Below are positions 1 through 59,175 of a stretch of 59,175 bases of DNA, piece by piece; positions within the stretch are counted from its first letter, which is position 1; each line of letters starts with the position of its first letter. The DNA is taken from IMG/VR virus record IMGVR_UViG_3300028392_000072, positions 1-59,175 of that record. One strand, given 5' to 3'. A model generated the notes under the pieces. That model was not told the DNA's origin. It saw nothing but the letters and a program-made list of their open reading frames with translations, and did not search any database. A program made the position numbers and the translations under genes. This DNA is from a virus. Taxonomy: Duplodnaviria; Caudoviricetes.

Positions 1-12
1 ATTTTTTTCATA

Positions 13-324
13 TTAGTAGAAAATATACTTGTTTTCTTCTTTAATACAATAGATTGAAATAGGATACAATCTTACTTCTCCTTGTGTTTCATCAATCATG
101 AATCTCATAGATCCATCAATGATTTCTGGATTGTGTAACTTTACAGTCACACTATTCATGTCTTTGAAGATTGTGTAATGAATATCATCAGATTCATTAA
201 TTTTAATGAAGTGGTTTTTGCCAAGGATTTTTCCACCCATTCCTTCAGTAAAATAAGCTTTCTCAATAATGTTTTTTAGTTCTTCTGTGTTAGAGAAATC
301 TACTTTAATTTCATTTTTTACCAT
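13..324 (-). CDS. hypothetical protein
   Basis: 103-aa ORF, no recognised motif. Confidence 0.6.
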   Translation of the reverse strand: MVKNEIKVDFSNTEELKNIIEKAYFTEGMGGKILGKNHFIKINESDDIHYTIFKDMNSVTVKLHNPEIIDGSMRFMIDETQGEVRLYPISIYCIKEENKYIFY

Positions 325-410
325 TTTGTTTGTTTTTTTAGTTTGACATTAATTTACTTATGTTTTATATTTTTAAAAAAGAAAGTTTATATTATTTATA
401 TATAATGTAT

Positions 411-500
411 GAACCGGAGGAGACAGCGATCTCCCAACTTAGGGCCGGTTATAGTTTAGGCTATAAGAGAACACCGAACTCGCTCCTCGGTGTTTTCGCT
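411..500 (+). ncRNA. small structured RNA (unclassified)
   Basis: GC-rich island right after a TTATATATA motif; stems AACCGG/CCGGTT, GGAGA/TCTCC, TATAG/CTATA, GAGAACACCGA/TCGGTGTTTTC; loop AGCGA complementary to loop TCGCT. Confidence 0.55.
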
Positions 501-501
501 T

Positions 502-966
502 TTAAATAAGTTGATTTAATAAAATATTTCTTAATTCTGATTTATCTAATTCCATTTCAGAAAATATTGATAAACTGAATTTAGCAGTAACATCACCATT
601 TCTGAATTTAGAAGTAATTGTTAATCCATCTAAATATGTTTCTAATTCCCAAAATTCATTCTGAACAACTTGAGAATGTGTATTCCAATTATCTTTATTT
701 CTTGATAATTCTCCTTTTTGAAGTAATAATTTAAATCTAAATATATCCTGTAATGTATTATTATCATTATCCAATTTAATATCTAATAAAATCTTATCAT
801 AGATATATTTGGGAAAGGTTAGTTTAATACTTATTGGTTCCATACTATACCAAGTATTTTTACCTTTCATTTCGGATTTAAATTTACAAGGATATCCTAT
901 ACCATCATAATATAATTTCATAGATACAAATATAATGAAAAAATATGAATTAAATATTTTTTTCAA
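502..966 (-). CDS. hypothetical protein with C-terminal RxxxLxxL tail
   Basis: ORF ends KSELRNILLNQLI; true start may be the internal Met. Confidence 0.55.
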   Translation of the reverse strand: MKKIFNSYFFIIFVSMKLYYDGIGYPCKFKSEMKGKNTWYSMEPISIKLTFPKYIYDKILLDIKLDNDNNTLQDIFRFKLLLQKGELSRNKDNWNTHSQVVQNEFWELETYLDGLTITSKFRNGDVTAKFSLSIFSEMELDKSELRNILLNQLI

Positions 967-2698
967 ACTTTAATTGACCACAATCAAATATCTTATATGA
1001 TCCAAATTCATCTTCCATTATTTTAGATTCGGATAGTGATTTGTCATATCCAATTTTAACTAAATTAGACTTCTTATATCTTTGTTTATTAACTCGTCTT
1101 TTATCAATAAAGTATGAGTAGTTTGGATAACTGGTTGATGATAACTCAAATCCTAATTTAAAATAAAGACTACCATTTGACCAAGACCTATCGGCAAAAG
1201 ATATAATTCTTGTAGGAGTTTTTAGTTTAATAAAGTGGTTTAATAGCTTAGAAGCACCACCAATAACATTAACATTTAACTTGTTACAAAATCTGGATAA
1301 ATTCCACTCATCATCTTGCATTTTCTTACGACCTTCAAAATGATCAAATGTCATTAAACTAACTAATTCATTTTTATAAAAGAGTCCTATTTTTAATGAA
1401 GATGAAACATAACCCTGGATATGACTATCATTCAAAAATGTCTTTATCAGACTAACATCTTTAATTTCTTCAATTTTACATTTTCTAGCAAATATCTTAT
1501 TATCGGAAATTCCTATCCAGTTTCGTATTTGACTTTTTATTATATCACATTTAAATGACCAATCATCTTCCCAAATATTTATAATTCTTATACCTCTTTT
1601 TTTAAAATGATTTAACTTATCTAAATGATAGTTTTTTTGCTTAAATAATTCAGAGTGCCAATAAAGACCATTAAATTCAAATCCAATATTTAATTCGGGA
1701 AGATAGATATCAATTTCTAATCCATCTCTATAAGATCTAATAATCTCACCATTGTATATAGACCTTATAAATTCAAATATTTCAGTCTCTTTAAAAGATT
1801 GGGTATCTTCCACTTTATAACAAACGGTACATTGTTTATTGTTTATACCTTTTCTAGCATGATATAAATGTGAGTTTGTAACATAACTATGTTCTTTACC
1901 ACAATCACAATTCATTTCATATTTACCAAATCCAAGATACTTTATATAATTAATATCACTATTTAAATTTGTTTTTATATCACAGTTGTGATATTTATCA
2001 AACATTGTTTTTTTATATTCATCCGTTTTTGTGTAATTATCAACTCCCCATTTATATAGAGCTGTCTCTTTACATTTATTTATTATATCTTCAGATTTCA
2101 TTGGGTGATCAAAACCATATTTTATTAAATTTGAATTTTTAATTTTATCTTTTATTTCTTCAGATTGAAAAGGATTTTGGACACCATAGTTTTTTAATGT
2201 GGTTTTTATCTTTCTATCTTTTATTATATCTAATTTTGATATATTATCAACACCATACTTATCCATAAAAGTCTTTTTTGACTTTATATCTATTTCATTA
2301 TAATCTAAATTTAATTTAGATAGAGATATTTTATTTTTAACAGAATCTAATTCTGATGTATTTTCAACACCATACTTATTTAGGTTATTTTTCTTATAAT
2401 TTATTAATTTTTTTTCTATAAGATTTATATCTGAATTTGAACAGTATTTTGAACAATATTGTCTATATCCTCTTGACATAGATAAAAACTTTGTTTTGTT
2501 TTTACAAACCAAACACTCAACACTTGTATTATCCAGTAGGTATATTTTCTCAGATATACTTTCACCATCTTTATCTAAAATAAAATTATAAAGATTAGGC
2601 AAGTTAGATATAACCCAAGAATCCTTGACTGAGTTAACCTTCACTTTGGATAGGTAAGTATTATATTCTTTTTCAATTTCAAATGAACCGTTAAACAT
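950..2698 (-). CDS. putative homing endonuclease (Zn finger, KYGV repeats, PD-(D/E)XK domain, C-terminal Hef/GNAT-like domain)
   Basis: CLVC/YCSKYC; repeated KYGVEN/KYGVDN; EIDIY-EFNGLYWH-IWED motif; start moved to MFNGSF. Confidence 0.7.
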   Translation of the reverse strand: MFNGSFEIEKEYNTYLSKVKVNSVKDSWVISNLPNLYNFILDKDGESISEKIYLLDNTSVECLVCKNKTKFLSMSRGYRQYCSKYCSNSDINLIEKKLINYKKNNLNKYGVENTSELDSVKNKISLSKLNLDYNEIDIKSKKTFMDKYGVDNISKLDIIKDRKIKTTLKNYGVQNPFQSEEIKDKIKNSNLIKYGFDHPMKSEDIINKCKETALYKWGVDNYTKTDEYKKTMFDKYHNCDIKTNLNSDINYIKYLGFGKYEMNCDCGKEHSYVTNSHLYHARKGINNKQCTVCYKVEDTQSFKETEIFEFIRSIYNGEIIRSYRDGLEIDIYLPELNIGFEFNGLYWHSELFKQKNYHLDKLNHFKKRGIRIINIWEDDWSFKCDIIKSQIRNWIGISDNKIFARKCKIEEIKDVSLIKTFLNDSHIQGYVSSSLKIGLFYKNELVSLMTFDHFEGRKKMQDDEWNLSRFCNKLNVNVIGGASKLLNHFIKLKTPTRIISFADRSWSNGSLYFKLGFELSSTSYPNYSYFIDKRRVNKQRYKKSNLVKIGYDKSLSESKIMEDEFGSYKIFDCGQLKFEKNI

Positions 2699-2806
2699 AA
2701 TGTATATATAAACTTTACCATCTCTCCTATCAAAAAACACCACAATAAAAACTATAATATATAATATATAAAATAAAACTTTTTACTAAAAAAAAATATA
2801 TTAGAT

Positions 2807-3766
2807 ATGAAAGAACACATATTAGAAGAAAATAAAGATAGATTTGTAATGTTTCCCTTAAAATATCATGATATTTGGGATATGTACAAAAATCAGCAAC
2901 ATTCATTTTGGACAGCTGAAGAGATTGATTTAGCTCAAGACTTAACAGATTGGAATGAAAAATTAAATGATAATGAAAAACACTTCATTAAAATGATACT
3001 GGCGTTCTTCGCAGCTAGTGACGGAATTGTTAATGAGAATCTGGCTGAAAACTTTTTGAAAGAAGTTCAATATCCAGAAGCAAAATCATTTTATGGTTTC
3101 CAAATTATGATGGAGAACATTCACTCTGAAACTTATTCATTATTAATTGATACATATATCAAGGATTCAGATGAAAAAGATAGATTGTTTCATGCTATTG
3201 ATAATTATGAATCTATTAAGAAGAAAGCTGATTGGGCCCTTAAATGGATTGAATCAGAATCATTTGCTGAAAGATTAATTGCTTTTGCAGCAGTTGAGGG
3301 TATCTTTTTCTCAGGATCATTTTGTTCAATCTTTTGGTTGAAGAAAAGAGGTTTAATGCCAGGGTTAGCTTTCTCTAATGAATTGATTTCAAGAGATGAA
3401 GGTTTACATTGTCAGTTTGCTTGTTTATTACACAACAAACATATTCAAAACAAAGTAACACCTGAAAGAATTAAAGAAATTATTTGTTCAGCGGTTGATA
3501 TTGAAAGAGTATTTATTACAGAATCTCTTCCAGTTTCATTAATTGGAATGAATGACAAATTGATGCAACAATACATTGAATATGTTGCTGACTTTTGGTT
3601 AGTTGAATTAGGATGTCAGAAAGTTTATAATTCTGAAAACCCGTTTGACTTTATGGAGATGTTATCTTTACAAAATAAAAGTAATTTCTTTGAGAAGCGT
3701 GTTGCTGAATATCAAAAAACTTCTGATAAAGAAATTGATTTTGATAAATTAGATGAAGATTTCTAA
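2807..3766 (+). CDS. nrdB: ribonucleotide reductase class Ia beta subunit
   Basis: [52 protein letters not shown] motifs. Confidence 0.97.
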
Positions 3767-3787
3767 TAGATAATTATTGTTTTTGTT

Positions 3788-3815
3788 AAACCCCAGTCAA
3801 AAAACTGGGGTTTTT
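3788..3815 (+). terminator. intrinsic terminator after nrdB
   Basis: AAACCCCAG-loop-CTGGGGTTTTT. Confidence 0.8.
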
Positions 3816-3819
3816 ATTT

Positions 3820-3828
3820 TAATATATA
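3820..3828 (+). promoter_or_regulatory. putative phage late promoter TAATATATA (representative copy)
   Basis: motif recurs just upstream of many ATGs (~7764, ~10130, ~40968, ~53273 on +; ~50420, ~49030, ~53245 on -). Confidence 0.6.
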
Positions 3829-3850
3829 CTTTTATAAAATAATATCAACT

Positions 3851-4630
3851 ATGAAACATATTAAGAAACATCCAATAAATGATAAAGCTCAAAAGCTTTC
3901 TAAGGATATGAAGAAACAGGAATTGGTTAAACCAAAGACTGATAAGAAATTAGATGCTGATAAATCATTAAGTGATCCAGATGTTTCAATGAGAGTTTCT
4001 AAACCTTCTAATAAGAAATTAGATGGTGAAAAGTTTTTATCAGAAGGACTTAAACATTTAAAAAGATTTAATGAGATGTTAGATGATAAAAATAAAATTC
4101 ATATACCAATAGAATATAGTGGTGTGATAATGGAACTTGGAGAAGAGGTTGATCCAAATGATATTATCTCATTATATAATGAAATAGTTGAAGAAGGAAC
4201 TCCATTAGTTAGTTACTCTGAGTATGGAACTGAAGGAAAGTTTTATAATGAAGACGATGATGAGATACCTACAGATGTTATTCTCGATGAGTTGAATTAT
4301 GCTATTGGATTAGATGGTGAAAAGTTTTTGTTAGACCCAGAAGATGATTATAAATCACTATGGATTAATTTAGCTGAAGAACTTTGGGTTAAATTTGAAA
4401 AATGGTTATCTGAAAAAGACTTTGAATTATATGATGGTGGAGAGGATCTTCATAGAAAATTCATTGAGGTTGCTTCAAATGATGAGATATCATATGAGGA
4501 AAAATCAACAGAAATTGTTGGTTACTTAGAAGACAAGTGGGGATTATATGATGGTTACGAACAAACAAGGAACTATTTAGATTTCTTATTTTTAGAAGAA
4601 AATAATTTGGAGAATAATGAAAATAGTTAG
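3851..4630 (+). CDS. acidic protein with MKHIKK start and internal LKHLKRFNE tag
   Basis: shared tag; LDGEKFL occurs twice. Confidence 0.7.
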   Translation: MKHIKKHPINDKAQKLSKDMKKQELVKPKTDKKLDADKSLSDPDVSMRVSKPSNKKLDGEKFLSEGLKHLKRFNEMLDDKNKIHIPIEYSGVIMELGEEVDPNDIISLYNEIVEEGTPLVSYSEYGTEGKFYNEDDDEIPTDVILDELNYAIGLDGEKFLLDPEDDYKSLWINLAEELWVKFEKWLSEKDFELYDGGEDLHRKFIEVASNDEISYEEKSTEIVGYLEDKWGLYDGYEQTRNYLDFLFLEENNLENNENS

Positions 4631-5411
4631 AGCAAGATCTAAATACGGTGCTGAAAAAGAATATGTTTCTAATAAGACTGGAATTAGAAGAGTTATTAGA
4701 CAAAATAAGGCAACTGAATCATCTGAACAAGTTGATATACAATTTGTAATAAAAGATGGTGGTGTTTCTCGTGTTTGGGAATTTGGACCAGAAAATATTG
4801 AAACTGGAGATTTTAATAAGTTAGTTGATTTAGGAATTCTACCAATTGAAAATGGTGTAGGATTTGTTATATTTAATGAAGATGGTTCAATAGAATTTTC
4901 AGATTTTGAACCGACTAATGAGGCTCTACCTCGCAAACAATCGGTGGACCAACTTAAAAGAGTTATGAAGATGTCAGCTAAAACTGATATTGGTAATAGA
5001 ATCTCTGATATGAATAAACAAGGTGCTAATATTCAATACATACAAAATCCTATTAATTCTGGTATAGAATCATATGAGGACTTTGAGAAACATAATAAAA
5101 AGTTTATTCCTTCATGGAATTTAAAACATTTAATGAGTCCATTTTCAGGAGAATCAAAAAAGAAGAAACACTTAAATGAAGGATTATTCGGAAGCGATTT
5201 ATCTTTATTAGAAGTAATGTCTGCTTGGATGGCATATAATGGTTATAAAAAATATGGATTTGAGGGTATGCTTAAAAATCTTGGTAATAACATAAAAGAT
5301 TTAATGGCTAATTTCATTGAATATTCAACAACTATTTATGGCACACCTGTGAGTAAAGAGATAACTGAATATGAATTCAAAAGATTATTAGATAAGTTTA
5401 AAAATAAATAG
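4617..5411 (+). CDS. hypothetical protein
   Basis: 264-aa ORF in operon; internal KKHLNE. Confidence 0.7.
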   Translation: MKIVRARSKYGAEKEYVSNKTGIRRVIRQNKATESSEQVDIQFVIKDGGVSRVWEFGPENIETGDFNKLVDLGILPIENGVGFVIFNEDGSIEFSDFEPTNEALPRKQSVDQLKRVMKMSAKTDIGNRISDMNKQGANIQYIQNPINSGIESYEDFEKHNKKFIPSWNLKHLMSPFSGESKKKKHLNEGLFGSDLSLLEVMSAWMAYNGYKKYGFEGMLKNLGNNIKDLMANFIEYSTTIYGTPVSKEITEYEFKRLLDKFKNK

Positions 5412-5417
5412 ATAAAT

Positions 5418-5681
5418 ATGAAACACTTAAGGAAATATAATGAGTCAGAAGAAGAGTCTCAATATGGTCTAATGAAATCAAAAGAGATTAAAGATAATAT
5501 GGCAATGCAAGATAAAATAGTATCATCATATCAGGCTTTTTTATTTGGGTGTTTTTTATCAAACCCAAATGACTTCAAAATAGATGACAAAGGTAATCTC
5601 GTAGACGAAGGAGGTATCTTCACATCCGACTTTAATAAATGGTGGGAAGAAGGCGGAAAAGTTCCAAAACAATTTCAATAA
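5418..5681 (+). CDS. N-tagged small protein (MKHLRKYNES)
   Basis: shared N-terminal tag. Confidence 0.75.
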   Translation: MKHLRKYNESEEESQYGLMKSKEIKDNMAMQDKIVSSYQAFLFGCFLSNPNDFKIDDKGNLVDEGGIFTSDFNKWWEEGGKVPKQFQ

Positions 5682-5700
5682 AAATAAATAAAAAATAAAT

Positions 5701-5907
5701 ATGAAACATTTAAAGAAATTTAATGAGAACTTAGAATCATCTGATCAATCAAAAATCATGGCAGAAATTGAAGATATGTCTTCAGAATGGGCTTGGGTAT
5801 ATAGACAAGAAGGTGAATCAGATGAAAAATTCAACATAGCTAAAGAAAGTTTTATTGAAGGCGCTAAGGCTGTTTTTGATTTATTAAAAGATGAATCAGA
5901 ATTATAA
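5701..5907 (+). CDS. N-tagged small protein (MKHLKKFNE)
   Basis: shared N-terminal tag. Confidence 0.75.
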   Translation: MKHLKKFNENLESSDQSKIMAEIEDMSSEWAWVYRQEGESDEKFNIAKESFIEGAKAVFDLLKDESEL

Positions 5908-5918
5908 AATAAATAACT

Positions 5919-6701
5919 ATGAAACTAATTAAATCATATAAACTTTTTTTAGAAAAATTAATAACTGATCCTAATAGATTACTAGCTCCTCAAATGGATC
6001 TTTATCACGAATCTATTGAATTATTTCATGTTGGTGAACATATTTGGGCAGTTAAAGTGGAAGACTCTCATTCAAGAGCTATGTTATTTTTAAGACCACA
6101 AGAATTTTATGAAAGTGCGTTTGAAGAAATAATCAGTAAACAATTCAAATTTTCAAGATTTCAAGAACTTTACAAACAACATTACGGTAAACAAGAATTT
6201 ACTTATGGTTCTGATTGGTCTGGATTTAATATACCATCTACTATTTTAGAAGAATGTATGTTTAATATACCAGAAGATGAAATTAATACTTATGATAAAA
6301 TAATGTTATCTATTATTAAAACTATAAAAGAAGTTGAAGGTGATAGTAAGTATTATTTATTAGGAGTTGATGAGTTATCAAATAGATTACTTGAACACGA
6401 ATTTGCTCATGCTATGTGGTTTACTTTATCTGATTATAAAGAAGCTATGTCTAAGTTAAATACTGAATGTGATGGAGTTGTTAAAGATTCAATGTATAAA
6501 TGTATAACTGATTATGGTTATGCTGACCACGTTTTACCTGATGAATTACAAGCTTATATGGCGACCGGACTTGCTTCTAAAATGGAAGATATGAATATTC
6601 CTAATATAGAAGAATGGCAACAAAAATACAGAGAAGTATTTGATCAACATTATAATAAGAGTTTATATTCTGATCCGAAAAAGGTGGATGTTAGTTTTTA
6701 A
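5919..6701 (+). CDS. N-tagged zincin-like metalloprotein
   Basis: MKLIKSYKLFLE tag; HEFAH (HExxH) and downstream DELQAY. Confidence 0.6.
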   Translation: MKLIKSYKLFLEKLITDPNRLLAPQMDLYHESIELFHVGEHIWAVKVEDSHSRAMLFLRPQEFYESAFEEIISKQFKFSRFQELYKQHYGKQEFTYGSDWSGFNIPSTILEECMFNIPEDEINTYDKIMLSIIKTIKEVEGDSKYYLLGVDELSNRLLEHEFAHAMWFTLSDYKEAMSKLNTECDGVVKDSMYKCITDYGYADHVLPDELQAYMATGLASKMEDMNIPNIEEWQQKYREVFDQHYNKSLYSDPKKVDVSF

Positions 6702-6723
6702 TACAATTAAAAAAATATAATTT

Positions 6724-7503
6724 ATGAAAAAACAAGAAATAATATACAATGTTAATTTAACAAATGAGGTTTACTCTAAAGTAGATGAGATAAACTGGAT
6801 AAAATTAGGAATAAAAAGAGTAACTTGGATTAATAATAGTAAAACAGATACTCAAGGATTTACAGCACTTAGTGGTGATACTCTTTATATTGTTTGGAGA
6901 GGTAGTTCTTCACCAAAAGATTTCTTAAAAGATGCTCAAGTTAAAAAAGTAAATTTTGTAGAAACAGGTGAAAAAGTTCATAATGGTTTTTACACAGCTT
7001 TTAATTCTGTTAAAGAAGATTTATATAGTTCAATCAATTATATACTAAATACAACTAAATTTAATAAAACTAATCCAAATAGAATACAATCTGTTGTTAT
7101 TTGTGGACATAGTTTAGGGGCAGCTCTTACGGTTGTATCTTCTTATATGATTTGTAAAGATTTTCCACAGATTGCACATTTAGTTAAAAATGTGACCGTT
7201 GGTTGTCCAAGAGTTGGTAATTCAATATTCAGAGATAATTATAATAAATTAGTACCTAAGAGTATTAGAATAGTTAATGATAAAGATTTAGTTACAAGAA
7301 TACCTAAAATTGGATTCACACATATAAATGATGGAATTACACTTAATGAAAATGGAGAAGTAATTAAAACTTCATCTATCAATCCATTTAAGTATTTTAT
7401 GGAAATATTTGTATCTGATATTAGTGGTGAAGCCGCTAAAGATCATCTTGTAGATAGTTATCTACAAGTCATAAAAAAATGGGATGGTGTTATAGATAAA
7501 TAA
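6724..7503 (+). CDS. class 3 lipase (alpha/beta hydrolase)
   Basis: VWRGS, VHNGF, GHSLGAA nucleophile elbow, GCPRVGN, DLVTRIP, C-terminal His. Confidence 0.9.
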   Translation: MKKQEIIYNVNLTNEVYSKVDEINWIKLGIKRVTWINNSKTDTQGFTALSGDTLYIVWRGSSSPKDFLKDAQVKKVNFVETGEKVHNGFYTAFNSVKEDLYSSINYILNTTKFNKTNPNRIQSVVICGHSLGAALTVVSSYMICKDFPQIAHLVKNVTVGCPRVGNSIFRDNYNKLVPKSIRIVNDKDLVTRIPKIGFTHINDGITLNENGEVIKTSSINPFKYFMEIFVSDISGEAAKDHLVDSYLQVIKKWDGVIDK

Positions 7504-7531
7504 AGAAAGAGGTCTTATTGACCTCTTTCTT
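7503..7531. terminator. bidirectional terminator between convergent genes
   Basis: AAGAAAGAGGTC-loop-GACCTCTTTCTT. Confidence 0.7.
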
Positions 7532-7703
7532 ATTTTAAAACCATATACTTAACACCATCAACAATTTTGACTTTATACTTTCCAGTATCAGAAGACTTAA
7601 CTTTCTCAGTTGCTCTTTTTGTTGCTTTACTTCCTTTAACACTTTTTTCAGCTTCTCCGAACTTACTCTTAAGTGTTTCTCTCATTGAAAATCTTTCTGT
7701 CAT
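7530..7703 (-). CDS. small basic protein
   Basis: Lys-rich ORF; TATATTTG element upstream (~7752-7759); start probably MTERF. Confidence 0.55.
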   Translation of the reverse strand: MTERFSMRETLKSKFGEAEKSVKGSKATKRATEKVKSSDTGKYKVKIVDGVKYMVLK

Positions 7704-7777
7704 ATCTCTTATTTTTAATTTTATCAAAGATAAGTAATCTTTATAACTTTAACAAATATAAATTAATATATACTTTT

Positions 7778-8278
7778 ATGAAATATCTTAAAAAATTTAA
7801 TGAGAATATAGAAGAACAAATCTATAAACAAGTTCTTGATAGAATTAAGGAATGTTTCTTAGAGTTTGAAGATAATGGATGGCATTGGATAGCGGATGTG
7901 TTAGGTATAGGTATATCTATTTGGGAAAATCCAAACTTCAATTGTAGAATGATGCCTAAAGAGGAGGTTTATCAACCATCAGATAGAAGAGATTTATTAG
8001 ATTGGACTGGTGCAATAAATTCAGATGGTGAAATAACTTGGGACACTAAAGAACTAAAAGGACATAATTTAACAAAGAAAGTAGATAGTGATAATAATAC
8101 TACTTGGTCAATGTCTGAAAAAAAGGAAGAATTTAAAGAAGGTAGTAAGGAAAGAGAAGAAGCTGAAGATTTTTTAGTAGCTGTAAAAAGATTACAAAGT
8201 GAAATAGGAATAGGATTTGAATTCTCTTATAATAATAGAGGTGGTGAAAAAAGAATAATATTACAAGGTAGCATATGA
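7778..8278 (+). CDS. N-tagged hypothetical protein (MKYLKKFNE)
   Basis: start moved to tag-bearing Met just after TAATATATA. Confidence 0.75.
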   Translation: MKYLKKFNENIEEQIYKQVLDRIKECFLEFEDNGWHWIADVLGIGISIWENPNFNCRMMPKEEVYQPSDRRDLLDWTGAINSDGEITWDTKELKGHNLTKKVDSDNNTTWSMSEKKEEFKEGSKEREEAEDFLVAVKRLQSEIGIGFEFSYNNRGGEKRIILQGSI

Positions 8279-8808
8279 AACTAAAGAAATATATTGAATT
8301 TATAAAAGAATCATCTGGATATGAATACGGATGTGTAATGATTGAAGTTCCAGTAAGTAATTGGGATGAATTAACCAATTCTATTGATCCTAAAGATGTT
8401 TATACAGGTGGTGATGATTCTCACGGTATCCAAGAATATCCACATTTAACGTTGCTGTATGGACTCGAAAAAGGGGTTACAGAAGAGGAAGTTAAATCTG
8501 TAATTGATAATTTTAAGGGTGAGATAAAAATTGAAATAGATGGTATAAATCTTTTTGAAAATGAACAATTTGATGTTTTGAAATTCAATGTTGTTTCAGA
8601 TGCTGGTCTACAACAACTACATGATGAGTTATCAAAACTACCCAATACTGATAAGTTTCCTATCTATAAACCACATATAACAATTGCTTATTTAAATAGG
8701 GGAGAAGGTAAGAAGTATGTAAATCCTAATTACAAATATTCAGTTAAGAATATTAACAAGATAGTTTACTCAAGACCGAATAGTGAAAAAGTTATCTTTG
8801 ATATATGA
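8275..8808 (+). CDS. 2H phosphoesterase, Acb1/T4 gp57B-like, N-tagged
   Basis: two HxT motifs (PHLTLLY, YKPHITIAY) with Acb1-like spacing; MKLKKYIEFIKE tag. Confidence 0.75.
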   Translation: MKLKKYIEFIKESSGYEYGCVMIEVPVSNWDELTNSIDPKDVYTGGDDSHGIQEYPHLTLLYGLEKGVTEEEVKSVIDNFKGEIKIEIDGINLFENEQFDVLKFNVVSDAGLQQLHDELSKLPNTDKFPIYKPHITIAYLNRGEGKKYVNPNYKYSVKNINKIVYSRPNSEKVIFDI

Positions 8809-9251
8809 AATACTTAAAGACATATAACATATTTGAATCTACTGATGATAGAAGTAGTATTATGCAAACTATAGAAGATATTATAATTGACTTCAAAGAA
8901 AAAGGATTTAAAACATTATTAGGTCAAGACCCCGGAGTTCCTTCAATATTCAAAAGTGATGATAAAGATGATAGAAGAATCATTCTTGATGTCAATAAGA
9001 TAAATAATGACTCATTTAAGTTAAGTGAAATAGAAGATGAAATACTACACATTGTTTCTTATGTGAGATCATTAAAATGGGGAATAAGTGCAACAGTATC
9101 AATTTCATCATATGGAAATCCATCAGTATTTCATGGAGATAAAAAAGATTTTGCTTACATATCAAGTCATAAAGATGGTAATTTCTTAGATGAGAATGGC
9201 GAAATAATTGATGATGTTATAAATTTAAATATTAAGGTAATTCCAAAATGA
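8805..9251 (+). CDS. N-tagged hypothetical protein (MKYLKTYNIFES)
   Basis: shared tag; ATGA overlap. Confidence 0.75.
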   Translation: MKYLKTYNIFESTDDRSSIMQTIEDIIIDFKEKGFKTLLGQDPGVPSIFKSDDKDDRRIILDVNKINNDSFKLSEIEDEILHIVSYVRSLKWGISATVSISSYGNPSVFHGDKKDFAYISSHKDGNFLDENGEIIDDVINLNIKVIPK

Positions 9252-10132
9252 AACACTTAGAGAAATATAATTCCTTTTTGGAAAAGTCATCTACTCAATA
9301 TGGTATTTATGATTGGTTTGAAGATCTAAAAAGATATAAATGGAACCAAAATCAAAAATCAATGGTAAGTGAATCATCATTGAAAAAATGGTCAGATCAG
9401 TTTATTGGTGAAGGTTACTGGGAAAAGATTAAAGATTTAGTTGATAGAATGTTTGTTGCTATGTCTAAAGTAGACACTGATTATATTAATGATAGAATGT
9501 ATGATGTTTATGATGAGATACCATCTAGTAAGGAAAAATGGACAATGTGTTGTGTTGCTTATGGAGATTATGAAAATCATGATAAACCAAATAATAGAAA
9601 GTATAATGGGCTCCTATCTGTTCAGAAGCCAAAAGAAGATAATAAATTAAATATTATTATTTCAATATTAAAAGATATTATTTCACCAACTTTAAATATT
9701 GGTGGTTATCCAAGTGTTTTTCTTAGAAGAGATGATGATCAGTATTATGTAACTGATAAGAAATGGAATTGTGCTAACTTTGATATTGATAATTATGGAT
9801 TTAGATCAGGAGATTCTTTTGAAACATCTGAGGGTAAAAATTCAGTTATTCACAATTCAGATATTGATAAAAAGAAAAAGTATTCAGTAGATAAGATATT
9901 AGATATGTATAAGCCTTGTGTTACTATCAACATTGGTGGATATAGTGATTCACACTTAACTGGTAAAATGAATCTTAAAAAGTTAGAATCAGATATAGAT
10001 GAAATTTTACCATCTATTTTACCTACCTTAGATTATGAAGAAGTTATATTTGATTCTTCAAGATTTGACAGAATGTATGATGATGATACTGATATTAATG
10101 ATTATACAATTAAAATCTTACTTAACTTTTAA
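9248..10132 (+). CDS. N-tagged hypothetical protein (MKHLEKYNSFLE)
   Basis: shared tag. Confidence 0.75.
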   Translation: MKHLEKYNSFLEKSSTQYGIYDWFEDLKRYKWNQNQKSMVSESSLKKWSDQFIGEGYWEKIKDLVDRMFVAMSKVDTDYINDRMYDVYDEIPSSKEKWTMCCVAYGDYENHDKPNNRKYNGLLSVQKPKEDNKLNIIISILKDIISPTLNIGGYPSVFLRRDDDQYYVTDKKWNCANFDIDNYGFRSGDSFETSEGKNSVIHNSDIDKKKKYSVDKILDMYKPCVTINIGGYSDSHLTGKMNLKKLESDIDEILPSILPTLDYEEVIFDSSRFDRMYDDDTDINDYTIKILLNF

Positions 10133-10142
10133 TATATAGATA

Positions 10143-10787
10143 ATGAAATACTTAAAACTATATGAAAATTTTGGACATGGTATAAGTAGTATACCTGATA
10201 ACTTTATTAGATTAGATAGTATTGGTCATGTTTTAGATCCAGAAGAAGGTGTTATGTATGCTGTTTGGAAAAGAGGCGGATATGATAGTGAGAATCCATA
10301 TGAAATATGTGATAATGAAATAGAAAATTCCCAATATTGTCCGTATTTGGATATTTCTGATGAAGAAAAGAAAATAGTTGATAAGTTCTGGCTGTCTTGT
10401 GAAGATATTAAAAAAGGTGAGATAAACTGGAAATTAATAGAAATGGCTAAAGACCTTTCACTTGATTATTTAGATGAAGGTAATGAATTAAGAATAAATG
10501 TAGTTGTTACAGAAAACATAAATCGTGCTTTTACTTATGAAGATATTTTATTTGATGTTTACCGAGAAGTATTCTCACATAATGATGTTTTTAAAAAATG
10601 GTTTAAATACTTTCCAAGTAAAATGAATGTTATTAAAAATAAATCTTTATCATATAGATTTAATGTAGAACCAAAAAGAGGGTATTCTAAAAATTGGGGT
10701 TTAAAAGCTTGGGAACCTGAAATGACAAGAGAATTATCATCTAAATTGATAGAGATGTTCCCAGATGAAACAATAGTAAACAGATGA
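10143..10787 (+). CDS. N-tagged hypothetical protein (MKYLKLYENF)
   Basis: shared tag; TAATATATA upstream. Confidence 0.75.
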   Translation: MKYLKLYENFGHGISSIPDNFIRLDSIGHVLDPEEGVMYAVWKRGGYDSENPYEICDNEIENSQYCPYLDISDEEKKIVDKFWLSCEDIKKGEINWKLIEMAKDLSLDYLDEGNELRINVVVTENINRAFTYEDILFDVYREVFSHNDVFKKWFKYFPSKMNVIKNKSLSYRFNVEPKRGYSKNWGLKAWEPEMTRELSSKLIEMFPDETIVNR

Positions 10788-11425
10788 GATACTTAAAAAC
10801 ATATAAATTATTTGAATCAATAGATAACAATATAAAACTTAATATTGAAGATATCTTATTAGAATTAGATCTACTTCATATTGAATATGATATATCAGAA
10901 CTTAATTATTATAAAGATGGTATAAATCCTACAGATTGTTTAAGAGTTTATATTAAAGATAATCAAGATAGATTTTTTAGTTTAGAAGATATAATGGATG
11001 TTTTATTAAGAATAAAGGAATATCTAAAAGAAAGTGATTATTCAATTGATATTGGTATACCTAATTCTGATGATTATTTAGATATTGATAATTTTATGAA
11101 AGAGTTTTCAGGTGAAGAATTATATAACATTAATATTTTTATCTATCATAATCCAAGAATATCTGCTTTTAAGAGAAAATACACGGTTGATAAAGATATT
11201 TTTGAGGCTAAAAAAGAAGTTTCAAACTTAAAGTTTACTTTACAACCTAAAAAGAAAGGTGCTAAAACCGACACTTATAATGTTAATAAAGATGGTAATG
11301 TTATTGGACAAATCAAATGGTATTCAAGAATGAGAGGTTATGCCTTCCTACCTACACCGGATTGTAATGATGAAATAAAAGAATTCATTAAAGATTTAAT
11401 GAAGAAAAGAAGAGAAGAGAAATGA
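10784..11425 (+). CDS. N-tagged hypothetical protein (MRYLKTYKLFES)
   Basis: shared tag. Confidence 0.75.
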   Translation: MRYLKTYKLFESIDNNIKLNIEDILLELDLLHIEYDISELNYYKDGINPTDCLRVYIKDNQDRFFSLEDIMDVLLRIKEYLKESDYSIDIGIPNSDDYLDIDNFMKEFSGEELYNINIFIYHNPRISAFKRKYTVDKDIFEAKKEVSNLKFTLQPKKKGAKTDTYNVNKDGNVIGQIKWYSRMRGYAFLPTPDCNDEIKEFIKDLMKKRREEK

Positions 11426-11934
11426 GATACTTAAAAACATATACTAAATTATTTGAATCCAGTATTGATGATCTTGAAAATTATGTTCAAGACCTTCTTC
11501 GTGATTTAGAAGATAATGGTCTTCAAGTTACCATTAGTAGAATTAGAAAAGATGTAGAGATAGAACCAGAGAAATTCTTCAATAAGTCGAGAACTGATAT
11601 CTATTTAGAAGTTTATATTAGTAGACCCTGGGGTTCTGAAAATAGAGAAATACCAGGAGTTGTAAATCCACAAGGTGGTTACCCTGGTAATCTTTTCTTT
11701 TGGTATGAGATAAAAGAAACTATTATTAGACTAACCGAGTGGTATTATTCAGTTTATGGAATGTATGATTCAATAGATAAAGATACAATCTATAGAACAG
11801 ATAAGGATAATTCTCCTTTAAGATTTTTTGCCAGTGGAATAGAGTTTTTAACTGGTTGTAGTAAAGAAGAAGATTTCAATGGAATTGGTGACTATACTTC
11901 TTTTGCAAACTTTAGATTAATGATAAAATTATGA
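11422..11934 (+). CDS. N-tagged hypothetical protein (MRYLKTYTKLFES)
   Basis: shared tag. Confidence 0.75.
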   Translation: MRYLKTYTKLFESSIDDLENYVQDLLRDLEDNGLQVTISRIRKDVEIEPEKFFNKSRTDIYLEVYISRPWGSENREIPGVVNPQGGYPGNLFFWYEIKETIIRLTEWYYSVYGMYDSIDKDTIYRTDKDNSPLRFFASGIEFLTGCSKEEDFNGIGDYTSFANFRLMIKL

Positions 11935-12650
11935 AATATTTAAAAACATACAAAATATTTGAATCAGTTATTACTAAATCTGAATTTCCTACTGAATTGG
12001 ATATTCAAGAGTTATTCTATGATCTGACAGATGATGAACCACTATCTAAATGTAAATTATACGAATCAGGTTATCAATTCTTTACAACCGATAACATGAT
12101 AAAATCTAAATATAAATCCCGATCTATTAGAAGTCAATTATTTTCCGATATGAGTTTTGAAAAAAACTGGATAAATAAAGAATGTGAAGATACTCAAGAT
12201 ACTTGGAAAAATATGTTTATTGATTTATCTAAACCACAATCAGATGATATGATTTTTTTGGCTAGTAAAAACTACAATGATGTTTATTTTTCAGAAGTTG
12301 AGTCATCAAAAAATAGTGCTGGTAAAAGTTATCTTGAAAGATTACAAGAGAATATACTAAATGATATTATTCCTGGATATCCAATCATCTATTTGGACTT
12401 AGGTCAATTTAAACCAGATAAACTCCCAGTAGTTATAGATTGTCTAAGAAGGTTATATGAAGTAACTGGATTTAGACCAACCTCATCTATATGGAGTGAA
12501 GACTATATAGATGAAGATACAGGTGATATTGTTAGTCTTGTAAAAGCTGACTTACAACTTTATAAAGTAAGTGATACTGAATATAAGAACCTTTGTAAGA
12601 TTTTTAAGGTTGGTAATTATACACCTGAAATGGTTAATCATTTTCTATAA
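11931..12650 (+). CDS. N-tagged hypothetical protein (MKYLKTYKIFES)
   Basis: shared tag. Confidence 0.75.
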   Translation: MKYLKTYKIFESVITKSEFPTELDIQELFYDLTDDEPLSKCKLYESGYQFFTTDNMIKSKYKSRSIRSQLFSDMSFEKNWINKECEDTQDTWKNMFIDLSKPQSDDMIFLASKNYNDVYFSEVESSKNSAGKSYLERLQENILNDIIPGYPIIYLDLGQFKPDKLPVVIDCLRRLYEVTGFRPTSSIWSEDYIDEDTGDIVSLVKADLQLYKVSDTEYKNLCKIFKVGNYTPEMVNHFL

Positions 12651-12701
12651 TTATAGTAGAAAAAGTAGAAAAGGGAGAAGTTATATTTTTATATATAACT
12701 T

Positions 12702-13325
12702 ATGAAAACATGTTCAAAATGTGAAATTAAAAAAGATCTATCTGATTTCTATAAAAAGAAATCTTCTAAAGATGGACATAGAAGCGAGTGCAAGGAATGT
12801 GATTATCATTACTCAAAAGTATATAAAGAAAAGTATTATAATAAAAATAAAGATATATTAAAAAGTAATTTAGATAAGGATAAATTCAAATTATATATGG
12901 ATGATTATAGAAAATCAAATAAAGAATCTATAAGAGAAACAAGTAAAATATATCGAGAAAATAATAAAGAGAATTTAAATTATTTAAGAAAGGAGTATCG
13001 TAAGAATAAATTTTTATGTGATCCAATATACAAACTTCAACATAATATAAGATCCAATATATCAAATTCATTTAAAGGATATAGTAAAAATTCAAAAACA
13101 CAAGAAATACTAGGTTGTGAATTTAGTGTGTTCAAAAAATATATTGAAGACCAGTTCAGAGATGGTATGTCATGGGAAAATATTGGTGAGTGGCATCTAG
13201 ATCATAAGATTCCGATTTCTTGGGCTGAAACAGAAGAGAAAGTATATGAATTAAATCACTATACAAATTTTCAACCTTTATGGGCAAAAGATAATCTAAT
13301 AAAAGGAAACAAATGGTCTGATTAA
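12702..13325 (+). CDS. HNH-type homing endonuclease with N-terminal Zn finger
   Basis: CSKC...CKEC; GMSWEN, WHLDHKIP, HYTNFQPLWAKDNLIK. Confidence 0.8.
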   Translation: MKTCSKCEIKKDLSDFYKKKSSKDGHRSECKECDYHYSKVYKEKYYNKNKDILKSNLDKDKFKLYMDDYRKSNKESIRETSKIYRENNKENLNYLRKEYRKNKFLCDPIYKLQHNIRSNISNSFKGYSKNSKTQEILGCEFSVFKKYIEDQFRDGMSWENIGEWHLDHKIPISWAETEEKVYELNHYTNFQPLWAKDNLIKGNKWSD

Positions 13326-13338
13326 AATATAATATAAT

Positions 13339-13488
13339 ATGAAAGTTAAAAGTAAAAGAAAAATCAAAATCTATTTTTCGATGGATCCAGATTTATATGA
13401 GTCTTTTGAAAAACACATAGATGAAAATCTATTGGATAAATCAAAGGTAATTGAGAAGTTAATTGATGAATATATGAAAAACAAATAA
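13339..13488 (+). CDS. small ribbon-helix-helix-like protein (49 aa, not in ORF track)
   Basis: MKVKSKRKIKIYFSMDPDLYESFEKHIDENLLDKSKVIEKLIDEYMKNK: strand-helix-helix pattern. Confidence 0.6.
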   Translation: MKVKSKRKIKIYFSMDPDLYESFEKHIDENLLDKSKVIEKLIDEYMKNK

Positions 13489-13565
13489 ACTTTTTAAAAC
13501 ATTAGAATATAAATAATAATTGGATACAATAAAGTATCTAATATAAACAAAAATAAAAAGCAATT

Positions 13566-14540
13566 ATGGCAACAAATGATTTTGACGATTTATTTAATGG
13601 TAGTCTTGATACAAAGATGGACTTCTTAAATGAACAAAAAGCAACAAACAATGACGGTATTTACCGTGTAGATCTTTCTAAAGTGAAAGACAAAAAACGT
13701 GGGTGGAGATCTGTGGTAAGATTTTTACCTAATTTAACCAAAGATGGTAAGGTAGGTCAATCCGCGATCGAAAAAGTGACCCATTACGTGGATATTAAAC
13801 AACCAAGAGAATTATCAGGTTGGTTTGATTCACCAAAGAACTTCAATGAGAAGTGTCCTTTGACTGACTTATACTACACAATGCAGAATTCAAAAAATGC
13901 AATTTTGATTGAAAAATCAAAACAATTAAAATACTCTAAGAAGTATTATTCTTATGTATTAGTTATTGAAGATGAGCAACAACCAGAATTGGTTGGTAAA
14001 ATCCTTATCATGCAATATGGTAAAACAATTAAAGATAAAATTCAAGCTGAAAGAAACGGAGAAATCTCTGGAGTAGGTTGTAATGTTTTCTCTTTAGATT
14101 CAGGTAAAGATTTCGTTTTAGTAGTAAAAGAAATCCAAACTGGTGATGAAACTTATCCTGATTACAAGATGAGTATGTTTAAACCAGAAGCAACATCTCT
14201 TCCGATTTATTTCAAAGAGAAAGGAGCATTCAAAAATGCACCGTTAGTAGAAGGTAAAATTGATGCATCTGTTCAAGGTAAAGTAAAAGAATTTTTAATG
14301 GATCGTGAACACGATTTAGAAGAGTTCTCACCTAAGAAATTAACAGAAGAACAACAATCTAAGATTACTGAAATTTCAAATTTCTTAACTGGTAAATCTT
14401 CTTCTTCTTTCTCAGGAGCTAAGGCTGAAGCAAAACCATCATCTGATGATTTTGATTTTGATGATAACTTCGCAGAGAAAACTACAGCTAAAGCTAAATC
14501 AGCAGCTGAAGATGAAGACGACTTTTTTGCAGACATCTAA
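13566..14540 (+). CDS. T4 gp32-like single-stranded DNA-binding protein
   Basis: VVRFLP, KCP, YYSYVLVIED-PELVGK, YGKTIKDKI, GKDF, PDY; acidic C-terminal tail. Confidence 0.85.
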   Translation: MATNDFDDLFNGSLDTKMDFLNEQKATNNDGIYRVDLSKVKDKKRGWRSVVRFLPNLTKDGKVGQSAIEKVTHYVDIKQPRELSGWFDSPKNFNEKCPLTDLYYTMQNSKNAILIEKSKQLKYSKKYYSYVLVIEDEQQPELVGKILIMQYGKTIKDKIQAERNGEISGVGCNVFSLDSGKDFVLVVKEIQTGDETYPDYKMSMFKPEATSLPIYFKEKGAFKNAPLVEGKIDASVQGKVKEFLMDREHDLEEFSPKKLTEEQQSKITEISNFLTGKSSSSFSGAKAEAKPSSDDFDFDDNFAEKTTAKAKSAAEDEDDFFADI

Positions 14541-14553
14541 TATCTAATTATAA

Positions 14554-14595
14554 GAAAGGGATTGTCTTCAATATATAAGACAATCCCTTTTTTTT
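14554..14595 (+). terminator. terminator after SSB with AATATATA in the loop
   Basis: AAAGGGATTGTCTT-caatatat-AAGACAATCCCTTTTTTTT. Confidence 0.8.
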
Positions 14596-14617
14596 AATTA
14601 AAAAAACTTATAATAAT

Positions 14618-15562
14618 ATGGACTTATCAAATAAATCATTTAAGGATAATCAAACTGGTGAAATAGTAAAGGTCATTGGATCTTTTGAAAACATTGCCAT
14701 TCTTGAAAATAAACAAAAAATTGATGTTAAAAGATTAATGGATGTAAATTTCTACACAGAACAAATAGATCCAAGTAATTTTTTCAACAATCAAGGTGCT
14801 TATAACAATCTAGCAGAAAAGATTAAAAGTATACCATCTGATAAAATCAGAGATGATGTATCAGGTGAGGTATCTATTAATATAGATGGTAGTAGTATAA
14901 ACAATACATTCAAACCCGCAATGAATGAACCTGTAACATTTATGACATCTGAAGAAGATGAAAGAGCTGAATTGGCTAGAAAATACGGAGTTAATACACC
15001 ACAAAATGATGTTGCTAAACAAAATGAGGCTTTTGCTAAAATTTTAGCAGATGATGAAGAATTACCTAAATCAGTTCAATCCCCAAGAGAAGAAGTTCAA
15101 AGAGTTGAGGTTAGAAGAGATGAACCACAGTATATTCAACCTAAAGTTGAAGATCCTATTATTACAATGTTTAAGAATGTTAAAAGAGTTAAAGAATTTT
15201 CTATATCTCTTGAGATTAAGAATAAAATTCCTAGACCTGACTTTATTGAAATGATGGAAGATTCTTATAATACAAGTATTATTGATTTCTTAGCATCTGA
15301 GTTTACAGACAACTTACTTAAAAATCCTCAAATCATAGAAGATATGATTAAACAAAAGATTAAAGAGTTAGTTTATGGAGCCGAAGTTAAGACTAAAATA
15401 AATGATCAAATAACAGATGCTGTTACTCAACTACATAATGAAAAAGTTGAAAAACATGAACCACTTTCTTTTGAGAAAGATCCGGTTTTAACAAAAGACC
15501 TTGAGACTCCAAAGAAAACAACTACTAAAAAGTCTAGAACTAAAAAAGAAATTACAGGATAA
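14618..15562 (+). CDS. hypothetical protein
   Basis: 314-aa ORF. Confidence 0.7.
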   Translation: MDLSNKSFKDNQTGEIVKVIGSFENIAILENKQKIDVKRLMDVNFYTEQIDPSNFFNNQGAYNNLAEKIKSIPSDKIRDDVSGEVSINIDGSSINNTFKPAMNEPVTFMTSEEDERAELARKYGVNTPQNDVAKQNEAFAKILADDEELPKSVQSPREEVQRVEVRRDEPQYIQPKVEDPIITMFKNVKRVKEFSISLEIKNKIPRPDFIEMMEDSYNTSIIDFLASEFTDNLLKNPQIIEDMIKQKIKELVYGAEVKTKINDQITDAVTQLHNEKVEKHEPLSFEKDPVLTKDLETPKKTTTKKSRTKKEITG

Positions 15563-15951
15563 TGATATCACAAATTTTCATAGAAAGAGCTATAGGCATT
15601 AGAAAAGAATATCTTTCTCTTAATAAAGACGCAAATAACTATCAAAAGTTAATTGAAAGTCTAAAAAATAAAGTTGAAGATACAATTGGTGGCTTAGAAG
15701 ATCTTATTAAAAACATTGATAATCTAACCGAAGATGAGTCAAAACAACAATCATTAAAATTTATTTTTGATTTAGAAGAAGAAACTCAAAAGATTCAAAA
15801 AATGGTAGATCCAATTAATGAAAAAATACAACAATTGGTTAAAGAAGAACAATCTTTATATGACCAAATAAAGTTAAATTACATTGAATTAAGTAATGAA
15901 GAAATTCTAACAATAATTCAAAATGAGTTGAAAAAAAGAAACCTTTCATAA
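15562..15951 (+). CDS. coiled-coil hypothetical protein
   Basis: 129-aa helical ORF followed by hairpin 15939-15965. Confidence 0.7.
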   Translation: MISQIFIERAIGIRKEYLSLNKDANNYQKLIESLKNKVEDTIGGLEDLIKNIDNLTEDESKQQSLKFIFDLEEETQKIQKMVDPINEKIQQLVKEEQSLYDQIKLNYIELSNEEILTIIQNELKKRNLS

Positions 15952-15999
15952 TAGAAAGGTTTTTCTTTTTTATATATACTACAAAAGGAATACACTTTA

Positions 16000-17811
16000 A
16001 TGAAAATTTCAAAATTTGCAAAAGTAGATAGGGATGTTCTATTAGAATATGTTTATAATGACGGTAATTTATTAAGCGAGAAATATAAAATTCTATCTAA
16101 TGTAAAAGATAATATATCTTCTTTTCTATCAGGAGATGCAAGTGCAACAGGAAATATTAAAACAAATCAATTATTTAAGATTGATGCTGTTACTAATAAA
16201 TTTGGAAAGGCAGATACATCATACTATTCATTCTTAAAAGACGCTGATTATTCAGCAGGTATTCCAGTTAGATATGATACTATAAAGTTACACCTACCTA
16301 TTAATTATACATTTGGTGAACACATAGGTGCTTACATTAAAGTTTATACCTATGGTTATGATAATAAAACATTATTTGAACTTTCAAATTTTTATTTTGA
16401 CATATCAGATGTTAATCAATCTTACTTATTAAACTATACATCTCCTCCACTTTTCTTCCAAGAAAAACTATGGGGTAAAAACTTAACTATTGAAATACCA
16501 GCAGTTAATCAAGTTTCTAATCAAAGAGTTAATGGAGTTGTAAAAAATAATAGCATAAACTCTAATTTAACTGGTGGTATAGGTTTAAGTCTAACTTCTC
16601 CTATATTTATAGACTTTTACTTTATTAATAAGGCACAAACATTAAATAGTGTTAAAACTTATTTAATGTCTAGTAAGGTTACTGTTACTGTTCCACAAAC
16701 ACCAGAATTTGAACAATTAGGATTAAGAATAGACCATTCTGTTGATGGCGATTTCTTTGAGATATACGGAACATATAATGACACAATTGCTGAATTAAAA
16801 CTGTTCTTAGACAATTCGGTATCTCTTGGTAATAGATATTATATTGAATATACAATTACTTTATATGAGCAAAATATTAAAGGCAAGTCAATGAAAGTTT
16901 TAGTAAGTGATGACTTTAATGAAAAAATTGAATATAGACCTATTATAAAGTATTCAACAACTACAGCTATAATAGATGTTGAAATGCGTTTAATAGACGC
17001 TGTGGATGACTCCTATATAGTTAGAATGGCTTCTTATGGTATGTTACAAGATGAAGTATCAAAGTATAGTCTAAATCTTTCTAAAATTAATTTAAGAAAT
17101 GCTAATAAACCTAAAATCTATAATACTAGATCTGGATCTGGATTTGGAGATGCTAATTTAGGACTTGGAATGGGTAATGGAAATAATATAAATGTTTCTA
17201 CAATTAAAGTTCCTTTTCCAGTTATGATAGATAGATCATTTATTATTGGTAAATCAGATAATGTAGTTTTTCAAAAAAATAAATATTATGGAATAGGTAA
17301 ATTATTAATTAATGTATTTCCATTTGATAATATAATTAATTTTGTAATTGCTATTGACTTCACCGGAACTTCAGACACAACATCTCAAATTAAATATTTA
17401 GATATGAGTGGAATGAATGATATTAAGATGGAATTTAAAAATCCAGCGATTGATGTAAATGTTCCAATTTATAGAGATGCTGAAAACAATTTAGAACTTG
17501 GACAAGTTGTATTCAAAATACCTAAAAATAAAATACCTGATATTAGAAAAATCTATGAAAGTGGAATTAATGTATTTTACATCACAACAACAACTGATGA
17601 TGTAACAACTGTTATTTATACTGGATTATATAAAATGTATGATTCTGCTGGTAATGTTAATGATTTAAATCAAAATATACCAACAATATCAACAATATCT
17701 AGTAATCCAAGAATTATAGATGATCCAAATACTAAGAAAGAAACTGCAATTGTAACTAGAAAAAAAGTATTAAATTCAAATATATCTAATTCAATTAAAA
17801 AAGGTGGTTAA
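16000..17811 (+). CDS. putative virion structural protein
   Basis: beta-rich 603-aa ORF after a late-type motif, next to a tail-tube-like gene. Confidence 0.5.
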   Translation: MKISKFAKVDRDVLLEYVYNDGNLLSEKYKILSNVKDNISSFLSGDASATGNIKTNQLFKIDAVTNKFGKADTSYYSFLKDADYSAGIPVRYDTIKLHLPINYTFGEHIGAYIKVYTYGYDNKTLFELSNFYFDISDVNQSYLLNYTSPPLFFQEKLWGKNLTIEIPAVNQVSNQRVNGVVKNNSINSNLTGGIGLSLTSPIFIDFYFINKAQTLNSVKTYLMSSKVTVTVPQTPEFEQLGLRIDHSVDGDFFEIYGTYNDTIAELKLFLDNSVSLGNRYYIEYTITLYEQNIKGKSMKVLVSDDFNEKIEYRPIIKYSTTTAIIDVEMRLIDAVDDSYIVRMASYGMLQDEVSKYSLNLSKINLRNANKPKIYNTRSGSGFGDANLGLGMGNGNNINVSTIKVPFPVMIDRSFIIGKSDNVVFQKNKYYGIGKLLINVFPFDNIINFVIAIDFTGTSDTTSQIKYLDMSGMNDIKMEFKNPAIDVNVPIYRDAENNLELGQVVFKIPKNKIPDIRKIYESGINVFYITTTTDDVTTVIYTGLYKMYDSAGNVNDLNQNIPTISTISSNPRIIDDPNTKKETAIVTRKKVLNSNISNSIKKGG

Positions 17812-17826
17812 AAAATAAAAAATTAA

Positions 17827-18426
17827 ATGAGATTAAGTAGTCAAAACTCCCAATTCGTATTTAACTTACCATCTGATTTTCTACCAGGTGAGATTATACC
17901 ACAATATGCTCCTATTTTAGAAAAGAATCATATTCAATATGAAAATATTATTGATTATCTTAACTCTACTATAAAGGCGGTCAACTTTCCAGGAATTGGA
18001 TTTGAAGCAGTTAAACAAATTTATCCAAGAGGTAAAGAGAAATACTATAAACCAGCAAAGAATGTTCAAGATATTATTACAACAAGAGAACTAACTGTTA
18101 CATTTAGATCTGTTGATTCTGACTTAAATTACTGGTTGATGTTTGATATTGTTACAAAACACTACTTAGATGTTGAAGAACTTTATGTTCATCCATTTTC
18201 TATAACTTGTGTTGATATACATAGAGATGGTATCTATAGACTTAATTTTAAGCAATTAATAATTAAGGCTTTATCAGATAATACATTTAACTATTCATCA
18301 ATGAGAGTAAATGCTAAGGAATTTACAATGACATTTATGTTTAATTTTTATGATATTGAATTCTTATTGGATAATAGAAAGGTATTAGAACTAGGTTCTC
18401 TACCTACAATTATTCAGAAGATTTAA
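17827..18426 (+). CDS. putative tail tube / tube-terminator fold protein (T4 gp19/gp3-like)
   Basis: VNFPGI, ELTVTFRSVDSDLNY, FTMTF patterns. Confidence 0.5.
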   Translation: MRLSSQNSQFVFNLPSDFLPGEIIPQYAPILEKNHIQYENIIDYLNSTIKAVNFPGIGFEAVKQIYPRGKEKYYKPAKNVQDIITTRELTVTFRSVDSDLNYWLMFDIVTKHYLDVEELYVHPFSITCVDIHRDGIYRLNFKQLIIKALSDNTFNYSSMRVNAKEFTMTFMFNFYDIEFLLDNRKVLELGSLPTIIQKI

Positions 18427-18613
18427 ATATCTTATTAATAGAGTTCATTCTTCTTTTATTTCTAGAATAAATACCCATACTTTTTAGAATCTCTTTATCT
18501 ATACTCTTAGCTAATTCCTCAGATAAAATTTTACTTAATTCATCAGCAGCATCAATTCCGTAATGTTTACTCAGTTCGTCTGCTTCTGGGTTTGAGTAAA
18601 TTTCACTTTTCAT
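18410..18613 (-). CDS. small protein resembling a T4 gp23 major capsid segment
   Basis: HYGIDAADELSKILSEELAKSIDKEIL vs gp23-type HGMDADAELSGILATEIMLEINREV (from memory). Confidence 0.55.
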   Translation of the reverse strand: MKSEIYSNPEADELSKHYGIDAADELSKILSEELAKSIDKEILKSMGIYSRNKRRMNSINKIFKSSE

Positions 18614-19706
18614 TTGACAGTTCTTTCTTTGCTTTAGTAAGGGCAGATCCAATTATCTGATGCATGTCATAATATTTATATTCTGATAATCTACCACCAA
18701 ATATAACATTTAATCCTTTAGATAGTTCTTTATACTTATTATACACAGTATTATTCTTTTCATCATTTATTGGATAATAAGGAGTTTCTCCTTTTTTATA
18801 ATCTAAAGGATATTCTTTTGTAATCCAAGTAACATCCGATTTAGAACCTTCAAAATGTTTATGCTCTGTTATTCTAGTATAAGGAATTTCATAATCTGTG
18901 TAATTAACAATTGAACAACCTTGATAATCTTCTACATCAATCTTTTGATTGACAAATTTTAAGGATCTATATTCTAATTCACCAAATTGATAATCAAAGA
19001 ATTCATCTATTTTACCTGTAAATACTATTTTATCAGCAAGTGAATTATAATACTCTTTATCAAAAAAATAATCTACACCTGTTCTAACTTCTATACCTTC
19101 TAACATTTTTTCAAATATTTGAGTATATCCACCAACTGGTATTCCTTGGTACTTATCAAAGAAGTAATTATCATCAAAACTAGTTCTAATAGGAAGTCTT
19201 TTTATTATAGATGTTGGTAAATCTTTAGGATCTTTATTCCATTGTTTCTGAGTATATCCTTTAATAAATATTTTATAAATATCTTCACCTACTTGAGATA
19301 AAATCCATTCTTCTAAATTTTGAGGATTATCATTTGGAATAGAAACTTCTTTTAGTTTATCTTGAGCTTCTTTTGGTGTTTTAACTCCCCATAATTGTTG
19401 TAATGTCATTAAATTAATTGGGAAAGAATATATATTACTATTATAAGAAACCTTAGGAGAGTGTTTATAATTATGAAATTCAGTAAATTGATTTATCCAT
19501 TCCCAAATTCCTTTATCATTAGTATGAAAAATATGAGGACCATATGTGTGTATATTTATACCATTTAAATTTTCAGTATAACAATTTCCACCTATGTGAT
19601 TTTTACTTTCAATTATAAGACATTTTTTACCAGCCTTTGTCATCTCATGTGCAAAAACTGATCCAAAAAGACCGGAACCAACTATTAGATAATCATATTT
19701 TACCAT
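18603..19706 (-). CDS. glf: UDP-galactopyranose mutase
   Basis: GSGLFG, HIGGNCY, YGPHIFHT, RITEHKHF, PYYP, GRLSEYKYYDM. Confidence 0.95.
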   Translation of the reverse strand: MVKYDYLIVGSGLFGSVFAHEMTKAGKKCLIIESKNHIGGNCYTENLNGINIHTYGPHIFHTNDKGIWEWINQFTEFHNYKHSPKVSYNSNIYSFPINLMTLQQLWGVKTPKEAQDKLKEVSIPNDNPQNLEEWILSQVGEDIYKIFIKGYTQKQWNKDPKDLPTSIIKRLPIRTSFDDNYFFDKYQGIPVGGYTQIFEKMLEGIEVRTGVDYFFDKEYYNSLADKIVFTGKIDEFFDYQFGELEYRSLKFVNQKIDVEDYQGCSIVNYTDYEIPYTRITEHKHFEGSKSDVTWITKEYPLDYKKGETPYYPINDEKNNTVYNKYKELSKGLNVIFGGRLSEYKYYDMHQIIGSALTKAKKELSNEK

Positions 19707-20619
19707 TATTTATCTTTTCCTTTACTTCTTTATCAAATTTTGATTCTAGTATCTCCCATTTACTACCAACCTCTATTTCTTCTTTCCACCCATTATGCCA
19801 GTGCCAAGAAAAAACACCATCATATAAATTATTATTAGTAATTTCTGTTTTCTTAAATGGGTAAGTTATGAATTTGATAAGTTCTTCATTTTTAGGATCT
19901 TTTTTCTCTTCGGGTGATAAATATATTTGCCACTCTGTATTAAAAAAAGCACAAGGAAATACTGTCCAGTTTTTATTAAACTCACGAACCCTTTGATATA
20001 AATCAGTAGACCAAGCAGTTGTACCTGGCCTAGGTGGATTAAGTGACATTTGTGTTAACAAGTCTAAACCTAACTGACTACCTTTAAACATTCTCATAAC
20101 CGCACCATTAATCATTTCTTTTTGAAATGACCATTTATACATAAACTCTTGATTCAATAATGGAGAAAAGTCTCTTAGAAAAGCAACATCAAAATCAACA
20201 TAAAGGCCACCATAGTTATATAAAACTAATATTCTAAATAAATCACCAGCTGCCCAGTTATTACTATCATTAGCTTTCAATAAATTAAACTTATTCTCTA
20301 ATGGTGTATTTTTAGATTCTTCTATAGGATTCCAAATTTTAATATTTATATATGGTAGATAAGGCTTTATATAATCATTATCAGATAAATCTATATTAGA
20401 CCAAACATTCAATGTTGAATTACTTAGATTCTGTGTACATAAATAAGATTTAATTGGTAATAATTGTTTTCTTTCAAAAGGCAAACCAACATTCCAAAAG
20501 ATATGATACTCTGTTTTATCTTTATAAACTATATTATCTGGAATAGATTTACAAAATTCAACACATTTATCAACATCATAATATAAATCATGATTATTTT
20601 CCTCGTTAATATCTAACAT
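19693..20619 (-). CDS. glycosyltransferase, GT32-like (DxD)
   Basis: DLFRILVLYNYGGLYVDFD. Confidence 0.8.
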   Translation of the reverse strand: MLDINEENNHDLYYDVDKCVEFCKSIPDNIVYKDKTEYHIFWNVGLPFERKQLLPIKSYLCTQNLSNSTLNVWSNIDLSDNDYIKPYLPYINIKIWNPIEESKNTPLENKFNLLKANDSNNWAAGDLFRILVLYNYGGLYVDFDVAFLRDFSPLLNQEFMYKWSFQKEMINGAVMRMFKGSQLGLDLLTQMSLNPPRPGTTAWSTDLYQRVREFNKNWTVFPCAFFNTEWQIYLSPEEKKDPKNEELIKFITYPFKKTEITNNNLYDGVFSWHWHNGWKEEIEVGSKWEILESKFDKEVKEKINNGKI

Positions 20620-21277
20620 ATTTTTTTAATATTTTTTTTGTATAATCTTTTCTATCTATTGATAAGTCATTTATACTATCTTCAATCTCTACACAATTAG
20701 AACTTGGTAATATAGATTTTTTATCTATAAAACTTATTATTGATTTTTTGGATAATATATCTTCTAAAATTTCAACTATTTCAATTACAGGAGTAGATTC
20801 AATACCTGATACATTATAAATTTTATTATTAGTCTTGTTTTTAATAACATAAGATATTATACCAACAACATCATCAATATCAATTATACTTCTTTCCGAA
20901 TCTTTCCAAATTTCTATTCTTTTGTTATTCAAAATATTACTAACAAATAAATTAATAATATTATTAACATTACCACCATTTCCAATAATCTGAGGCATTC
21001 TAAAAATATAAAAATTACTATGATTATTCTTTATTAGATTTTCCATATCTCTTTTATGGTTAAAATATGGATTATCTATATTTGATGAAAATATACTGCT
21101 AAAATAAATCAATGGCTTATCTGTTGATAGTTTTTTTATTAAAAGGTTTTCTTCTCTCTTAAATTCATTTTCATCAGTAGTGTTAGAATTTGAAACACCA
21201 GATGCAAATATAAGATAATCATCAAATAATTTATTCTTACTAAAAGATTTAGCTATTAATCCACTACCAATAATCAT
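20606..21277 (-). CDS. NAD-dependent epimerase/dehydratase-like protein
   Basis: GSGLIA, FASGVSNS, YFSS, YFNHK. Confidence 0.75.
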   Translation of the reverse strand: MIIGSGLIAKSFSKNKLFDDYLIFASGVSNSNTTDENEFKREENLLIKKLSTDKPLIYFSSIFSSNIDNPYFNHKRDMENLIKNNHSNFYIFRMPQIIGNGGNVNNIINLFVSNILNNKRIEIWKDSERSIIDIDDVVGIISYVIKNKTNNKIYNVSGIESTPVIEIVEILEDILSKKSIISFIDKKSILPSSNCVEIEDSINDLSIDRKDYTKKILKKYVRY

Positions 21278-21283
21278 TATAAA

Positions 21284-21925
21284 TTATATATTTTTAGATA
21301 TCAATAAAGAATCCCAATAGTTTTTACCTGATTCACCTGGTATACCTAAGTGTTGTTCTCTTTCATGTTTAACAAATGTATAATTATTTAGCTTTAATCT
21401 TAACTCATCATAATACATTTCATTATTTGGATAATAAGGATTCATTCCTCTAAAGTCATGAAACTCTATAGATATCTGTTTAGTTATATCAGAATCAATA
21501 GACATAAGAACTGAATATTCAGCACCTTCTATGTCTAATTTCAAAACATCTAATCTATCAATTTTATATTTATCCATTAGTTTTTTTAATGTAGTTGTCT
21601 CAACTGTTATAGTATTTTCTTTTCTTACAAAGGAAATATCATTATTAGTTTTTATTGTAGAAGCAGCATCTGTATCATTAAAGACATCTAAGCTTATAGA
21701 TTCTATAGATTCATCAGTAACTAAGGCTTTTCTCTCATAGAATAGGTTTTCTAATTGTGGAGTGTTTATTATATTTGGATTTGGATCAATACTTATAACC
21801 TTCATTCCCATTTCAATCATTTTCATTGAAAATGTGAAGTCTACTCCACACCCAAAATCCATTACCCACCCACCAGGTGTTAAGATGTCTGTCTCTATTG
21901 AATGTTCTGATATAATTATAATCAT
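21284..21925 (-). CDS. FkbM-family methyltransferase
   Basis: DFGCG, LKLDIEGAE, IEFH. Confidence 0.8.
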   Translation of the reverse strand: MIIIISEHSIETDILTPGGWVMDFGCGVDFTFSMKMIEMGMKVISIDPNPNIINTPQLENLFYERKALVTDESIESISLDVFNDTDAASTIKTNNDISFVRKENTITVETTTLKKLMDKYKIDRLDVLKLDIEGAEYSVLMSIDSDITKQISIEFHDFRGMNPYYPNNEMYYDELRLKLNNYTFVKHEREQHLGIPGESGKNYWDSLLISKNI

Positions 21926-21953
21926 ATTTTATTATTTATTTTTTATTCAAATT

Positions 21954-22505
21954 TTACTTATATAAATAGATTGTGAAGTCATTTATTAAGTAGTCGTGTC
22001 TTATTGTAAATTTATTTGTAAGTTTATAGATAATAGGTAATATTTCTTCAATTTTTGTGTATTTCATATCACTCAGTCTTTCCTTAGTTGTTAAATCAGA
22101 TAAAAAATTAAAAGCTGTTCCTTTGTTAGAAGTATTAAACATTTTTTCAATAATACTTTCAGTTTCTTCCCAATTATTAATAAAGCAAAATATACCAGAC
22201 GCGAATACCCAATCATAAGTATCATTTATATCATAAATAGATTTTAATTCAAATTTAGCATCACTATACTTATTTCTAGACATTGTAATTGCATCCTCTC
22301 TCAAATCTATACCTAAATAGTCTACAAAATTTTTACTAAAATCACCATATCCACATCCAACATCTAATACAGAGTCATTAATATCCAGTCCAATATCAAG
22401 TAATATATCAAATCTTTTCTGTTGTGAATATTCACTACCCCATCCTAATGATTTAACACCTTCTAAATGTCCAAACTTTTCTTTATATTTTTTAGATAAA
22501 TTCAT
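21954..22505 (-). CDS. class I SAM-dependent methyltransferase
   Basis: SQQKRF, VLDVGCGYG, YDWVFASG. Confidence 0.85.
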   Translation of the reverse strand: MNLSKKYKEKFGHLEGVKSLGWGSEYSQQKRFDILLDIGLDINDSVLDVGCGYGDFSKNFVDYLGIDLREDAITMSRNKYSDAKFELKSIYDINDTYDWVFASGIFCFINNWEETESIIEKMFNTSNKGTAFNFLSDLTTKERLSDMKYTKIEEILPIIYKLTNKFTIRHDYLINDFTIYLYK

Positions 22506-22507
22506 AA

Positions 22508-23335
22508 TTATATAATAACATCTTCCTTTTTTATATTCTCATCATTAAATATGTATTTAGCTATTGGTTCAATTAAGTGATAATGTTGTGAGAAAGGTCT
22601 TAAAAAGTTACAAATAACATACTCATCATTCTTTAGCATATTATGGTCTATTCTCCACCAAGATCTATCAATCCAGTATTTTTGAATATCAACACCTCTG
22701 TTTATAAAACAAAAATCATTTTCTGATATTTTATACCTATTCAAAAGAACTCTCCATAAAGACTCATCTGAAAATCCATTTAATCCACTAAGATCGGGTG
22801 TGTTATTTATTGATTCTTTGTGATCAAAAACTCTAATATTACACCAAGATTTAAATAAATCAACATGTGTTAAATTATCTGGATTGACTATTTTTTTAAA
22901 TAAAAAAGATTCTCCTGTAATATTACTTATTGGAAATTTACCCTCATCTGTTCCTTGTCCATTATAAACTTCTTTACCAATAAAAAGTATTTTACCTTTT
23001 TCTCTTTGAGAAAGTCTGTCTATAACAAAATTGGTTTGTAAAGGTATAGTATCTATATCTTCTAACATACAAATTTCTTCTCCAAAATTACCAGCCAAAA
23101 TATGTCTGGCCATTTTAGAAAGGTTTGCAGTCGGTATTCCTTCAACAACTGGAAATAAATGAACATCACCATATTTTCTCATTTTCTGAACTAATTCATC
23201 ATTCTCATTTCTATCAGTGACGAATGCTAAAGAAACTTTAGCATCTGGAAAATATTTACCCCATGCTTTGGAAACAATAGGCCAAAATTCTTTAAAGTGT
23301 GAATCATCACAACTAACTATTACTCTATCAAACAT
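22508..23335 (-). CDS. putative glycosyltransferase-like protein
   Basis: FWPIVSKAW, EDID, SDE, IDR; cluster context. Confidence 0.5.
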   Translation of the reverse strand: MFDRVIVSCDDSHFKEFWPIVSKAWGKYFPDAKVSLAFVTDRNENDELVQKMRKYGDVHLFPVVEGIPTANLSKMARHILAGNFGEEICMLEDIDTIPLQTNFVIDRLSQREKGKILFIGKEVYNGQGTDEGKFPISNITGESFLFKKIVNPDNLTHVDLFKSWCNIRVFDHKESINNTPDLSGLNGFSDESLWRVLLNRYKISENDFCFINRGVDIQKYWIDRSWWRIDHNMLKNDEYVICNFLRPFSQHYHLIEPIAKYIFNDENIKKEDVII

Positions 23336-23339
23336 TATT

Positions 23340-24050
23340 TTAAATTTTATTTTTTGCAAAGATATATCCATCTCCTCCTAAACTACCAAATGGATAGTTT
23401 ATCATTATATTATATTCATTTTTTAATAAAAAATTCTCTATCTCTTTATGAATATATTGAGAGTGTGTAGCTATTACTATATTCAATATTTTTTTTGATT
23501 CAAATAAACTTGAGATGTAAAAAATTAATTGTAGCTCACTACCTTGTATATCCATATGTAATAAATCTATGATATCTAATTTTTCACTTTTAACTATTTC
23601 AAAAAAATTCAACTCTGGTCCAACAACATTATTGGTTTCTACGGATGATGGAATAAAATTTTTTAACTCAATATTTTCTCTTATATCATATTCTAAGTCA
23701 GCTTCTCTATTTTTAAAAGTACCTGATTCATTAAGAAAAAATCCACCGTGATATGAAGAATAATCAAATTCATTTAATTTGAAGTTATATTTTCCAACTT
23801 CTAACTGCCTCTTTCCTAATTCAATAAGAATATTTTTACCATCTTTAAATTTTTTTCTAAATAGCAAAGACCATAATGCCCAGAAACATCCGACTTCAAT
23901 CATTACAGGATTTTTCTTATTTTCTATTTCTTCAAGAATTGAATGAAATAAATTTATCTCATAAGTGTGTTGATAGATATTTCCACTACCTGGATGTGTA
24001 TTTATACCATCTAATATATTTAGATTATTGTAATTTATTATTTTATTCAT
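23340..24050 (-). CDS. FkbM-like methyltransferase
   Basis: IEVGCFW, LLHMDIQGSE, IATHS. Confidence 0.75.
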   Translation of the reverse strand: MNKIINYNNLNILDGINTHPGSGNIYQHTYEINLFHSILEEIENKKNPVMIEVGCFWALWSLLFRKKFKDGKNILIELGKRQLEVGKYNFKLNEFDYSSYHGGFFLNESGTFKNREADLEYDIRENIELKNFIPSSVETNNVVGPELNFFEIVKSEKLDIIDLLHMDIQGSELQLIFYISSLFESKKILNIVIATHSQYIHKEIENFLLKNEYNIMINYPFGSLGGDGYIFAKNKI

Positions 24051-24056
24051 GATTTA

Positions 24057-24635
24057 TTATTTATTATTTTCTAATTTAAATTTTATAATATCTATTATAG
24101 GTTTTTTAATCATTTTAGTTTCATCTTGAAAAATCACCTTTATATTGTTATCATTAAATTTATCTAAATCCATGTATTTACTTCCTGATACTCCGGAAAT
24201 ATAGGTTTTTGCTCCATTTTTCAAACAAATATCAACAAGTCTTTCAGTTCCTTTCAATTCTGTTGGATAGTCAAAAATTATCTTTGTTTTTATATTTAAA
24301 ATGTCTTTAATTTTAAATATTATATTTGAATTCATTTTAGATAAATTACTATCAATACAATCATCAAATAAATCTAAAACACCTTTATACTCAGGTAACA
24401 TGTCCTTTATTCTTTTCCAATCCTTTTCAGGACTCAAATAGGTTTTAGTATAAATAGGATCTAGACCTTTATTAACACACATTGTATACCATTTTGAATC
24501 TTTATTAAATCTATTTTGAAAATTGTTCTTTTCAAATTGACAATGTGTTAGTATTACAAAAATATCAGCATCTTCCATTTTTTGAAAAAATGGATAATAT
24601 GCAAAAAAGTTTGGTTGATGTATTGTTACAATCAT
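24057..24635 (-). CDS. WbqC-like protein
   Basis: IHQPNF, QNR, GTERLVDIC, YISGVSG. Confidence 0.85.
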   Translation of the reverse strand: MIVTIHQPNFFAYYPFFQKMEDADIFVILTHCQFEKNNFQNRFNKDSKWYTMCVNKGLDPIYTKTYLSPEKDWKRIKDMLPEYKGVLDLFDDCIDSNLSKMNSNIIFKIKDILNIKTKIIFDYPTELKGTERLVDICLKNGAKTYISGVSGSKYMDLDKFNDNNIKVIFQDETKMIKKPIIDIIKFKLENNK

Positions 24636-24639
24636 TTTT

Positions 24640-25635
24640 TTAATTTTTTTTCCAAAAAGAGTACATACCCTTTTCTATTTCATAGGATTCCCAAATAAAT
24701 TGTTCTCTATTAGGTTGTGTTTTTGCCCAATTCCACATATTAGTTAGACCATCCTTTAAAGATGTCAGATGTTTAAAATTTAAAATATCTATAGACTTTT
24801 GATATGTTGGTATAGAATGTTTAACTTCATGTCTCGCTTCCTTATGTGTATAATTATCTGTTAGTAATATAGATCTTAATATCTCATTTGCATCATTTAT
24901 AGTATATTCCTCTATACCACCTAGATTAATTATTTCTTTAGATGCTGAGTGCAATATAGCTGAATTCCATAGTGGTTCTATTATATCATCAATATAACTA
25001 AAAGCTCTTGTTTGAAATCCATCTCCAAAAATAGTCATTGGATTTTCATTAAGATATTGATACATCCATATACCTAAAACATTTCTATACTTATCCCATA
25101 TATTTTGATTTATACCATATACATTATGTGGTCTTATGATGCACCAATCTAAATTGTGTTGTTCACCTGCGATTTGAATGTCCATCTCACATGCATATTT
25201 AGCAACACCATAAGGATCTATGGGTTTTGGTATTTGTTTTTCATCAAAAAAACCACCATAACCATGACCATAAACTGCCAAAGTAGATGTAAAGACTAAT
25301 CTTTTAACATCATTTTTAATACACTCATTTACAATTCTTGCGGTGGCTTTTAAATTATTATCATAATTATATGTTCTTATAAATGGTGATAAACCCTCAG
25401 CAGCATAGGCAGCAAAGTGAAAAACATAATCAAATTTATTTTCATAAAAACATTTATCTAAGTGATTATTAAAATCAATTAAATTGGTTTTTATAAATTT
25501 AACATCCTTTGGTATATTCTCTATATAACCACCACTCAAATCATCTATACCAACGACTTCAATATTTTTTTCTATTAAATAATTTGCCAATCTACTACCT
25601 AATAAACCAGCAACTCCTGTAATTAATACTCTCAT
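24640..25635 (-). CDS. NAD-dependent sugar epimerase (GalE-like SDR)
   Basis: ITGVAGLLG, HFAA, YGVAK, RPHNVYG. Confidence 0.9.
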   Translation of the reverse strand: MRVLITGVAGLLGSRLANYLIEKNIEVVGIDDLSGGYIENIPKDVKFIKTNLIDFNNHLDKCFYENKFDYVFHFAAYAAEGLSPFIRTYNYDNNLKATARIVNECIKNDVKRLVFTSTLAVYGHGYGGFFDEKQIPKPIDPYGVAKYACEMDIQIAGEQHNLDWCIIRPHNVYGINQNIWDKYRNVLGIWMYQYLNENPMTIFGDGFQTRAFSYIDDIIEPLWNSAILHSASKEIINLGGIEEYTINDANEILRSILLTDNYTHKEARHEVKHSIPTYQKSIDILNFKHLTSLKDGLTNMWNWAKTQPNREQFIWESYEIEKGMYSFWKKN

Positions 25636-26426
25636 GAATTCCAATTTTTTTTACAGAAACTGATTATATCATCATAATTATTAAATCCATAGATATTTGA
25701 ATTACCTAATAATTTTAACCAAGAATCTGTTTTCCAAATACCTCTATTTGCGCCTAGTCCCTCAGGACTATCAAAGATTATCAAATCACCTCCAAAATAA
25801 GCGGCAACACAAGCATTACCACCAGACACCGAAATATGTTTTTCGGAACTAGCATGTATAGAGAATTGTAATGAATTATAATCCATTTGTGGATTTAAAT
25901 CTTGTAGTTGTTTTATTGTAATAACATCTGGGTGATTTTTTTTTAAAAAATCATAATCTTCAAATTCTAAAATTGTATTATCATCATAGTAATATGATTT
26001 TTCAATTGTTGCTGGTCTTATATAGATGATAGTATATTTTTCTTTATATTCGGTTATTATTTTATCTAAAAAATCTATAGGTAAATAATTAAAAACACCC
26101 TGACTCCATTCTATCGAATACTTATTCTGAATAACAATGACTGGTTTTTCAAATTTTAAAATATTTGAATATATTTCTTTTAGAGGTGGTGGGCACCAAT
26201 TTGTTCTTGTAAACAAAGGACTTTCATGTGTATATGTATCTTGTGGATTAATACCATTAAAAGAATCTGTTTCAAATACTTGACCATTAAATTTATTGTA
26301 AATATTTGATAAATTTTTTTTACAAGTTACTTTATAATCTATATTATTTTTATGTAAATAATAAACCATCGGCAGTGTTCTAACCATATCCCAGGTGAAC
26401 TCATTTAACTCTTGTATCGTCTTCAT
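25632..26426 (-). CDS. putative glycosyltransferase-like protein
   Basis: cluster context; QNKYSIEW, ISVSGG. Confidence 0.45.
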   Translation of the reverse strand: MKTIQELNEFTWDMVRTLPMVYYLHKNNIDYKVTCKKNLSNIYNKFNGQVFETDSFNGINPQDTYTHESPLFTRTNWCPPPLKEIYSNILKFEKPVIVIQNKYSIEWSQGVFNYLPIDFLDKIITEYKEKYTIIYIRPATIEKSYYYDDNTILEFEDYDFLKKNHPDVITIKQLQDLNPQMDYNSLQFSIHASSEKHISVSGGNACVAAYFGGDLIIFDSPEGLGANRGIWKTDSWLKLLGNSNIYGFNNYDDIISFCKKNWNS

Positions 26427-26977
26427 TAATTAAACCATTTTTTGAAATTTTCAAACGTAAATTCTCTAGCATGTAAATACCATTTATCCTGTTCTTCAAC
26501 ATATTCATTATATTCCATACATAACCAACCATCTTCAAATTTTATTAATTCTATTCCATTTTCTTTACAAATAGAGTCGGTATCTTTATTCCATTTATTA
26601 AATGGTGGAATAAATACCTTTGACTTAACTAAACTAGAGCTTATTAATATACTCATTTCTTGAGCTTCTTTTGTTAATAATCTATGATCAACATGAATTA
26701 ATCCATGTGATGCAAGTGTTGCGTATTCATTAAAATCAGGTAATCCAGCATTATCTACATTATAGAAAACTCTATAATCAGAATGTGCATTTAATATTTT
26801 TGGGAATATTCTTTGTTTTGATATATCTGACTTTTCATTAGACATATTATGAACCAGTGGTGAAACCCCCCACAAAACTTTACAACCAGGAAATCTATCA
26901 GCCAAGAAGTTAGTCATATCATTAATTAACTCCATATCTGCATTTATACAAACATCATCAAATCTAAATATTTTCAT
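26426..26977 (-). CDS. polysaccharide deacetylase-like protein
   Basis: FRFDD, HGLIH, FIPPFN. Confidence 0.7.
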   Translation of the reverse strand: MKIFRFDDVCINADMELINDMTNFLADRFPGCKVLWGVSPLVHNMSNEKSDISKQRIFPKILNAHSDYRVFYNVDNAGLPDFNEYATLASHGLIHVDHRLLTKEAQEMSILISSSLVKSKVFIPPFNKWNKDTDSICKENGIELIKFEDGWLCMEYNEYVEEQDKWYLHAREFTFENFKKWFN

Positions 26978-26979
26978 TT

Positions 26980-27849
26980 TTATTTTTTATTATTTTTTAT
27001 TATATTTACTAAGGTTTTAGAACGCTCATAATATGTATGATCTTTTTTAGATCTTTCATATCCAGCTTTTGCTATCTTTTCTCTTTCTTCTTCATTCTCT
27101 AAATAATACTTTACTTTATTATCTAAATCATTTAAGTCATTATAAACAACTATTTCTTTATCAAAATCAAATAGTTTTTCAAGACCTGTTGTATAATTTG
27201 TTATCAGAAAAGTTCCACAACCAGTTGTTTCAAATGTTCTGTAATTAATATCATTTGATATATTACAATTTAAATGTATTTTATATGAGTTTATTGCATC
27301 TACCATATCATCACCAATAACAAATACATCTTTTTTTATACCATATTTATCAAGTGAGTTTATTACATGACCTCTATTTAAAACATTACCACAAAATCCA
27401 ACATCTATAGTTTTCTCTATATCCTTTGACAACATTAGCTCATCAGGATAAGAATTGGGAAACCAATATGATTTTTTTACTAATCCGTCAAAGTTTGGTA
27501 AATATGATTCTGTTGAGTTTAATAATATATCAATATTTAAAAGTCTACAAAGTTGTTTATGTTGTTCCAAAACACAATGGCTATCAATACTCCAAAATAT
27601 TTTTAATTTTTTGCTATTTGATATTTCATTAATTGGTAACCAATCAGATGTGTAATTTTCAATTACAAATATAACATCAGCCCATTGTTCAATTTCTGAA
27701 AAAGACATATTAAAGTCAGGATAATTTAATCCCCAAACTTTTGATTCTACTTCTTCAATTCTTGATAAAGCTCTATGTAGACACAAAGACTCTCTAAAGT
27801 TTTTATTCTTTTCATGCCTGCCAGCTTCTTGTATAATAACTATTTTCAT
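26980..27849 (-). CDS. glycosyltransferase (CgeB/GT-B-like)
   Basis: YKIHLN, NYRTFE, GCGTFLIT, REKIAKAG, HTY. Confidence 0.8.
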   Translation of the reverse strand: MKIVIIQEAGRHEKNKNFRESLCLHRALSRIEEVESKVWGLNYPDFNMSFSEIEQWADVIFVIENYTSDWLPINEISNSKKLKIFWSIDSHCVLEQHKQLCRLLNIDILLNSTESYLPNFDGLVKKSYWFPNSYPDELMLSKDIEKTIDVGFCGNVLNRGHVINSLDKYGIKKDVFVIGDDMVDAINSYKIHLNCNISNDINYRTFETTGCGTFLITNYTTGLEKLFDFDKEIVVYNDLNDLDNKVKYYLENEEEREKIAKAGYERSKKDHTYYERSKTLVNIIKNNKK

Positions 27850-28578
27850 TTAACCTATTACATTTTTTATTATTTTCCAATAATCTGGATGTCTTTGTTC
27901 ATTCTCATCAAAAACATCTCCGACAAATTCATAATTGTTTCTTATATATGGAAAAGGTCTTATTTCTTCACCAAATCTTAAATTAAACTCAGAGTGTTCC
28001 ATAACATTATTCTTTATTAAAGGATATACAATTTCTTTTAAAAAGTCTTGATCATCACCATAAGCATTAATTGAGTGTTGTCTATGACCAGATACCTTTA
28101 CAATATCTTGATGTCTTTTTAATCTCCATTCTTCAATCAACTTTAATAAGTTAATTTTACTCATTAAACCATTTTTAGATCCCCACATACCTCCTAAAAT
28201 TGGAACTGTATGATATGGATGATCTCTCATTATATGAAAATCTTTATTTGATAAAATCCATTCATTTACAGCTCTACCTTCTCTCTCTGAAAGTCTAGAA
28301 TCACAATCTCTGGATAAAAAAACATCAACATCTTCTTCTTGAGAGGCTTCAAACCTCCAATACATTCCTTGATATTCTTTATCTTTACCAACAAGAACAA
28401 TCTCAACATTATCTCCTTTTAATGTTTCAATTAAAATAGGGTCACATTGCGAGTCTATATAAAATCTACAAATAAATCCTGGAAAATACTTTTTAGATAG
28501 TTCTATATTAGAAAGTGCTCCTTTCCAGTAAATGGGTTTATCACCCCATAAACTATATGCTATTATATTTTTTTTCAT
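27850..28578 (-). CDS. putative glycosyltransferase
   Basis: YSLWG, WRF, SRDCDSR, HIMRDHPYH, ILGGMWG, DQDFL. Confidence 0.6.
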   Translation of the reverse strand: MKKNIIAYSLWGDKPIYWKGALSNIELSKKYFPGFICRFYIDSQCDPILIETLKGDNVEIVLVGKDKEYQGMYWRFEASQEEDVDVFLSRDCDSRLSEREGRAVNEWILSNKDFHIMRDHPYHTVPILGGMWGSKNGLMSKINLLKLIEEWRLKRHQDIVKVSGHRQHSINAYGDDQDFLKEIVYPLIKNNVMEHSEFNLRFGEEIRPFPYIRNNYEFVGDVFDENEQRHPDYWKIIKNVIG

Positions 28579-29225
28579 AATTCTAATGTAAATAAACTTT
28601 GTCCCCAATTTGCTTTTAATTTATAGAAGTAAATTTCTGGATAATATTCTAATACGCGCGTTATTTTTGTTCCGTAAATACTATCATCAGGATTTGTAAT
28701 AATTCTATTCCTACTATATACAAATCCTTTATCTTTTAAAAATATATCTTCATCTTTAATTACAGAAGCTTTTAATTTTAAAATATCATCTGGTGAATTA
28801 GATTCATTTTTATAGTTTAACAATCTATCTCTAATTGATAATAAATAGCTGTGTTTATATGAACCCATATTCATGCTTAAGTCATCAGTTAATGGTACGG
28901 TATCAGTTGTTATATTATAAGACATAAGCTTATTATAAAAATTCTCAGCAACATAACATGTATCATGTATCGCAAACCAATAATCACTTTCTAAACCAAT
29001 ATCTAGAACAGAGATAAGATTCGTAAAGTCCATAGAATTATGAGGAGCTGTATAAATATTTATACCATCTTTTGATATATTTTCATATTTATCATATCCT
29101 CCTATAAAAAAATAAATATCCTCTGATGGAACACCACTTTTTATCAAGCTATCTACTAGAATCGGATATGTTTTTTCATATGACTTAATATGAGAACTTA
29201 TACATATTTTAATTTTCATATTCAT
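28575..29225 (-). CDS. putative glycosyltransferase-like protein
   Basis: YWFAIHDT; cluster context. Confidence 0.45.
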   Translation of the reverse strand: MNMKIKICISSHIKSYEKTYPILVDSLIKSGVPSEDIYFFIGGYDKYENISKDGINIYTAPHNSMDFTNLISVLDIGLESDYWFAIHDTCYVAENFYNKLMSYNITTDTVPLTDDLSMNMGSYKHSYLLSIRDRLLNYKNESNSPDDILKLKASVIKDEDIFLKDKGFVYSRNRIITNPDDSIYGTKITRVLEYYPEIYFYKLKANWGQSLFTLEL

Positions 29226-30006
29226 TTGTGAATTTAATTTTTGTAATATCTATACCCATATTATCTAAAAAGGTAATATCATTTTTATTTATTTTTTCTA
29301 AAGGGAATCCTATCCATTTTCTACTATCTCTATCTTTTGACAAAAGATAGTATTTATCAGTGCTTATTTGAACTTTGTTTTTACTAGACTTTGTGAATAG
29401 ATATGTCATATATTGTTCTGGATTCCAGAACTTATTAATAATACACTCATTAATTGGAAATGATATTAATTTTAAAACCTCAGAACTTTCACCAAAAACA
29501 AAATGGTCATTAGTAAAGTTTGAATTATATCTACAACCACCCCAGAAACATTCAAATGTTAATAACTGATTACTTGCATTAAATTTAGTTATATCATTCT
29601 CATTAAAATCAAAAACTAAATCAGCTCTAGACTTCAAAATATAATCATACTGACTAAATAAGTCTTTATTTTTAAAGATTGTATCAGGAGCAAGCCCAAA
29701 TAAAATTAAGTGACCTAATGATATTCTTTTAGTCAACTCAATATCATTTGAGTAGTTACTTACTTGTTGAACACTTCTTGGAAAATTAAAAACAATATCA
29801 GAGTCTATAGTTGGTCTCTTAAAAGATAGGTTTTTAATATTATTATTTGTTACTAATTTAATATCATCAAATGATATTAAATATATATCCGTCTCAATCT
29901 CACTATTATACTTATTGATAAGATTTAAACAAGACTTAATAGAACTATCTATATAATCAGTTCTATCACCAGTTATTAGAACTAAAGCACATTTTTTCTT
30001 ACTCAT
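29209..30006 (-). CDS. putative glycan-modifying protein
   Basis: YDYILKSRAD, NDHFVFG, PE motifs; cluster context. Confidence 0.45.
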   Translation of the reverse strand: MSKKKCALVLITGDRTDYIDSSIKSCLNLINKYNSEIETDIYLISFDDIKLVTNNNIKNLSFKRPTIDSDIVFNFPRSVQQVSNYSNDIELTKRISLGHLILFGLAPDTIFKNKDLFSQYDYILKSRADLVFDFNENDITKFNASNQLLTFECFWGGCRYNSNFTNDHFVFGESSEVLKLISFPINECIINKFWNPEQYMTYLFTKSSKNKVQISTDKYYLLSKDRDSRKWIGFPLEKINKNDITFLDNMGIDITKIKFTNEYEN

Positions 30007-30007
30007 C

Positions 30008-30832
30008 TTAATTAAATATTTTATATAAGAATGACTTTATATTTTCAATCTTATTATTATCTGGTATTTGATTATTATTAAACCATGGTTCTCTCAGAAC
30101 TTCCATATATTTACTATCATTTGTGTCCAATTCTATAATATATTCTATTGCTTCTTCTTCTGAAGTAAAGTCATGGATATTAATGAAAGATTTAGTATTA
30201 AATTCTTCATTTATTTTTGATCCTCCTTTATAAATAGGAATTGAATTTACACACATAGATTCAAATGGCTTCTCTGTAATATACCATTCATATCCTGGTC
30301 TATAAGCATTATTCTCAAAAGCTATTGAAAATTTATATTCTGATTGAAATTTTCTTTTATCAGAAACTGGTTGACCTATATTATTCATAAACCTACCACC
30401 AGAATCTACTTTTTTATATTTAGATAACTCTGTAAAAAACCGATTTCTATCTTGGCAATTCCCATTTGATGCTACAAAATTACAAAACTTTCTTTTAGCA
30501 AAAGATTCATCTATAATCTTCTCTCTTTGTAATTCATAATATCCATCATATAATAAATAATGAGGAAGTCTATAATTTCTTGAATCATCTAAATAATCAA
30601 ATGAAAATGACCAATCACAATATTGTAATGGTGGTGCAACATTCTCACCTGTATAAAATATCTTTTTACATTTAAATTGCTGATGTGCATTACCAAAAAC
30701 TGAAAAGAATAGATAATCTGGATTATTTGATATTTCAATATCAAACTCATCTTTCAATAAATTATAGAAGTAGTTATTTTTTTTATCAAATCCTGACCAC
30801 CAATCAGTAAAGTTAATTTTTATCTTCTTCAT
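30008..30832 (-). CDS. alpha-1,3-fucosyltransferase-like (GT10)
   Basis: YTGEN, FCNFVASN, YKFSIAFEN, YITEK, IPIY. Confidence 0.85.
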   Translation of the reverse strand: MKKIKINFTDWWSGFDKKNNYFYNLLKDEFDIEISNNPDYLFFSVFGNAHQQFKCKKIFYTGENVAPPLQYCDWSFSFDYLDDSRNYRLPHYLLYDGYYELQREKIIDESFAKRKFCNFVASNGNCQDRNRFFTELSKYKKVDSGGRFMNNIGQPVSDKRKFQSEYKFSIAFENNAYRPGYEWYITEKPFESMCVNSIPIYKGGSKINEEFNTKSFINIHDFTSEEEAIEYIIELDTNDSKYMEVLREPWFNNNQIPDNNKIENIKSFLYKIFN

Positions 30833-31530
30833 ATTTTAATTCTTTCTTCTACTGGTAATAATTTTCTCTTATTCCAAGTTATTTCATCATCTTTCCATTT
30901 AGCATTATAAGCTTGGTCTGCCTGGTCAGCATTTCTCTTATTTGCTGCATAATGTAAATGTTCAAATATTATAGTATCATTCATCCTATCATCATATAAT
31001 AGACCTAATTCTTTTAAGTTATTATATAATTCACAATCGGAGAACATATGATTATAAGAAGGATGATAAATAACCATATTCATTTTCTTCAAACACCCAT
31101 AAGTCATAATTGGAATAGTGATAGCGGCATGTAACATATTAGAAGAATCCGGTAACTGATAACCATCTCTAACCATTAAACCAACATCTCCCTTACCATT
31201 AAACTTATTTAATAAATAAGTGTCCCATCCTTGAGGTGCCATAAAATCATCCGAAGCAAAAATAACAATATCATCATCTTTAGCCACTCCCATTTTAATA
31301 CCTAAGTTAGAACTTAATTGATAAGATGGATAACAAACGCCAATTTTGTTTGTATTCAATGTTATTAAAAAATTTGATTTTAGATATTCTCTTAGAATAT
31401 CAGAGTGTTGTTGCCAATTAACAGCTACATAAGTTTGAATATTTTGTGGATTATCAGCTCTTTTAATCCATTCAGAATGTGCTGATTTAAATTGCTCGGG
31501 TCTTAATGTACACCATAGTATATGTATCAT
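30829..31530 (-). CDS. GT-A fold glycosyltransferase
   Basis: FASDD, HMFSDCEL, FEHLH. Confidence 0.65.
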   Translation of the reverse strand: MIHILWCTLRPEQFKSAHSEWIKRADNPQNIQTYVAVNWQQHSDILREYLKSNFLITLNTNKIGVCYPSYQLSSNLGIKMGVAKDDDIVIFASDDFMAPQGWDTYLLNKFNGKGDVGLMVRDGYQLPDSSNMLHAAITIPIMTYGCLKKMNMVIYHPSYNHMFSDCELYNNLKELGLLYDDRMNDTIIFEHLHYAANKRNADQADQAYNAKWKDDEITWNKRKLLPVEERIKI

Positions 31531-31582
31531 GTAATAGAATACTTTTTATCTTATAGTCTATACACCACTAATAGTTTAAAAC

Positions 31583-31614
31583 AAAAAAGAGAAAGTTCAC
31601 ACTTTCTCTTTTTT
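31583..31614 (-). terminator. terminator after clpC
   Basis: AAAAGAGAAAG-loop-CTTTCTCTTTTT. Confidence 0.7.
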
Positions 31615-31633
31615 GGATATGAATTAATTCATA

Positions 31634-33769
31634 TTACTTGTCGTCTTTTTTCTTAGGAGATTTTTTCTTAACAACTTTAGTTTCGTGAGGAGTGATTTGA
31701 ACAATCATCTTCTCTTCTTCTTTGTTGTAACTTAAAGAAAGTTTAGATCCTTTATCAGGATTACTTTGGATAATTTCTTCAGTTAAAACATCTTCAACTA
31801 ATCTTTGAATTGCTCTTTTCAAAGGTCTTGCTCCATATTCTGGGTCAAATCCTTCAGATGCGATATAATCAACAGCTTCTGGTGTGATGTCTAAAGTGTA
31901 TTCCATTTCTTCAACACGGGTTACTAACTTTTCTAACTCAATTTCAATAATTTTGTTAATGTCTTCTTTTACAAGAGAGTTAAACATTACAACATCATCA
32001 ATACGGTTTAAGAATTCTGGTGCGAATTTCTTTTTTAATTCCTTATCAATAACAGCATTTGACTCTTCTTGTCCTTTACTTTCTCTATTCTTAGTAGAGA
32101 AACCAACACCAGTTCCAAAGTCTTTTAACTGACGAGAACCTGTATTAGAAGTCATAATGATGATAGAGTTTTTGAAATTAACTTTTCTACCCAATGAATC
32201 TGTTAATTGACCATCATCTAAAACTTGAAGTAATAGATTAAATACCTCAGGATGAGCCTTCTCAATTTCATCAAGAAGAATAACTGAATAAGGTTTGCGT
32301 CTAACTTTTTCAGTTAATTGACCACCTTCATCATGTCCAACATATCCTGGAGGAGCTCCAATTAAACGAGACACTGCAAATTTCTCCATATACTCAGACA
32401 TATCAATTCTAATTAAAGAATCTTCTGAATCAAATAGATACTTAGCAAGTACCTTAGCCAATTGTGTTTTACCTACACCTGTTGGTCCTAAGAACATAAA
32501 TGAACCAATTGGTTTGTTTGGATCTTTCAAACCAACACGACCTCTTTGAATTGCTTTAACAATCTTTTTAACAGCCTCATCTTGACCAATTACTTTACCA
32601 ATGATAGACTCTTGCATTTTACCTAACTTATTAGTTTCATTAAGAGTTACTTTTTGTAAAGGAATACCAGTCATCATAGAAACAACTTCAGCAACATTAT
32701 CTTCTGTAACAGTTTGTCTGTTTTTAGAAGAGTCTTCTTCCCAAATTTTTCTAGCAGATTCTAAAGACTCATTTAATTGTCTCTCAACATCTCTTAGTTT
32801 AGCAGCTTCTTCATACTTTTGAGAACGAATTACTTCATTCTTTTTATCCTTGATATCTACAATTTTATTTTCAATATCAGTGATTTCTTTAGGAACTACA
32901 ATGTTTGAGATATGAACACGAGACCCAGCCTCATCTAAAGCGTCAATAGCTTTATCTGGAAGGAATCTATCATTCATATAACGAGAAGTTAAATCAACGC
33001 AAGCTTTGATTGCTTCTTCAGTATAAGTAACATTGTGATGTGACTCATACTTATCCTTAATGTTAGAAATGATTTGTAAAGTTTCTTCTGGAGAAGCTGG
33101 TTCAACCATAACCTTTTGAAATCTTCTTTCCAAGGCTCCATCTTTTTCAATGTGTTTACGGTATTCATCCAAAGTAGTAGCACCAATGATTTGAATTTCA
33201 CCTCTTGCTAAAGCGGGTTTGAACATATTAGAAGCATCTAATGATCCAGATGCACCACCAGCACCAATCATAGTATGAATCTCATCAATGAAAAGAATTA
33301 CATTTGGTTCTTTTTCAAGTTCACTCATTAAAGCCTTAACTCTTTCTTCAAATTGACCACGGTATTTAGTACCAGCAACCATTGAAGCTAAGTCCAACAT
33401 TACAACTCTTTTGTTAAAAAGAAGTCTACTTACTTTTCTTTGGATGATACGAAGTGCTAATCCTTCAGCAATTGAAGACTTACCCACACCTGGCTCACCA
33501 ATTAAAATTGGGTTATTTTTCTTTCTACGAGAAAGAATTTGAGAAACTCTTTCAATTTCTTTTTCTCTACCAACAATAGGGTCTAGTTTTCCCTCTTCAG
33601 CCATTTTAGTTAAGTCACGGCTATAAGTATCTAAAACCGGAGTTTTAGACTTACTGTCTGGTTTTTTAGAACTAAAAGATTTATCTTCGTCCTCATCATC
33701 TTCTAATGATGCTTTAACATCGGGAAGATTTTTTAGGTATTCACTACCATCTAATTTCTTATTCATCAT
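31634..33769 (-). CDS. clpC: ClpC-type AAA+ unfoldase lacking the N-terminal Clp repeat domain
   Basis: GEPGVGKS and GPTGVGKT Walker A, KYRG pore loop, UVR-like YEEAAKLRD, GAPPGYVG, VGF loop. Confidence 0.9.
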   Translation of the reverse strand: MMNKKLDGSEYLKNLPDVKASLEDDEDEDKSFSSKKPDSKSKTPVLDTYSRDLTKMAEEGKLDPIVGREKEIERVSQILSRRKKNNPILIGEPGVGKSSIAEGLALRIIQRKVSRLLFNKRVVMLDLASMVAGTKYRGQFEERVKALMSELEKEPNVILFIDEIHTMIGAGGASGSLDASNMFKPALARGEIQIIGATTLDEYRKHIEKDGALERRFQKVMVEPASPEETLQIISNIKDKYESHHNVTYTEEAIKACVDLTSRYMNDRFLPDKAIDALDEAGSRVHISNIVVPKEITDIENKIVDIKDKKNEVIRSQKYEEAAKLRDVERQLNESLESARKIWEEDSSKNRQTVTEDNVAEVVSMMTGIPLQKVTLNETNKLGKMQESIIGKVIGQDEAVKKIVKAIQRGRVGLKDPNKPIGSFMFLGPTGVGKTQLAKVLAKYLFDSEDSLIRIDMSEYMEKFAVSRLIGAPPGYVGHDEGGQLTEKVRRKPYSVILLDEIEKAHPEVFNLLLQVLDDGQLTDSLGRKVNFKNSIIIMTSNTGSRQLKDFGTGVGFSTKNRESKGQEESNAVIDKELKKKFAPEFLNRIDDVVMFNSLVKEDINKIIEIELEKLVTRVEEMEYTLDITPEAVDYIASEGFDPEYGARPLKRAIQRLVEDVLTEEIIQSNPDKGSKLSLSYNKEEEKMIVQITPHETKVVKKKSPKKKDDK

Positions 33770-33789
33770 AGTTACATTAATTATTTATT

Positions 33790-34167
33790 TTATATTGTTT
33801 TATTTTCAGAAGTTTTGTTATTTAACAACTCATCTATTATTTCTTCTCTTCTTTCTTGTATATTTACAGGATTAAAAATATCAGATTTAATAGTTAGATT
33901 CATATTTGAATCAAAATCAACATCAATAGATTTAATTAAAGAACCTGGTGCTACAAATTTAATACTACTCATAGTAAAAGAACTATGATTTTCATACAGA
34001 TTTGTGAAGTATTTTAAATAATTAGTATTTTTATTTATATCAAGTGATATATAAGTTGTTGTATGAGATCCAATAGAAAGTTGAACTGTTACATCAACAA
34101 CATCAAATACATCATTATCTATTTTTACCCAAATAATATTTTCTTTATGTGGTGGTGTATATCTCAT
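33790..34167 (-). CDS. hypothetical protein with RxxxIxxLL tail
   Basis: ERREEIIDELL near C-terminus. Confidence 0.6.
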   Translation of the reverse strand: MRYTPPHKENIIWVKIDNDVFDVVDVTVQLSIGSHTTTYISLDINKNTNYLKYFTNLYENHSSFTMSSIKFVAPGSLIKSIDVDFDSNMNLTIKSDIFNPVNIQERREEIIDELLNNKTSENKTI

Positions 34168-34754
34168 TATGCTAATCTAAAGTTTTTTAAGAAGTCTCTC
34201 AAGAAAACATTCTTTTCACCTCCAATAATTTTAACCCAGGATTGATAAACCTTTTGGTCTTCCTTACTATTTGATTCTTTAATTCTTCTAGTAATTGGAT
34301 ATGCTTTACCATCACCTATAATTAAATCACCATAGTTCTCTATAACCCAGTCTTCGAAGTCTGGATATTTTTTCTTATTAAAAACTCGTTCATCAACAAT
34401 AAAAACAATAGCAGATAACATATCATTTAAATCCGGTTCGTAAAAGGTAGCAATCTCAATACCATTTTGTTCCAATAAAACTAAATTTGATTCCATTGAA
34501 CCAACAAATGCTTCATCGGTTTGATGATATCTATTTATAGAGTGATTACTAATTCCACCATTTAGTATAATAAATGTTTTCCAGTTATCAGCCCAATCAT
34601 TATACTGAGTATTTAGTGATTGGTTATGTTCACCAAGATACTTCATTTTTTGACCATATTCAACTACAGCATGTCCAAATTGTATTCCAATTTGTATACC
34701 ACTTAATTGATAAGGAGTTAGCCCATACATTCTTAATTCTAATTTATTGCTCAT
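34167..34754 (-). CDS. peptidyl-tRNA hydrolase 2-like protein
   Basis: GIQFGHA, IILNGG, FYEPDLN; start moved to MSNKLELRMY. Confidence 0.6.
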   Translation of the reverse strand: MSNKLELRMYGLTPYQLSGIQIGIQFGHAVVEYGQKMKYLGEHNQSLNTQYNDWADNWKTFIILNGGISNHSINRYHQTDEAFVGSMESNLVLLEQNGIEIATFYEPDLNDMLSAIVFIVDERVFNKKKYPDFEDWVIENYGDLIIGDGKAYPITRRIKESNSKEDQKVYQSWVKIIGGEKNVFLRDFLKNFRLA

Positions 34755-34764
34755 ATTTTTTATA

Positions 34765-35253
34765 TTAAATTTTATTAGATAGATTTCTATTACTGAATTG
34801 TTTAAAATCTGTAACTTCCATAAGAAGTTTATCTTTAATAAAATCAGGTATATTAACTTTGAATGACTTTTTAGGAATTTCAATTTCAGCAACTATCAAA
34901 TGGTGACCACTATTAAACATATCAACTTCCCACTTAAGATCATCATCAGGATAAATCCATCTTTCTTTTGAAATAAATTTAGCATCTTCTCCAGGAGTAT
35001 TACATCTTTTAGTGAAGAATTCATATTCTTCTTTTGTAAGATTATGCTCATCTTCAATATTAATACCTTTTGCTACAGACTTTTTAATAGTATGTATCCA
35101 AGATACTCCATTAATATTAGAATCCCAAGACCTGGCTCTTTCCCAGACACCTTTTGAGTTTTTCCAATACCATTGGTCAATTTTAACAATTTCAGATGGT
35201 GTCTTATCAGGCATTGCCTTTAGTAAGAATTTTCGTTCGATTTCTAGTTTCAT
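34765..35253 (-). CDS. CYTH-domain phosphatase
   Basis: EIERKFL, KER, WEVDMF, VAEIE, SN. Confidence 0.85.
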   Translation of the reverse strand: MKLEIERKFLLKAMPDKTPSEIVKIDQWYWKNSKGVWERARSWDSNINGVSWIHTIKKSVAKGINIEDEHNLTKEEYEFFTKRCNTPGEDAKFISKERWIYPDDDLKWEVDMFNSGHHLIVAEIEIPKKSFKVNIPDFIKDKLLMEVTDFKQFSNRNLSNKI

Positions 35254-35714
35254 TTATTGTCTATATCTTTTTTAATGTATCTTTCTACTTTTTCAAAATA
35301 AAGTGATACGGTTAGTAACCCAATAGTTAAGAGAATAGGTGATATAATAAAGCCCATACCACAAAGTATACCAATTGCTGAAATGGTCCAAATAAAAGCG
35401 GCTGATGTCATGCCAACAATTCTATCATCATGTTTCATAATAACTCCACCTCCTAAGAATCCAATTCCAGTAACTATAGTTGATAAAATTCTTGTTGGGT
35501 CAGATATATTGTAGTATTTAGAACATAAGAAAGAAACAATTGTAAATATTGCAGAACCTACGCAAATTAAGACATTGGTTCTTAAACCAGCGACTTTATT
35601 TTTACGCTCTCTTTCCCATCCGATGATGGAACCACAGATTGTTGCGACAATAATTTTTGGAAAAATGTATTTTAGAACTTCTAGTTCTTGGGTTAGTTCA
35701 AATAGGTCTTTCAT
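35250..35714 (-). CDS. MgtC/SapB family membrane protein
   Basis: IGWERE, AGLRT, DPTRI, GIGFLGGG. Confidence 0.9.
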   Translation of the reverse strand: MKDLFELTQELEVLKYIFPKIIVATICGSIIGWERERKNKVAGLRTNVLICVGSAIFTIVSFLCSKYYNISDPTRILSTIVTGIGFLGGGVIMKHDDRIVGMTSAAFIWTISAIGILCGMGFIISPILLTIGLLTVSLYFEKVERYIKKDIDNK

Positions 35715-35734
35715 CTTAATATTATTTTAATATA

Positions 35735-35766
35735 CAAATATAAGCAAAAAGTTTATTTAAAACAAA
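35735..35766 (-). promoter_or_regulatory. Bacteroidota-type sigma promoter (representative copy)
   Basis: minus strand TTTG-N~19-TATATTTG; similar copies near 40340, 45340, 52145, 57035, 59055. Confidence 0.7.
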
Positions 35767-35791
35767 AAACTCACTAAATTAGTGAGTTTTT
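35764..35791 (-). terminator. terminator of the RNA operon
   Basis: AAAAACTCACT-AAATT-AGTGAGTTTTT. Confidence 0.75.
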
Positions 35792-35797
35792 ATTTTG

Positions 35798-35897
35798 TAG
35801 CCCGTATTGGATTCGAACCAATATCTATCAACCGAAAAGTTGACCGTCCTAATCAGATAAATCTGATTCTCTTGCGAGTCCTGTAGACTAACGGGCC
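35798..35897 (-). tRNA. tRNA-Glu-like; 8-nt anticodon loop CUUUUCGG; two hairpins inserted in the D-loop
   Basis: GGCCCGT/ACGGGCT acceptor, GTCT..GGAC D-stem, ATTGG-TTCGAAT-CCAAT T-arm. Confidence 0.75.
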
Positions 35898-35976
35898 ATG
35901 TGCGTGACTTTGAGGTAGTCACACTGTCAATGACAGACCCTCCTCTCGGAGTAAGTTAACCACTACGAAAACTTAG

Positions 35977-36052
35977 TAGTCAGTATTGGATTCGAACCAA
36001 TGTTTGATATCTGAATAGATATCCGTCCTGAATGCCGCTAGACGAACTGACC
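35977..36052 (-). tRNA. tRNA-Glu-like; 8-nt anticodon loop CUAUUCAG
   Basis: GGTCAGT/ACTGACT acceptor, GTCTAGCGG..AGGAC D-arm, GATAT/ATATC stem, canonical T-arm. Confidence 0.75.
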
Positions 36053-36060
36053 ATAAAAAA

Positions 36061-36908
36061 AAGGACTGAGATTACATCCTTATACGACAAGTCTTTGTTT
36101 GGATTATGTGTTCCCAAATCTATCCACCATCTTTTGGATGGTATCCTGTCAATACCGGTTAGTTAGACTAACCACTCCTTGAGTCACTGATCACTCTCCC
36201 TCTACTCTACTTATCCAACCCTCGCAGGCTAGTTCGGGATTCGACTCCCTATAAGCTTTTCGATGAAATCACACCAGTCTTTCGGACTTATGTGGCCAAG
36301 AACAACTCTTGACTAAGTAGGTACCTTTCATCAGTAACTAGATAACACTTTCGATTTGAGTTTAGTTTTGAATTAAATTTCAAATTTTAGTGCCGTAGAT
36401 TTATGTCGAAGTAGTGGTTATCTCTTAGTTTTCAAAGCTTTTGACCTCAAAAATTCTAGACTACTCCGTGTGATGCCTCCATCACAACTCTTTAAGATAT
36501 CTTCACTAGACCCTACCTTAGCAGGTCACCGACTTGGTAGTCAGTTTAGTGTTCATTAACAGCACCACCTGTACAATGAATTGTCTTTCGACTTTGAGAT
36601 ACCTCTCAAGTTGAAACTCGCAATGATGATAACTGGTTGGTCACCACTTCTCGCAAAATTCCTACGGATTATTCCTATTCTTCTTCCGAAGTCAACTAGA
36701 CAATCTACACTTACCTAGTCACTAAACCATTTCATCTACAGTGTTACCCTCGATTACTAAGGAATAGTGGTATTCCGTTTGCTTACCCGAGCTCAACCTT
36801 TCGGTCAAGCCGCAAACACATTTAGCATTTGTGATCACTTTATCCTCCTTTCAGAGATTATTTATGGACTATAAGCCGCCCCACTTACTCTAATGACCGA
36901 GGTCATTA
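36061..36908 (-). ncRNA. large structured ncRNA (~850 nt), GOLLD-like
   Basis: no ORF >=60 aa; visibly GC-richer than flanks; many GNRA/UUCG hairpins; ends AAGGATGTAATCTCAGTCCTT + U-tract; flanked by tRNAs; family assignment from memory. Confidence 0.6.
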
Positions 36909-36920
36909 TTTCTGTAATTT

Positions 36921-36937
36921 CAATATGTTAAAGAACT
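36921..36937 (-). promoter_or_regulatory. boxA-like antitermination element
   Basis: minus strand AGTTCTTTAACATATTG; second copy AGTTCATTGAAATAATT at ~37281-37297. Confidence 0.55.
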
Positions 36938-36961
36938 ATTTTTATAGTTTTGTTTTTAATT

Positions 36962-37090
36962 TTGTTTTACAAAGATAAATAATTTATTTTAATCTACCAA
37001 ATATTTTTGTAAAAACTAATTTCTTTATTTTATACTCTCTATTTCAATTTTGTTTTACAAAAGTAGATAATTTATTTTAATCTACCTAAT
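36962..37090 (-). promoter_or_regulatory. tandem duplicated Bacteroidota-type promoters for the large RNA
   Basis: two copies of GGTAGATTAAAATAAATTAT(T/C)TA(TC/CT)TTTGTAAAACAAA. Confidence 0.7.
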
Positions 37091-37193
37091 TTATTTTTAA
37101 TTACTTTCTACCCCTCACACCTAACACCCTCTCGGAATGGTTTGTGTATAAAGACCTTAACATCTTTATCTTATAGTCGAGTAGGTAAACTCG

Positions 37194-37266
37194 TAGCGGG
37201 GACAGGATTCGAACCTGTGATCTTTGGGTTATGAGCCCAACGAGTTGACCACTTCTCTACCCCGCA
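37194..37266 (-). tRNA. tRNA-fMet (CAT)
   Basis: 1:72 mismatch; TTGGG-CTCATAA-CCCAA with three G-C pairs. Confidence 0.9.
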
Positions 37267-37391
37267 ATATGTTTTATAATAATTATTTCAATGAACTAAA
37301 ATCATTTCTGATTTCTTTATACAAATGTAAGGAGGATTTTTAATCTCACCAAATTTTTTGTAAAATTTCTATAAAAAAATAAAAGGAAGTT

Positions 37392-39323
37392 TTAAATAGT
37401 ATCTAAATAATCTAATAAATTTTCTAATAAATTATCAGCTCTGTCAAAGAACTCTTTATTCTTATTAAATGTTTTATTAGCATCATAATAATTCATTCCC
37501 TTATTAGTATAAAAAGCTTCTACTAAATTATCAGGAACAAAAATACCAGAGTATTTTAATTGTAATATAAAAGGTGTTAAAACACTTTTTGGATCAATTG
37601 AGAATGGATCATGCATTACATCATTATAAGATTCAGGTAATTCTTTACCCTCATAATCATCAGCACCATCATCACCATGTGTATAGAAAGCCGCAACTTT
37701 TCCTTCTAAATGATTTCTTAACATATCATCATGTTTTCCAGAACGAGCAAACTTACCAGTTATTTCAGAATTTTTAATATTACCATCACCCATTAATTTT
37801 TTAGCATCTTCAATAGTTAAAGTAAGATTGGTACAAACTAAACGGTCAAATAATAATTTAATTTGAGAAGAAAGTGAATGCCAGTGAATAGGAGAAACTA
37901 TAATAAAAGCATCACATTCTTGTAATAAATTATAAACATCTAATTCTTTTAATAAATCTGGTTTTTCTTTATCACCTTTGAAATAACATGAACAATTATG
38001 TATTTTTATACCCTCACAGTTAAATTCATTTGAATTAGATACTTCAATATCATAAACCGGCTTTAGTCCAATTTCTCTAATGGATTTAACTTTTGAATAT
38101 TCATGCTTTAAGTCTCTTCTTTTAAGATTAAAATAATTATCTAATTTATTTCTTTTCTTTATATTTAAAAGTTTTATATTATCATGTATTATTTTAACAG
38201 AATATTGGTCTGATATAGTAAGTGAGGAAGTTCTTTGGTGTTTTTTACCTCTAACTACTATCTCTTTATGACTAATGTCAGATATATTAGACTTTATACC
38301 CACTCTTGATAACAGTAACTGAGCATCTCTTAGACAATTATAACTTGTGTTATATAAAATAATACCGCTTTTCGTAATACAGCCATCAGTTGATATCCAT
38401 CCATTAAAAAAGTTAAATATATCGGAGTTTGATTTGAAAACATCTATACTCAGTCTTCTATTTTTAGCACTTGTTTTAGGTAAAATACTAATCATTCTTT
38501 TACCTATTTTAGTTCCAAAATTTATTTTAATCATCTCTGTTGTATAATTATCATATAAATCGCTAATCTTATATGAATGGTCTATTTTATGGTCAATTAT
38601 AGATATTATTTCACTTCCTAGTTTATCTTTAATTTCCTCTATAAACTCAAATTCCTTTTTATCAACATATAATAATGGTGTATTATTTGCAAATGTTCCA
38701 TCTCCCCATATCAATCCATAAATTAGAAACTCATTTTGTAAAAAGTCATCTTTGAAAATAAAATCTGTTTCTATATAAGGTATATTATCACCAACTTTTA
38801 TATACTTTAGTTCAACCCATTCTTCTTTTCTAAAGAACTTCCAATTAGATTCCTTTGTTCTATATCTTTCCGTTGATAGAACTTTTATTTTATGATCATT
38901 TGTTATCTCCAGTTTTCTACCATCAGTTAGTTTTAACTCATATATTTTTTCAGACTCGGATGTCTTCATGTGATTTAAAACAACATTACCATCTTGTAAT
39001 ATATCACCTATTTTAATATTTTGAATCTCTATAAATCCATCTTTTGTATGCACTCTCTGGTCATAAGCAACACATTTAAAATGGCAGTGATATCCACCAG
39101 CAGTTGATATACATCCTTTACATGGTTGAATGGTAGGTCTCTTAGATTGATTAACAGCAAGATCAATAATTTTGAAATTAACAAATGGTGACCATTTTTC
39201 AACCATATGTTCTACAACACCGTGTGTTTTGGAATCCATACCAGAACAGGTTTCTTTATCTCTTGGTGATCCTTGGAATATTAAAACTTTTGGCTTTTTA
39301 TCTCCTAATTTTCTTACTTTCAT
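37392..39323 (-). CDS. iron-sulfur flavoprotein / NADPH-dependent FMN reductase family, intein-containing
   Basis: FQGSPR, PCKGC..HCHFK|CSC, SPIHW, LFDRL. Confidence 0.8.
   Translation of the reverse strand: MKVRKLGDKKPKVLIFQGSPRDKETCSGMDSKTHGVVEHMVEKWSPFVNFKIIDLAVNQSKRPTIQPCKGCISTAGGYHCHFKCVAYDQRVHTKDGFIEIQNIKIGDILQDGNVVLNHMKTSESEKIYELKLTDGRKLEITNDHKIKVLSTERYRTKESNWKFFRKEEWVELKYIKVGDNIPYIETDFIFKDDFLQNEFLIYGLIWGDGTFANNTPLLYVDKKEFEFIEEIKDKLGSEIISIIDHKIDHSYKISDLYDNYTTEMIKINFGTKIGKRMISILPKTSAKNRRLSIDVFKSNSDIFNFFNGWISTDGCITKSGIILYNTSYNCLRDAQLLLSRVGIKSNISDISHKEIVVRGKKHQRTSSLTISDQYSVKIIHDNIKLLNIKKRNKLDNYFNLKRRDLKHEYSKVKSIREIGLKPVYDIEVSNSNEFNCEGIKIHNCSCYFKGDKEKPDLLKELDVYNLLQECDAFIIVSPIHWHSLSSQIKLLFDRLVCTNLTLTIEDAKKLMGDGNIKNSEITGKFARSGKHDDMLRNHLEGKVAAFYTHGDDGADDYEGKELPESYNDVMHDPFSIDPKSVLTPFILQLKYSGIFVPDNLVEAFYTNKGMNYYDANKTFNKNKEFFDRADNLLENLLDYLDTI
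37995..39074 (-). mobile_element. intein (360 aa) with LAGLIDADG endonuclease
   Basis: starts CVAYDQRV; block B TNDH; YGLIWGDG and GWISTDG; VYDIEV; ends HN followed by Cys. Confidence 0.9.
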
Positions 39324-39352
39324 AAGAGTATATATAAAATTAAAAACCCAGA

Positions 39353-39640
39353 CTAATCATCTGAGTTTAATATTCTATTTATTTTTATATCTCTTTTAAA
39401 TTCGGTTTTAGTTAAATCAATAGTTAAAGTACCATCTACAAACTTACCGATATTTGGAATAAACCCATCATGTATTTTATAGACTTCTGTTTTATATTGA
39501 ACATAAGCTACTGCAAATGGTTCATTTATAGTAACTTCTAAAATTTTGATATCTTTAATCCTATAAAATAGACCAAAGTCACTACTCATTTTTAGATGAT
39601 TCTTAGTATATTCAATTAATTCTTCTTTAGTTACTAACAT
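39353..39640 (-). CDS. hypothetical protein with RDxKIxxIL tail
   Basis: ends FKRDIKINRILNSDD. Confidence 0.65.
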   Translation of the reverse strand: MLVTKEELIEYTKNHLKMSSDFGLFYRIKDIKILEVTINEPFAVAYVQYKTEVYKIHDGFIPNIGKFVDGTLTIDLTKTEFKRDIKINRILNSDD

Positions 39641-39962
39641 CTTCTAAAGTTTCACCAACAAATATAATATCTTTTTCATTGAGAAGTGATTCTAACTTAT
39701 CTTTATCAATTGAATAGATAAAAAATCTATCATTAGAGTATTTACCATAAAATAGAAATTCATCATCCATTAAATCTAATGAATAAAGACGACAATTATC
39801 ATCTAACCCATAATCTTCATTATTAACTGATTTTTTCCAAGAGAGAATTCCATTGAACTCCTCATTTGTTTTTCTGTTTATGTATTTGAAGGTGTAAAAA
39901 TCATCTAGTTCTTTTACCACCCAACATCCATAAAAATCTTTGTCAAAATAGACTTTATTCAT
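39627..39962 (-). CDS. hypothetical protein
   Basis: 111-aa ORF in operon. Confidence 0.6.
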   Translation of the reverse strand: MNKVYFDKDFYGCWVVKELDDFYTFKYINRKTNEEFNGILSWKKSVNNEDYGLDDNCRLYSLDLMDDEFLFYGKYSNDRFFIYSIDKDKLESLLNEKDIIFVGETLEDVSN

Positions 39963-39963
39963 T

Positions 39964-40320
39964 TTATAAATAATTTTTTATTTCTTTTACAAGAAAATCT
40001 TCAATTTCCTTGGTCAATTCAACTTCCCATTCATCCACAGTTAAAGACTTTACTTCTACATCAACATCAGTAATATCTATATCCGTGTATGAAGGAGTCC
40101 AATAATCACCTGGATCATGCTCAACTCTACCATCAACAGTAAGTTCAAAATCAACAACAACTTCGACACCATCACAATTAAAAACCATAAATTGATCATT
40201 GCTTGTAAATCCACCATTTTCATAAATCTTTTCAGTCCAATCGGATGATTTTACATAATCACCATCTTGTAATTTAAGATTATTTAGCTTCAAAGAGTAT
40301 GTTGTATCTAAATTGTTCAT
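39964..40320 (-). CDS. acidic hypothetical protein
   Basis: 118-aa ORF behind host-type promoter; DPGDYWTP. Confidence 0.65.
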   Translation of the reverse strand: MNNLDTTYSLKLNNLKLQDGDYVKSSDWTEKIYENGGFTSNDQFMVFNCDGVEVVVDFELTVDGRVEHDPGDYWTPSYTDIDITDVDVEVKSLTVDEWEVELTKEIEDFLVKEIKNYL

Positions 40321-40368
40321 ATATATCTTATATTTAAGACAAATATAATATAAATGTTCTTAAATACC

Positions 40369-40398
40369 AAAAAATCCAAGATTAATCTTGGATTTTTT
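40369..40398 (-). terminator. intrinsic terminator
   Basis: AAAAAATCCAAG-ATTAAT-CTTGGATTTTTT. Confidence 0.75.
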
Positions 40399-40399
40399 A

Positions 40400-40906
40400 T
40401 TAAATTGATATTACTTTATCAAAACCTTCTTCTGGAGTAACTGGTTGATATGATGAAATCATACTTTTAATAACATGAATTGGAATATCTTTATTTTCTT
40501 CCTCAATTCTTTTCTTATTTCTTCTTTCATATTCATCTTCTGATAAAATTGGAAAGATAACCGCTAACTTATAGTAATCATTAGAGAAATAATTTAAATT
40601 ATGTTTTCTACGTTTAGAAGCCATATGAGTCATATCAATAATAACATTTTTCTTTTGTAGGTTAGCATCAACAAGTCTTTCATGTAGAATTCTATCTACT
40701 TCTTTTTGATCGACATTTTTAAATGCTTCTGTATAGTTTTTTGAACCATATACTTCCATAACAATATCATCACGACTAATTACATTAGTTGTTGGGAAAT
40801 TTTGTTTAATCCAAGTTGTTTTACCCGAAGCCGGAGGGCCGATTAGAACAATAACAAATGGTTCTTTAATATCAGTATTAAACTGATTAAACTTTTTTAT
40901 TTTCAT
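40400..40906 (-). CDS. P-loop kinase (AAA_33 / PNK-kinase-like)
   Basis: GPPASGKTT, SRDD, IIDMT, RNKKR. Confidence 0.8.
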   Translation of the reverse strand: MKIKKFNQFNTDIKEPFVIVLIGPPASGKTTWIKQNFPTTNVISRDDIVMEVYGSKNYTEAFKNVDQKEVDRILHERLVDANLQKKNVIIDMTHMASKRRKHNLNYFSNDYYKLAVIFPILSEDEYERRNKKRIEEENKDIPIHVIKSMISSYQPVTPEEGFDKVISI

Positions 40907-40983
40907 TAAAGTAAATTATTTTTTTAATATACAAATATACTAAATCTATTTATTAAAAACTAAATTTTAATATATAGATTTAT

Positions 40984-42870
40984 ATGATTAGTAAATATAA
41001 TAGTTTTTTATCTGAGTTATTGTTAGAAAGGGCAATAAATGAGTCTATACTTTATTATTCGCCTGATTTAAGAAAGATTATTAATAAAATAGATTCTGAT
41101 ATTGCTTTAGATTTAAGGAAATCAGAAACTACTGATATTAAACCAGATGTTACTTTTGTTGATTTAGATCAAGAAGGATATTTAAGTTTCTCAACTATGA
41201 GAAATGCTAAAAAGAATATTATTGAAAAATTTCCACATATAGATGATATTGATACTAAAGTTGATAAAGATTTAGCAGATGAACTTTTTGATTTAGATAA
41301 AAGAGGTTCATCAAGAGCTAGTGGTGTTTCAACTAAATCAAGAAGTCAAATTGGAATAGGTAAATTTATTAATAAATTATTTCCTGGTAAATATAATGAC
41401 AAACAAAGAGAAGATTTTGTTAATTCATTTAAAGCTGCTTTAGTAAAAGTTGCTGAGAAATTTGAAGTTGTTGAAGGAGTTGATATTGGATTTTGGTACA
41501 ATTCTAGAAACTATGCTCAGGTATCTGGAACACTTGGTAGTTCTTGTATGGCAGAAAAGAATAGTTCTATATTTAGAATTTATGAAATGAATCCTGAAGT
41601 ATGTAAAATGCTTATTCTAAAAGAAGATGATAAGATTTTAGGAAGAGCTCTTGTTTGGAAATTAAAATCTATCAGAAGTTTAGGTAGACCGGTAGAAGGT
41701 ATTGAATATTTTATGGATAGACAATACACTATAAAAGATTCCGATGTTCAAAAATTCAGAAACTACGCTAAAGAACAAGGATGGTGTTATAAATCTTATA
41801 ACAACCATCACAGTTGTGAAACAGTTAATATAGAGGGAGTAGACAAAAATGTAGGAATGACTGTAAAGGTTAAACCTTTTAAAGTTTCTGGAGTGATTGA
41901 AGATTATGATTATTCTAAATATCCTTATATGGATACTTTTAGAAGATATAATCCAAATAATGGTTATTTTTATAATGATAGTGATACAGATGAAAACGAA
42001 GGACAATATATTTTAGATTCAACAACTGGTGGATATAATGAAATAGAAGGTGGTGTTTATTCTGAATGGCATGATAGAAGAATACCAGAAGATGATGCTG
42101 TTTATTCTGACAGACTTGGTGATTATCTTCTAAGGGATTCTGCTGTTGAAGTTACTATGGGTAATAGAAGACATAGAGGTTGGTATCCATCTGATTATGA
42201 TGATATTGTATTTGATGAATCTATTGATGAATATTTACATTTTGATGATACAGTATACTCAGAAGCTAAAGGTTATCACATATACACAGATAATGCTTGT
42301 AAAGTAATTAATAAAGTTTATTCAGATGGTAGTATTGAAAATTATGATGATGCTGATTGGTATTATGATGAAGATCCAAATATTATTAGAATAGATGAGA
42401 GTTCTTATTGGTTTGAAAAATTATCAGCTAGATGGAATGAATGGAATGAATACTCTTATATTTTAAAATCAATAATGACTAAAGATTACAATAATAAGTG
42501 GATTCCTAAGACCATATCAACTAATGTATATTTAGTAACTGAACCAAATAAAGATGATTCTATTGATTTAATGGGTATTGACTACTTAACTGAAGTTGAT
42601 GCTTTCTTATTAGGATATGATATTGATAAAAATGACAAAATAGTAATTGATAAATTTTCATATCAATTAAATTTAGAACAAATTATAAAGCCATTAGCAT
42701 TAAGATATAAATCCGAAACTACAAAATTAAGAGATATTCTAACAAATAAAGGTCAATTAAAATTAGAATTAGGATTTGAAGATGAAGAGGAATATAAAGT
42801 TGAGATAAAAAAGAGATTAATTAAATTATCTGACAGATTTGAAGAGTTAGAAGATGGTATTTGGTCTTAA
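40984..42870 (+). CDS. conserved phage hypothetical protein, N-tag-like start
   Basis: MISKYNSFLSE; LGSSCM, GRALVW, FMDRQY, YPYMDTF. Confidence 0.7.
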   Translation: MISKYNSFLSELLLERAINESILYYSPDLRKIINKIDSDIALDLRKSETTDIKPDVTFVDLDQEGYLSFSTMRNAKKNIIEKFPHIDDIDTKVDKDLADELFDLDKRGSSRASGVSTKSRSQIGIGKFINKLFPGKYNDKQREDFVNSFKAALVKVAEKFEVVEGVDIGFWYNSRNYAQVSGTLGSSCMAEKNSSIFRIYEMNPEVCKMLILKEDDKILGRALVWKLKSIRSLGRPVEGIEYFMDRQYTIKDSDVQKFRNYAKEQGWCYKSYNNHHSCETVNIEGVDKNVGMTVKVKPFKVSGVIEDYDYSKYPYMDTFRRYNPNNGYFYNDSDTDENEGQYILDSTTGGYNEIEGGVYSEWHDRRIPEDDAVYSDRLGDYLLRDSAVEVTMGNRRHRGWYPSDYDDIVFDESIDEYLHFDDTVYSEAKGYHIYTDNACKVINKVYSDGSIENYDDADWYYDEDPNIIRIDESSYWFEKLSARWNEWNEYSYILKSIMTKDYNNKWIPKTISTNVYLVTEPNKDDSIDLMGIDYLTEVDAFLLGYDIDKNDKIVIDKFSYQLNLEQIIKPLALRYKSETTKLRDILTNKGQLKLELGFEDEEEYKVEIKKRLIKLSDRFEELEDGIWS

Positions 42871-43290
42871 ATTCCAATATCTTCTAAAGCCTTATTTCTT
42901 AACCATTGTTTAAATTTCACTTTGATATTTCTGGTCATGTTGATTAATTGTATTAACAAAATCAGACTCAATTATTTTACCTACTGAATTTACTTTAATA
43001 AAATGTATTGTTCTACCATCATTAAATCTTCTATTAAATTTAACATAAATTTCATAATATTTATCTCTTTTATTAGTAAAAATAAAATTAATATGAGTTT
43101 TCCACCATTTAGGTATCATTAATTTTATTTGTCTTCTAACTACAATAGAAAGATATATCTTATGAATAGTAAATGTTCTTGTAAATAAAAAAAACCCTGT
43201 TTCATATATTAAAAAACACAGAAAAATAAGACCGAAAACTCCACTGATAGAGAATCCGATATTATTTCCATCATGAAAGAAGTTAATCAT
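42867..43290 (-). pseudogene. membrane protein with +1 frameshift near the 3' end
   Basis: frame stops at 42910; +1 frame continues KQWLRNKALEDIGI*, matching the shared C-terminal tail. Confidence 0.5.
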
Positions 43291-44006
43291 TTTGCTATTA
43301 AAACTTTAATTAAATCACCATCAAATTTATAGACACGGTGATATCCATCTATTAATCTAAACTTACCATCTTTTTCTTTAACAATACCTCTGATACCAGA
43401 ATAATTCTTATTAGAATAATGTTCTAACTTTTCCATTTGTATTTTTCTATAATGACCATCACTTCCAAATATAATATCTGATTTTTTAATCTCCACTATT
43501 TCATATTTAGAATTAACTAACTCTGGTAAAATATATCCATATTCAATATTTAAAATAAATTCAATTCTTTTATCTAAATCATCAATATCAAAAGCCAAAT
43601 CTAAATCTCTTTCAATTCTTTTAGCAAGTGACTCAATTATTTTTATATCTCCTAATTCCTCACCATAATAACCACCTTCAATTGAAATATCCCAATTATC
43701 AGATTTCCAAATTTTATGAGCACGAACAATTCTATCTATAGTATAAATATCTATTTCCTTGCCCATTCCATATAAAATGGAATTGATAGTATTATGTCTT
43801 TTAGTAGATTTTGAATTATCAAAATATAAATCATAAATCTTATCTACAATTATTTTAACATCAACATTTTCAACACGAGCATTTTCTATCGTAGAACAAC
43901 GACAAATTCCTTCATCATCACAAGCATGTTCATCACAATTACTTTGAGTATTATAGTCATATTGTAAACCATATCCTTTAAAATCCTTATTTACTAACTT
44001 GCTCAT
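43287..44006 (-). CDS. protein with C-terminal ParB/Srx-like motif
   Basis: LIDGYHR; N-terminal Cys cluster. Confidence 0.55.
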   Translation of the reverse strand: MSKLVNKDFKGYGLQYDYNTQSNCDEHACDDEGICRCSTIENARVENVDVKIIVDKIYDLYFDNSKSTKRHNTINSILYGMGKEIDIYTIDRIVRAHKIWKSDNWDISIEGGYYGEELGDIKIIESLAKRIERDLDLAFDIDDLDKRIEFILNIEYGYILPELVNSKYEIVEIKKSDIIFGSDGHYRKIQMEKLEHYSNKNYSGIRGIVKEKDGKFRLIDGYHRVYKFDGDLIKVLIAK

Positions 44007-44301
44007 TTCTTATTCTTGTTTTACAATCTTTACCATTTACTTTTTTATAAATATAAAATTTATTGTTTTTAATTTTATCTAAAATCTCTACAAGAGTTCC
44101 ACCTTGTAAAGTATACCAACTATACGGTAGTATTTCTTCTGTCATATAAGGGTTCCATCTGTTAAATCTGTTAATCTTTTTCACACCATTACTAACTGGA
44201 ATATCAAAGTAATAGAAACTCTCATGCTTTAAAATAGATTGTTTCTTTTTTATCTCTGATTCTATTTTACTTATTATATGCCTTGTTATAAAGTTACTCA
44301 T
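43987..44301 (-). CDS. hypothetical protein
   Basis: 104-aa ORF in operon. Confidence 0.55.
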   Translation of the reverse strand: MSNFITRHIISKIESEIKKKQSILKHESFYYFDIPVSNGVKKINRFNRWNPYMTEEILPYSWYTLQGGTLVEILDKIKNNKFYIYKKVNGKDCKTRIRNEQVSK

Positions 44302-44711
44302 ACCATTTTACCATTTAAAATTCCATTATGAAAATATCTAAAATCAGAAATATCAAATCCTTCTACATTTTTTAAGTAAGAATTGATAGCACCAATTATA
44401 TTTTGACGACCAGATGTATTATCAGTATGTGCATACCAACTTGGAAACTTTTTACCATTATCTAAACAGTAATTAATTAAGTAATCAGCAGCTGTTTTAC
44501 CAGTATATTCTTGTCCATCTTTAACACAAGCAAGGTCATGATCAAATGAAACTAATTCAATTTCATCAAAATGTTTATTCACAATATCAACAAATTGGAA
44601 GTAATCTCTAACGATAACCCATTTGTTTTTATCAGAATAATCTGAACCCAAACCTTTACCAGATTTATGTGACATATCCGGAGTACGGATGTCGTCTATA
44701 AAAACATTCAT
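44298..44711 (-). CDS. cyclic-phosphate-processing receiver-like domain protein
   Basis: FIDDIRTP, SFDHDL, TG, HTDNTSG. Confidence 0.7.
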   Translation of the reverse strand: MNVFIDDIRTPDMSHKSGKGLGSDYSDKNKWVIVRDYFQFVDIVNKHFDEIELVSFDHDLACVKDGQEYTGKTAADYLINYCLDNGKKFPSWYAHTDNTSGRQNIIGAINSYLKNVEGFDISDFRYFHNGILNGKMV

Positions 44712-44712
44712 A

Positions 44713-44868
44713 TTAATTTAAATAAATACCTTTTCTAATACAGAAATCATCAAGATTTAGACCTTGTGAAACCCAAAAATTAAATTCGGAATCTGTTTGA
44801 GATTCTTGAACATTTTTAATAATTTTGTCAGCCCATTTTTGAGCTATTTTAGTGATTATATTTTTCAT
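44713..44868 (-). CDS. small hypothetical protein (51 aa, not in track)
   Basis: MKNIITKIAQKWADK...; ATGA overlap with upstream gene. Confidence 0.5.
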   Translation of the reverse strand: MKNIITKIAQKWADKIIKNVQESQTDSEFNFWVSQGLNLDDFCIRKGIYLN

Positions 44869-45320
44869 ATTTTATAGTTTTTAAGAAAATCTTTTTCTAC
44901 TTCTTTTAAATTGTTCATTCCTACTTCTGATATTCTATCAAGGATAATATCAATATCTATATTTTCCATTGTCCAATAATTAATACCTTCCATAAAGATA
45001 TTAAATTTTATCTGACTTGTTGGTAAATATTTATCTTTTAATAAAATCTCTACATCAATTTTACCTTTTAATACACTTTTAGATATATCTTTTAATTCAA
45101 ATTTAATTAAATTATTTTTCAATATAGAAATATATTTTTCGATTTCAAAGTTTGATGTAATCAAAATACAAGTATATTTATCATCTTCATCGTCATAATC
45201 AAAAAATGATTCTACATCAATATTAGAAATAACTTCTTTTTCATAATCATCCAATCTATCATAATCATCATTTAAGAAGTCGGAATTTTTATCGAATTTT
45301 ATTTTGAATATAGAGGTCAT
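44865..45320 (-). CDS. hypothetical protein
   Basis: C-terminal IDIILDRISEVGMNNLKEVEKDFL. Confidence 0.65.
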   Translation of the reverse strand: MTSIFKIKFDKNSDFLNDDYDRLDDYEKEVISNIDVESFFDYDDEDDKYTCILITSNFEIEKYISILKNNLIKFELKDISKSVLKGKIDVEILLKDKYLPTSQIKFNIFMEGINYWTMENIDIDIILDRISEVGMNNLKEVEKDFLKNYKI

Positions 45321-45433
45321 TAAATTATATATTAATTACAAATATAAACAAAAATATTTACTAATAAAAGCAAATTCATGTATCATCATGATATACTTTT
45401 ATAAACATTATATATATTATTAATATAATTTTT

Positions 45434-45814
45434 ATGGAAAAGAAAATGCCTGATAGTTTTGTAGAAAACAGATTATCTAAAAGATATCCAACGGAAGTTG
45501 GTGGTCCAAAATTTGAGCCTGATAATATCAGTCTTTTCAAATTAGAAAAAACTAGTAAAGTAAAAAAATACTATTCTTCTAAGTTTGAAGAAATGACTAA
45601 AGAATATGAATCATTAATGAATGAGATTAGTATCAATGAAAGACTTTATAAATCTAGTCATAACTTTGAACCAGTAACTGGTGAAATTTATCACTTATAT
45701 AAAAAAGAATCCGGTGAAGAATTTCTTTCTTTAATATCTCCTGATCAATGGAAGAAATGTGAGTTTATCGGATCTTATAAATTTTTATCAGACGGAAGAT
45801 GGGAGGTAGCTTAA
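45434..45814 (+). CDS. DUF2452-like protein
   Basis: PVTGEIYHLY, FLSLISPDQW. Confidence 0.65.
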   Translation: MEKKMPDSFVENRLSKRYPTEVGGPKFEPDNISLFKLEKTSKVKKYYSSKFEEMTKEYESLMNEISINERLYKSSHNFEPVTGEIYHLYKKESGEEFLSLISPDQWKKCEFIGSYKFLSDGRWEVA

Positions 45815-46145
45815 CTTCTAATAAAATAAAAGTAAATAAATGGAGAGGAAAATCTTAATACAACCTCTAATATTCTAATAATATTTTTACCATTTTTTCT
45901 AGTAATTTTTTTTACTATATTTTCTTTTGGATCAAAAATTTCTATCATATTAAGTTTTTAATTTTATGTAAGATTACTTACTACTTAATATGATATCAGA
46001 AGTATTTTTGTTTTTAACCAGGTATTGTTATTAGCTTTATAAACTCATCAAAATCACATTCCATATAGGCTTTATCAATATCAAATTGATCATCATAATC
46101 AACCATTACAAATCTTACAACCTTTTTAATAATGACACCGAAGTA

Positions 46146-47783
46146 TTAGACTAAAGAAAAACCTTCTTTCAAACTTACCGTTTTATTGAAACTTTTACCA
46201 TCAGTATCTAAAATATAATACCCCTTTCTCATCATTTGAACTGGCTCCTTGACGTTTAAAACGTGTGGTTCAAAGATTGCCTTATCATTAATTATAAGTG
46301 AATCTGTGTTGATGTAATTGATAAAATCATCTTCATTTTTATCCGGTGATTCATCATTGAATAATCTATCATATTCATTTACATTAACTCTAACTCCATG
46401 TTCAGCAGATACCCAGTGAATAGTTCCTTTAATCTTTCTTTCAAAAGTCATACCAGATCTTGTTAAAGGGTCGTAAGTACATCTAATTTCAATAACTTCT
46501 CCACTATCATTCTTGATAACTTCATTCGCTTTAATAACATAAGCACCTTTCAATCTTACTTCACCACCCAACTTTAATCTGTGGAATTTGTTATTAGCTT
46601 CTTCTCTGAAATCTTCCGATTCAATAAATAACTCACCACTAAAAGGAATCATTCTAGTACCAGCACTTTCATCACCAGGATTGTTTTCAACTTCAACCAT
46701 TTCAGTTCCATCATCCCAATTAGTAATAACTAACTTAACGGGATTCATTACACCCATCAATCTATTAGCAACTACATTCAAATCAGTTCTCAAACATTCT
46801 TCTAAAAGCAAGTAAGAAACAACTGACTCTTTTCTAGTAACAGAAATTCTATCACAGAAATCTTTAATAGCATTTGGTGTAAAACCTCTTCTTCTTAAAC
46901 CAGAAATAGTTGGCATTCTTGGATCATTCCAACCATCTACAAATCCTTCTTCAACTAATCTTTTTAATTTTCTCTTTGACATAACTGTATAGTCAATGTT
47001 CAAACGAGCAAACTCAGTTTCTTCTGGAAGTGGATTTTCTAAATCACAATTTTCCAAGACCCACATATATAAAGGTCTATGAACTTCAAATTCTAAAGTA
47101 CATAAAGAATCAGTGATACCTTCTTTATAATCTGAAAGTGGATGAGCAAAGTCATACATTGGATAAATCTTCCAAGTATCACCAGTTCTGTGGTGTGACT
47201 TACTGATAATTCTATAAAGAACCGGATCTCTTAAAATCATATTAGGAGAAGTCATATCAATATTGGCTCTCAAGATTTTAGAACCTTCAGAGAATTCACC
47301 TAATATCATTCTATTAAATAGGTCTAAGTTTTCTTCTATACTTCTAGATTTATAAGGTGAGTCTTTACCAACTGAAGTTGGTGTTCCTTTTAAGTTAGCA
47401 ATTTCTTCAGATGTTGAATCATCAACATAAGCTAATCCTTTCTTAATTAAAGTAACAGCACATTCATAAAGAAAATCAAAATAATCAGAGGTGTATCTGA
47501 TTTCACTTGGAGTATAACCAAGCCATTTTATATCTTCAATCATTGAATCTACAAACTCTTTTCTTTCAGTTGTTGGATTCGTGTCGTCAAATCTTAACAC
47601 ACACGGAGCATTATACTTTTCTGCTAATCCAAAATTTAATATAATGGATTTAGCGTGACCTAAGTGAAGACCACCCACAACTCTACCATCGTTTAGTATA
47701 GCTCCATTTGGTTCTGGTGGAAAACGAAGTTTTAACTTATCAAGATTTCCTTTTTCTAATATTTTTTCTTCTATGAAATTCAT
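46146..47783 (-). CDS. glnS: glutaminyl-tRNA synthetase
   Basis: RFPPEPNG, HLGH, RFDDTNP, YPMYDFAH, SLCTLEF, MSKR, KGTIHWVS. Confidence 0.95.
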   Translation of the reverse strand: MNFIEEKILEKGNLDKLKLRFPPEPNGAILNDGRVVGGLHLGHAKSIILNFGLAEKYNAPCVLRFDDTNPTTERKEFVDSMIEDIKWLGYTPSEIRYTSDYFDFLYECAVTLIKKGLAYVDDSTSEEIANLKGTPTSVGKDSPYKSRSIEENLDLFNRMILGEFSEGSKILRANIDMTSPNMILRDPVLYRIISKSHHRTGDTWKIYPMYDFAHPLSDYKEGITDSLCTLEFEVHRPLYMWVLENCDLENPLPEETEFARLNIDYTVMSKRKLKRLVEEGFVDGWNDPRMPTISGLRRRGFTPNAIKDFCDRISVTRKESVVSYLLLEECLRTDLNVVANRLMGVMNPVKLVITNWDDGTEMVEVENNPGDESAGTRMIPFSGELFIESEDFREEANNKFHRLKLGGEVRLKGAYVIKANEVIKNDSGEVIEIRCTYDPLTRSGMTFERKIKGTIHWVSAEHGVRVNVNEYDRLFNDESPDKNEDDFINYINTDSLIINDKAIFEPHVLNVKEPVQMMRKGYYILDTDGKSFNKTVSLKEGFSLV

Positions 47784-47811
47784 AATGTTTATATTTTTAT
47801 ATGTTGTTTAG

Positions 47812-47883
47812 TTGGAAAAACAGGGATCGAACCTGTATCTTCTGATTCAAAGTCAGAAATAATAACCATTATACTATTTTCCA
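47812..47883 (-). tRNA. tRNA-Gln (TTG), very AU-rich
   Basis: TGGAAAA/TTTTCCA; TCTGA-CTTTGAA-TCAGA. Confidence 0.85.
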
Positions 47884-47910
47884 ATATTACTACTATCTAG
47901 AGTAGTTTTG

Positions 47911-47991
47911 CTATCCGGGTAGGACTCGAACCTACACGCCTTTCGGCATCCGCTTCAAAGGCGGATGTGGCTGCCATTTCACCACCGGACA
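47911..47991 (-). tRNA. tRNA with Gln anticodon (TTG) and Leu-like body with long variable arm
   Basis: TCCGC-CTTTGAA-GCGGA; V-arm GCC-GAAA-GGC; G73. Confidence 0.85.
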
Positions 47992-48048
47992 ATTTGTTAT
48001 ATTAAATTTCTAAATGTCAAACTCATTCTACCGGAATTTGTATGAAAT

Positions 48049-48083
48049 AAAAAAACCCTGTCCAAAAAGATTGAACAGGGTTT
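48049..48083 (-). terminator. attenuator terminator 1 (upstream of tRNA-Gln x2 + glnS)
   Basis: minus strand AAACCCTGTTCAA-loop-TTGGACAGGGTTTTTTT. Confidence 0.8.
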
Positions 48084-48111
48084 GTAAAGTTTACACAATA
48101 CTATTCCATTA

Positions 48112-48162
48112 TCAATCTGTTCGATTAATTTGTTGTTGCTGGAATTGTGTTGTTGTTCTCAT
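48112..48162 (-). CDS. Gln-rich leader peptide MRTTTQFQQQQINRTD
   Basis: 5 Gln codons; 3' end GAACAG/AGATTGA complementary to terminator 5' arm CTGTTC/TCAATCT; TATCTTTG promoter element at ~48206-48213. Confidence 0.8.
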   Translation of the reverse strand: MRTTTQFQQQQINRTD

Positions 48163-48196
48163 TTTAATTTCTTTTTTTACAATATTAGTTATATTT

Positions 48197-49024
48197 TTAT
48201 TCATACAAAGATATAAAATTTTTTCCATATTTACCGACCACATAGTCTAAATATATCTTTATGTCTTTCTTGTATATAACTTTTATTTCATATGGGAAAT
48301 ATGAAATTTTAGCATTTGTTAAATCCGATTCAAAGTTCTTAATTTCCACATACTCATCATTAACTATAAAATCTGGATAAAATAAATGTTTTTTATTTTT
48401 ATAAAAATATTCAAATCCTTTTTTATTTCTTTCAATTTTTATATTATGATCAATACAATATATTAAATATGCTAATTCATAACTACTATCCAACCAATAA
48501 CCTTTATACCACCCTGACTTACCTCTACTACTTCCTTTTTTAATACCACCTGATATCTCTAACCAACATTTTTTATGATACTTTTGTTCTCTGTATTTTT
48601 GATTAACTCCACATTCTCCACATTTTAAACAAGTAAATTGTATTATCTTCTTATCTCTTTTAGGCGGGATAAACATATTTCCATTTAAAATTAACGAATT
48701 TCTTATTTTACTTTTTGTTTCTTCAGATAGTGTTCTTTGTCTAGAACATTTATCAGAACAATATTTTCTTAAAATTTGTTTATTTTTATCTCTTTCAAAT
48801 TCAGATATCGTAGATTCAACCTCAAATTTAGTATTACATCTTAAACAATTTCTAATTTCTACAACTCTATCAACTTTATTACAACCTTTAAATAACTTAC
48901 TAAGATTTTCTTTTCTTTTCTCAAAATTTGGATTTTCATCACAACACGCAACATGTGAAGCAAATCCTTGTTGTTTTTCAACGAATATTAATTTTTTACA
49001 CCATTTACATTCTTTTATATACAT
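48197..49024 (-). CDS. homing-type endonuclease (Zn fingers + TnsA-like PD-(D/E)XK)
   Basis: CxxC pairs; DSSYELAY, FYPDF, VEIK. Confidence 0.7.
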   Translation of the reverse strand: MYIKECKWCKKLIFVEKQQGFASHVACCDENPNFEKRKENLSKLFKGCNKVDRVVEIRNCLRCNTKFEVESTISEFERDKNKQILRKYCSDKCSRQRTLSEETKSKIRNSLILNGNMFIPPKRDKKIIQFTCLKCGECGVNQKYREQKYHKKCWLEISGGIKKGSSRGKSGWYKGYWLDSSYELAYLIYCIDHNIKIERNKKGFEYFYKNKKHLFYPDFIVNDEYVEIKNFESDLTNAKISYFPYEIKVIYKKDIKIYLDYVVGKYGKNFISLYE

Positions 49025-49076
49025 AGATTATATATTAAAAATTAAACGGTCCCTATCAAAAACGAACCCAAACATG

Positions 49077-49152
49077 CGGATCTAATGGGATTCGAACCCA
49101 CCTGATCTTCCGAGTGACAGTCGGACGGACACACCAAGCATCCCCTAGATCC
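49077..49152 (-). tRNA. tRNA-Asp (GTC), atypical D-arm
   Basis: TCCGA-CTGTCAC-TCGGA; G73; G at position 8. Confidence 0.85.
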
Positions 49153-49161
49153 ATATTTTTG

Positions 49162-49235
49162 TCTAAGTGACAGGGTTCGAACCTGCGGCCTGAGAGTCCC
49201 AAACTCCCCGCTCTACCAAACTGAGCTACACCTAG
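49162..49235 (-). tRNA. tRNA-Pro (TGG)
   Basis: loop TTTGGGA; C1-G72, A73. Confidence 0.9.
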
Positions 49236-49297
49236 TTTTTGAGAATTCTTTTACTCTATTCCCAAAAGAGTACGTTTCTGTCCAATTATACTTCGTG

Positions 49298-49370
49298 TTG
49301 TCCCACAAGGGTTCGAACCTCGACTCTTCGGTACCAAAAACCGACGTGTTGCCAATTACACCATAAGACA
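49298..49370 (-). tRNA. tRNA-Gln (TTG)
   Basis: TCGGT-TTTTGGT-ACCGA; U1-A72. Confidence 0.9.
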
Positions 49371-49372
49371 AT

Positions 49373-49407
49373 AAAAAACCCTCATAAGAACTAACTTATG
49401 AGGGTTT
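49373..49407 (-). terminator. attenuator terminator 2 (upstream of tRNA Gln/Pro/Asp)
   Basis: minus strand AAACCCTCATAAG-loop-CTTATGAGGGTTTTTT. Confidence 0.85.
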
Positions 49408-49429
49408 ACAAATCGTTTAATGTTTTTAA

Positions 49430-49525
49430 TTAACTTATTGTAAAGACATAGTTAGTCACTTCCTTAGAATCCTGATCCTGAGGTTGCGGGTTAACTTGTG
49501 CGATATTTACGTTAATTGTTTTCAT
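49430..49525 (-). CDS. leader peptide MKTINVNIAQVNPQPQDQDSKEVTNYVFTIS
   Basis: Q/P/D tract matches downstream tRNAs; GACTAACTATG can pair with terminator CATAAGTTAGTT. Confidence 0.8.
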   Translation of the reverse strand: MKTINVNIAQVNPQPQDQDSKEVTNYVFTIS

Positions 49526-49572
49526 TTTATTATATAGTAAATTGTTTATGTCTCTTTTAATGTTTATTCTTA

Positions 49573-49611
49573 TTTTATACAAATATAGATAAAAGTTTTA
49601 TATCTGCCTAA
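49573..49611 (-). promoter_or_regulatory. Bacteroidota-type promoter for leader 2; near-identical to the leader-3 promoter
   Basis: TTAGGCAGATATAAAACTTTTATCTATATTTGTATAAAAT; copy at ~58834-58873. Confidence 0.75.
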
Positions 49612-49698
49612 TTTATTTTGTAAAAAAATTGAGACTTGTATCTGAATCGTTTCCCATCCCAATTCACAAAAATAAGGTAGGTTTTTTAATCCACCAAA

Positions 49699-50415
49699 TT
49701 ATTCTGTATCTTTTTTAAAATCATTATATCTTTTAATTTTATCACCACCTTTTAAATTATCAACCTTTGACTTCATTTCGTCATCCATAATCATAGGTAT
49801 TAACCTATTACCGATTGTCTTAGGGTCCTTTAGATATTTTTCAGTAGGTCTCTTATAATCATAACTATCTATATCACTATCTATAAATTTATAATCACCA
49901 GTAGTTGTTTCAAATCCAAATCTATTGAAGAAGGTAACTAATTCTTTTAGTGATTCATCAGAAAAACCAAAATATGTTTCAGGATCATATAAAGAATCTT
50001 TACCATTATAATGATGCACATTTACTTTATTTGGATAATCAATTGTAAACTCATACATCATTGAGTCACCATATGTTAAGTCAATGTTTAATCTTAGTGA
50101 ATTTGAAGGATTAGATTCTGTTCCATCATTATCTTTAACCATAGTAATATCAAATTGTAAGTTGTCTGGTTCACCATCTGCTGTTGGATCATCATCTTTT
50201 TTATCAAGAGTACTCTGAGAGTACATAACCGAAACACAATTCATTAAATTATAAATACCAGGGTATCCATCATCTCCAGGTTCCAAACTTTTCACATCTA
50301 ATGTAAACTCACCATTTTGATTAATAATAGTTAGTTTTTTAGGCAAAAGTTTTACCCATTCAGAAGAGTCAAAAATAGATATTTTATTCTCATTGAACTT
50401 TTTAATATATTTCAT
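49699..50415 (-). CDS. N-tagged hypothetical protein, paralog of 57076..57726
   Basis: MKYIKKFNE; PDNLQFDI, DLTYGDSM, EFTI..PNKV. Confidence 0.75.
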   Translation of the reverse strand: MKYIKKFNENKISIFDSSEWVKLLPKKLTIINQNGEFTLDVKSLEPGDDGYPGIYNLMNCVSVMYSQSTLDKKDDDPTADGEPDNLQFDITMVKDNDGTESNPSNSLRLNIDLTYGDSMMYEFTIDYPNKVNVHHYNGKDSLYDPETYFGFSDESLKELVTFFNRFGFETTTGDYKFIDSDIDSYDYKRPTEKYLKDPKTIGNRLIPMIMDDEMKSKVDNLKGGDKIKRYNDFKKDTE

Positions 50416-50464
50416 ATTCTATATATTAAATTTTTATCATAAAAAAACCTACTTTAAAGTGGGT

Positions 50465-58833: not shown

Positions 58834-58873
58834 ATTTTATACAAAAATAGATAAAAGTTTTATATCTGCCTAA
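58834..58873 (-). promoter_or_regulatory. Bacteroidota-type promoter for leader 3 (plus TAATATATA at ~58791-58799)
   Basis: TTAGGCAGATATAAAACTTTTATCTATTTTTGTATAAAAT. Confidence 0.75.
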
Positions 58874-58890
58874 TATTTTTAATTTTTATT

Positions 58891-59049
58891 TTAAATTGTC
58901 ATTGGTCTATTTAATTTACTCCAATCATCAATCTGCCTTTTCTTTTCAATTAGTTCTATTTGTAACTGAAGTTCTTCAATAATCTTATCAAATTCTTCAC
59001 CTTTAATTACCTTATCAGGGTCAAATTTAATATCTTCTATTTTTTTCAT
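58891..59049 (-). CDS. small hypothetical protein (52 aa, not in track)
   Basis: MKKIEDIKFDPDK...RPMTI; TATATTTG just upstream. Confidence 0.5.
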   Translation of the reverse strand: MKKIEDIKFDPDKVIKGEEFDKIIEELQLQIELIEKKRQIDDWSKLNRPMTI

Positions 59050-59175
59050 AATACAAATATAGTAATTTAATTTTAAATATCTTTATTTTTTTGTTTAGAT
59101 TTCCAAATTTCAATATCTCTTTCCATAAACTTTCTTAGTCTCTTTGAGATATTAATAGAATTTTCATCACAGAAT

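What the first reader, a model, noticed from the sequence alone, without database searches (positions are those of the whole stretch)
35798..36052. Two tRNA-Glu-like genes, both with 8-nt anticodon loops
Seen: both have Glu-type acceptor and D arms but even-numbered loops (CUUUUCGG, CUAUUCAG). The second can zip into a 7-bp stem with an AUUC tetraloop. The first also has two hairpins (CTC-GCAA-GAG; AATCAGA-TTTA-TCTGATT) in its D-loop. The same anomaly in two divergent copies argues against sequencing error. The window encodes its own GluRS. Inference: +1 frameshift (GAAA/GAAU quadruplet) suppressors, non-ribosomal Glu donors charged by phage GltX, or nuclease decoys.
Basis: partly seen in the sequence, partly recalled or inferred. 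Interest (0 to 1): 0.75.

Follow-up and report, generated by a model that had tools for sequence, protein, structure and literature searches.

The report
Odd tRNA-Glu look-alikes flanking GOLLD RNA
Two genuine tRNA-Glu-derived genes whose anticodon loop has eight bases sit directly behind a giant GOLLD RNA in a huge phage; they belong to a conserved, apparently undescribed family that looks built for something other than ordinary decoding.

Summary
On the minus strand lie tRNA-Glu-like A (36052-35977, loop CUAUUCAG) and B (35897-35798, loop CUUUUCGG, two hairpins in its D-loop). An independent metagenome assembly confirms both.

The 8-base loop is no artefact. All 13 copies found by synteny in six related huge-phage records have it. 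Further copies occur in GOLLD-free phages and in a few Planctomycetota chromosomes.

In 26 distinct copies, positions 32 and 38' always pair (CG 19, UA 6, GC 1). The loop can therefore close to 6-7 bp. Their T-stems are weak or bulged, unlike canonical phage tRNA-Glu. D-loop inserts reach about 140 nt.

Relatives also carry canonical tRNA-Glu, and in-frame GAAA/GAAU is not avoided. Efficient frameshift suppression is therefore unlikely.

Best reading: tRNA-type punctuation that RNase P/Z cuts away from GOLLD and S, leaving poorly decoding tRNA-Glu paralogues. Their further role, possibly as a Glu donor, is open. No RNA data show the tRNA-likes themselves.

The parts
35765..35791 (-). Intrinsic terminator closing the GOLLD-A-S-B unit
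   Evidence: 12-pair stem followed by a T-run. It starts 7 nt after B's discriminator base.
35798..35897 (-). tRNA-Glu-like B: 100 nt, loop CUUUUCGG, about 27-nt two-hairpin insert in the D-loop
   Evidence: 66.6 bits, E 4.4e-20, with family model R1. The MFE fold is a cloverleaf with the two D-loop hairpins. Homologues in L056, L097, L001 and L168 show compensatory changes.
35898..35976 (-). Spacer S: a conserved structured RNA of about 79 nt between the two tRNA-likes
   Evidence: Six distinct homologues. RNAalifold predicts 4 hairpins; 5 of 21 predicted pairs show double compensatory changes; the first hairpin and its 12-nt loop are sequence-invariant apart from one A-U to G-U change in its closing pair. 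No Rfam match at E up to 10.
35977..36052 (-). tRNA-Glu-like A: 76 nt, loop CUAUUCAG
   Evidence: ARAGORN anticodon 'attc'. Rfam tRNA 41.6 bits. R1 83.3 bits. Identical in L056.
36053..36062 (-). U-rich 10-nt linker (UUUUUUUUAU) between the GOLLD 3' end and G1 of A; the inferred RNase P leader
   Evidence: Read directly from the sequence. The same short U-rich linker occurs in L056, L097, L162, L001 and L002.
36063..36468 (-). GOLLD RNA, conserved 3' domain
   Evidence: Rfam RF02032, 265.1 bits against a gathering score of 150, model positions 1-416 of 416.
36469..36940 (-). GOLLD variable 5' domain; the 5' limit is approximate
   Evidence: RNA contigs of 3 metatranscriptome runs cover 36078-36905. 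Sequence conserved with L162 and L001 starts near 36936.
36970..37001 (-). Bacteroidota-type promoter-like site (TTTG-N-TAnnTTTG) upstream of GOLLD
   Evidence: Pattern match: 10 in the window against 4.19 expected. The same TTTGGTAGATT motif precedes the small-RNA genes in L001, L162 and L002.
37194..37266 (-). Canonical tRNA-Met(CAU) upstream, with its own promoter-like site at 37353-37322
   Evidence: ARAGORN and Rfam, 68.7 bits.
55562..57064 (-). Phage GluRS (context only)
   Evidence: PF00749 E 1.3e-66 and PF19269 E 1.5e-19. 73% identical homologues in W01 and W02.

Best explanation
A and B are real genes of a distinct, conserved family of tRNA-Glu paralogues, called 'Glu*' here. They keep the tRNA-Glu body: acceptor stem, Glu-type D-arm, 4-nt variable loop, canonical T-loop and UUC. 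Their anticodon loop has eight bases and is closed by a Watson-Crick 32:38' pair, so it can zip into a hairpin of 6-7 bp.

In this phage they are transcribed in one unit with GOLLD: promoter, GOLLD, A, spacer S, B, terminator. The inferred mechanism is tRNA punctuation. RNase P cuts at G1 of A and of B, and a 3' tRNA-processing activity (RNase Z or exonucleases, then CCA addition) cuts after each discriminator base. That would set the 3' end of GOLLD, release S as a small RNA of about 80 nt, and leave A and B as stable tRNA-shaped RNAs.

The closed loop, weak or bulged T-stems and expandable D-loop make A and B poor ribosomal decoders. They are not efficient quadruplet readers.

Shown: the anatomy, the conservation, the 32:38' covariation, the single-unit layout and high GOLLD expression. 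Inferred: the cleavages, the stability of the products, and the poor EF-Tu and ribosome use. What the released Glu* RNAs then do is unknown.
For: Layout. There is no promoter-like or terminator-like site between GOLLD and B. A promoter-like site lies at 37001-36970 and the terminator at 35791-35765.

Conservation by synteny, independent of any loop pattern. All 13 copies found this way have an 8-base loop containing UUC: window A and B; L056 A and B; L097 A and B; L162 (same region as L099) upstream and A; L001 upstream, A and B; L002 upstream and A. Their stems differ, with compensatory changes. In L162 and L002 a Glu* gene flanks GOLLD on both sides, directly after a promoter-like site.

tRNAs directly 3' of GOLLD are recurrent. 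Of 42 distinct GOLLD 3' flanks, 8 have tRNA-Met(CAU) and 2 have Glu* starting about 10-30 nt after the GOLLD 3' end by ARAGORN. One more Glu* (L099) was seen by eye.

Loop closure. In 26 distinct copies, 32:38' is CG 19, UA 6, GC 1, never unpaired. The 7-pair helix is 92.9% paired against 61.7% in shuffles and at most 45.1% when slid. For the two arms, the open form has -0.6 and -0.9 kcal/mol and the 7-bp form -5.1 kcal/mol.

Not needed for decoding. W01 has 3 UUC and 1 CUC canonical tRNA-Glu genes, W02 has 2 and 1, each with a 7-base loop.

T-stems. 21 of 22 parsed canonical phage tRNA-Glu genes have at least 2 G-C pairs at 49-65, 50-64 and 51-63. 25 of 26 Glu* copies have at most 1, or a bulge.

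D-loop inserts range from 0 to about 140 nt.

Weak RNA hint. RNA contigs of two studies (X15, X17) both stop at 36078, while a DNA run continues across A.
Against: No RNA data show A, S or B as transcripts, any cleavage, or CCA addition. Contigs cannot show RNA ends, and 15 loose-end rows were not displayed.

A pure processing handle would not need an invariant UUC. That conservation points to recognition by GluRS or by another reader of the anticodon.

Glu* also occurs where there is no GOLLD. It is present in two phage genomes rated 100% complete in which GOLLD was not found. It also occurs as a stand-alone chromosomal gene in some Planctomycetota.

One complete phage (G003) has at least 7 Glu* copies and no canonical tRNA-Glu was found in it. 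That pattern would suit a decoding role.

The link between T-stem G-C content and EF-Tu affinity is recalled knowledge. It was not measured here.
Confidence: 0.45

Rival explanations
1. Glu* are working elongator tRNAs that read GAA/GAG as ordinary triplets despite the extra base, as yeast mitochondrial tRNA-Thr1 does. The remodelled loop might make them insensitive to a host anticodon nuclease.
For: G003 (348 kb, rated 100% complete) has at least 7 Glu* copies and no canonical tRNA-Glu was found.

In L169, L177 and the Helicobacteraceae MAG L312, a Glu* gene sits in an ordinary tRNA array with no other tRNA-Glu in the fetched locus. L169 and L312 encode CCA.

U33, UUC and R37 are in canonical order.

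Precedents: an 8-nt loop decoder (PMC3113583, abstract) and phage tRNAs that escape anticodon nucleases through loop mutations (PMC10264068, title and abstract in a search listing).
Against: T-stems are weak or bulged in 25 of 26 copies. The anticodon stem has mismatches, 7 of 26 at 27:43. D-loop inserts reach about 140 nt. The 32:38' pair is Watson-Crick. Relatives of this window already carry 3-4 canonical tRNA-Glu genes. No nuclease specific for tRNA-Glu was identified here.
Confidence: 0.2
2. Glu* are non-proteinogenic Glu carriers. GluRS charges them, EF-Tu and the ribosome largely ignore them, and they feed an aminoacyl-tRNA-dependent enzyme.
For: They retain Glu-type features (D-arm, 4-nt variable loop, UUC, the same G1.U72/A73 as canonical phage tRNA-Glu) together with weak T-stems. 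From recall, this resembles the Staphylococcus tRNA-Gly species reserved for cell-wall synthesis.

GluRS is encoded in the window, W01, W02 and G001. E. coli GluRS can charge a tRNA-Glu scaffold that carries a 4-base anticodon (PMC9094753, passages read).
Against: No GluTR (PF05201) was found in 5 of 5 phage genomes searched, with a valid control. No GluRS homologue was found in G003. Position 37 is G in 15 of 26 copies, including B; A37 is, from recall, a GluRS identity element in E. coli. No consumer enzyme was identified.
Confidence: 0.15
3. The tRNA-likes are not cut off. They stay covalently attached to GOLLD, so the multimeric GOLLD cage carries tRNA-shaped arms that are displayed, stored or act as bait.
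For: Kretsch et al. propose covalently linked tRNAs for GOLLD (bioRxiv 10.1101/2024.12.08.627333, passages read). The RNA Biology 2026 review (PMC12990946) describes a tRNA embedded in a GOLLD linker and an 'inhibited storage' idea (passages read). Here GOLLD is flanked on one or both sides by Glu*, with a linker of only about 10 nt.
Against: RNA contigs of two studies stop at 36078 and none of the three RNA runs joins GOLLD to A; this is only a weak hint. Glu* also exists in phages and bacteria without GOLLD. In one member of the clade (L046), GOLLD is followed directly by a terminator.
Confidence: 0.08
4. Glu* are +1 frameshift suppressors that read GAAA (UUUC) or GAAU (AUUC) as quadruplets.
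For: The loop has the architecture of known and engineered quadruplet readers: 32, U33, four bases, R37, 38. The extra base varies among U, A and C. Natural +1 suppressors with 8-base loops exist (search listings and abstracts; PMC9094753 passages).
Against: Of 16,087 codons in the 54 ORFs of at least 150 aa, 925 are GAA. The next base is A in 34.9% and U in 25.3%, against 37.8% and 24.4% after all codons (chi-square p 0.25). There is no avoidance, although roughly 550 such sites lie in this window alone.

Genomes carry 2 to at least 7 copies. T-stems are weak and D-loop inserts are large. A stand-alone conserved gene in bacterial chromosomes would be costly as a constitutive frameshifter. The one suspicious ORF overlap in the window is mechanical only.
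Confidence: 0.07
5. They are assembly artefacts or decaying pseudogenes.
For: Single hits with a U-run, such as the Flavobacterium isolate L239, could be homopolymer errors. That copy has 32:38' C:U and a strong T-stem.
Against: An independent DNA run reproduces both genes. CUAUUCAG is not a homopolymer change. Stems show compensatory substitutions while the loops stay constant.
Confidence: 0.02

Closest known systems
Canonical bacterial and phage tRNA-Glu(UUC)
   Same: 7-bp acceptor stem, D-arm GUCU/AGGAC, 4-nt variable loop, GGUUCGAAUCC T-arm, UUC. Same G1.U72/A73 as the canonical tRNA-Glu genes of the related phages.
   Different: An 8-base rather than 7-base loop. Watson-Crick 32:38' where the canonical genes have C32/A38. 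AU-rich or bulged T-stem. D-loop inserts of up to about 140 nt.
+1 frameshift suppressor tRNAs with 8-base loops (sufD, SufB2 and SufJ types) and engineered quadruplet tRNAs
   Same: One extra base in the anticodon loop, with U33 and R37 in place.
   Different: Those are single mutant or engineered genes. Here there is a multi-copy, conserved natural family with a paired 32:38' and no sign of codon-context avoidance. Papers were seen as listings and abstracts, and passages of PMC9094753 were read.
Yeast mitochondrial tRNA-Thr1(UAG) with an 8-nt loop
   Same: A natural tRNA whose enlarged 8-nt loop is part of its normal form (PMC3113583, abstract; PMC7609411, passage read).
   Different: That tRNA is the sole decoder of a reassigned codon box. 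Glu* mostly coexists with canonical tRNA-Glu and looks ill-suited to EF-Tu.
tRNAs next to or embedded in GOLLD RNA
   Same: GOLLD lies in tRNA islands. Env-38 GOLLD lies downstream of a Met-tRNA, and tRNAs can sit in the GOLLD linker (passages of 10.1101/2024.12.08.627333, and PMC12990946). This window also has tRNA-Met upstream.
   Different: Here the flanking elements are non-canonical tRNA-Glu paralogues fused about 10 nt from the 3' end, and in relatives at the 5' end too. They are not ordinary tRNAs in the linker. None of the 7 held papers that contain at least 3 of the 5 search terms mentions GOLLD more than once together with 'tRNA-like'.
mascRNA at the 3' end of MALAT1, and mitochondrial tRNA punctuation (recalled, not looked up here)
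   Same: A tRNA-shaped element directly behind a long non-coding RNA, cut by RNase P to make the long RNA's 3' end. mascRNA also has a reduced anticodon arm.
   Different: Those are eukaryotic. No homology is implied, and cleavage has not been shown here.
Non-proteinogenic tRNA-Gly of Staphylococcus (recalled)
   Same: Extra isoacceptors whose T-stem is altered so that EF-Tu binds them poorly, reserving them for a non-ribosomal use.
   Different: No consumer enzyme is known for Glu*. The loop is also altered.

Membership tests
tRNA (Rfam RF00005) | Cloverleaf scoring above the family's gathering score of 29 bits | tested here: met
   A scores 41.6 bits in the E-value scan, although the whole-window gathering scan did not list it. 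B fails, with only a partial 16.1-bit match, because of its D-loop insert. It scores 66.6 bits with family model R1.
tRNA (canonical elongator) | 7-nucleotide anticodon loop on a 5-bp stem | tested here: not met
   The loop has 8 bases in A, B and all 13 syntenic copies.
tRNA-Glu | Glu-type body: U11-A24, U13.G22, a 4-nt variable loop lacking position 47, and UUC (the E. coli identity set, recalled) | tested here: met
   Seen by inspection. A37 is present in A; B has G37.
tRNA-Glu | Aminoacylation with Glu by GluRS | not testable with these tools
   GluRS is encoded in the window but not found in G003.
+1 frameshift suppressor / quadruplet-decoding tRNA | Extra base in the anticodon loop | tested here: met
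+1 frameshift suppressor / quadruplet-decoding tRNA | Reads a 4-base codon or shifts the frame on the ribosome | tested here: inconclusive
   Only an indirect test was possible. There is no avoidance of in-frame GAAA or GAAU, and the suspicious ORF overlap is mechanical only, with an ATG at 34754.
GOLLD RNA (RF02032) | Match to the conserved 3' domain | tested here: met
   36063-36468(-), 265.1 bits. A and B lie outside the model, so they are neighbours of GOLLD, not part of the family model.
tRNA-like 3'-end processing element (mascRNA-like punctuation) | tRNA-shaped element directly 3' of a long ncRNA within the same transcription unit | tested here: met
   A 10-nt linker, with no promoter-like or terminator-like site between.
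tRNA-like 3'-end processing element (mascRNA-like punctuation) | RNase P cleavage creates the long RNA's 3' end | tested here: inconclusive
   RNA contigs of 2 studies stop at 36078 while a DNA run continues. This is only a weak hint, and contigs cannot show RNA ends.
Non-proteinogenic tRNA isoacceptor | T-stem weakened for EF-Tu | tested here: met
   By proxy only. 25 of 26 Glu* copies have at most 1 G-C pair among 49-65, 50-64 and 51-63, or a bulge. 21 of 22 canonical genes have at least 2.
Non-proteinogenic tRNA isoacceptor | A dedicated aminoacyl-tRNA-consuming enzyme | tested here: not met
   GluTR PF05201 was found in 0 of 5 phage genomes, with a valid control. The LanB PF04738 search was uninformative because its control rang nowhere.

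The most novel reading that the evidence does not exclude
Glu* is an undescribed class of tRNA-Glu paralogue, found in several huge-phage lineages and a few Planctomycetota. GluRS charges it, but it is kept off EF-Tu and the ribosome. It would serve as a reserved carrier of activated glutamate, or as a tRNA-shaped adaptor, possibly docking into or loaded by the GOLLD nanocage whose ends it flanks. That would give GOLLD its first concrete molecular partner.
Probability: 0.15. Interest if true: 0.85.

Novelty: new variant of a known kind. Interest (0 to 1): 0.66.

Why it matters
GOLLD is one of the largest structured bacterial and phage RNAs. It forms a nanocage and has no known function. This phage clade has a fixed arrangement in which the cage RNA is flanked by a special, non-canonical tRNA-Glu paralogue. 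That gives experimenters defined constructs and a defined candidate partner to test for processing, tethering and loading.

Separately, the family is conserved and multi-copy. It combines an 8-base loop closed by a covarying 32:38' pair with weak T-stems and an expandable D-loop. It recurs in GOLLD-free phages and in some bacterial chromosomes. It therefore looks like a natural tRNA derivative selected for a task other than standard decoding, and few such cases are known. It also shows that a natural 8-base loop need not mean frameshift suppression.

Tried and rejected
RNA cover. None of the three RNA runs laid (X15, X16, X17) has a contig on A. X16 has one low-depth, diverged contig on 35830-35899, with 6 differences in 70 bases. 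Contigs and library size selection make this no evidence of absence.

ORF overlap 34765-35253 / 34167-34892 as a possible +1 site. Rejected: the downstream ORF has an ATG at 34754, after the upstream stop.

Scan hits that are not tRNAs:
- L156, L161, L163, L167.
- L173.
- 107 of the 120 genome-contig loci, which fail the acceptor-stem test.

Hits that parse better as a 7-base loop in a shifted register were dropped from the pair counts: L170, L174, L176, L178, and L245, L280.

L239 (Flavobacterium isolate) has 32:38' C:U, a strong T-stem and a canonical copy 118 nt away. It may be a homopolymer error or a recent mutation, so it was not counted.

Ascertainment bias. The scans fix U33, UUC and R37. 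The invariance of those positions in alignment A1 is therefore partly by construction. Only the 13 syntenic copies are free of this bias.

Other points:
- The pattern was too rigid in its spacing and added nothing.
- The PF04738 search is uninformative because its control rang nowhere.
- In Pirellulales, only 1 of 61 sampled genomes, the centre itself, matches the strict pattern, so the bacterial form is sporadic.
- Supplementary files of papers were not opened. Lists of GOLLD loci and flanking tRNAs in the supplements of the GOLLD papers could bear on the novelty claim.
- PMC7549688 (Morgado 2020) is not held. Weinberg 2009 was not read.
- Six paper searches found no description of 8-base-loop tRNA-Glu genes in phages or beside GOLLD. 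The library lacks most subscription journals.
Full report
WHAT IS THERE

The finding lies on the minus strand. Read 5' to 3' on that strand, the region runs as follows:
- tRNA-Met(CAU), 37266-37194.
- An AT-rich stretch with two repeats of a promoter-like motif.
- A GOLLD RNA. Its conserved 3' domain matches Rfam RF02032 at 36468-36063 (265.1 bits, gathering score 150, full model).
- A 10-nt U-rich linker.
- tRNA-Glu-like A, 36052-35977.
- A 79-nt spacer, S, 35976-35898.
- tRNA-Glu-like B, 35897-35798.
- An intrinsic terminator, 35791-35765.

A Bacteroidota-type promoter pattern (TTTG, 18-22 nt, TAnnTTTG) lies at 37001-36970. The next one is at 35766-35735, beyond the terminator. The window has 10 such matches against 4.19 expected. 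GOLLD, A, S and B therefore look like one transcription unit.

CHECKING THE OBSERVATION

A is called by ARAGORN with the 4-base anticodon 'attc' and by Rfam tRNA at 41.6 bits. B is missed by both because of its D-loop insert of about 27 nt.

A covariance model built from 20 family members scores A at 83.3 bits and B at 66.6 bits over the whole model. No other site in the window exceeds 31.4 bits.

The loops are CUAUUCAG (A) and CUUUUCGG (B).

Contigs of a DNA run from another sample reproduce A with 0 differences. They reproduce B's region with 1 difference, which lies in the terminator.

Besides the possible source sample, 13 further DNA runs from 10 studies hold at least 57% of the sampled words of the stretch. 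Only X2 was laid.

The window encodes a bacterial-type GluRS at 55562-57064 and a GlnRS-type enzyme at 46146-47783.

RELATIVES

The window is a 59-kb fragment of a virus record, estimated 15% complete.

Its nearest named relatives are two uncultured huge phages: LR745206 (635 kb, W01) and LR756502 (642 kb, W02). They match this region at 75-77% identity. Both have GOLLD.

54 of them carry GOLLD by an nhmmer profile.

Within the clade closest to the window, every GOLLD except L046 is followed about 10 nt later by a tRNA-Glu-like gene with an 8-base loop. This holds for L056, L097, L099 (same region as L162), W01 and W02.
- W01 has A-S-B, as the window does, plus a third copy upstream.
- W02 and L162 have one copy directly after a promoter-like site upstream of GOLLD and one downstream.

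That gives 13 copies found by position alone, and all 13 have an 8-base loop containing UUC. The 5' halves of their anticodon stems take 9 different sequences, with matching changes on the 3' side.

A FAMILY, NOT A LOCAL ODDITY

Scans for the Glu D-arm followed by an 8-base loop found further copies in several other settings:
- Three large contigs of one sample (G001, G002, G003), with 2 to at least 7 copies each. They often form small units of promoter, Glu*, spacer, Glu*, terminator.
- L158, L165, L169, L171, L172/L175 and L177.
- L168, where S and a B-type copy follow a tRNA-Met.

GOLLD was not found in G001 or G003, both rated 100% complete. The same tool found it in the window.

- Six of the 13 are stand-alone genes in Planctomycetota, including the isolate Novipirellula herctigrandis CA13.
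- In the three of those genomes where a canonical copy matched the pattern, the 8-base-loop gene sits beside a canonical tRNA-Glu(UUC).
- In three genomes it lies downstream of the same SHD1/HEAT-repeat protein.
- The strict pattern matched only 1 of 61 sampled genomes of that order.

In 132 loci not selected for Glu (1.19 Mb), ARAGORN found 216 distinct tRNAs. Only 4 have odd loops, and 2 of those 4 are the GOLLD-adjacent Glu* genes.

ANATOMY OF THE LOOP AND BODY

In 26 distinct copies the bases at 32 and 38' always pair: CG 19, UA 6, GC 1. Position 33:37' is always U with G or A. The outermost pair, 27:43, is broken in 7 of 26.

The 7-pair helix is 92.9% paired. Shuffled columns give 61.7%, and the structure slid by 1-3 columns gives at most 45.1%.

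The search patterns fixed U33, UUC and R37, so only the 32:38' covariation and the syntenic set are unbiased.

ViennaRNA folds A and B into cloverleaves whose anticodon arm is a 7-bp stem with a tetraloop. For the two arms, the open form has -0.6 and -0.9 kcal/mol and the 7-bp form -5.1 kcal/mol.

The T-stems differ systematically. 21 of 22 parsed canonical phage tRNA-Glu genes have at least 2 G-C pairs at 49-65, 50-64 and 51-63. 25 of 26 Glu* copies have at most 1, or a bulged U.

From recall of the Uhlenbeck laboratory's work, those three pairs set EF-Tu affinity, and Glu needs a tight-binding tRNA body.

D-loop inserts range from none (window A, W02 A) through one or two hairpins to about 140 nt in L166.

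No CCA is encoded in A or B, nor in the phage's other tRNAs.

AGAINST FRAMESHIFT SUPPRESSION

W01 and W02 carry 4 and 3 canonical tRNA-Glu genes with 7-base loops in a separate tRNA island. Synteny suggests that the window's own island lies just beyond its end.

In the window's 54 ORFs of at least 150 aa, 925 of 16,087 codons are GAA. The next base is A in 34.9% and U in 25.3%, against 37.8% and 24.4% after all codons (chi-square p 0.25).

The only suspicious ORF overlap is mechanical.

An efficient GAAA/GAAU reader present in several copies would hit hundreds of sites in this window alone, yet there is no sign of avoidance. Low-level shifting cannot be excluded.

EXPRESSION

Contigs of three metatranscriptome runs from three studies cover 36078-36905, which is GOLLD. 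Summed depths reach the thousands in one run.

Two of the runs have contigs that stop at 36078 while the DNA run continues. The tool rates such a pattern a weak hint of an RNA end. It lies 15 nt inside the Rfam 3' limit.

Nothing can be said about A, S or B from these data.

LINK TO GluRS AND TO Glu-tRNA CONSUMERS

GluRS homologues are present in W01, W02 and G001, but none was found in G003. In G003 no canonical tRNA-Glu was found either.

GluTR was found in 0 of 5 phage genomes, with a valid control. The LanB search was uninformative.

READING

The evidence establishes a conserved family of tRNA-Glu paralogues with a closed 8-base loop. In this clade the family is wired into the GOLLD transcription unit.

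tRNAs directly 3' of GOLLD are recurrent. Of 42 distinct GOLLD 3' flanks, 8 have tRNA-Met and 3 have Glu*.

I therefore take tRNA-type punctuation as the most likely immediate mechanism here. RNase P and 3' processing would release GOLLD, S and the tRNA-likes.

Two observations say that the released Glu* RNAs also have a function of their own: the invariant UUC, and the family's existence without GOLLD.
- The weak T-stems, closed loop and large inserts argue that this function is not ordinary decoding.
- The case of G003 keeps a decoding role alive as the main rival.

KNOWN AND NEW

Three things are already known:
- GOLLD lies in tRNA islands, lies downstream of a Met-tRNA in env-38, and can hold tRNAs in its linker (passages read).
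- 8-base loops occur in frameshift suppressors and in yeast mitochondrial tRNA-Thr1 (abstracts and passages).
- Phage tRNAs can escape anticodon nucleases by loop mutations (search listing).

In six searches of the held library I found no description of an 8-base-loop tRNA-Glu family in phages or bacteria, nor of such elements flanking GOLLD.

Noticed in passing
window 36063-36940 (-): A full GOLLD RNA: Rfam 3' domain at 265 bits plus a variable 5' domain. RNA contigs of three metatranscriptome runs cover it.
   Followed up: yes
window 35898-35976 (-); also L056, L097, L001, L162, L168: Conserved structured spacer 'S' of about 79 nt between tRNA(-like) genes. It has four hairpins. The first is sequence-invariant apart from one A-U to G-U change in its closing pair, and its loop resembles the 5' part of a Glu D-arm. 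No Rfam match. In L168 it follows a tRNA-Met, with no GOLLD in the locus.
   Followed up: partly
window 37001-36970, 37353-37322, 49698-49667 (-); L001, L162, L002: Bacteroidota-type promoter-like sites (TTTG...TAnnTTTG) with a shared TTTGGTRGATT motif precede the small-RNA genes. This suggests a Bacteroidota host.
   Followed up: partly
window 47910-47991 (-); L024 1294-1380; L026 556-645 and 899-985: Class-I tRNAs (Gln, Lys, Arg, Asn) of 82-90 nt with long, hairpin-forming variable arms, in the window and in W01.
   Followed up: no
L027 865-938; L001 1099-1186; L194 214-289; L132 9228-9311: Other tRNA-like genes with 8- or 6-base anticodon loops in related or other phages. They include an Asp-like gene with loop CAGUAGGG, one called 'gt', one 'tcta' and one 'tc'.
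   Followed up: no
L166, about 420-610 on the minus strand: A Glu* copy whose D-loop holds an insert of about 140 nt. It starts 1 nt after the preceding Glu* gene.
   Followed up: no
L200 352-426; L227 4246-4320; L255 3787-3860; L263 5083-5157; L272; L282: Stand-alone chromosomal 8-base-loop tRNA-Glu paralogues in some Planctomycetota. In three of the genomes searched, a canonical tRNA-Glu was also found. In three genomes the paralogue lies downstream of an SHD1/HEAT-repeat protein.
   Followed up: partly
window 37392-39323 (-): An ORF with an intein (splicing and LAGLIDADG domains) inserted in a flavodoxin/FMN-reductase-like protein.
   Followed up: no
window 40400-40906 (-): A small AAA_33-type kinase-like ORF with a weak KTI12 match. 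It might belong to RNA or tRNA metabolism.
   Followed up: no
L172 about 6380-6480 (-): Three tandem hairpins (CCAGGUAACCCCCUGG) lie between two Glu* genes.
   Followed up: no

What the first reader, a model, noticed from the sequence alone, without database searches (positions are those of the whole stretch)
46146..48213. Gln-sensing module: poly-Gln leader > terminator > two tRNA-Gln > GlnRS
Seen: MRTTTQFQQQQINRTD* (48112-48162) ends in GAACAGATTGA, complementary to CTGTTC/TCAATCT in the terminator arm. Downstream come two tRNA-Gln(UUG) and glnS, with no obvious terminator in between. Inference: a self-contained, feedback-regulated Gln-tRNA supply cassette that co-induces tRNA and synthetase.
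Basis: partly seen in the sequence, partly recalled or inferred. Interest (0 to 1): 0.88.

Follow-up and report, generated by a model that had tools for sequence, protein, structure and literature searches.

The report
Phage glutamine-sensing attenuator for tRNA genes
A giant freshwater phage places a short glutamine-rich coding stretch and a transcription stop signal in front of its own glutamine tRNA genes and glutamine-charging enzyme, apparently to make more of them only when glutamine decoding runs slow, a control known for amino-acid genes but not found in print for tRNA genes.

Summary
On the minus strand lie a 16-codon ORF MRTTTQFQQQQINRTD (48162-48112), an intrinsic terminator (48083-48053 plus T-run), two tRNA-Gln(UUG) genes and glnS, with no terminator after the tRNAs.

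- 24 of 33 assessable phage-type glnS loci carry a poly-Gln leader plus terminator. None of 48 loci with more distant GlnRS (52-55% identity, likely bacterial) do.
- In all 25 distinct leaders, the segment at or near the stop codon pairs with the terminator's own 5' arm. This beats shuffles (mean z -3.6) and non-cognate arms (0 of 10000 permutations).
- That segment begins 12-17 nt after the last Gln codon in 24 of 25, roughly a ribosome's reach.

The module belongs to a wider system. Sister leaders precede other tRNA arrays, and their codons match the downstream tRNAs. In a related 634-kb phage an NNRNR leader precedes asnS and an ArgRS-like gene.

Best reading: a trp/pheST-type ribosome-mediated attenuator gating tRNA and synthetase genes (confidence about 0.8). 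There is no expression evidence. Seven full-text searches found no description of it. I rate it a new variant of a known kind, of high interest.

The parts
48206..48238 (-). Promoter-like element (GTCGG ... TATCTTTG) about 45 nt upstream of the leader ATG, inside the 3' end of ORF 49024-48197
   Evidence: Read. It resembles the recurrent composite motif TTWGG-N18-26-TAnnTTTG, found 8 times on this strand before leaders 2 and 3, tRNA-Met and the GOLLD RNA. The first box is GTCGG, so the regex did not match it. The Bacteroidota -7 consensus TAnnTTTG is recalled, not tested.
48112..48162 (-). Leader ORF MRTTTQFQQQQINRTD*. Gln codons are at 48147-48145 and 48141-48130 (CAG CAA CAA CAA). The stop TGA is at 48114-48112.
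   Evidence: Homologous poly-Gln ORFs occur in 24 of 33 assessable phage-type glnS loci. CAA and CAG are mixed within the runs.
48123..48129 (-). Segment 1 (AUUAAUC), directly after the Gln run. It pairs with GAUUGAU (hairpin P2, the anti-antiterminator).
   Evidence: RNAfold of the window leader and most relatives.
48106..48118 (-). Segment 2 (AGAUUGAUAAUGG), spanning the stop codon. This is the antiterminator strand, which pairs with the terminator 5' arm.
   Evidence: RNAduplex. It starts 14 nt after the first base of the last Gln codon.
48094..48108 (-). 3' strand of outer helix P1 (GGAAUAGUAUUGUGU), which pairs with leader codons 3-7. The motif GUAUUGU is conserved.
   Evidence: AUUCC/GGAAU in the window against AUACC/GGUAU in L004-L006 is a two-sided change (read).
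48049..48083 (-). Intrinsic terminator (segments 3 and 4: stem AAACCCUGUUCAA / UUGGACAGGGUUU, then U7)
47992..48048 (-). 57-nt spacer between the T-run and the first tRNA. In most relatives this gap is 2-3 nt. It holds only a partial -7-like word, TGAGTTTG.
47910..47991 (-). tRNA-Gln(UUG) with a long variable arm (82 nt), U1:A72 and G73
   Evidence: ARAGORN. Infernal 50.1 bits, alignment. Eleven distinct long-arm versions occur in relatives, 10 of them with U1:A72.
47811..47883 (-). Canonical tRNA-Gln(UUG)
   Evidence: ARAGORN. Infernal 68.4 bits.
46146..47783 (-). glnS, glutamine--tRNA ligase, 545 aa, starting 27 nt after the tRNA
   Evidence: Pfam tRNA-synt_1c plus both C-terminal domains. 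TIGR00440 630 bits against a cut-off of 425.8.
49376..49525 (-). Sister unit: leader 2 MKTINVNIAQVNPQPQDQDSKEVTNYVFTIS (49525-49430) and its terminator (49407-49376). They are followed at once by tRNA-Gln (49370-49297), tRNA-Pro (49235-49161) and tRNA-Asp (49152-49076).
   Evidence: Sub-threshold His_leader hit of 31 bits against a gathering score of 49. Promoter motif at 49611.
58619..58782 (-). Sister unit: leader 3 MTTINLNMNMNTLTVVNNTLCIRPCEGFDLFKGFVN (58782-58672) and its terminator (58639-58619). They are followed by an array of Asn, Ile, Arg, Leu, Val, Thr, Leu and Met tRNAs.
   Evidence: Promoter motif at 58873.

Best explanation
This is a ribosome-mediated (leader-peptide) transcription attenuator of the trp/his/pheST type, encoded by a freshwater megaphage. 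It gates the phage's own tRNA-Gln genes and glnS.

Proposed mechanism:
1. Transcription starts upstream, at a Bacteroidota-like promoter at about 48238-48206 or by read-through from the preceding tRNA unit.
2. The 16-codon leader is translated while RNA polymerase moves on.
3. If Gln-tRNA(Gln) is plentiful, the ribosome runs to the UGA and sits on segment 2 (AGAUUGAUAAUGG). With no translation at all, segment 2 stays locked in helices P1 and P2. In both cases the terminator hairpin forms and the transcript ends at the U-tract.
4. If decoding of CAA/CAG is slow, the ribosome stalls on the four-codon Gln run. It then covers segment 1 (AUUAAUC) and the 5' strand of P1.
5. This frees segment 2, which pairs with the terminator's 5' arm (CC...UCAAUCU). 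The polymerase reads through into tRNA-Gln (long-arm), tRNA-Gln and glnS.

The products raise the very quantity that the sensor measures, so this is a direct negative feedback loop.

Shown: the parts, their conservation, the alternative pairing and its co-variation, and the spacing.
Inferred: translation of the leader, termination, the response to the Gln-tRNA supply, and co-transcription of glnS.
For: 1. Conservation linked to the genes.
- Among loci found through GlnRS alone, 24 of 33 assessable loci with GlnRS at least 57% identical have an ATG-ORF with a Gln run plus a terminator.
- 26 of those 33 have tRNA-Gln upstream, and 23 have both.
- None of 48 loci with 52-55% identical GlnRS has either (loci).

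2. Codon-level signal.
- Runs hold 3-7 consecutive Gln codons, with CAA and CAG mixed.
- An ATG-ORF covers the run in the Gln frame in 24 of 24 leaders. The other two frames do so in 0 and 2 of 24. This count is partly circular, because the set was chosen by its Gln ORFs.

3. No room for a promoter. In 15 of the 22 distinct leaders listed, the first tRNA starts 2 nt after the T-run.

4. Antiterminator.
- In 25 of 25 distinct leaders, the best duplex between the post-Gln region and the own terminator 5' arm plus loop beats 300 dinucleotide shuffles. Mean z is -3.6 and p is at most 0.063 in every case.
- Cognate pairs average -12.7 kcal/mol and non-cognate pairs -10.0. None of 10000 pairing permutations is as good.
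- Different terminators have matching segment 2 sequences (L009, L010, L014, L034, L035; G-U changes in L002 and L012).

5. Geometry. Segment 2 starts 12-17 nt after the first base of the last Gln codon in 24 of 25 leaders (median 14, sd 1.8). The distance to the stop codon varies from 15 to 36 nt (sd 6.3).

6. Leader fold. The RNA before the terminator folds better than shuffles (mean z -2.3). The Gln run stays unpaired between P1 and P2.

7. The same design occurs elsewhere, with matching codons.
- Across 40 distinct units, the share of leader residues cognate to the downstream tRNAs is 0.29. Permuted pairings give 0.19 (0 of 20000 reach the observed value), and amino-acid usage predicts 0.088.
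- In the complete 634-kb phage LR745206.1, 7 units precede 55 tRNAs. The observed share is 0.42 against 0.17, and only the true pairing among 5040 permutations reaches it.
- There, an NNRNR leader with terminator precedes asnS (414 bits on NF003037) and an ArgRS-like ORF.
- L010 has the poly-Gln leader and terminator directly before an ORF and glnS, with no tRNA.

8. Specificity control. The same script finds no leader-terminator unit next to the 28 ARAGORN tRNAs of Prevotella phage Lak-B1.
Against: - There is no evidence of transcription, termination or translation. The four RNA-library runs hold only short contigs of relatives 90-95% alike and may contain DNA.
- The window's own antiterminator duplex is among the weakest in the family (-9.6 kcal/mol, z -1.9, p 0.043).
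- The window has a 57-nt spacer after the terminator that carries a partial -7-like word, TGAGTTTG. Its tRNAs and glnS could therefore be partly transcribed independently.
- Nine of the 33 phage-type glnS loci lack the leader. Three of these have tRNA-Gln, and two of those three contigs begin inside the array. The module is therefore not obligatory.
- The leaders were found by looking for Gln-rich ORFs, so their presence in the Gln frame is partly by construction.
- The shuffles control for composition, not for shared ancestry.
- The host is unknown. So is whether its RNA polymerase, or a phage-encoded one, is coupled to ribosomes and obeys this terminator.
- P1 and P2 are predictions only. 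I did not obtain a structure-aware alignment for formal pair counts.
Confidence: 0.8

Rival explanations
1. The hairpin is an ordinary, unconditional terminator or 3'-end stabiliser for the upstream unit (the endonuclease-like ORF here, a tRNA array in relatives). The tRNA-Gln genes and glnS have their own promoter, and the small ORF is not translated.
For: In the window a 57-nt spacer with a partial -7-like word (TGAGTTTG) separates the terminator from the first tRNA. Terminators at gene ends are common. No expression data are available.
Against: - In 15 of the 22 distinct leaders listed, the tRNA starts 2 nt after the T-run, which leaves no room for a promoter.
- The Gln-run ORF, the segment 2:terminator complementarity and the 12-17 nt spacing are conserved and co-vary.
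- Leader codons match the downstream tRNAs across units.
Confidence: 0.06
2. The leader RNA senses without a ribosome. The unpaired CAA run binds the UUG anticodon of tRNA-Gln directly (T-box-like), or the folded leader binds GlnRS (thrS-operator-like), and this binding switches terminator and antiterminator.
For: - The Gln run lies unpaired between helices P1 and P2 in the predicted folds.
- aaRS genes in other bacteria are controlled by tRNA-binding or enzyme-binding leaders (recalled knowledge).
Against: - An ATG and an in-frame stop flank the run in every leader.
- Segment 2 sits one ribosome reach from the last Gln codon.
- Leaders with several kinds of codon precede arrays with those kinds of tRNA, which is hard to reconcile with a single specifier.
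- Rfam gives no T-box hit in 45000-50000 at E up to 1.
Confidence: 0.07
3. Translation of the leader acts after transcription. A ribosome on the 5' leader of the pre-tRNA alters RNase P or RNase E processing, or the stability of the precursor, rather than termination.
For: The terminator hairpin and U-tract form the immediate 5' leader of the first tRNA in most relatives. Their structure must therefore matter for 5' processing.
Against: - A G+C-rich stem followed by 6-7 U is the signature of an intrinsic terminator.
- The mutually exclusive pairing with the 5' arm is what an antiterminator needs.
- The same leader and terminator stand before protein genes with no tRNA (L010, L110).
Confidence: 0.05

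Closest known systems
pheST attenuator of Escherichia coli (pheM leader peptide) (recalled, not tested here)
   Same: A short leader ORF rich in the cognate codons, followed by an intrinsic terminator, controls an aminoacyl-tRNA synthetase operon according to the supply of the cognate charged tRNA.
   Different: - Here the amino acid is Gln.
- The first regulated genes are tRNA genes, with the synthetase behind them.
- The element is phage-encoded.
- There is no sequence or Rfam similarity.
trp, his, leu and thr operon leaders (Rfam His_leader RF00514, Phe_leader RF01859 and relatives)
   Same: Four-segment logic: 1:2 and 3:4 against 2:3, with regulatory codons placed so that a stalled ribosome frees the antiterminator strand.
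   Different: - Those leaders control amino-acid biosynthesis.
- No Rfam family matches leader 1.
- The sister leaders give only sub-threshold hits: His_leader 31 bits against 49, Phe_leader 26.4 against 55.
Multivalent attenuators (ilvGMEDA, thr) (recalled)
   Same: One leader carries codons for several amino acids and integrates their supply. Leaders 2 and 3 and those of LR745206.1 do the same.
   Different: Here the set of codons mirrors the set of tRNA genes downstream rather than the end products of a pathway.
T-box riboswitches of Firmicutes (recalled)
   Same: They are a functional analogue: they control aaRS genes by terminator/antiterminator switching in response to tRNA charging.
   Different: A T-box binds the tRNA directly and needs no translation. 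There is no T-box hit here, and the ORF features point to a ribosome.
Mixed tRNA-protein operons such as thrU-tyrU-glyT-thrT-tufB of E. coli (recalled)
   Same: tRNA genes and a translation protein share one transcript.
   Different: I know of no leader-peptide attenuator there.

Membership tests
Ribosome-mediated (leader-peptide) transcription attenuator | A short translatable ORF with start and stop codons upstream of the regulated genes | tested here: met
   ATG at 48162 to TGA at 48112. An ATG-ORF covers the Gln run in 24 of 24 relatives examined (the set was chosen by ORF).
Ribosome-mediated (leader-peptide) transcription attenuator | A cluster of codons for the amino acid that the regulated genes serve | tested here: met
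   The window has 5 Gln codons among 16, four of them in a row. Relatives have 3-7 in a row. Background Gln usage is 2.4%.
Ribosome-mediated (leader-peptide) transcription attenuator | An intrinsic terminator between the leader and the regulated genes | tested here: met
   48083-48053 plus T7. A terminator was parsed in all 25 leaders.
Ribosome-mediated (leader-peptide) transcription attenuator | An alternative antiterminator pairing that uses the terminator 5' arm | tested here: met
   25 of 25 beat shuffles (mean z -3.6). Cognate pairs beat non-cognate pairs, with 0 of 10000 permutations as good.
Ribosome-mediated (leader-peptide) transcription attenuator | Regulatory codons placed so that a stalled ribosome frees the antiterminator strand, and a ribosome at the stop codon covers it | tested here: met
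   The last Gln codon lies 12-17 nt before segment 2 in 24 of 25 leaders. Segment 2 lies within -22 to +13 nt of the stop. The ribosome footprint size is recalled.
Ribosome-mediated (leader-peptide) transcription attenuator | Read-through rises when the cognate charged tRNA is scarce | not testable with these tools
   The RNA-library contigs are uninformative.
Rfam amino-acid operon leader families (His_leader, Phe_leader, Trp_leader, Leu_leader, Thr_leader) | A match at the family's gathering score | tested here: not met
   There is no hit on leader 1 at E up to 1. The sister leaders give only sub-threshold hits.
T-box riboswitch | A match to the T-box covariance model | tested here: not met
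   No T-box hit in 45000-50000 at E up to 1.
Glutamine--tRNA ligase (glnS) | An equivalog HMM score above its cut-off | tested here: met
   TIGR00440 630.3 bits against 425.8; NF011291 693.7 against 681.
tRNA-Gln | A tRNA fold with a UUG or CUG anticodon and a short variable loop (class I architecture) | tested here: inconclusive
   - Both genes match the tRNA model and have UUG.
- 47883-47811 is canonical.
- 47991-47910 has a 10-nt insertion in the variable region, which is atypical for Gln.
- It keeps U1:A72, as do 55 of 64 short versions.
- Charging was not tested.

The most novel reading that the evidence does not exclude
A clade of freshwater megaphages runs a genome-wide, codon-resolved, supply-on-demand regulon for translation parts.
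- Nearly every tRNA array, and at least two synthetase operons (glnS; asnS with an ArgRS-like gene), sit behind a leader-peptide attenuator.
- Each leader's codons are those read by the tRNAs or charged by the enzymes downstream.
- The phage would thus measure decoding speed codon by codon in the infected cell and top up only what is limiting.
- As far as my searches reach, this would be the first case of tRNA genes under ribosome-mediated attenuation and of a virus-encoded attenuator system.
- The leader codons would also serve as a built-in label for the identity of the clade's odd tRNAs (long variable arm, no D-arm).
Probability: 0.7. Interest if true: 0.92.

Novelty: new variant of a known kind. 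Interest (0 to 1): 0.85.

Why it matters
- Leader-peptide attenuation is a textbook mechanism for amino-acid biosynthesis genes and for one synthetase operon (recalled). Here it appears to control tRNA genes themselves, in a virus.
- If this holds, it explains how phages with dozens of tRNA genes and their own synthetases tune these genes to need. It also shows a phage sensing the translational state of its host codon by codon.
- It offers compact, natural sensors of the supply of individual charged tRNAs that could be used as reporters.
- It gives an independent clue to the identity of non-canonical phage tRNAs. The long-arm UUG tRNA sits in a Gln-gated array.
- It defines a new, easily searchable class of cis-regulatory RNA that is absent from Rfam.

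Tried and rejected
- Pattern scan: it returned 0 hits because my second gap was too short to hold the terminator. The corrected scan gave 6 stretches. Four were on contigs already held and two were new.
  - L021 has the full module.
  - L022 matched the pattern but has no ATG-ORF with four Gln and no tRNA. I did not follow it up.
- MAFFT alignment A1 of the 25 leaders misaligns the terminator arms by 1-3 columns in several rows. I therefore did not use the count of structure pairs, fold_alignment or a covariance model, and relied on alignment-free duplex tests.
The duplex search returns AGAUUGA:UCAAUCU plus GG:CC in the window and its relatives.
- The frame test stopped with an error at the 25th leader (L032, which has no run of three Gln codons). 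Results for 24 leaders were printed.
- RNA evidence. One search for runs listed 6 RNA libraries holding 6-10% of the sampled words. Four were laid.
  - They yielded only short contigs of relatives, so this gives no verdict on transcription.
  - One 479-nt contig (X19, record 6) covers the leader with one extra CAA. It carries a joint from just past the leader-1 terminator region (48068) to 49382, immediately upstream of the 49370 tRNA-Gln. This suggests the layout seen in L001, but it may be DNA.
- Lak-B1 (Prevotella megaphage). The script found no leader-terminator unit beside its tRNAs, so the system is not general to megaphages.
- Literature. Seven full-text searches gave no paper describing leader-peptide attenuators before tRNA genes or in huge phages.
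  - I saw only listings and abstracts, apart from the three term searches below.
  - PMC7162821 has no occurrence of attenuat, leader, terminator, glutaminyl or Gln.
  - PMC2965389 has no occurrence of the tRNA-gene terms I tried.
  - PMC2659441 lists a predicted RNA motif before Shewanella glnS and calls it a 'tRNA synthetase leader', with no leader peptide described in the passages shown.
  - Subscription journals and supplementary files were not searched.
- I did not use structure prediction, complex prediction, the protein-representative search or the protein atlas. The proteins here are well-known families.


Full report
**What is there.**
Everything lies on the minus strand.
- Reading 48600 to 45800 gives the 3' end of a 275-aa ORF (49024-48197), which has a weak PHROG endonuclease hit (E 5.5e-4).
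- Next comes a promoter-like word pair, GTCGG...TATCTTTG, at 48238-48206.
- The 16-codon ORF MRTTTQFQQQQINRTD follows (48162-48112).
- A G+C-rich hairpin with a T7 tail lies at 48083-48049. That scan found 5 terminator-like sites in 5 kb against 0.9 expected from shuffles.
- A 57-nt spacer follows, then tRNA-Gln(UUG) at 47991-47910 and tRNA-Gln(UUG) at 47883-47811.
- After 27 nt comes glnS (47783-46146). It carries the Pfam class I E/Q synthetase domains and scores 630 bits on TIGR00440 against a cut-off of 425.8.
- No terminator-like site lies between the tRNAs and glnS.

The first tRNA has a 10-nt insertion in the variable region (Infernal alignment).

**Origin.**
- The region matches two uncultured huge phages of 634 and 642 kb, LR745206.1 and LR756502.1, at 73-75% identity.
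- Other relatives come from IMG/VR and metagenome contigs of up to 519 kb.
- The DNA runs that hold the stretch are mostly labelled freshwater or lake water metagenomes.
- The genome held for this window is the 59-kb contig itself.
- A composite motif, TTWGG-N18-26-TAnnTTTG, recurs 8 times on this strand before RNA genes and leaders. TAnnTTTG is the Bacteroidota -7 consensus as I recall it. This suggests, but does not show, a Bacteroidota host.

**Conservation.**
- Both huge phages have the same layout: a poly-Gln ORF (MTTTQQIQQQQINQTD or MTTSFQQQQQQQINRTD), a terminator, a tRNA-Gln array that includes a long-arm member, then glnS.
- I collected glnS loci through the protein alone, giving 14 viral and 80 metagenomic loci, and scored them with one script.
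- Among 33 assessable, non-duplicate loci whose GlnRS is at least 57% identical to the window's:
  - 24 have an ATG-ORF with a Gln run followed by a terminator;
  - 26 have tRNA-Gln upstream;
  - 23 have both.
- Among 48 assessable loci with 52-55% identity (probably bacterial), none has either.
- Fifteen loci were not assessed: 12 had under 400 nt upstream and 3 were duplicates.
- The nine phage-type loci without a leader are as follows.
  - L011 has an endonuclease-like ORF upstream.
  - L023 and L042 begin inside the array.
  - L013, L037 and L041 have no tRNA.
  - L038-L040 have glnS following a different tRNA array.
- L010 has the leader and terminator directly before an ORF and glnS, with no tRNA.
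- The Gln runs hold 3-7 codons with CAA and CAG mixed.
- In 15 of the 22 distinct leaders listed, the first tRNA begins 2 nt after the T-run. No promoter fits there, so the tRNAs can only be transcribed through the terminator.

**Alternative structures.**
- RNAfold of the leaders gives a recurrent fold before the terminator.
  - An outer helix P1 joins leader codons 3-7 to a conserved GGUAU.GUAUUGU after the stop.
  - The Gln run is unpaired.
  - A hairpin P2 joins AUUAAUC, directly after the run, to GAUUGAU, which contains the stop.
- These pre-terminator RNAs fold better than dinucleotide shuffles (mean z -2.3, 25 leaders).
- P1 shows a two-sided change: AUUCC/GGAAU in the window against AUACC/GGUAU in L004-L006 (read).
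- The 3' strand of P2, with the following GG, is also complementary to the 5' arm of the terminator.
- An alignment-free test computed the best duplex between everything after the Gln run and the leader's own terminator 5' arm plus loop.
  - It beat 300 shuffles in 25 of 25 leaders (mean z -3.6, p at most 0.063 each).
  - Own arms bind better than arms of other loci (-12.7 against -10.0 kcal/mol, 0 of 10000 permutations as good).
- Where the terminator sequence differs, segment 2 differs to match. Examples are GUUGAAUG/CAUUCGAC in L010, ACUCAAGCUU/AAGCCUGGGU in L014 and GUUCCGG/CCUGGAAC in L009. L034 and L035 do the same, and L002 and L012 keep the pairing through G-U pairs.
- The window's own value is modest (-9.6 kcal/mol, z -1.9, p 0.043).

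**Geometry.**
- The first paired base of segment 2 lies 12-17 nt after the first base of the last Gln codon in 24 of 25 leaders (median 14, sd 1.8).
- The stop codon lies 15-36 nt after that codon (sd 6.3).
- The antiterminator strand is thus tied to the Gln run, at about the distance a ribosome covers downstream of its decoding site (recalled figure).
- It also sits on or just before the stop codon, where a terminating ribosome would mask it.
- This is the arrangement of the classical trp model: 1:2 and 3:4 without stalling, 2:3 with stalling.

**A wider system.**
- Two more units are in the window.
  - Leader 2 is MKTINVNIAQVNPQPQDQD... (49525-49430). Its terminator abuts tRNA-Gln, which is followed by tRNA-Pro and tRNA-Asp.
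  - Leader 3 is MTTINLNMNMNTLTVVNNTLCIR... (58782-58672). Its terminator is followed by tRNAs for Asn, Ile, Arg, Leu, Val, Thr, Leu and Met.
  - 21 of the first 22 codons of leader 3 after the start are cognate to these tRNAs. Cys is the exception.
- A window-wide scan finds only these three units.
- Across all loci, 40 distinct units give a mean share of leader residues cognate to the downstream tRNAs of 0.29.
  - Permuted pairings give 0.19 (0 of 20000 reach the observed value).
  - Background amino-acid usage predicts 0.088.
  - The 19 units without a pure Gln array give 0.25 against 0.19 (0 of 20000).
- These leaders show the same complementarity between segment 2 and the terminator arm. 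Twenty units, one of them the poly-Gln unit of L029 that slipped in, give mean z -2.2, and cognate arms bind at -11.3 against -9.0 kcal/mol (0 of 10000).
- In the complete genome LR745206.1 (61 tRNA hits) I fetched all tRNA regions. Seven units precede 55 tRNAs:
  - THKNFSKSHKWFS before His, Phe, His, Phe, Trp and Lys x4;
  - TSKSSSRSSS..R before Arg and Ser;
  - SYESYYEEG before Glu x4 and Tyr x2;
  - ISIAVIGNGAGAI before Ile, Gly, Met, Gly, Ala, Gly and Ala;
  - the Asn/Leu/Met/Thr/Val/Ile/Arg leader before a 20-tRNA array;
  - the Pro/Gln/Asp leader;
  - the poly-Gln leader.
- In that genome the observed match is 0.42 against a mean of 0.17, and only the true pairing among all 5040 permutations reaches it.
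- In the same genome a promoter, the leader MKTMTINNRNRLTDII and a terminator precede asnS (NF003037 414.1 bits against 414; TIGR00457 394.5 against 342.6). An ORF with a weak ArgRS match follows (39 bits, below cut-off).
- As a control, the same script finds no such unit beside the tRNAs of Prevotella phage Lak-B1 (28 by ARAGORN, 33 Infernal hits).

**Interpretation.**
- The most likely mechanism is ribosome-mediated attenuation. Slow decoding of CAA/CAG stalls the ribosome on the run and uncovers segment 2. The antiterminator then forms, and RNA polymerase reads into the tRNA-Gln genes and glnS. Fast decoding, or no translation, gives termination.
- The products restore the sensed quantity, so this is a direct feedback loop.
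- I put this at about 0.8. The rivals are:
  - an unconditional terminator with a separate promoter (0.06);
  - a ribosome-free RNA sensor (0.07);
  - an effect on tRNA processing rather than termination (0.05).
- The window differs from its relatives.
  - The tRNA-Gln that normally abuts the poly-Gln terminator now follows leader 2.
  - An endonuclease-like ORF separates the two units.
  - A 57-nt spacer follows the terminator.
  - The window's own relatives at 96-97% GlnRS identity (L003, L023) lack enough upstream sequence to compare.

**Known relatives and novelty.**
- The closest known systems are the pheST (pheM) attenuator and the amino-acid operon leaders. The T-box is a functional analogue. 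All of these are recalled, not tested here.
- Rfam has no family for the element. Only sub-threshold His_leader and Phe_leader hits fall on the sister units.
- Seven full-text searches and three term searches inside papers found no description of leader-peptide attenuators before tRNA genes or in huge phages.
- I classify the element as a new variant of a known kind: an established mechanism applied to a new class of targets, in a virus.

**Limits.**
- There is no expression evidence.
- The structures are predictions.
- The shuffles do not correct for shared ancestry, although the cognate against non-cognate test and the distinct terminator classes speak to co-variation.

Noticed in passing
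window 36063-36468 (-), probably extending to about 36900: A GOLLD RNA (Rfam RF02032, 265 bits against a gathering score of 150). Two copies of the strong promoter motif lie upstream at 37089 and 37001. An odd tRNA-like gene with a 4-nt anticodon call (35976-36052) lies just downstream.
   Followed up: partly
window 58349-58427 and 58434-58512 (-): Infernal finds two tRNAs that default ARAGORN misses: anticodon UCU (Arg, 36.7 bits) and GAU (Ile, 35.8 bits). In both, 4-5 nt stand in place of the D-arm and the variable region is 19-20 nt long. A further weak tRNA-like gene at about 58059-57976 is called Val(cac) by relaxed ARAGORN.
   Followed up: partly
window 47910-47991 (-); L002 3171-3255, L004 3823-3905, L012 3744-3830, L035 1602-1691 and others: tRNA-Gln(UUG) with a long variable arm (82-90 nt) recurs in 11 distinct versions with compensating stem changes. 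U1:A72 is kept in 10 of the 11. ARAGORN also reports over-long Pro, Asp, Asn and Ile tRNAs in relatives. Their charging identity is unknown.
   Followed up: partly
window 48197-49024 (-); L023 150-820: A 275-aa ORF sits between the two tRNA units of the window and is absent at that place in L001 and L002. It has no Pfam hit and a weak PHROG endonuclease hit (E 5.5e-4). Part of it matches Lak phages at 71% DNA identity. In L023 a different ORF with Cys-rich, HNH-like motifs sits between tRNA-Gln and glnS (motif judged by eye). Mobile endonucleases seem to shuffle this region.
   Followed up: partly
L110 40-200 and 223-2599 (LR745206.1, about 390.3-392.9 kb): A promoter motif, the leader MKTMTINNRNRLTDII and a terminator precede asnS and a 392-aa ORF with a weak ArgRS match. 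This is a leader-gated synthetase operon without tRNAs.
   Followed up: yes
window 58873, 49698, 49611, 40371, 37353, 37089, 37001, 23390 (-): Recurrent composite promoter-like motif TTWGG-N18-26-TAnnTTTG, mostly before RNA genes and leaders.
   Followed up: partly
L115 677-749 (Prevotella phage Lak-B1, about 344.98 kb): ARAGORN calls a suppressor-type tRNA with anticodon UUA ('Stop tta') in Lak-B1. The same script found no leader-terminator units in that phage.
   Followed up: no
L022 (IMGVR contig of 15 kb), 2163-2266: This locus matches the leader/terminator DNA pattern but has no ATG-ORF with four Gln and no tRNA. It is unexplained and may be a chance match.
   Followed up: no

What the first reader, a model, noticed from the sequence alone, without database searches (positions are those of the whole stretch)
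49077..49611. Gln/Pro/Asp leader (QVNPQPQDQD) ahead of tRNA-Gln, -Pro and -Asp
Seen: the control tract CAA GTT AAC CCG CAA CCT CAG GAT CAG GAT contains Q, P and D codons, first appearing in the same order as the tRNAs (Gln, Pro, Asp). GACTAACTATG (49447-49457) can pair with CATAAGTTAGTT of the terminator. The N-terminus MKTINVN resembles leader 3's MTTINLN, and the two promoters are ~40-bp near-duplicates. Inference: one ancestral attenuator cassette was re-tuned to each array.
Basis: partly seen in the sequence, partly recalled or inferred. Interest (0 to 1): 0.85.

Follow-up and report, generated by a model that had tools for sequence, protein, structure and literature searches.

The report
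Leader-peptide attenuators gating phage tRNA arrays
A huge phage puts a tiny test gene, rich in the codons read by the tRNAs just downstream, plus a transcription stop signal in front of each tRNA cluster, so it probably makes more of a tRNA only when that tRNA runs short.

Summary
On the minus strand a Bacteroidota-type promoter (49611-49580) is followed by a 31-codon ORF (49525-49430, MKTINVNIAQVNPQPQDQDSKEVTNYVFTIS). An intrinsic terminator (49404-49373) ends 2 nt before tRNA-Gln, -Pro and -Asp. The window holds two sibling cassettes: Q-run leader > tRNA-Gln x2 > GlnRS, and N/M/L/T/V leader > Asn/Leu/Val/Thr/Met array.

In related huge phages I found 39 such cassettes. All place the ORF stop 21-35 nt before the terminator. 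Leader residues match their own array far better than permuted arrays (0 of 20000, also within genomes). Control codons are rare G-ending ones (44% against 3.5% background). The 3' part of the ORF is complementary to the terminator's 5' arm in 28 of 39 cassettes (p<=0.05), with compensatory changes among 27 homologues of this cassette. A metagenome scan gave 47 more Gln/Pro/Asp-type leaders; 175 of 181 downstream tRNAs are Asp, Pro or Gln.

Best reading: classical ribosome-mediated attenuation, here gating tRNA genes as a supply-on-demand loop. Ten full-text searches found no description of this. The "same order" detail is coincidental. No expression data exist; the mechanism is inferred.

The parts
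49580..49611 (-). Promoter of cassette B: -33-like TTAGG (49611-49607) and Bacteroidota-type -7 element TATATTTG (49587-49580), 62 nt upstream of the leader ATG
   Evidence: Read. The 27-nt block is repeated exactly at 58873-58847; the wider block is 42/43 identical over 43 nt. TAnnTTTG lies within 150 nt upstream of the leader ATG in 26 of 39 cassettes, against 0.16 expected per 150 nt. That this motif is the Bacteroidota -7 element is recalled, not tested.
49430..49525 (-). Leader ORF, 31 codons plus TAA: MKTINVNIAQVNPQPQDQDSKEVTNYVFTIS
   Evidence: It is the only small ORF ending 15-40 nt before this terminator. Gaps among homologues within the ORF are multiples of 3. An identical peptide occurs on 4 metagenome contigs.
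49469..49498 (-). Control tract CAA GTT AAC CCG CAA CCT CAG GAT CAG GAT (core PQPQDQD = 49489-49469): the proposed ribosome stall sites
   Evidence: The run of 7 {Q,P,D} residues is unique among 590 small ORFs. The last control codon lies 14 nt before the first paired base of segment 2.
49492..49499 (-). Segment 1 (ACAAGTTA): weak partner of segment 2 in the full-length minimum-energy fold
   Evidence: 1:2 hairpin plus terminator; -35.7 kcal/mol, z -4.0. Only 5-8 pairs; conservation not shown.
49437..49458 (-). Segment 2, 5' strand of the antiterminator (TGACTAACTATGTCTTTACAAT), inside codons 23-30 of the leader
   Evidence: -13.7 kcal/mol, z -2.47, p 0.023; it forms in the nascent transcript when a ribosome is placed on the control codons. 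Covariation.
49389..49412 (-). Segment 3 (TTTGTAAACCCTCATAAGTTAGTT): 8 nt of 5' flank, 5' arm and loop of the terminator; pairs either with segment 2 or with segment 4
   Evidence: GTT[A/G]GT is kept in 30 of 30 homologous terminators although there are 20 distinct hairpins.
49373..49404 (-). Intrinsic terminator: stem 49404-49395 / 49388-49379, loop 49394-49389, T6 49378-49373; ends 2 nt before tRNA-Gln
   Evidence: Hairpin -14.8 kcal/mol, or -18.4 with the A/U extension. Compensatory changes in homologues.
49076..49370 (-). Regulated array: tRNA-Gln(ttg) 49370-49297, tRNA-Pro(tgg) 49235-49161, tRNA-Asp(gtc) 49152-49076
   Evidence: ARAGORN; Rfam tRNA, 41.6-60.1 bits.
46146..48162 (-). Sibling cassette C: leader MRTTTQFQQQQINRTD (48162-48112), terminator 48080-48049, tRNA-Gln x2 (47991-47910, 47883-47811), glutaminyl-tRNA synthetase (47783-46146)
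   Evidence: Q-run leaders precede all 11 Gln arrays examined. Segment 2 overlaps the stop codon (p 0.067 in the window copy, 0.000-0.007 in 8 of the 10 homologues, 0.040 and 0.093 in the other two).
57726..58873 (-). Sibling cassette A: promoter 58873-58842, leader MTTINLNMNMNTLTVVNNTLCIRPCEGFDLFKGFVN (58782-58672), segment 2 TGAGGGTTTTG (58708-58698), segment 3 CAAAACCCTCA (58644-58634), terminator 58639-58612, then tRNA-Asn ... Leu, Val, Thr, Leu, Met (58598-57726)
   Evidence: -19.6 kcal/mol, p 0.003; run of 16 {N,M,L,T,V} residues; next best 8.

Best explanation
This is a ribosome-mediated (leader-peptide) transcription attenuator placed in front of a tRNA array. It is one of a family that gates most tRNA arrays of this huge phage and its relatives, which probably infect Bacteroidota.

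Proposed sequence of events:
1. Transcription starts at the promoter about 45 nt before the leader ATG.
2. A ribosome translates the 31-codon leader while RNA polymerase moves on.
3. If charged tRNA-Gln, -Pro and -Asp are plentiful, the ribosome runs through PQPQDQD to the end of the ORF. There it covers the 3' half of segment 2. Segment 3 then pairs with segment 4, the terminator forms, and the transcript ends 2 nt before tRNA-Gln.
4. If any of these charged tRNAs is scarce, the ribosome stalls on the control codons, about 10-14 nt upstream of segment 2. Segment 2 is then free to pair with segment 3 as soon as it is made. The terminator cannot form and polymerase reads into the tRNA genes. 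In cassette C it also reads into GlnRS.

Because the products are the very tRNAs being sensed, the circuit is a negative-feedback, supply-on-demand loop for each tRNA set. The rare G-ending codons make it sensitive.

Shown: the anatomy, its conservation, codon-to-array matching, complementarity and covariation. Inferred: translation of the leader, stalling, antitermination, and what is sensed.
For: 1. Anatomy in the window: promoter, ORF, terminator and tRNA with only 2 nt between the T-tract and the tRNA.

2. Family. 41 hairpin+T sites lie before tRNAs in the 31 sources scanned (window plus 30 loci). 39 have an ATG ORF whose stop lies 15-40 nt (observed 21-35) before the stem. 132 of 216 tRNAs lie in contiguous arrays headed by a cassette; in the window 11 of 13.

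3. Tuning. The mean share of leader residues matching the own array is 0.343, against 0.156 +- 0.018 for permuted arrays (0 of 20000). Within genomes it is 0.389 against 0.184 (0 of 20000). Within orthologous classes 48 of 5000 permutations reach the observed fit. Examples:
- SSSSRSS > Arg, Ser x3
- KKKKK > Lys x4
- HKHF..KWF > His, Lys, Trp, Phe
- YYYEGE > Glu, Tyr, Gly
- LLL..LLL > Leu x4

4. Codons. Q codons fit an anticodon of the own array in 70 of 70 cases, and Arg codon boxes in 10 of 12. NNG codons in four-fold boxes:
- control codons: 38/86
- window ORFs: 143/4119 (Fisher 1.6e-30)
- other leader codons: 17/127 (1e-6)

5. Antiterminator. Complementarity beats dinucleotide shuffles (p<=0.05) in 28 of 39 cassettes and p<=0.01 in 21 of 39. 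The native partner is in the top 10% of swaps in 19 of 39.

6. Covariation on 27 type-B homologues. Terminator: 93.3% paired, 19 double changes against 4.4 +- 1.8. Antiterminator: 86.5% paired, 22 double changes against 10.9 +- 2.1, with pair 21:54 split CG 7 / UA 7. Slid controls pair in 14-49%.

7. Folding. The stalled-ribosome mask gives 2:3 in the nascent RNA. The stop-codon mask gives the terminator.

8. No TAnnTTTG promoter motif lies between terminator and tRNA in 0 of 39 cassettes.

9. Independent sample. Of 57 unique small ORFs from the metagenome scan, 47 are type-B leaders. 45 of the 45 with room have a terminator. 175 of 181 array tRNAs are Asp, Pro or Gln.

10. A relaxed Rfam scan gives a sub-threshold full-length His_leader match (31 bits, E 0.012) on exactly this element.
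Against: - There is no expression, ribosome-profiling or termination data. No RNA run holds the stretch.
Significance appears only after I widened segment 3 by 8 nt, a choice made after seeing the data.
- At equilibrium the terminator (-18.4 kcal/mol) beats the antiterminator (-13.1), so the model needs kinetic control.
- Segment 1:2 pairing is weak. The nascent RNA forms 2:3 even without a ribosome, so the untranslated default may be read-through, unlike the trp operon.
- Matching is imperfect. L013 has Pro codons in the leader but no tRNA-Pro was called. CCT (10 of 25 Pro codons) is not read by anticodon tgg under simple wobble. Ser codons match in only 21 of 34 cases.
- 11 of 39 cassettes show no significant 2:3 pairing.
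- Many cassettes are orthologues, so counts are not independent. The shuffle controls are not probabilities, and the segment 2 core was fixed by my search pattern.
- G-ending codons could partly serve RNA structure.
Confidence: 0.8

Rival explanations
1. Same attenuator machinery, but the signal is amino-acid starvation (free Gln, Pro or Asp), as in biosynthetic operons, not tRNA abundance. The phage would raise tRNA output when amino acids are short.
For: Stalling reports charged tRNA, which falls in either case. The anatomy cannot tell the two apart.
Against: More tRNA does not relieve amino-acid shortage, so the loop would have no pay-off. The products are tRNAs and, for Gln, the charging enzyme. 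Control codons are chosen at isoacceptor level: Arg CGN with anticodon acg/gcg arrays and AGA with tct arrays, 10 of 12, plus NNG enrichment. That points to tRNA species, not amino acids. This is inference only.
Confidence: 0.15
2. The terminator is regulated, but by a trans-acting factor, not by translation of the ORF. Candidates are a phage antiterminator protein, an RNA-binding protein, or direct tRNA-RNA contact of the T-box kind. The ORF would be incidental or only a structural spacer.
For: No direct evidence of translation. Huge phages encode many unknown proteins. The 1:2 element is weak.
Against: In-frame codon runs track the array in 39 cassettes. Gaps in the ORF are multiples of 3. 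The stop codon sits at a fixed distance from the terminator. Control-codon choice is specific. There is no T-box or other riboswitch match at gathering score in the window or at E<=1 in 47990-49700.
Confidence: 0.06
3. Ordinary small gene followed by its own terminator. The tRNAs are transcribed independently, and the resemblance of codons to the array is chance or low complexity.
For: AT-rich genomes hold many small ORFs (590 in this window). 8 of 39 cassettes have 57-106 nt between terminator and tRNA, where an unrecognised promoter could sit.
Against: The gap is 2-26 nt in 31 of 39 cassettes, and no -7 motif lies in any gap (0 of 39). Permutation tests give 0 of 20000. Each window leader is the single extreme of 590 ORFs for its own set. 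In three Flavobacteriales genomes the same pipeline finds 1 cassette in 37 tRNA-upstream gaps.
Confidence: 0.03

Closest known systems
Leader-peptide attenuators of amino-acid biosynthetic operons (trp, his, leu, thr, ilv, pheA of enterobacteria; Rfam His_leader RF00514, Phe_leader RF01859)
   Same: Promoter-proximal short ORF with clustered regulatory codons, an intrinsic terminator, and a mutually exclusive antiterminator that shares the terminator's 5' arm. Energies are of the same order. Rare codons are used as sensors; the leu leader's CUA codons are recalled, not checked. Some leaders are multi-amino-acid, as in thr and ilv (recalled).
   Different: The regulated genes are tRNAs, not enzymes. 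The host is a Bacteroidota-type phage without Shine-Dalgarno-like leaders. Segment 1:2 is weak. Segment 2 lies inside or at the end of the ORF, so the terminating ribosome itself masks it. Rfam scores are below gathering: His_leader 31 against 49 bits, Phe_leader 26.4 against 55. It is therefore not a member of those sequence families.
pheST (pheM leader) attenuator of E. coli (recalled)
   Same: A leader-peptide attenuator that controls a component of the translation apparatus cognate to the sensed codons. Cassette C likewise controls GlnRS behind a Q-run leader.
   Different: There the target is the synthetase only. Here tRNA genes come first and are the sole target in most cassettes. 0 of 72 bacterial glnS loci, mostly Flavobacteriales, have a Q-run small ORF upstream.
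T-box riboswitches
   Same: A tRNA-specific feedback on transcription read-through by a terminator/antiterminator switch, controlling genes of the cognate aminoacylation pathway.
   Different: A T-box binds uncharged tRNA directly and needs no translation. No T-box match was found here. Specificity here is written as translated codons, and several tRNAs are sensed at once.
Phage tRNA clusters (T4, mycobacteriophages, vibriophages, huge phages)
   Same: Arrays of phage tRNAs, thought to sustain translation when host tRNAs do not fit or are destroyed (recalled). Huge phages carry up to 67 tRNAs and many synthetases (PMC7162821, passages seen).
   Different: No attenuation control of such arrays turned up in ten full-text searches. 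The main text of PMC7162821 has 0 occurrences of 'attenuat' and 0 of 'leader'. Its supplements could not be seen.
E. coli tRNA-Phe genes pheU/pheV
   Same: I recalled a possible Phe-rich leader before these tRNA genes, which would have been a precedent.
   Different: Not borne out. In K-12 both tRNAs directly follow a sigma-70-like promoter, with no ORF-plus-terminator between them.

Membership tests
Ribosome-mediated (leader-peptide) transcription attenuator | Short ORF with start and stop codon between promoter and regulated genes | tested here: met
   31-codon ORF 49525-49430, with the promoter -7 motif 62 nt upstream. 39 of 41 hairpin+T sites upstream of a tRNA have such an ORF.
Ribosome-mediated (leader-peptide) transcription attenuator | Cluster of regulatory codons cognate to the regulated function | tested here: met
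   PQPQDQD before Gln/Pro/Asp tRNAs. Permutations give 0 of 20000. The run is unique among 590 small ORFs. 175 of 181 tRNAs after type-B leaders are Asp, Pro or Gln.
Ribosome-mediated (leader-peptide) transcription attenuator | Intrinsic terminator between leader and regulated genes | tested here: met
   A 10-13 bp GC-rich stem plus T6 ends 2 nt before the tRNA. Covariation.
Ribosome-mediated (leader-peptide) transcription attenuator | Antiterminator (2:3) mutually exclusive with the terminator | tested here: met
   Window copy: -13.7 kcal/mol, p 0.023 with the extended segment 3; the core alone gives p 0.11. Family: 28 of 39 at p<=0.05. Compensatory changes.
Ribosome-mediated (leader-peptide) transcription attenuator | Anti-antiterminator / pause hairpin (1:2) | tested here: inconclusive
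   Present in the full-length minimum-energy fold, but it has only 5-8 pairs. The nascent RNA prefers 2:3. Conservation was not tested.
Ribosome-mediated (leader-peptide) transcription attenuator | Geometry: a ribosome stalled on control codons leaves segment 2 free, and a ribosome at the ORF end covers it | tested here: met
   The distance from the last control codon to segment 2 is 9-16 nt in 32 of 39 cassettes (14 nt here). By my reading of the per-cassette rows, the 3' end of segment 2 lies within -18..+12 nt of the stop codon in most cassettes. Masked folds.
Ribosome-mediated (leader-peptide) transcription attenuator | Read-through rises when the cognate charged tRNA is limiting | not testable with these tools
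   No RNA data; needs experiment.
Rfam His_leader (RF00514) / Phe_leader (RF01859) | Score at or above the curated gathering threshold | tested here: not met
   His_leader 31 bits against 49; Phe_leader 26.4 against 55. No leader family appears at gathering score.
T-box riboswitch | Match to the T-box model (specifier loop, T-box sequence) | tested here: not met
   No match at gathering score in the window, nor at E<=1 in 47990-49700 and 57950-58900.

The most novel reading that the evidence does not exclude
Huge Bacteroidota phages run a genome-wide, codon-resolved tRNA homeostat. Nearly every tRNA array is gated by its own leader peptide, whose codon 'barcode' is re-written as tRNAs enter or leave the array. 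Tandem gates occur: the Asp/Pro leader keeps Gln codons because a promoter-less Gln gate lies downstream. Rare wobble-read codons make the sensors hungry. Phage tRNA output would thus respond automatically to host tRNA loss, for example from anticodon nucleases or host shut-off. A similar leader before a variable tRNA array, at least 14 tRNAs long in the best-sampled genome, occurs in four Weeksellaceae chromosomes. This hints that leader-peptide control of tRNA operons is an unrecognised regulatory mode in Bacteroidota at large.
Probability: 0.5. Interest if true: 0.9.

Novelty: new variant of a known kind. Interest (0 to 1): 0.85.

Why it matters
Textbook attenuators sense charged tRNA in order to regulate amino-acid supply. 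Here the same device appears to regulate the tRNAs themselves, closing a direct feedback loop on tRNA abundance.

That would explain how phages with 45-68 tRNA genes avoid making them blindly. It gives a sequence-readable label of which tRNAs each array is meant to supply; leaders could even predict the identity of odd tRNA-like genes. It also ties phage tRNA arrays to host tRNA depletion and anti-phage tRNA nucleases in a testable way.

The cassettes are compact (about 200 nt) and modular, with specificity set only by codons. That makes them attractive as sensors of tRNA supply. The bacterial look-alike suggests that tRNA operon control in Bacteroidota deserves a fresh look.

Tried and rejected
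- Codon order equals tRNA order: rejected as a rule. Identical leaders head arrays in different orders. L018 has leader order Q, P, D but array order Gln, Asp, Pro.
It is kept only as part of a two-helix structure.
- Classical 1:2 pause hairpin: weak and left open.
- RNA evidence: no RNA holder listed. The two listed runs hold small shares (0.06-0.07) as contigs.
- Precedent in E. coli pheU/pheV, from my memory: not found in the K-12 sequence. PMC3082878 (passages seen) concerns pheL/pheA only.
- Bacterial glnS with a Q leader: 0 of the 72 loci that had a full 1200-nt upstream flank, out of 80 fetched. GlnRS loci of phages without a tRNA-Gln upstream (L014) have no Q leader. L011 has a Q-rich small ORF about 520 nt upstream, left unresolved.
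- Relaxed ARAGORN on the odd tRNA-like genes of array A gave unreliable identities.
- N-terminal DNA pattern scan: 74 short ORFs in the 118 loci examined (L146-L263), only 5 followed by a tRNA within 200 nt, so the pattern alone is unspecific.
- Rows dropped: two weak hairpins (L023 before tRNA-Cys, L033 before a 'Pyl(cta)' call) without a suitably placed ORF. L002, L003 and L029 were left out as duplicates. '???' tRNAs were left out of amino-acid sets.
- Supplements of papers were not consulted. Those of PMC7162821 might bear on tRNA annotation.
Full report
**What is there.**

The window is a whole IMG/VR record of 59,175 bp. It is estimated 15% complete and is AT-rich. Its nearest GenBank relatives are the uncultured huge phages LR745206.1 (634,780 bp) and LR756502.1. 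A paper on such phages states that the genomes above 634 kb belong to the Mahaphage clade and are predicted to infect Bacteroidetes (PMC7162821, passages seen). The closest cellular GlnRS sequences are from Flavobacteriales, at 53-55% identity.

All features of the finding lie on the minus strand:
- a promoter with TTAGG and TATATTTG (49611-49580)
- a 31-codon ORF, 49525-49430 (MKTINVNIAQVNPQPQDQDSKEVTNYVFTIS)
- a hairpin, CCCTCATAAG-TTAGTT-CTTATGAGGG, followed by T6 (49404-49373)
- 2 nt later, tRNA-Gln(ttg), then tRNA-Pro(tgg) and tRNA-Asp(gtc)

An independent consensus scan finds two terminator-like sites in 47900-49700, where 0.4 +- 0.6 are expected. They are this one and the one of the next cassette.

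**Siblings in the window.**

- Cassette C: MRTTTQFQQQQINRTD (48162-48112), terminator 48080-48049, two tRNA-Gln, then a complete glutaminyl-tRNA synthetase.
- Cassette A: a promoter 42/43 identical to that of cassette B, MTTINLNMNMNTLTVVNNTL... (58782-58672), terminator 58639-58612, then tRNA-Asn, Leu, Val, Thr, Leu, Met.

On the minus strand only these three of five strong terminators have a small ORF ending 15-40 nt upstream. Among 590 small ATG ORFs of the window, each leader is the single extreme for runs of its own amino-acid set:
- leader B, {Q,P,D}: run of 7, next best 4
- leader C, Q: run of 4
- leader A, {N,M,L,T,V}: run of 16, next best 8

**The family.**

I collected related loci in four ways: GlnRS as an anchor, a leader pattern, the whole tRNA complements of four related records with 45-68 tRNA matches each, and the GenBank relative.

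A fixed rule was applied: the best hairpin plus T4 within 140 nt before a tRNA, and an ATG ORF whose stop lies 15-40 nt before the stem. It found 41 hairpin sites in 31 sources. 39 of them had such an ORF, with spacing of 21-35 nt. Two weak hairpins were dropped.

Leaders and arrays correspond across many amino acids:
- Q runs before all 11 Gln arrays
- SSSSRSS, SRSRSSRS and SSSSRSS before Ser/Arg arrays
- KKKKK before four tRNA-Lys
- HKHFSKSNKWF before His/Lys/Trp/Phe arrays
- AYYYEGE and IGAYEAGYAYEG before Tyr/Glu/Gly/Ala arrays
- LLLSVLGLLL before four tRNA-Leu

132 of 216 tRNAs in the fetched regions lie in contiguous arrays headed by a cassette. The figure is 181 of 216 if gaps up to 1500 nt are allowed, and 11 of 13 in the window.

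**Statistics of tuning.**

- The share of leader residues that match the own array is 0.343, against 0.156 +- 0.018 under global permutation (0 of 20000).
- With permutation inside each genome it is 0.389 against 0.184 +- 0.025 (0 of 20000).
- Even among orthologous cassettes of one class, leaders fit their own array better than the arrays of the same class in other genomes (48 of 5000). For example, the G003 leader lacks W and gains N, T and S. Its array lacks tRNA-Trp and holds Asn x2, Ser x2 and Thr.
- At codon level, Q codons fit in 70 of 70 cases. Arg boxes follow the anticodon (CGN with acg/gcg, AGA with tct) in 10 of 12. Ser fits in only 21 of 34 and Pro in 14 of 25 under simple wobble.
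- Control codons are strongly enriched in G-ending codons that the genome avoids. In four-fold boxes the share is 38/86, against 143/4119 in the window's 52 long ORFs (Fisher 1.6e-30). It is 17/127 for non-array residues in the same part of the leaders (1e-6) and 24/115 in or after segment 2 (6e-4).

**RNA switch.**

Folding the whole leader gives a 5' hairpin plus the terminator (-35.7 kcal/mol, z -4.0, 0 of 200 shuffles as good).

With the 8 nt before the stem included, a second helix (CTTTACAA:TTGTAAA) joins it: -13.7 kcal/mol, z -2.47, p 0.023. I made that extension after seeing cassette A, where TGAGGGTTTTG pairs perfectly with CAAAACCCTCA (-19.6 kcal/mol).

Across the family the test gives p<=0.05 in 28 of 39 cassettes and p<=0.01 in 21 of 39. 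With the narrower definition it was 25 of 39. In a swap control the native partner ranks in the top 10% in 19 of 39.

Masked folds fit the model. With a ribosome on Pro13, Gln16 or Asp19 the nascent RNA forms 2:3 (-13.1 kcal/mol). With a ribosome at the stop codon, segment 2 is half covered and the terminator forms. The last control codon lies 9-16 nt before segment 2 in 32 of 39 cassettes.

Weak points: the terminator is more stable than the antiterminator, so kinetics must decide. The 1:2 element is feeble, and the nascent RNA forms 2:3 even without a ribosome.

**Independent sample and covariation.**

All 119 were examined.
- They gave 57 unique small ORFs, of which 47 are leader-like.
- All 45 with enough downstream sequence have a terminator. 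Spacing is 22-28 nt in the first 30.
- In those 30, GTT[A/G]GT is kept in the 5' arm or loop although there are 20 different hairpins.
- 175 of 181 tRNAs in the arrays are Asp, Pro or Gln.

On a MAFFT alignment of 27 such elements:
- The terminator pairs in 93.3% of cells, with 19 double-sided changes against 4.4 +- 1.8 in shuffles. Slid controls pair in 14-49%.
- The antiterminator pairs in 86.5%, with 22 double-sided changes against 10.9 +- 2.1 (0 of 500). Slid controls pair in 21-42%. Pair 21:54 is split CG 7 / UA 7 and pair 23:52 UA 11 / AU 10.

One strand of that helix is coding (VFTI against VFMI) and the other is non-coding. The compensation therefore argues for RNA pairing, not peptide conservation. 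Caveats: the sequences are related, and the segment 2 core was fixed by my pattern.

**Promoters and tandem gates.**

A TAnnTTTG motif lies within 150 nt before the leader ATG in 26 of 39 cassettes, against a background of 0.16 per 150 nt. It lies between terminator and tRNA in none.

Gln leaders that directly follow an Asp/Pro array (L001, L005-L007) have no motif of their own. tRNA-Gln there would need read-through of two gates. That may be why Asp/Pro leaders keep Gln codons.

**Controls in bacteria.**

- 0 of 72 bacterial glnS loci have a Q-run ORF upstream.
- In three Flavobacteriales genomes the same pipeline examined 37 tRNA-upstream gaps, taken from the 30 best-scoring tRNA loci. 5 had a hairpin and 1 had a suitably placed ORF.
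- That one is interesting. In a Chryseobacterium genome, MKQLHNIFNRYSRLFGQEPTGVACILESEIVDKRCLYTWVS ends 26 nt before a terminator, which ends 2 nt before tRNA-His and at least 13 more tRNAs. It is conserved at 79-84% identity in three more genomes of the family, with different arrays.
- Its antiterminator test is not significant (p 0.16), and the array covers most amino acids. It is a lead only.

**Comparison with the known.**

The device works like the classical leader-peptide attenuators. A relaxed Rfam scan even gives a full-length but sub-threshold His_leader match on it (31 against 49 bits, E 0.012). It is not a member of any curated leader family, and it is not a T-box.

What differs is the target: tRNA genes, plus GlnRS in cassette C. 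What also differs is the scale: most arrays of a genome, each with its own codon set.

Ten full-text searches found no paper describing leader-peptide attenuation of tRNA genes or arrays. These searches cover open-access papers and bioRxiv only. My recollection of a precedent at E. coli pheU/pheV was checked against the K-12 sequence and not borne out.

**Verdict.**

It is one member of a large, previously undescribed family of attenuators that gate phage tRNA arrays.

| Claim | Confidence |
|---|---|
| The cassette is a regulatory leader-terminator unit tuned to its array | about 0.9 |
| It works by ribosome stalling and antitermination | about 0.8 |
| tRNA supply, not amino-acid supply, is the relevant signal | about 0.6, by inference |

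No experiment or transcript data support it yet.

Noticed in passing
window 36063-36468 (-), with 35976-36052 and 36960-37110: GOLLD RNA (Rfam RF02032, 265 bits, full model). An odd tRNA-like gene that ARAGORN calls with a 4-base anticodon 'attc' follows immediately. Two near-repeated promoter-like blocks (aTTTGGTAGATTAAAATAAATTAT...TTTG) precede it. The structured region seems to extend upstream of the Rfam match.
   Followed up: no
window 47910-47991 (-); also L001 3013-3094, L005 5823-5905, L008 5651-5732, L013 5744-5830, L016 5743-5826: A conserved 82-87 nt tRNA with anticodon UUG (Gln) and a long extra arm. This is unusual for tRNA-Gln. It always sits in the Gln array before GlnRS.
   Followed up: no
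window 58349-58427 and 58434-58512 (-): Two more Rfam tRNA matches above gathering score (36.7 and 35.8 bits). Both ARAGORN and the first whole-window Rfam pass missed them. Their identity is unclear. Leader A contains I, C and R codons (..TLCIR..) with no called tRNA to match, so the leader may predict their identity.
   Followed up: partly
window 48197-49024 (-): A 275-aa Cys-rich ORF sits between array B and cassette C. It has no Pfam match and a weak PHROG endonuclease match (E 5.5e-4). It is absent from this position in L001 and L005-L007, where the Gln leader directly follows the Asp/Pro array. It is probably a homing-endonuclease insertion.
   Followed up: partly
L116 782-964 (Chryseobacterium sediminis contig; also L265, L266, L267): Bacterial look-alike: a 41-45 codon ORF (MKQLHNIFNRYSRLFGQEP...KRCLYTWVS) ends 26 nt before a terminator, which ends 2 nt before tRNA-His and a long, variable tRNA array. 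It is conserved in 4 genomes of the family. Antiterminator test p 0.16.
   Followed up: partly
L001 3301-3417, L005 5627-5742, L006 5636-5752, L007 5710-5826: Gln leaders placed 148-152 nt after an Asp/Pro array have no promoter motif of their own. The two attenuators therefore appear to act in tandem on one transcript.
   Followed up: partly
L027 about 2131 and L033 about 1913: ARAGORN calls tRNAs with anticodon CTA ('Pyl') in two related huge-phage genomes. These are possible amber suppressors, which would hint at stop-codon recoding in relatives. The window's long ORFs read normally under table 11.
   Followed up: no
L011, about 520-610 nt upstream of GlnRS: A Q-rich small ORF (MIIISIYKNMSQTQTHIQQLQQQFDTKG) lies upstream of GlnRS with no ARAGORN tRNA between them. 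It may be a diverged Gln cassette, or there may be undetected tRNAs.
   Followed up: no
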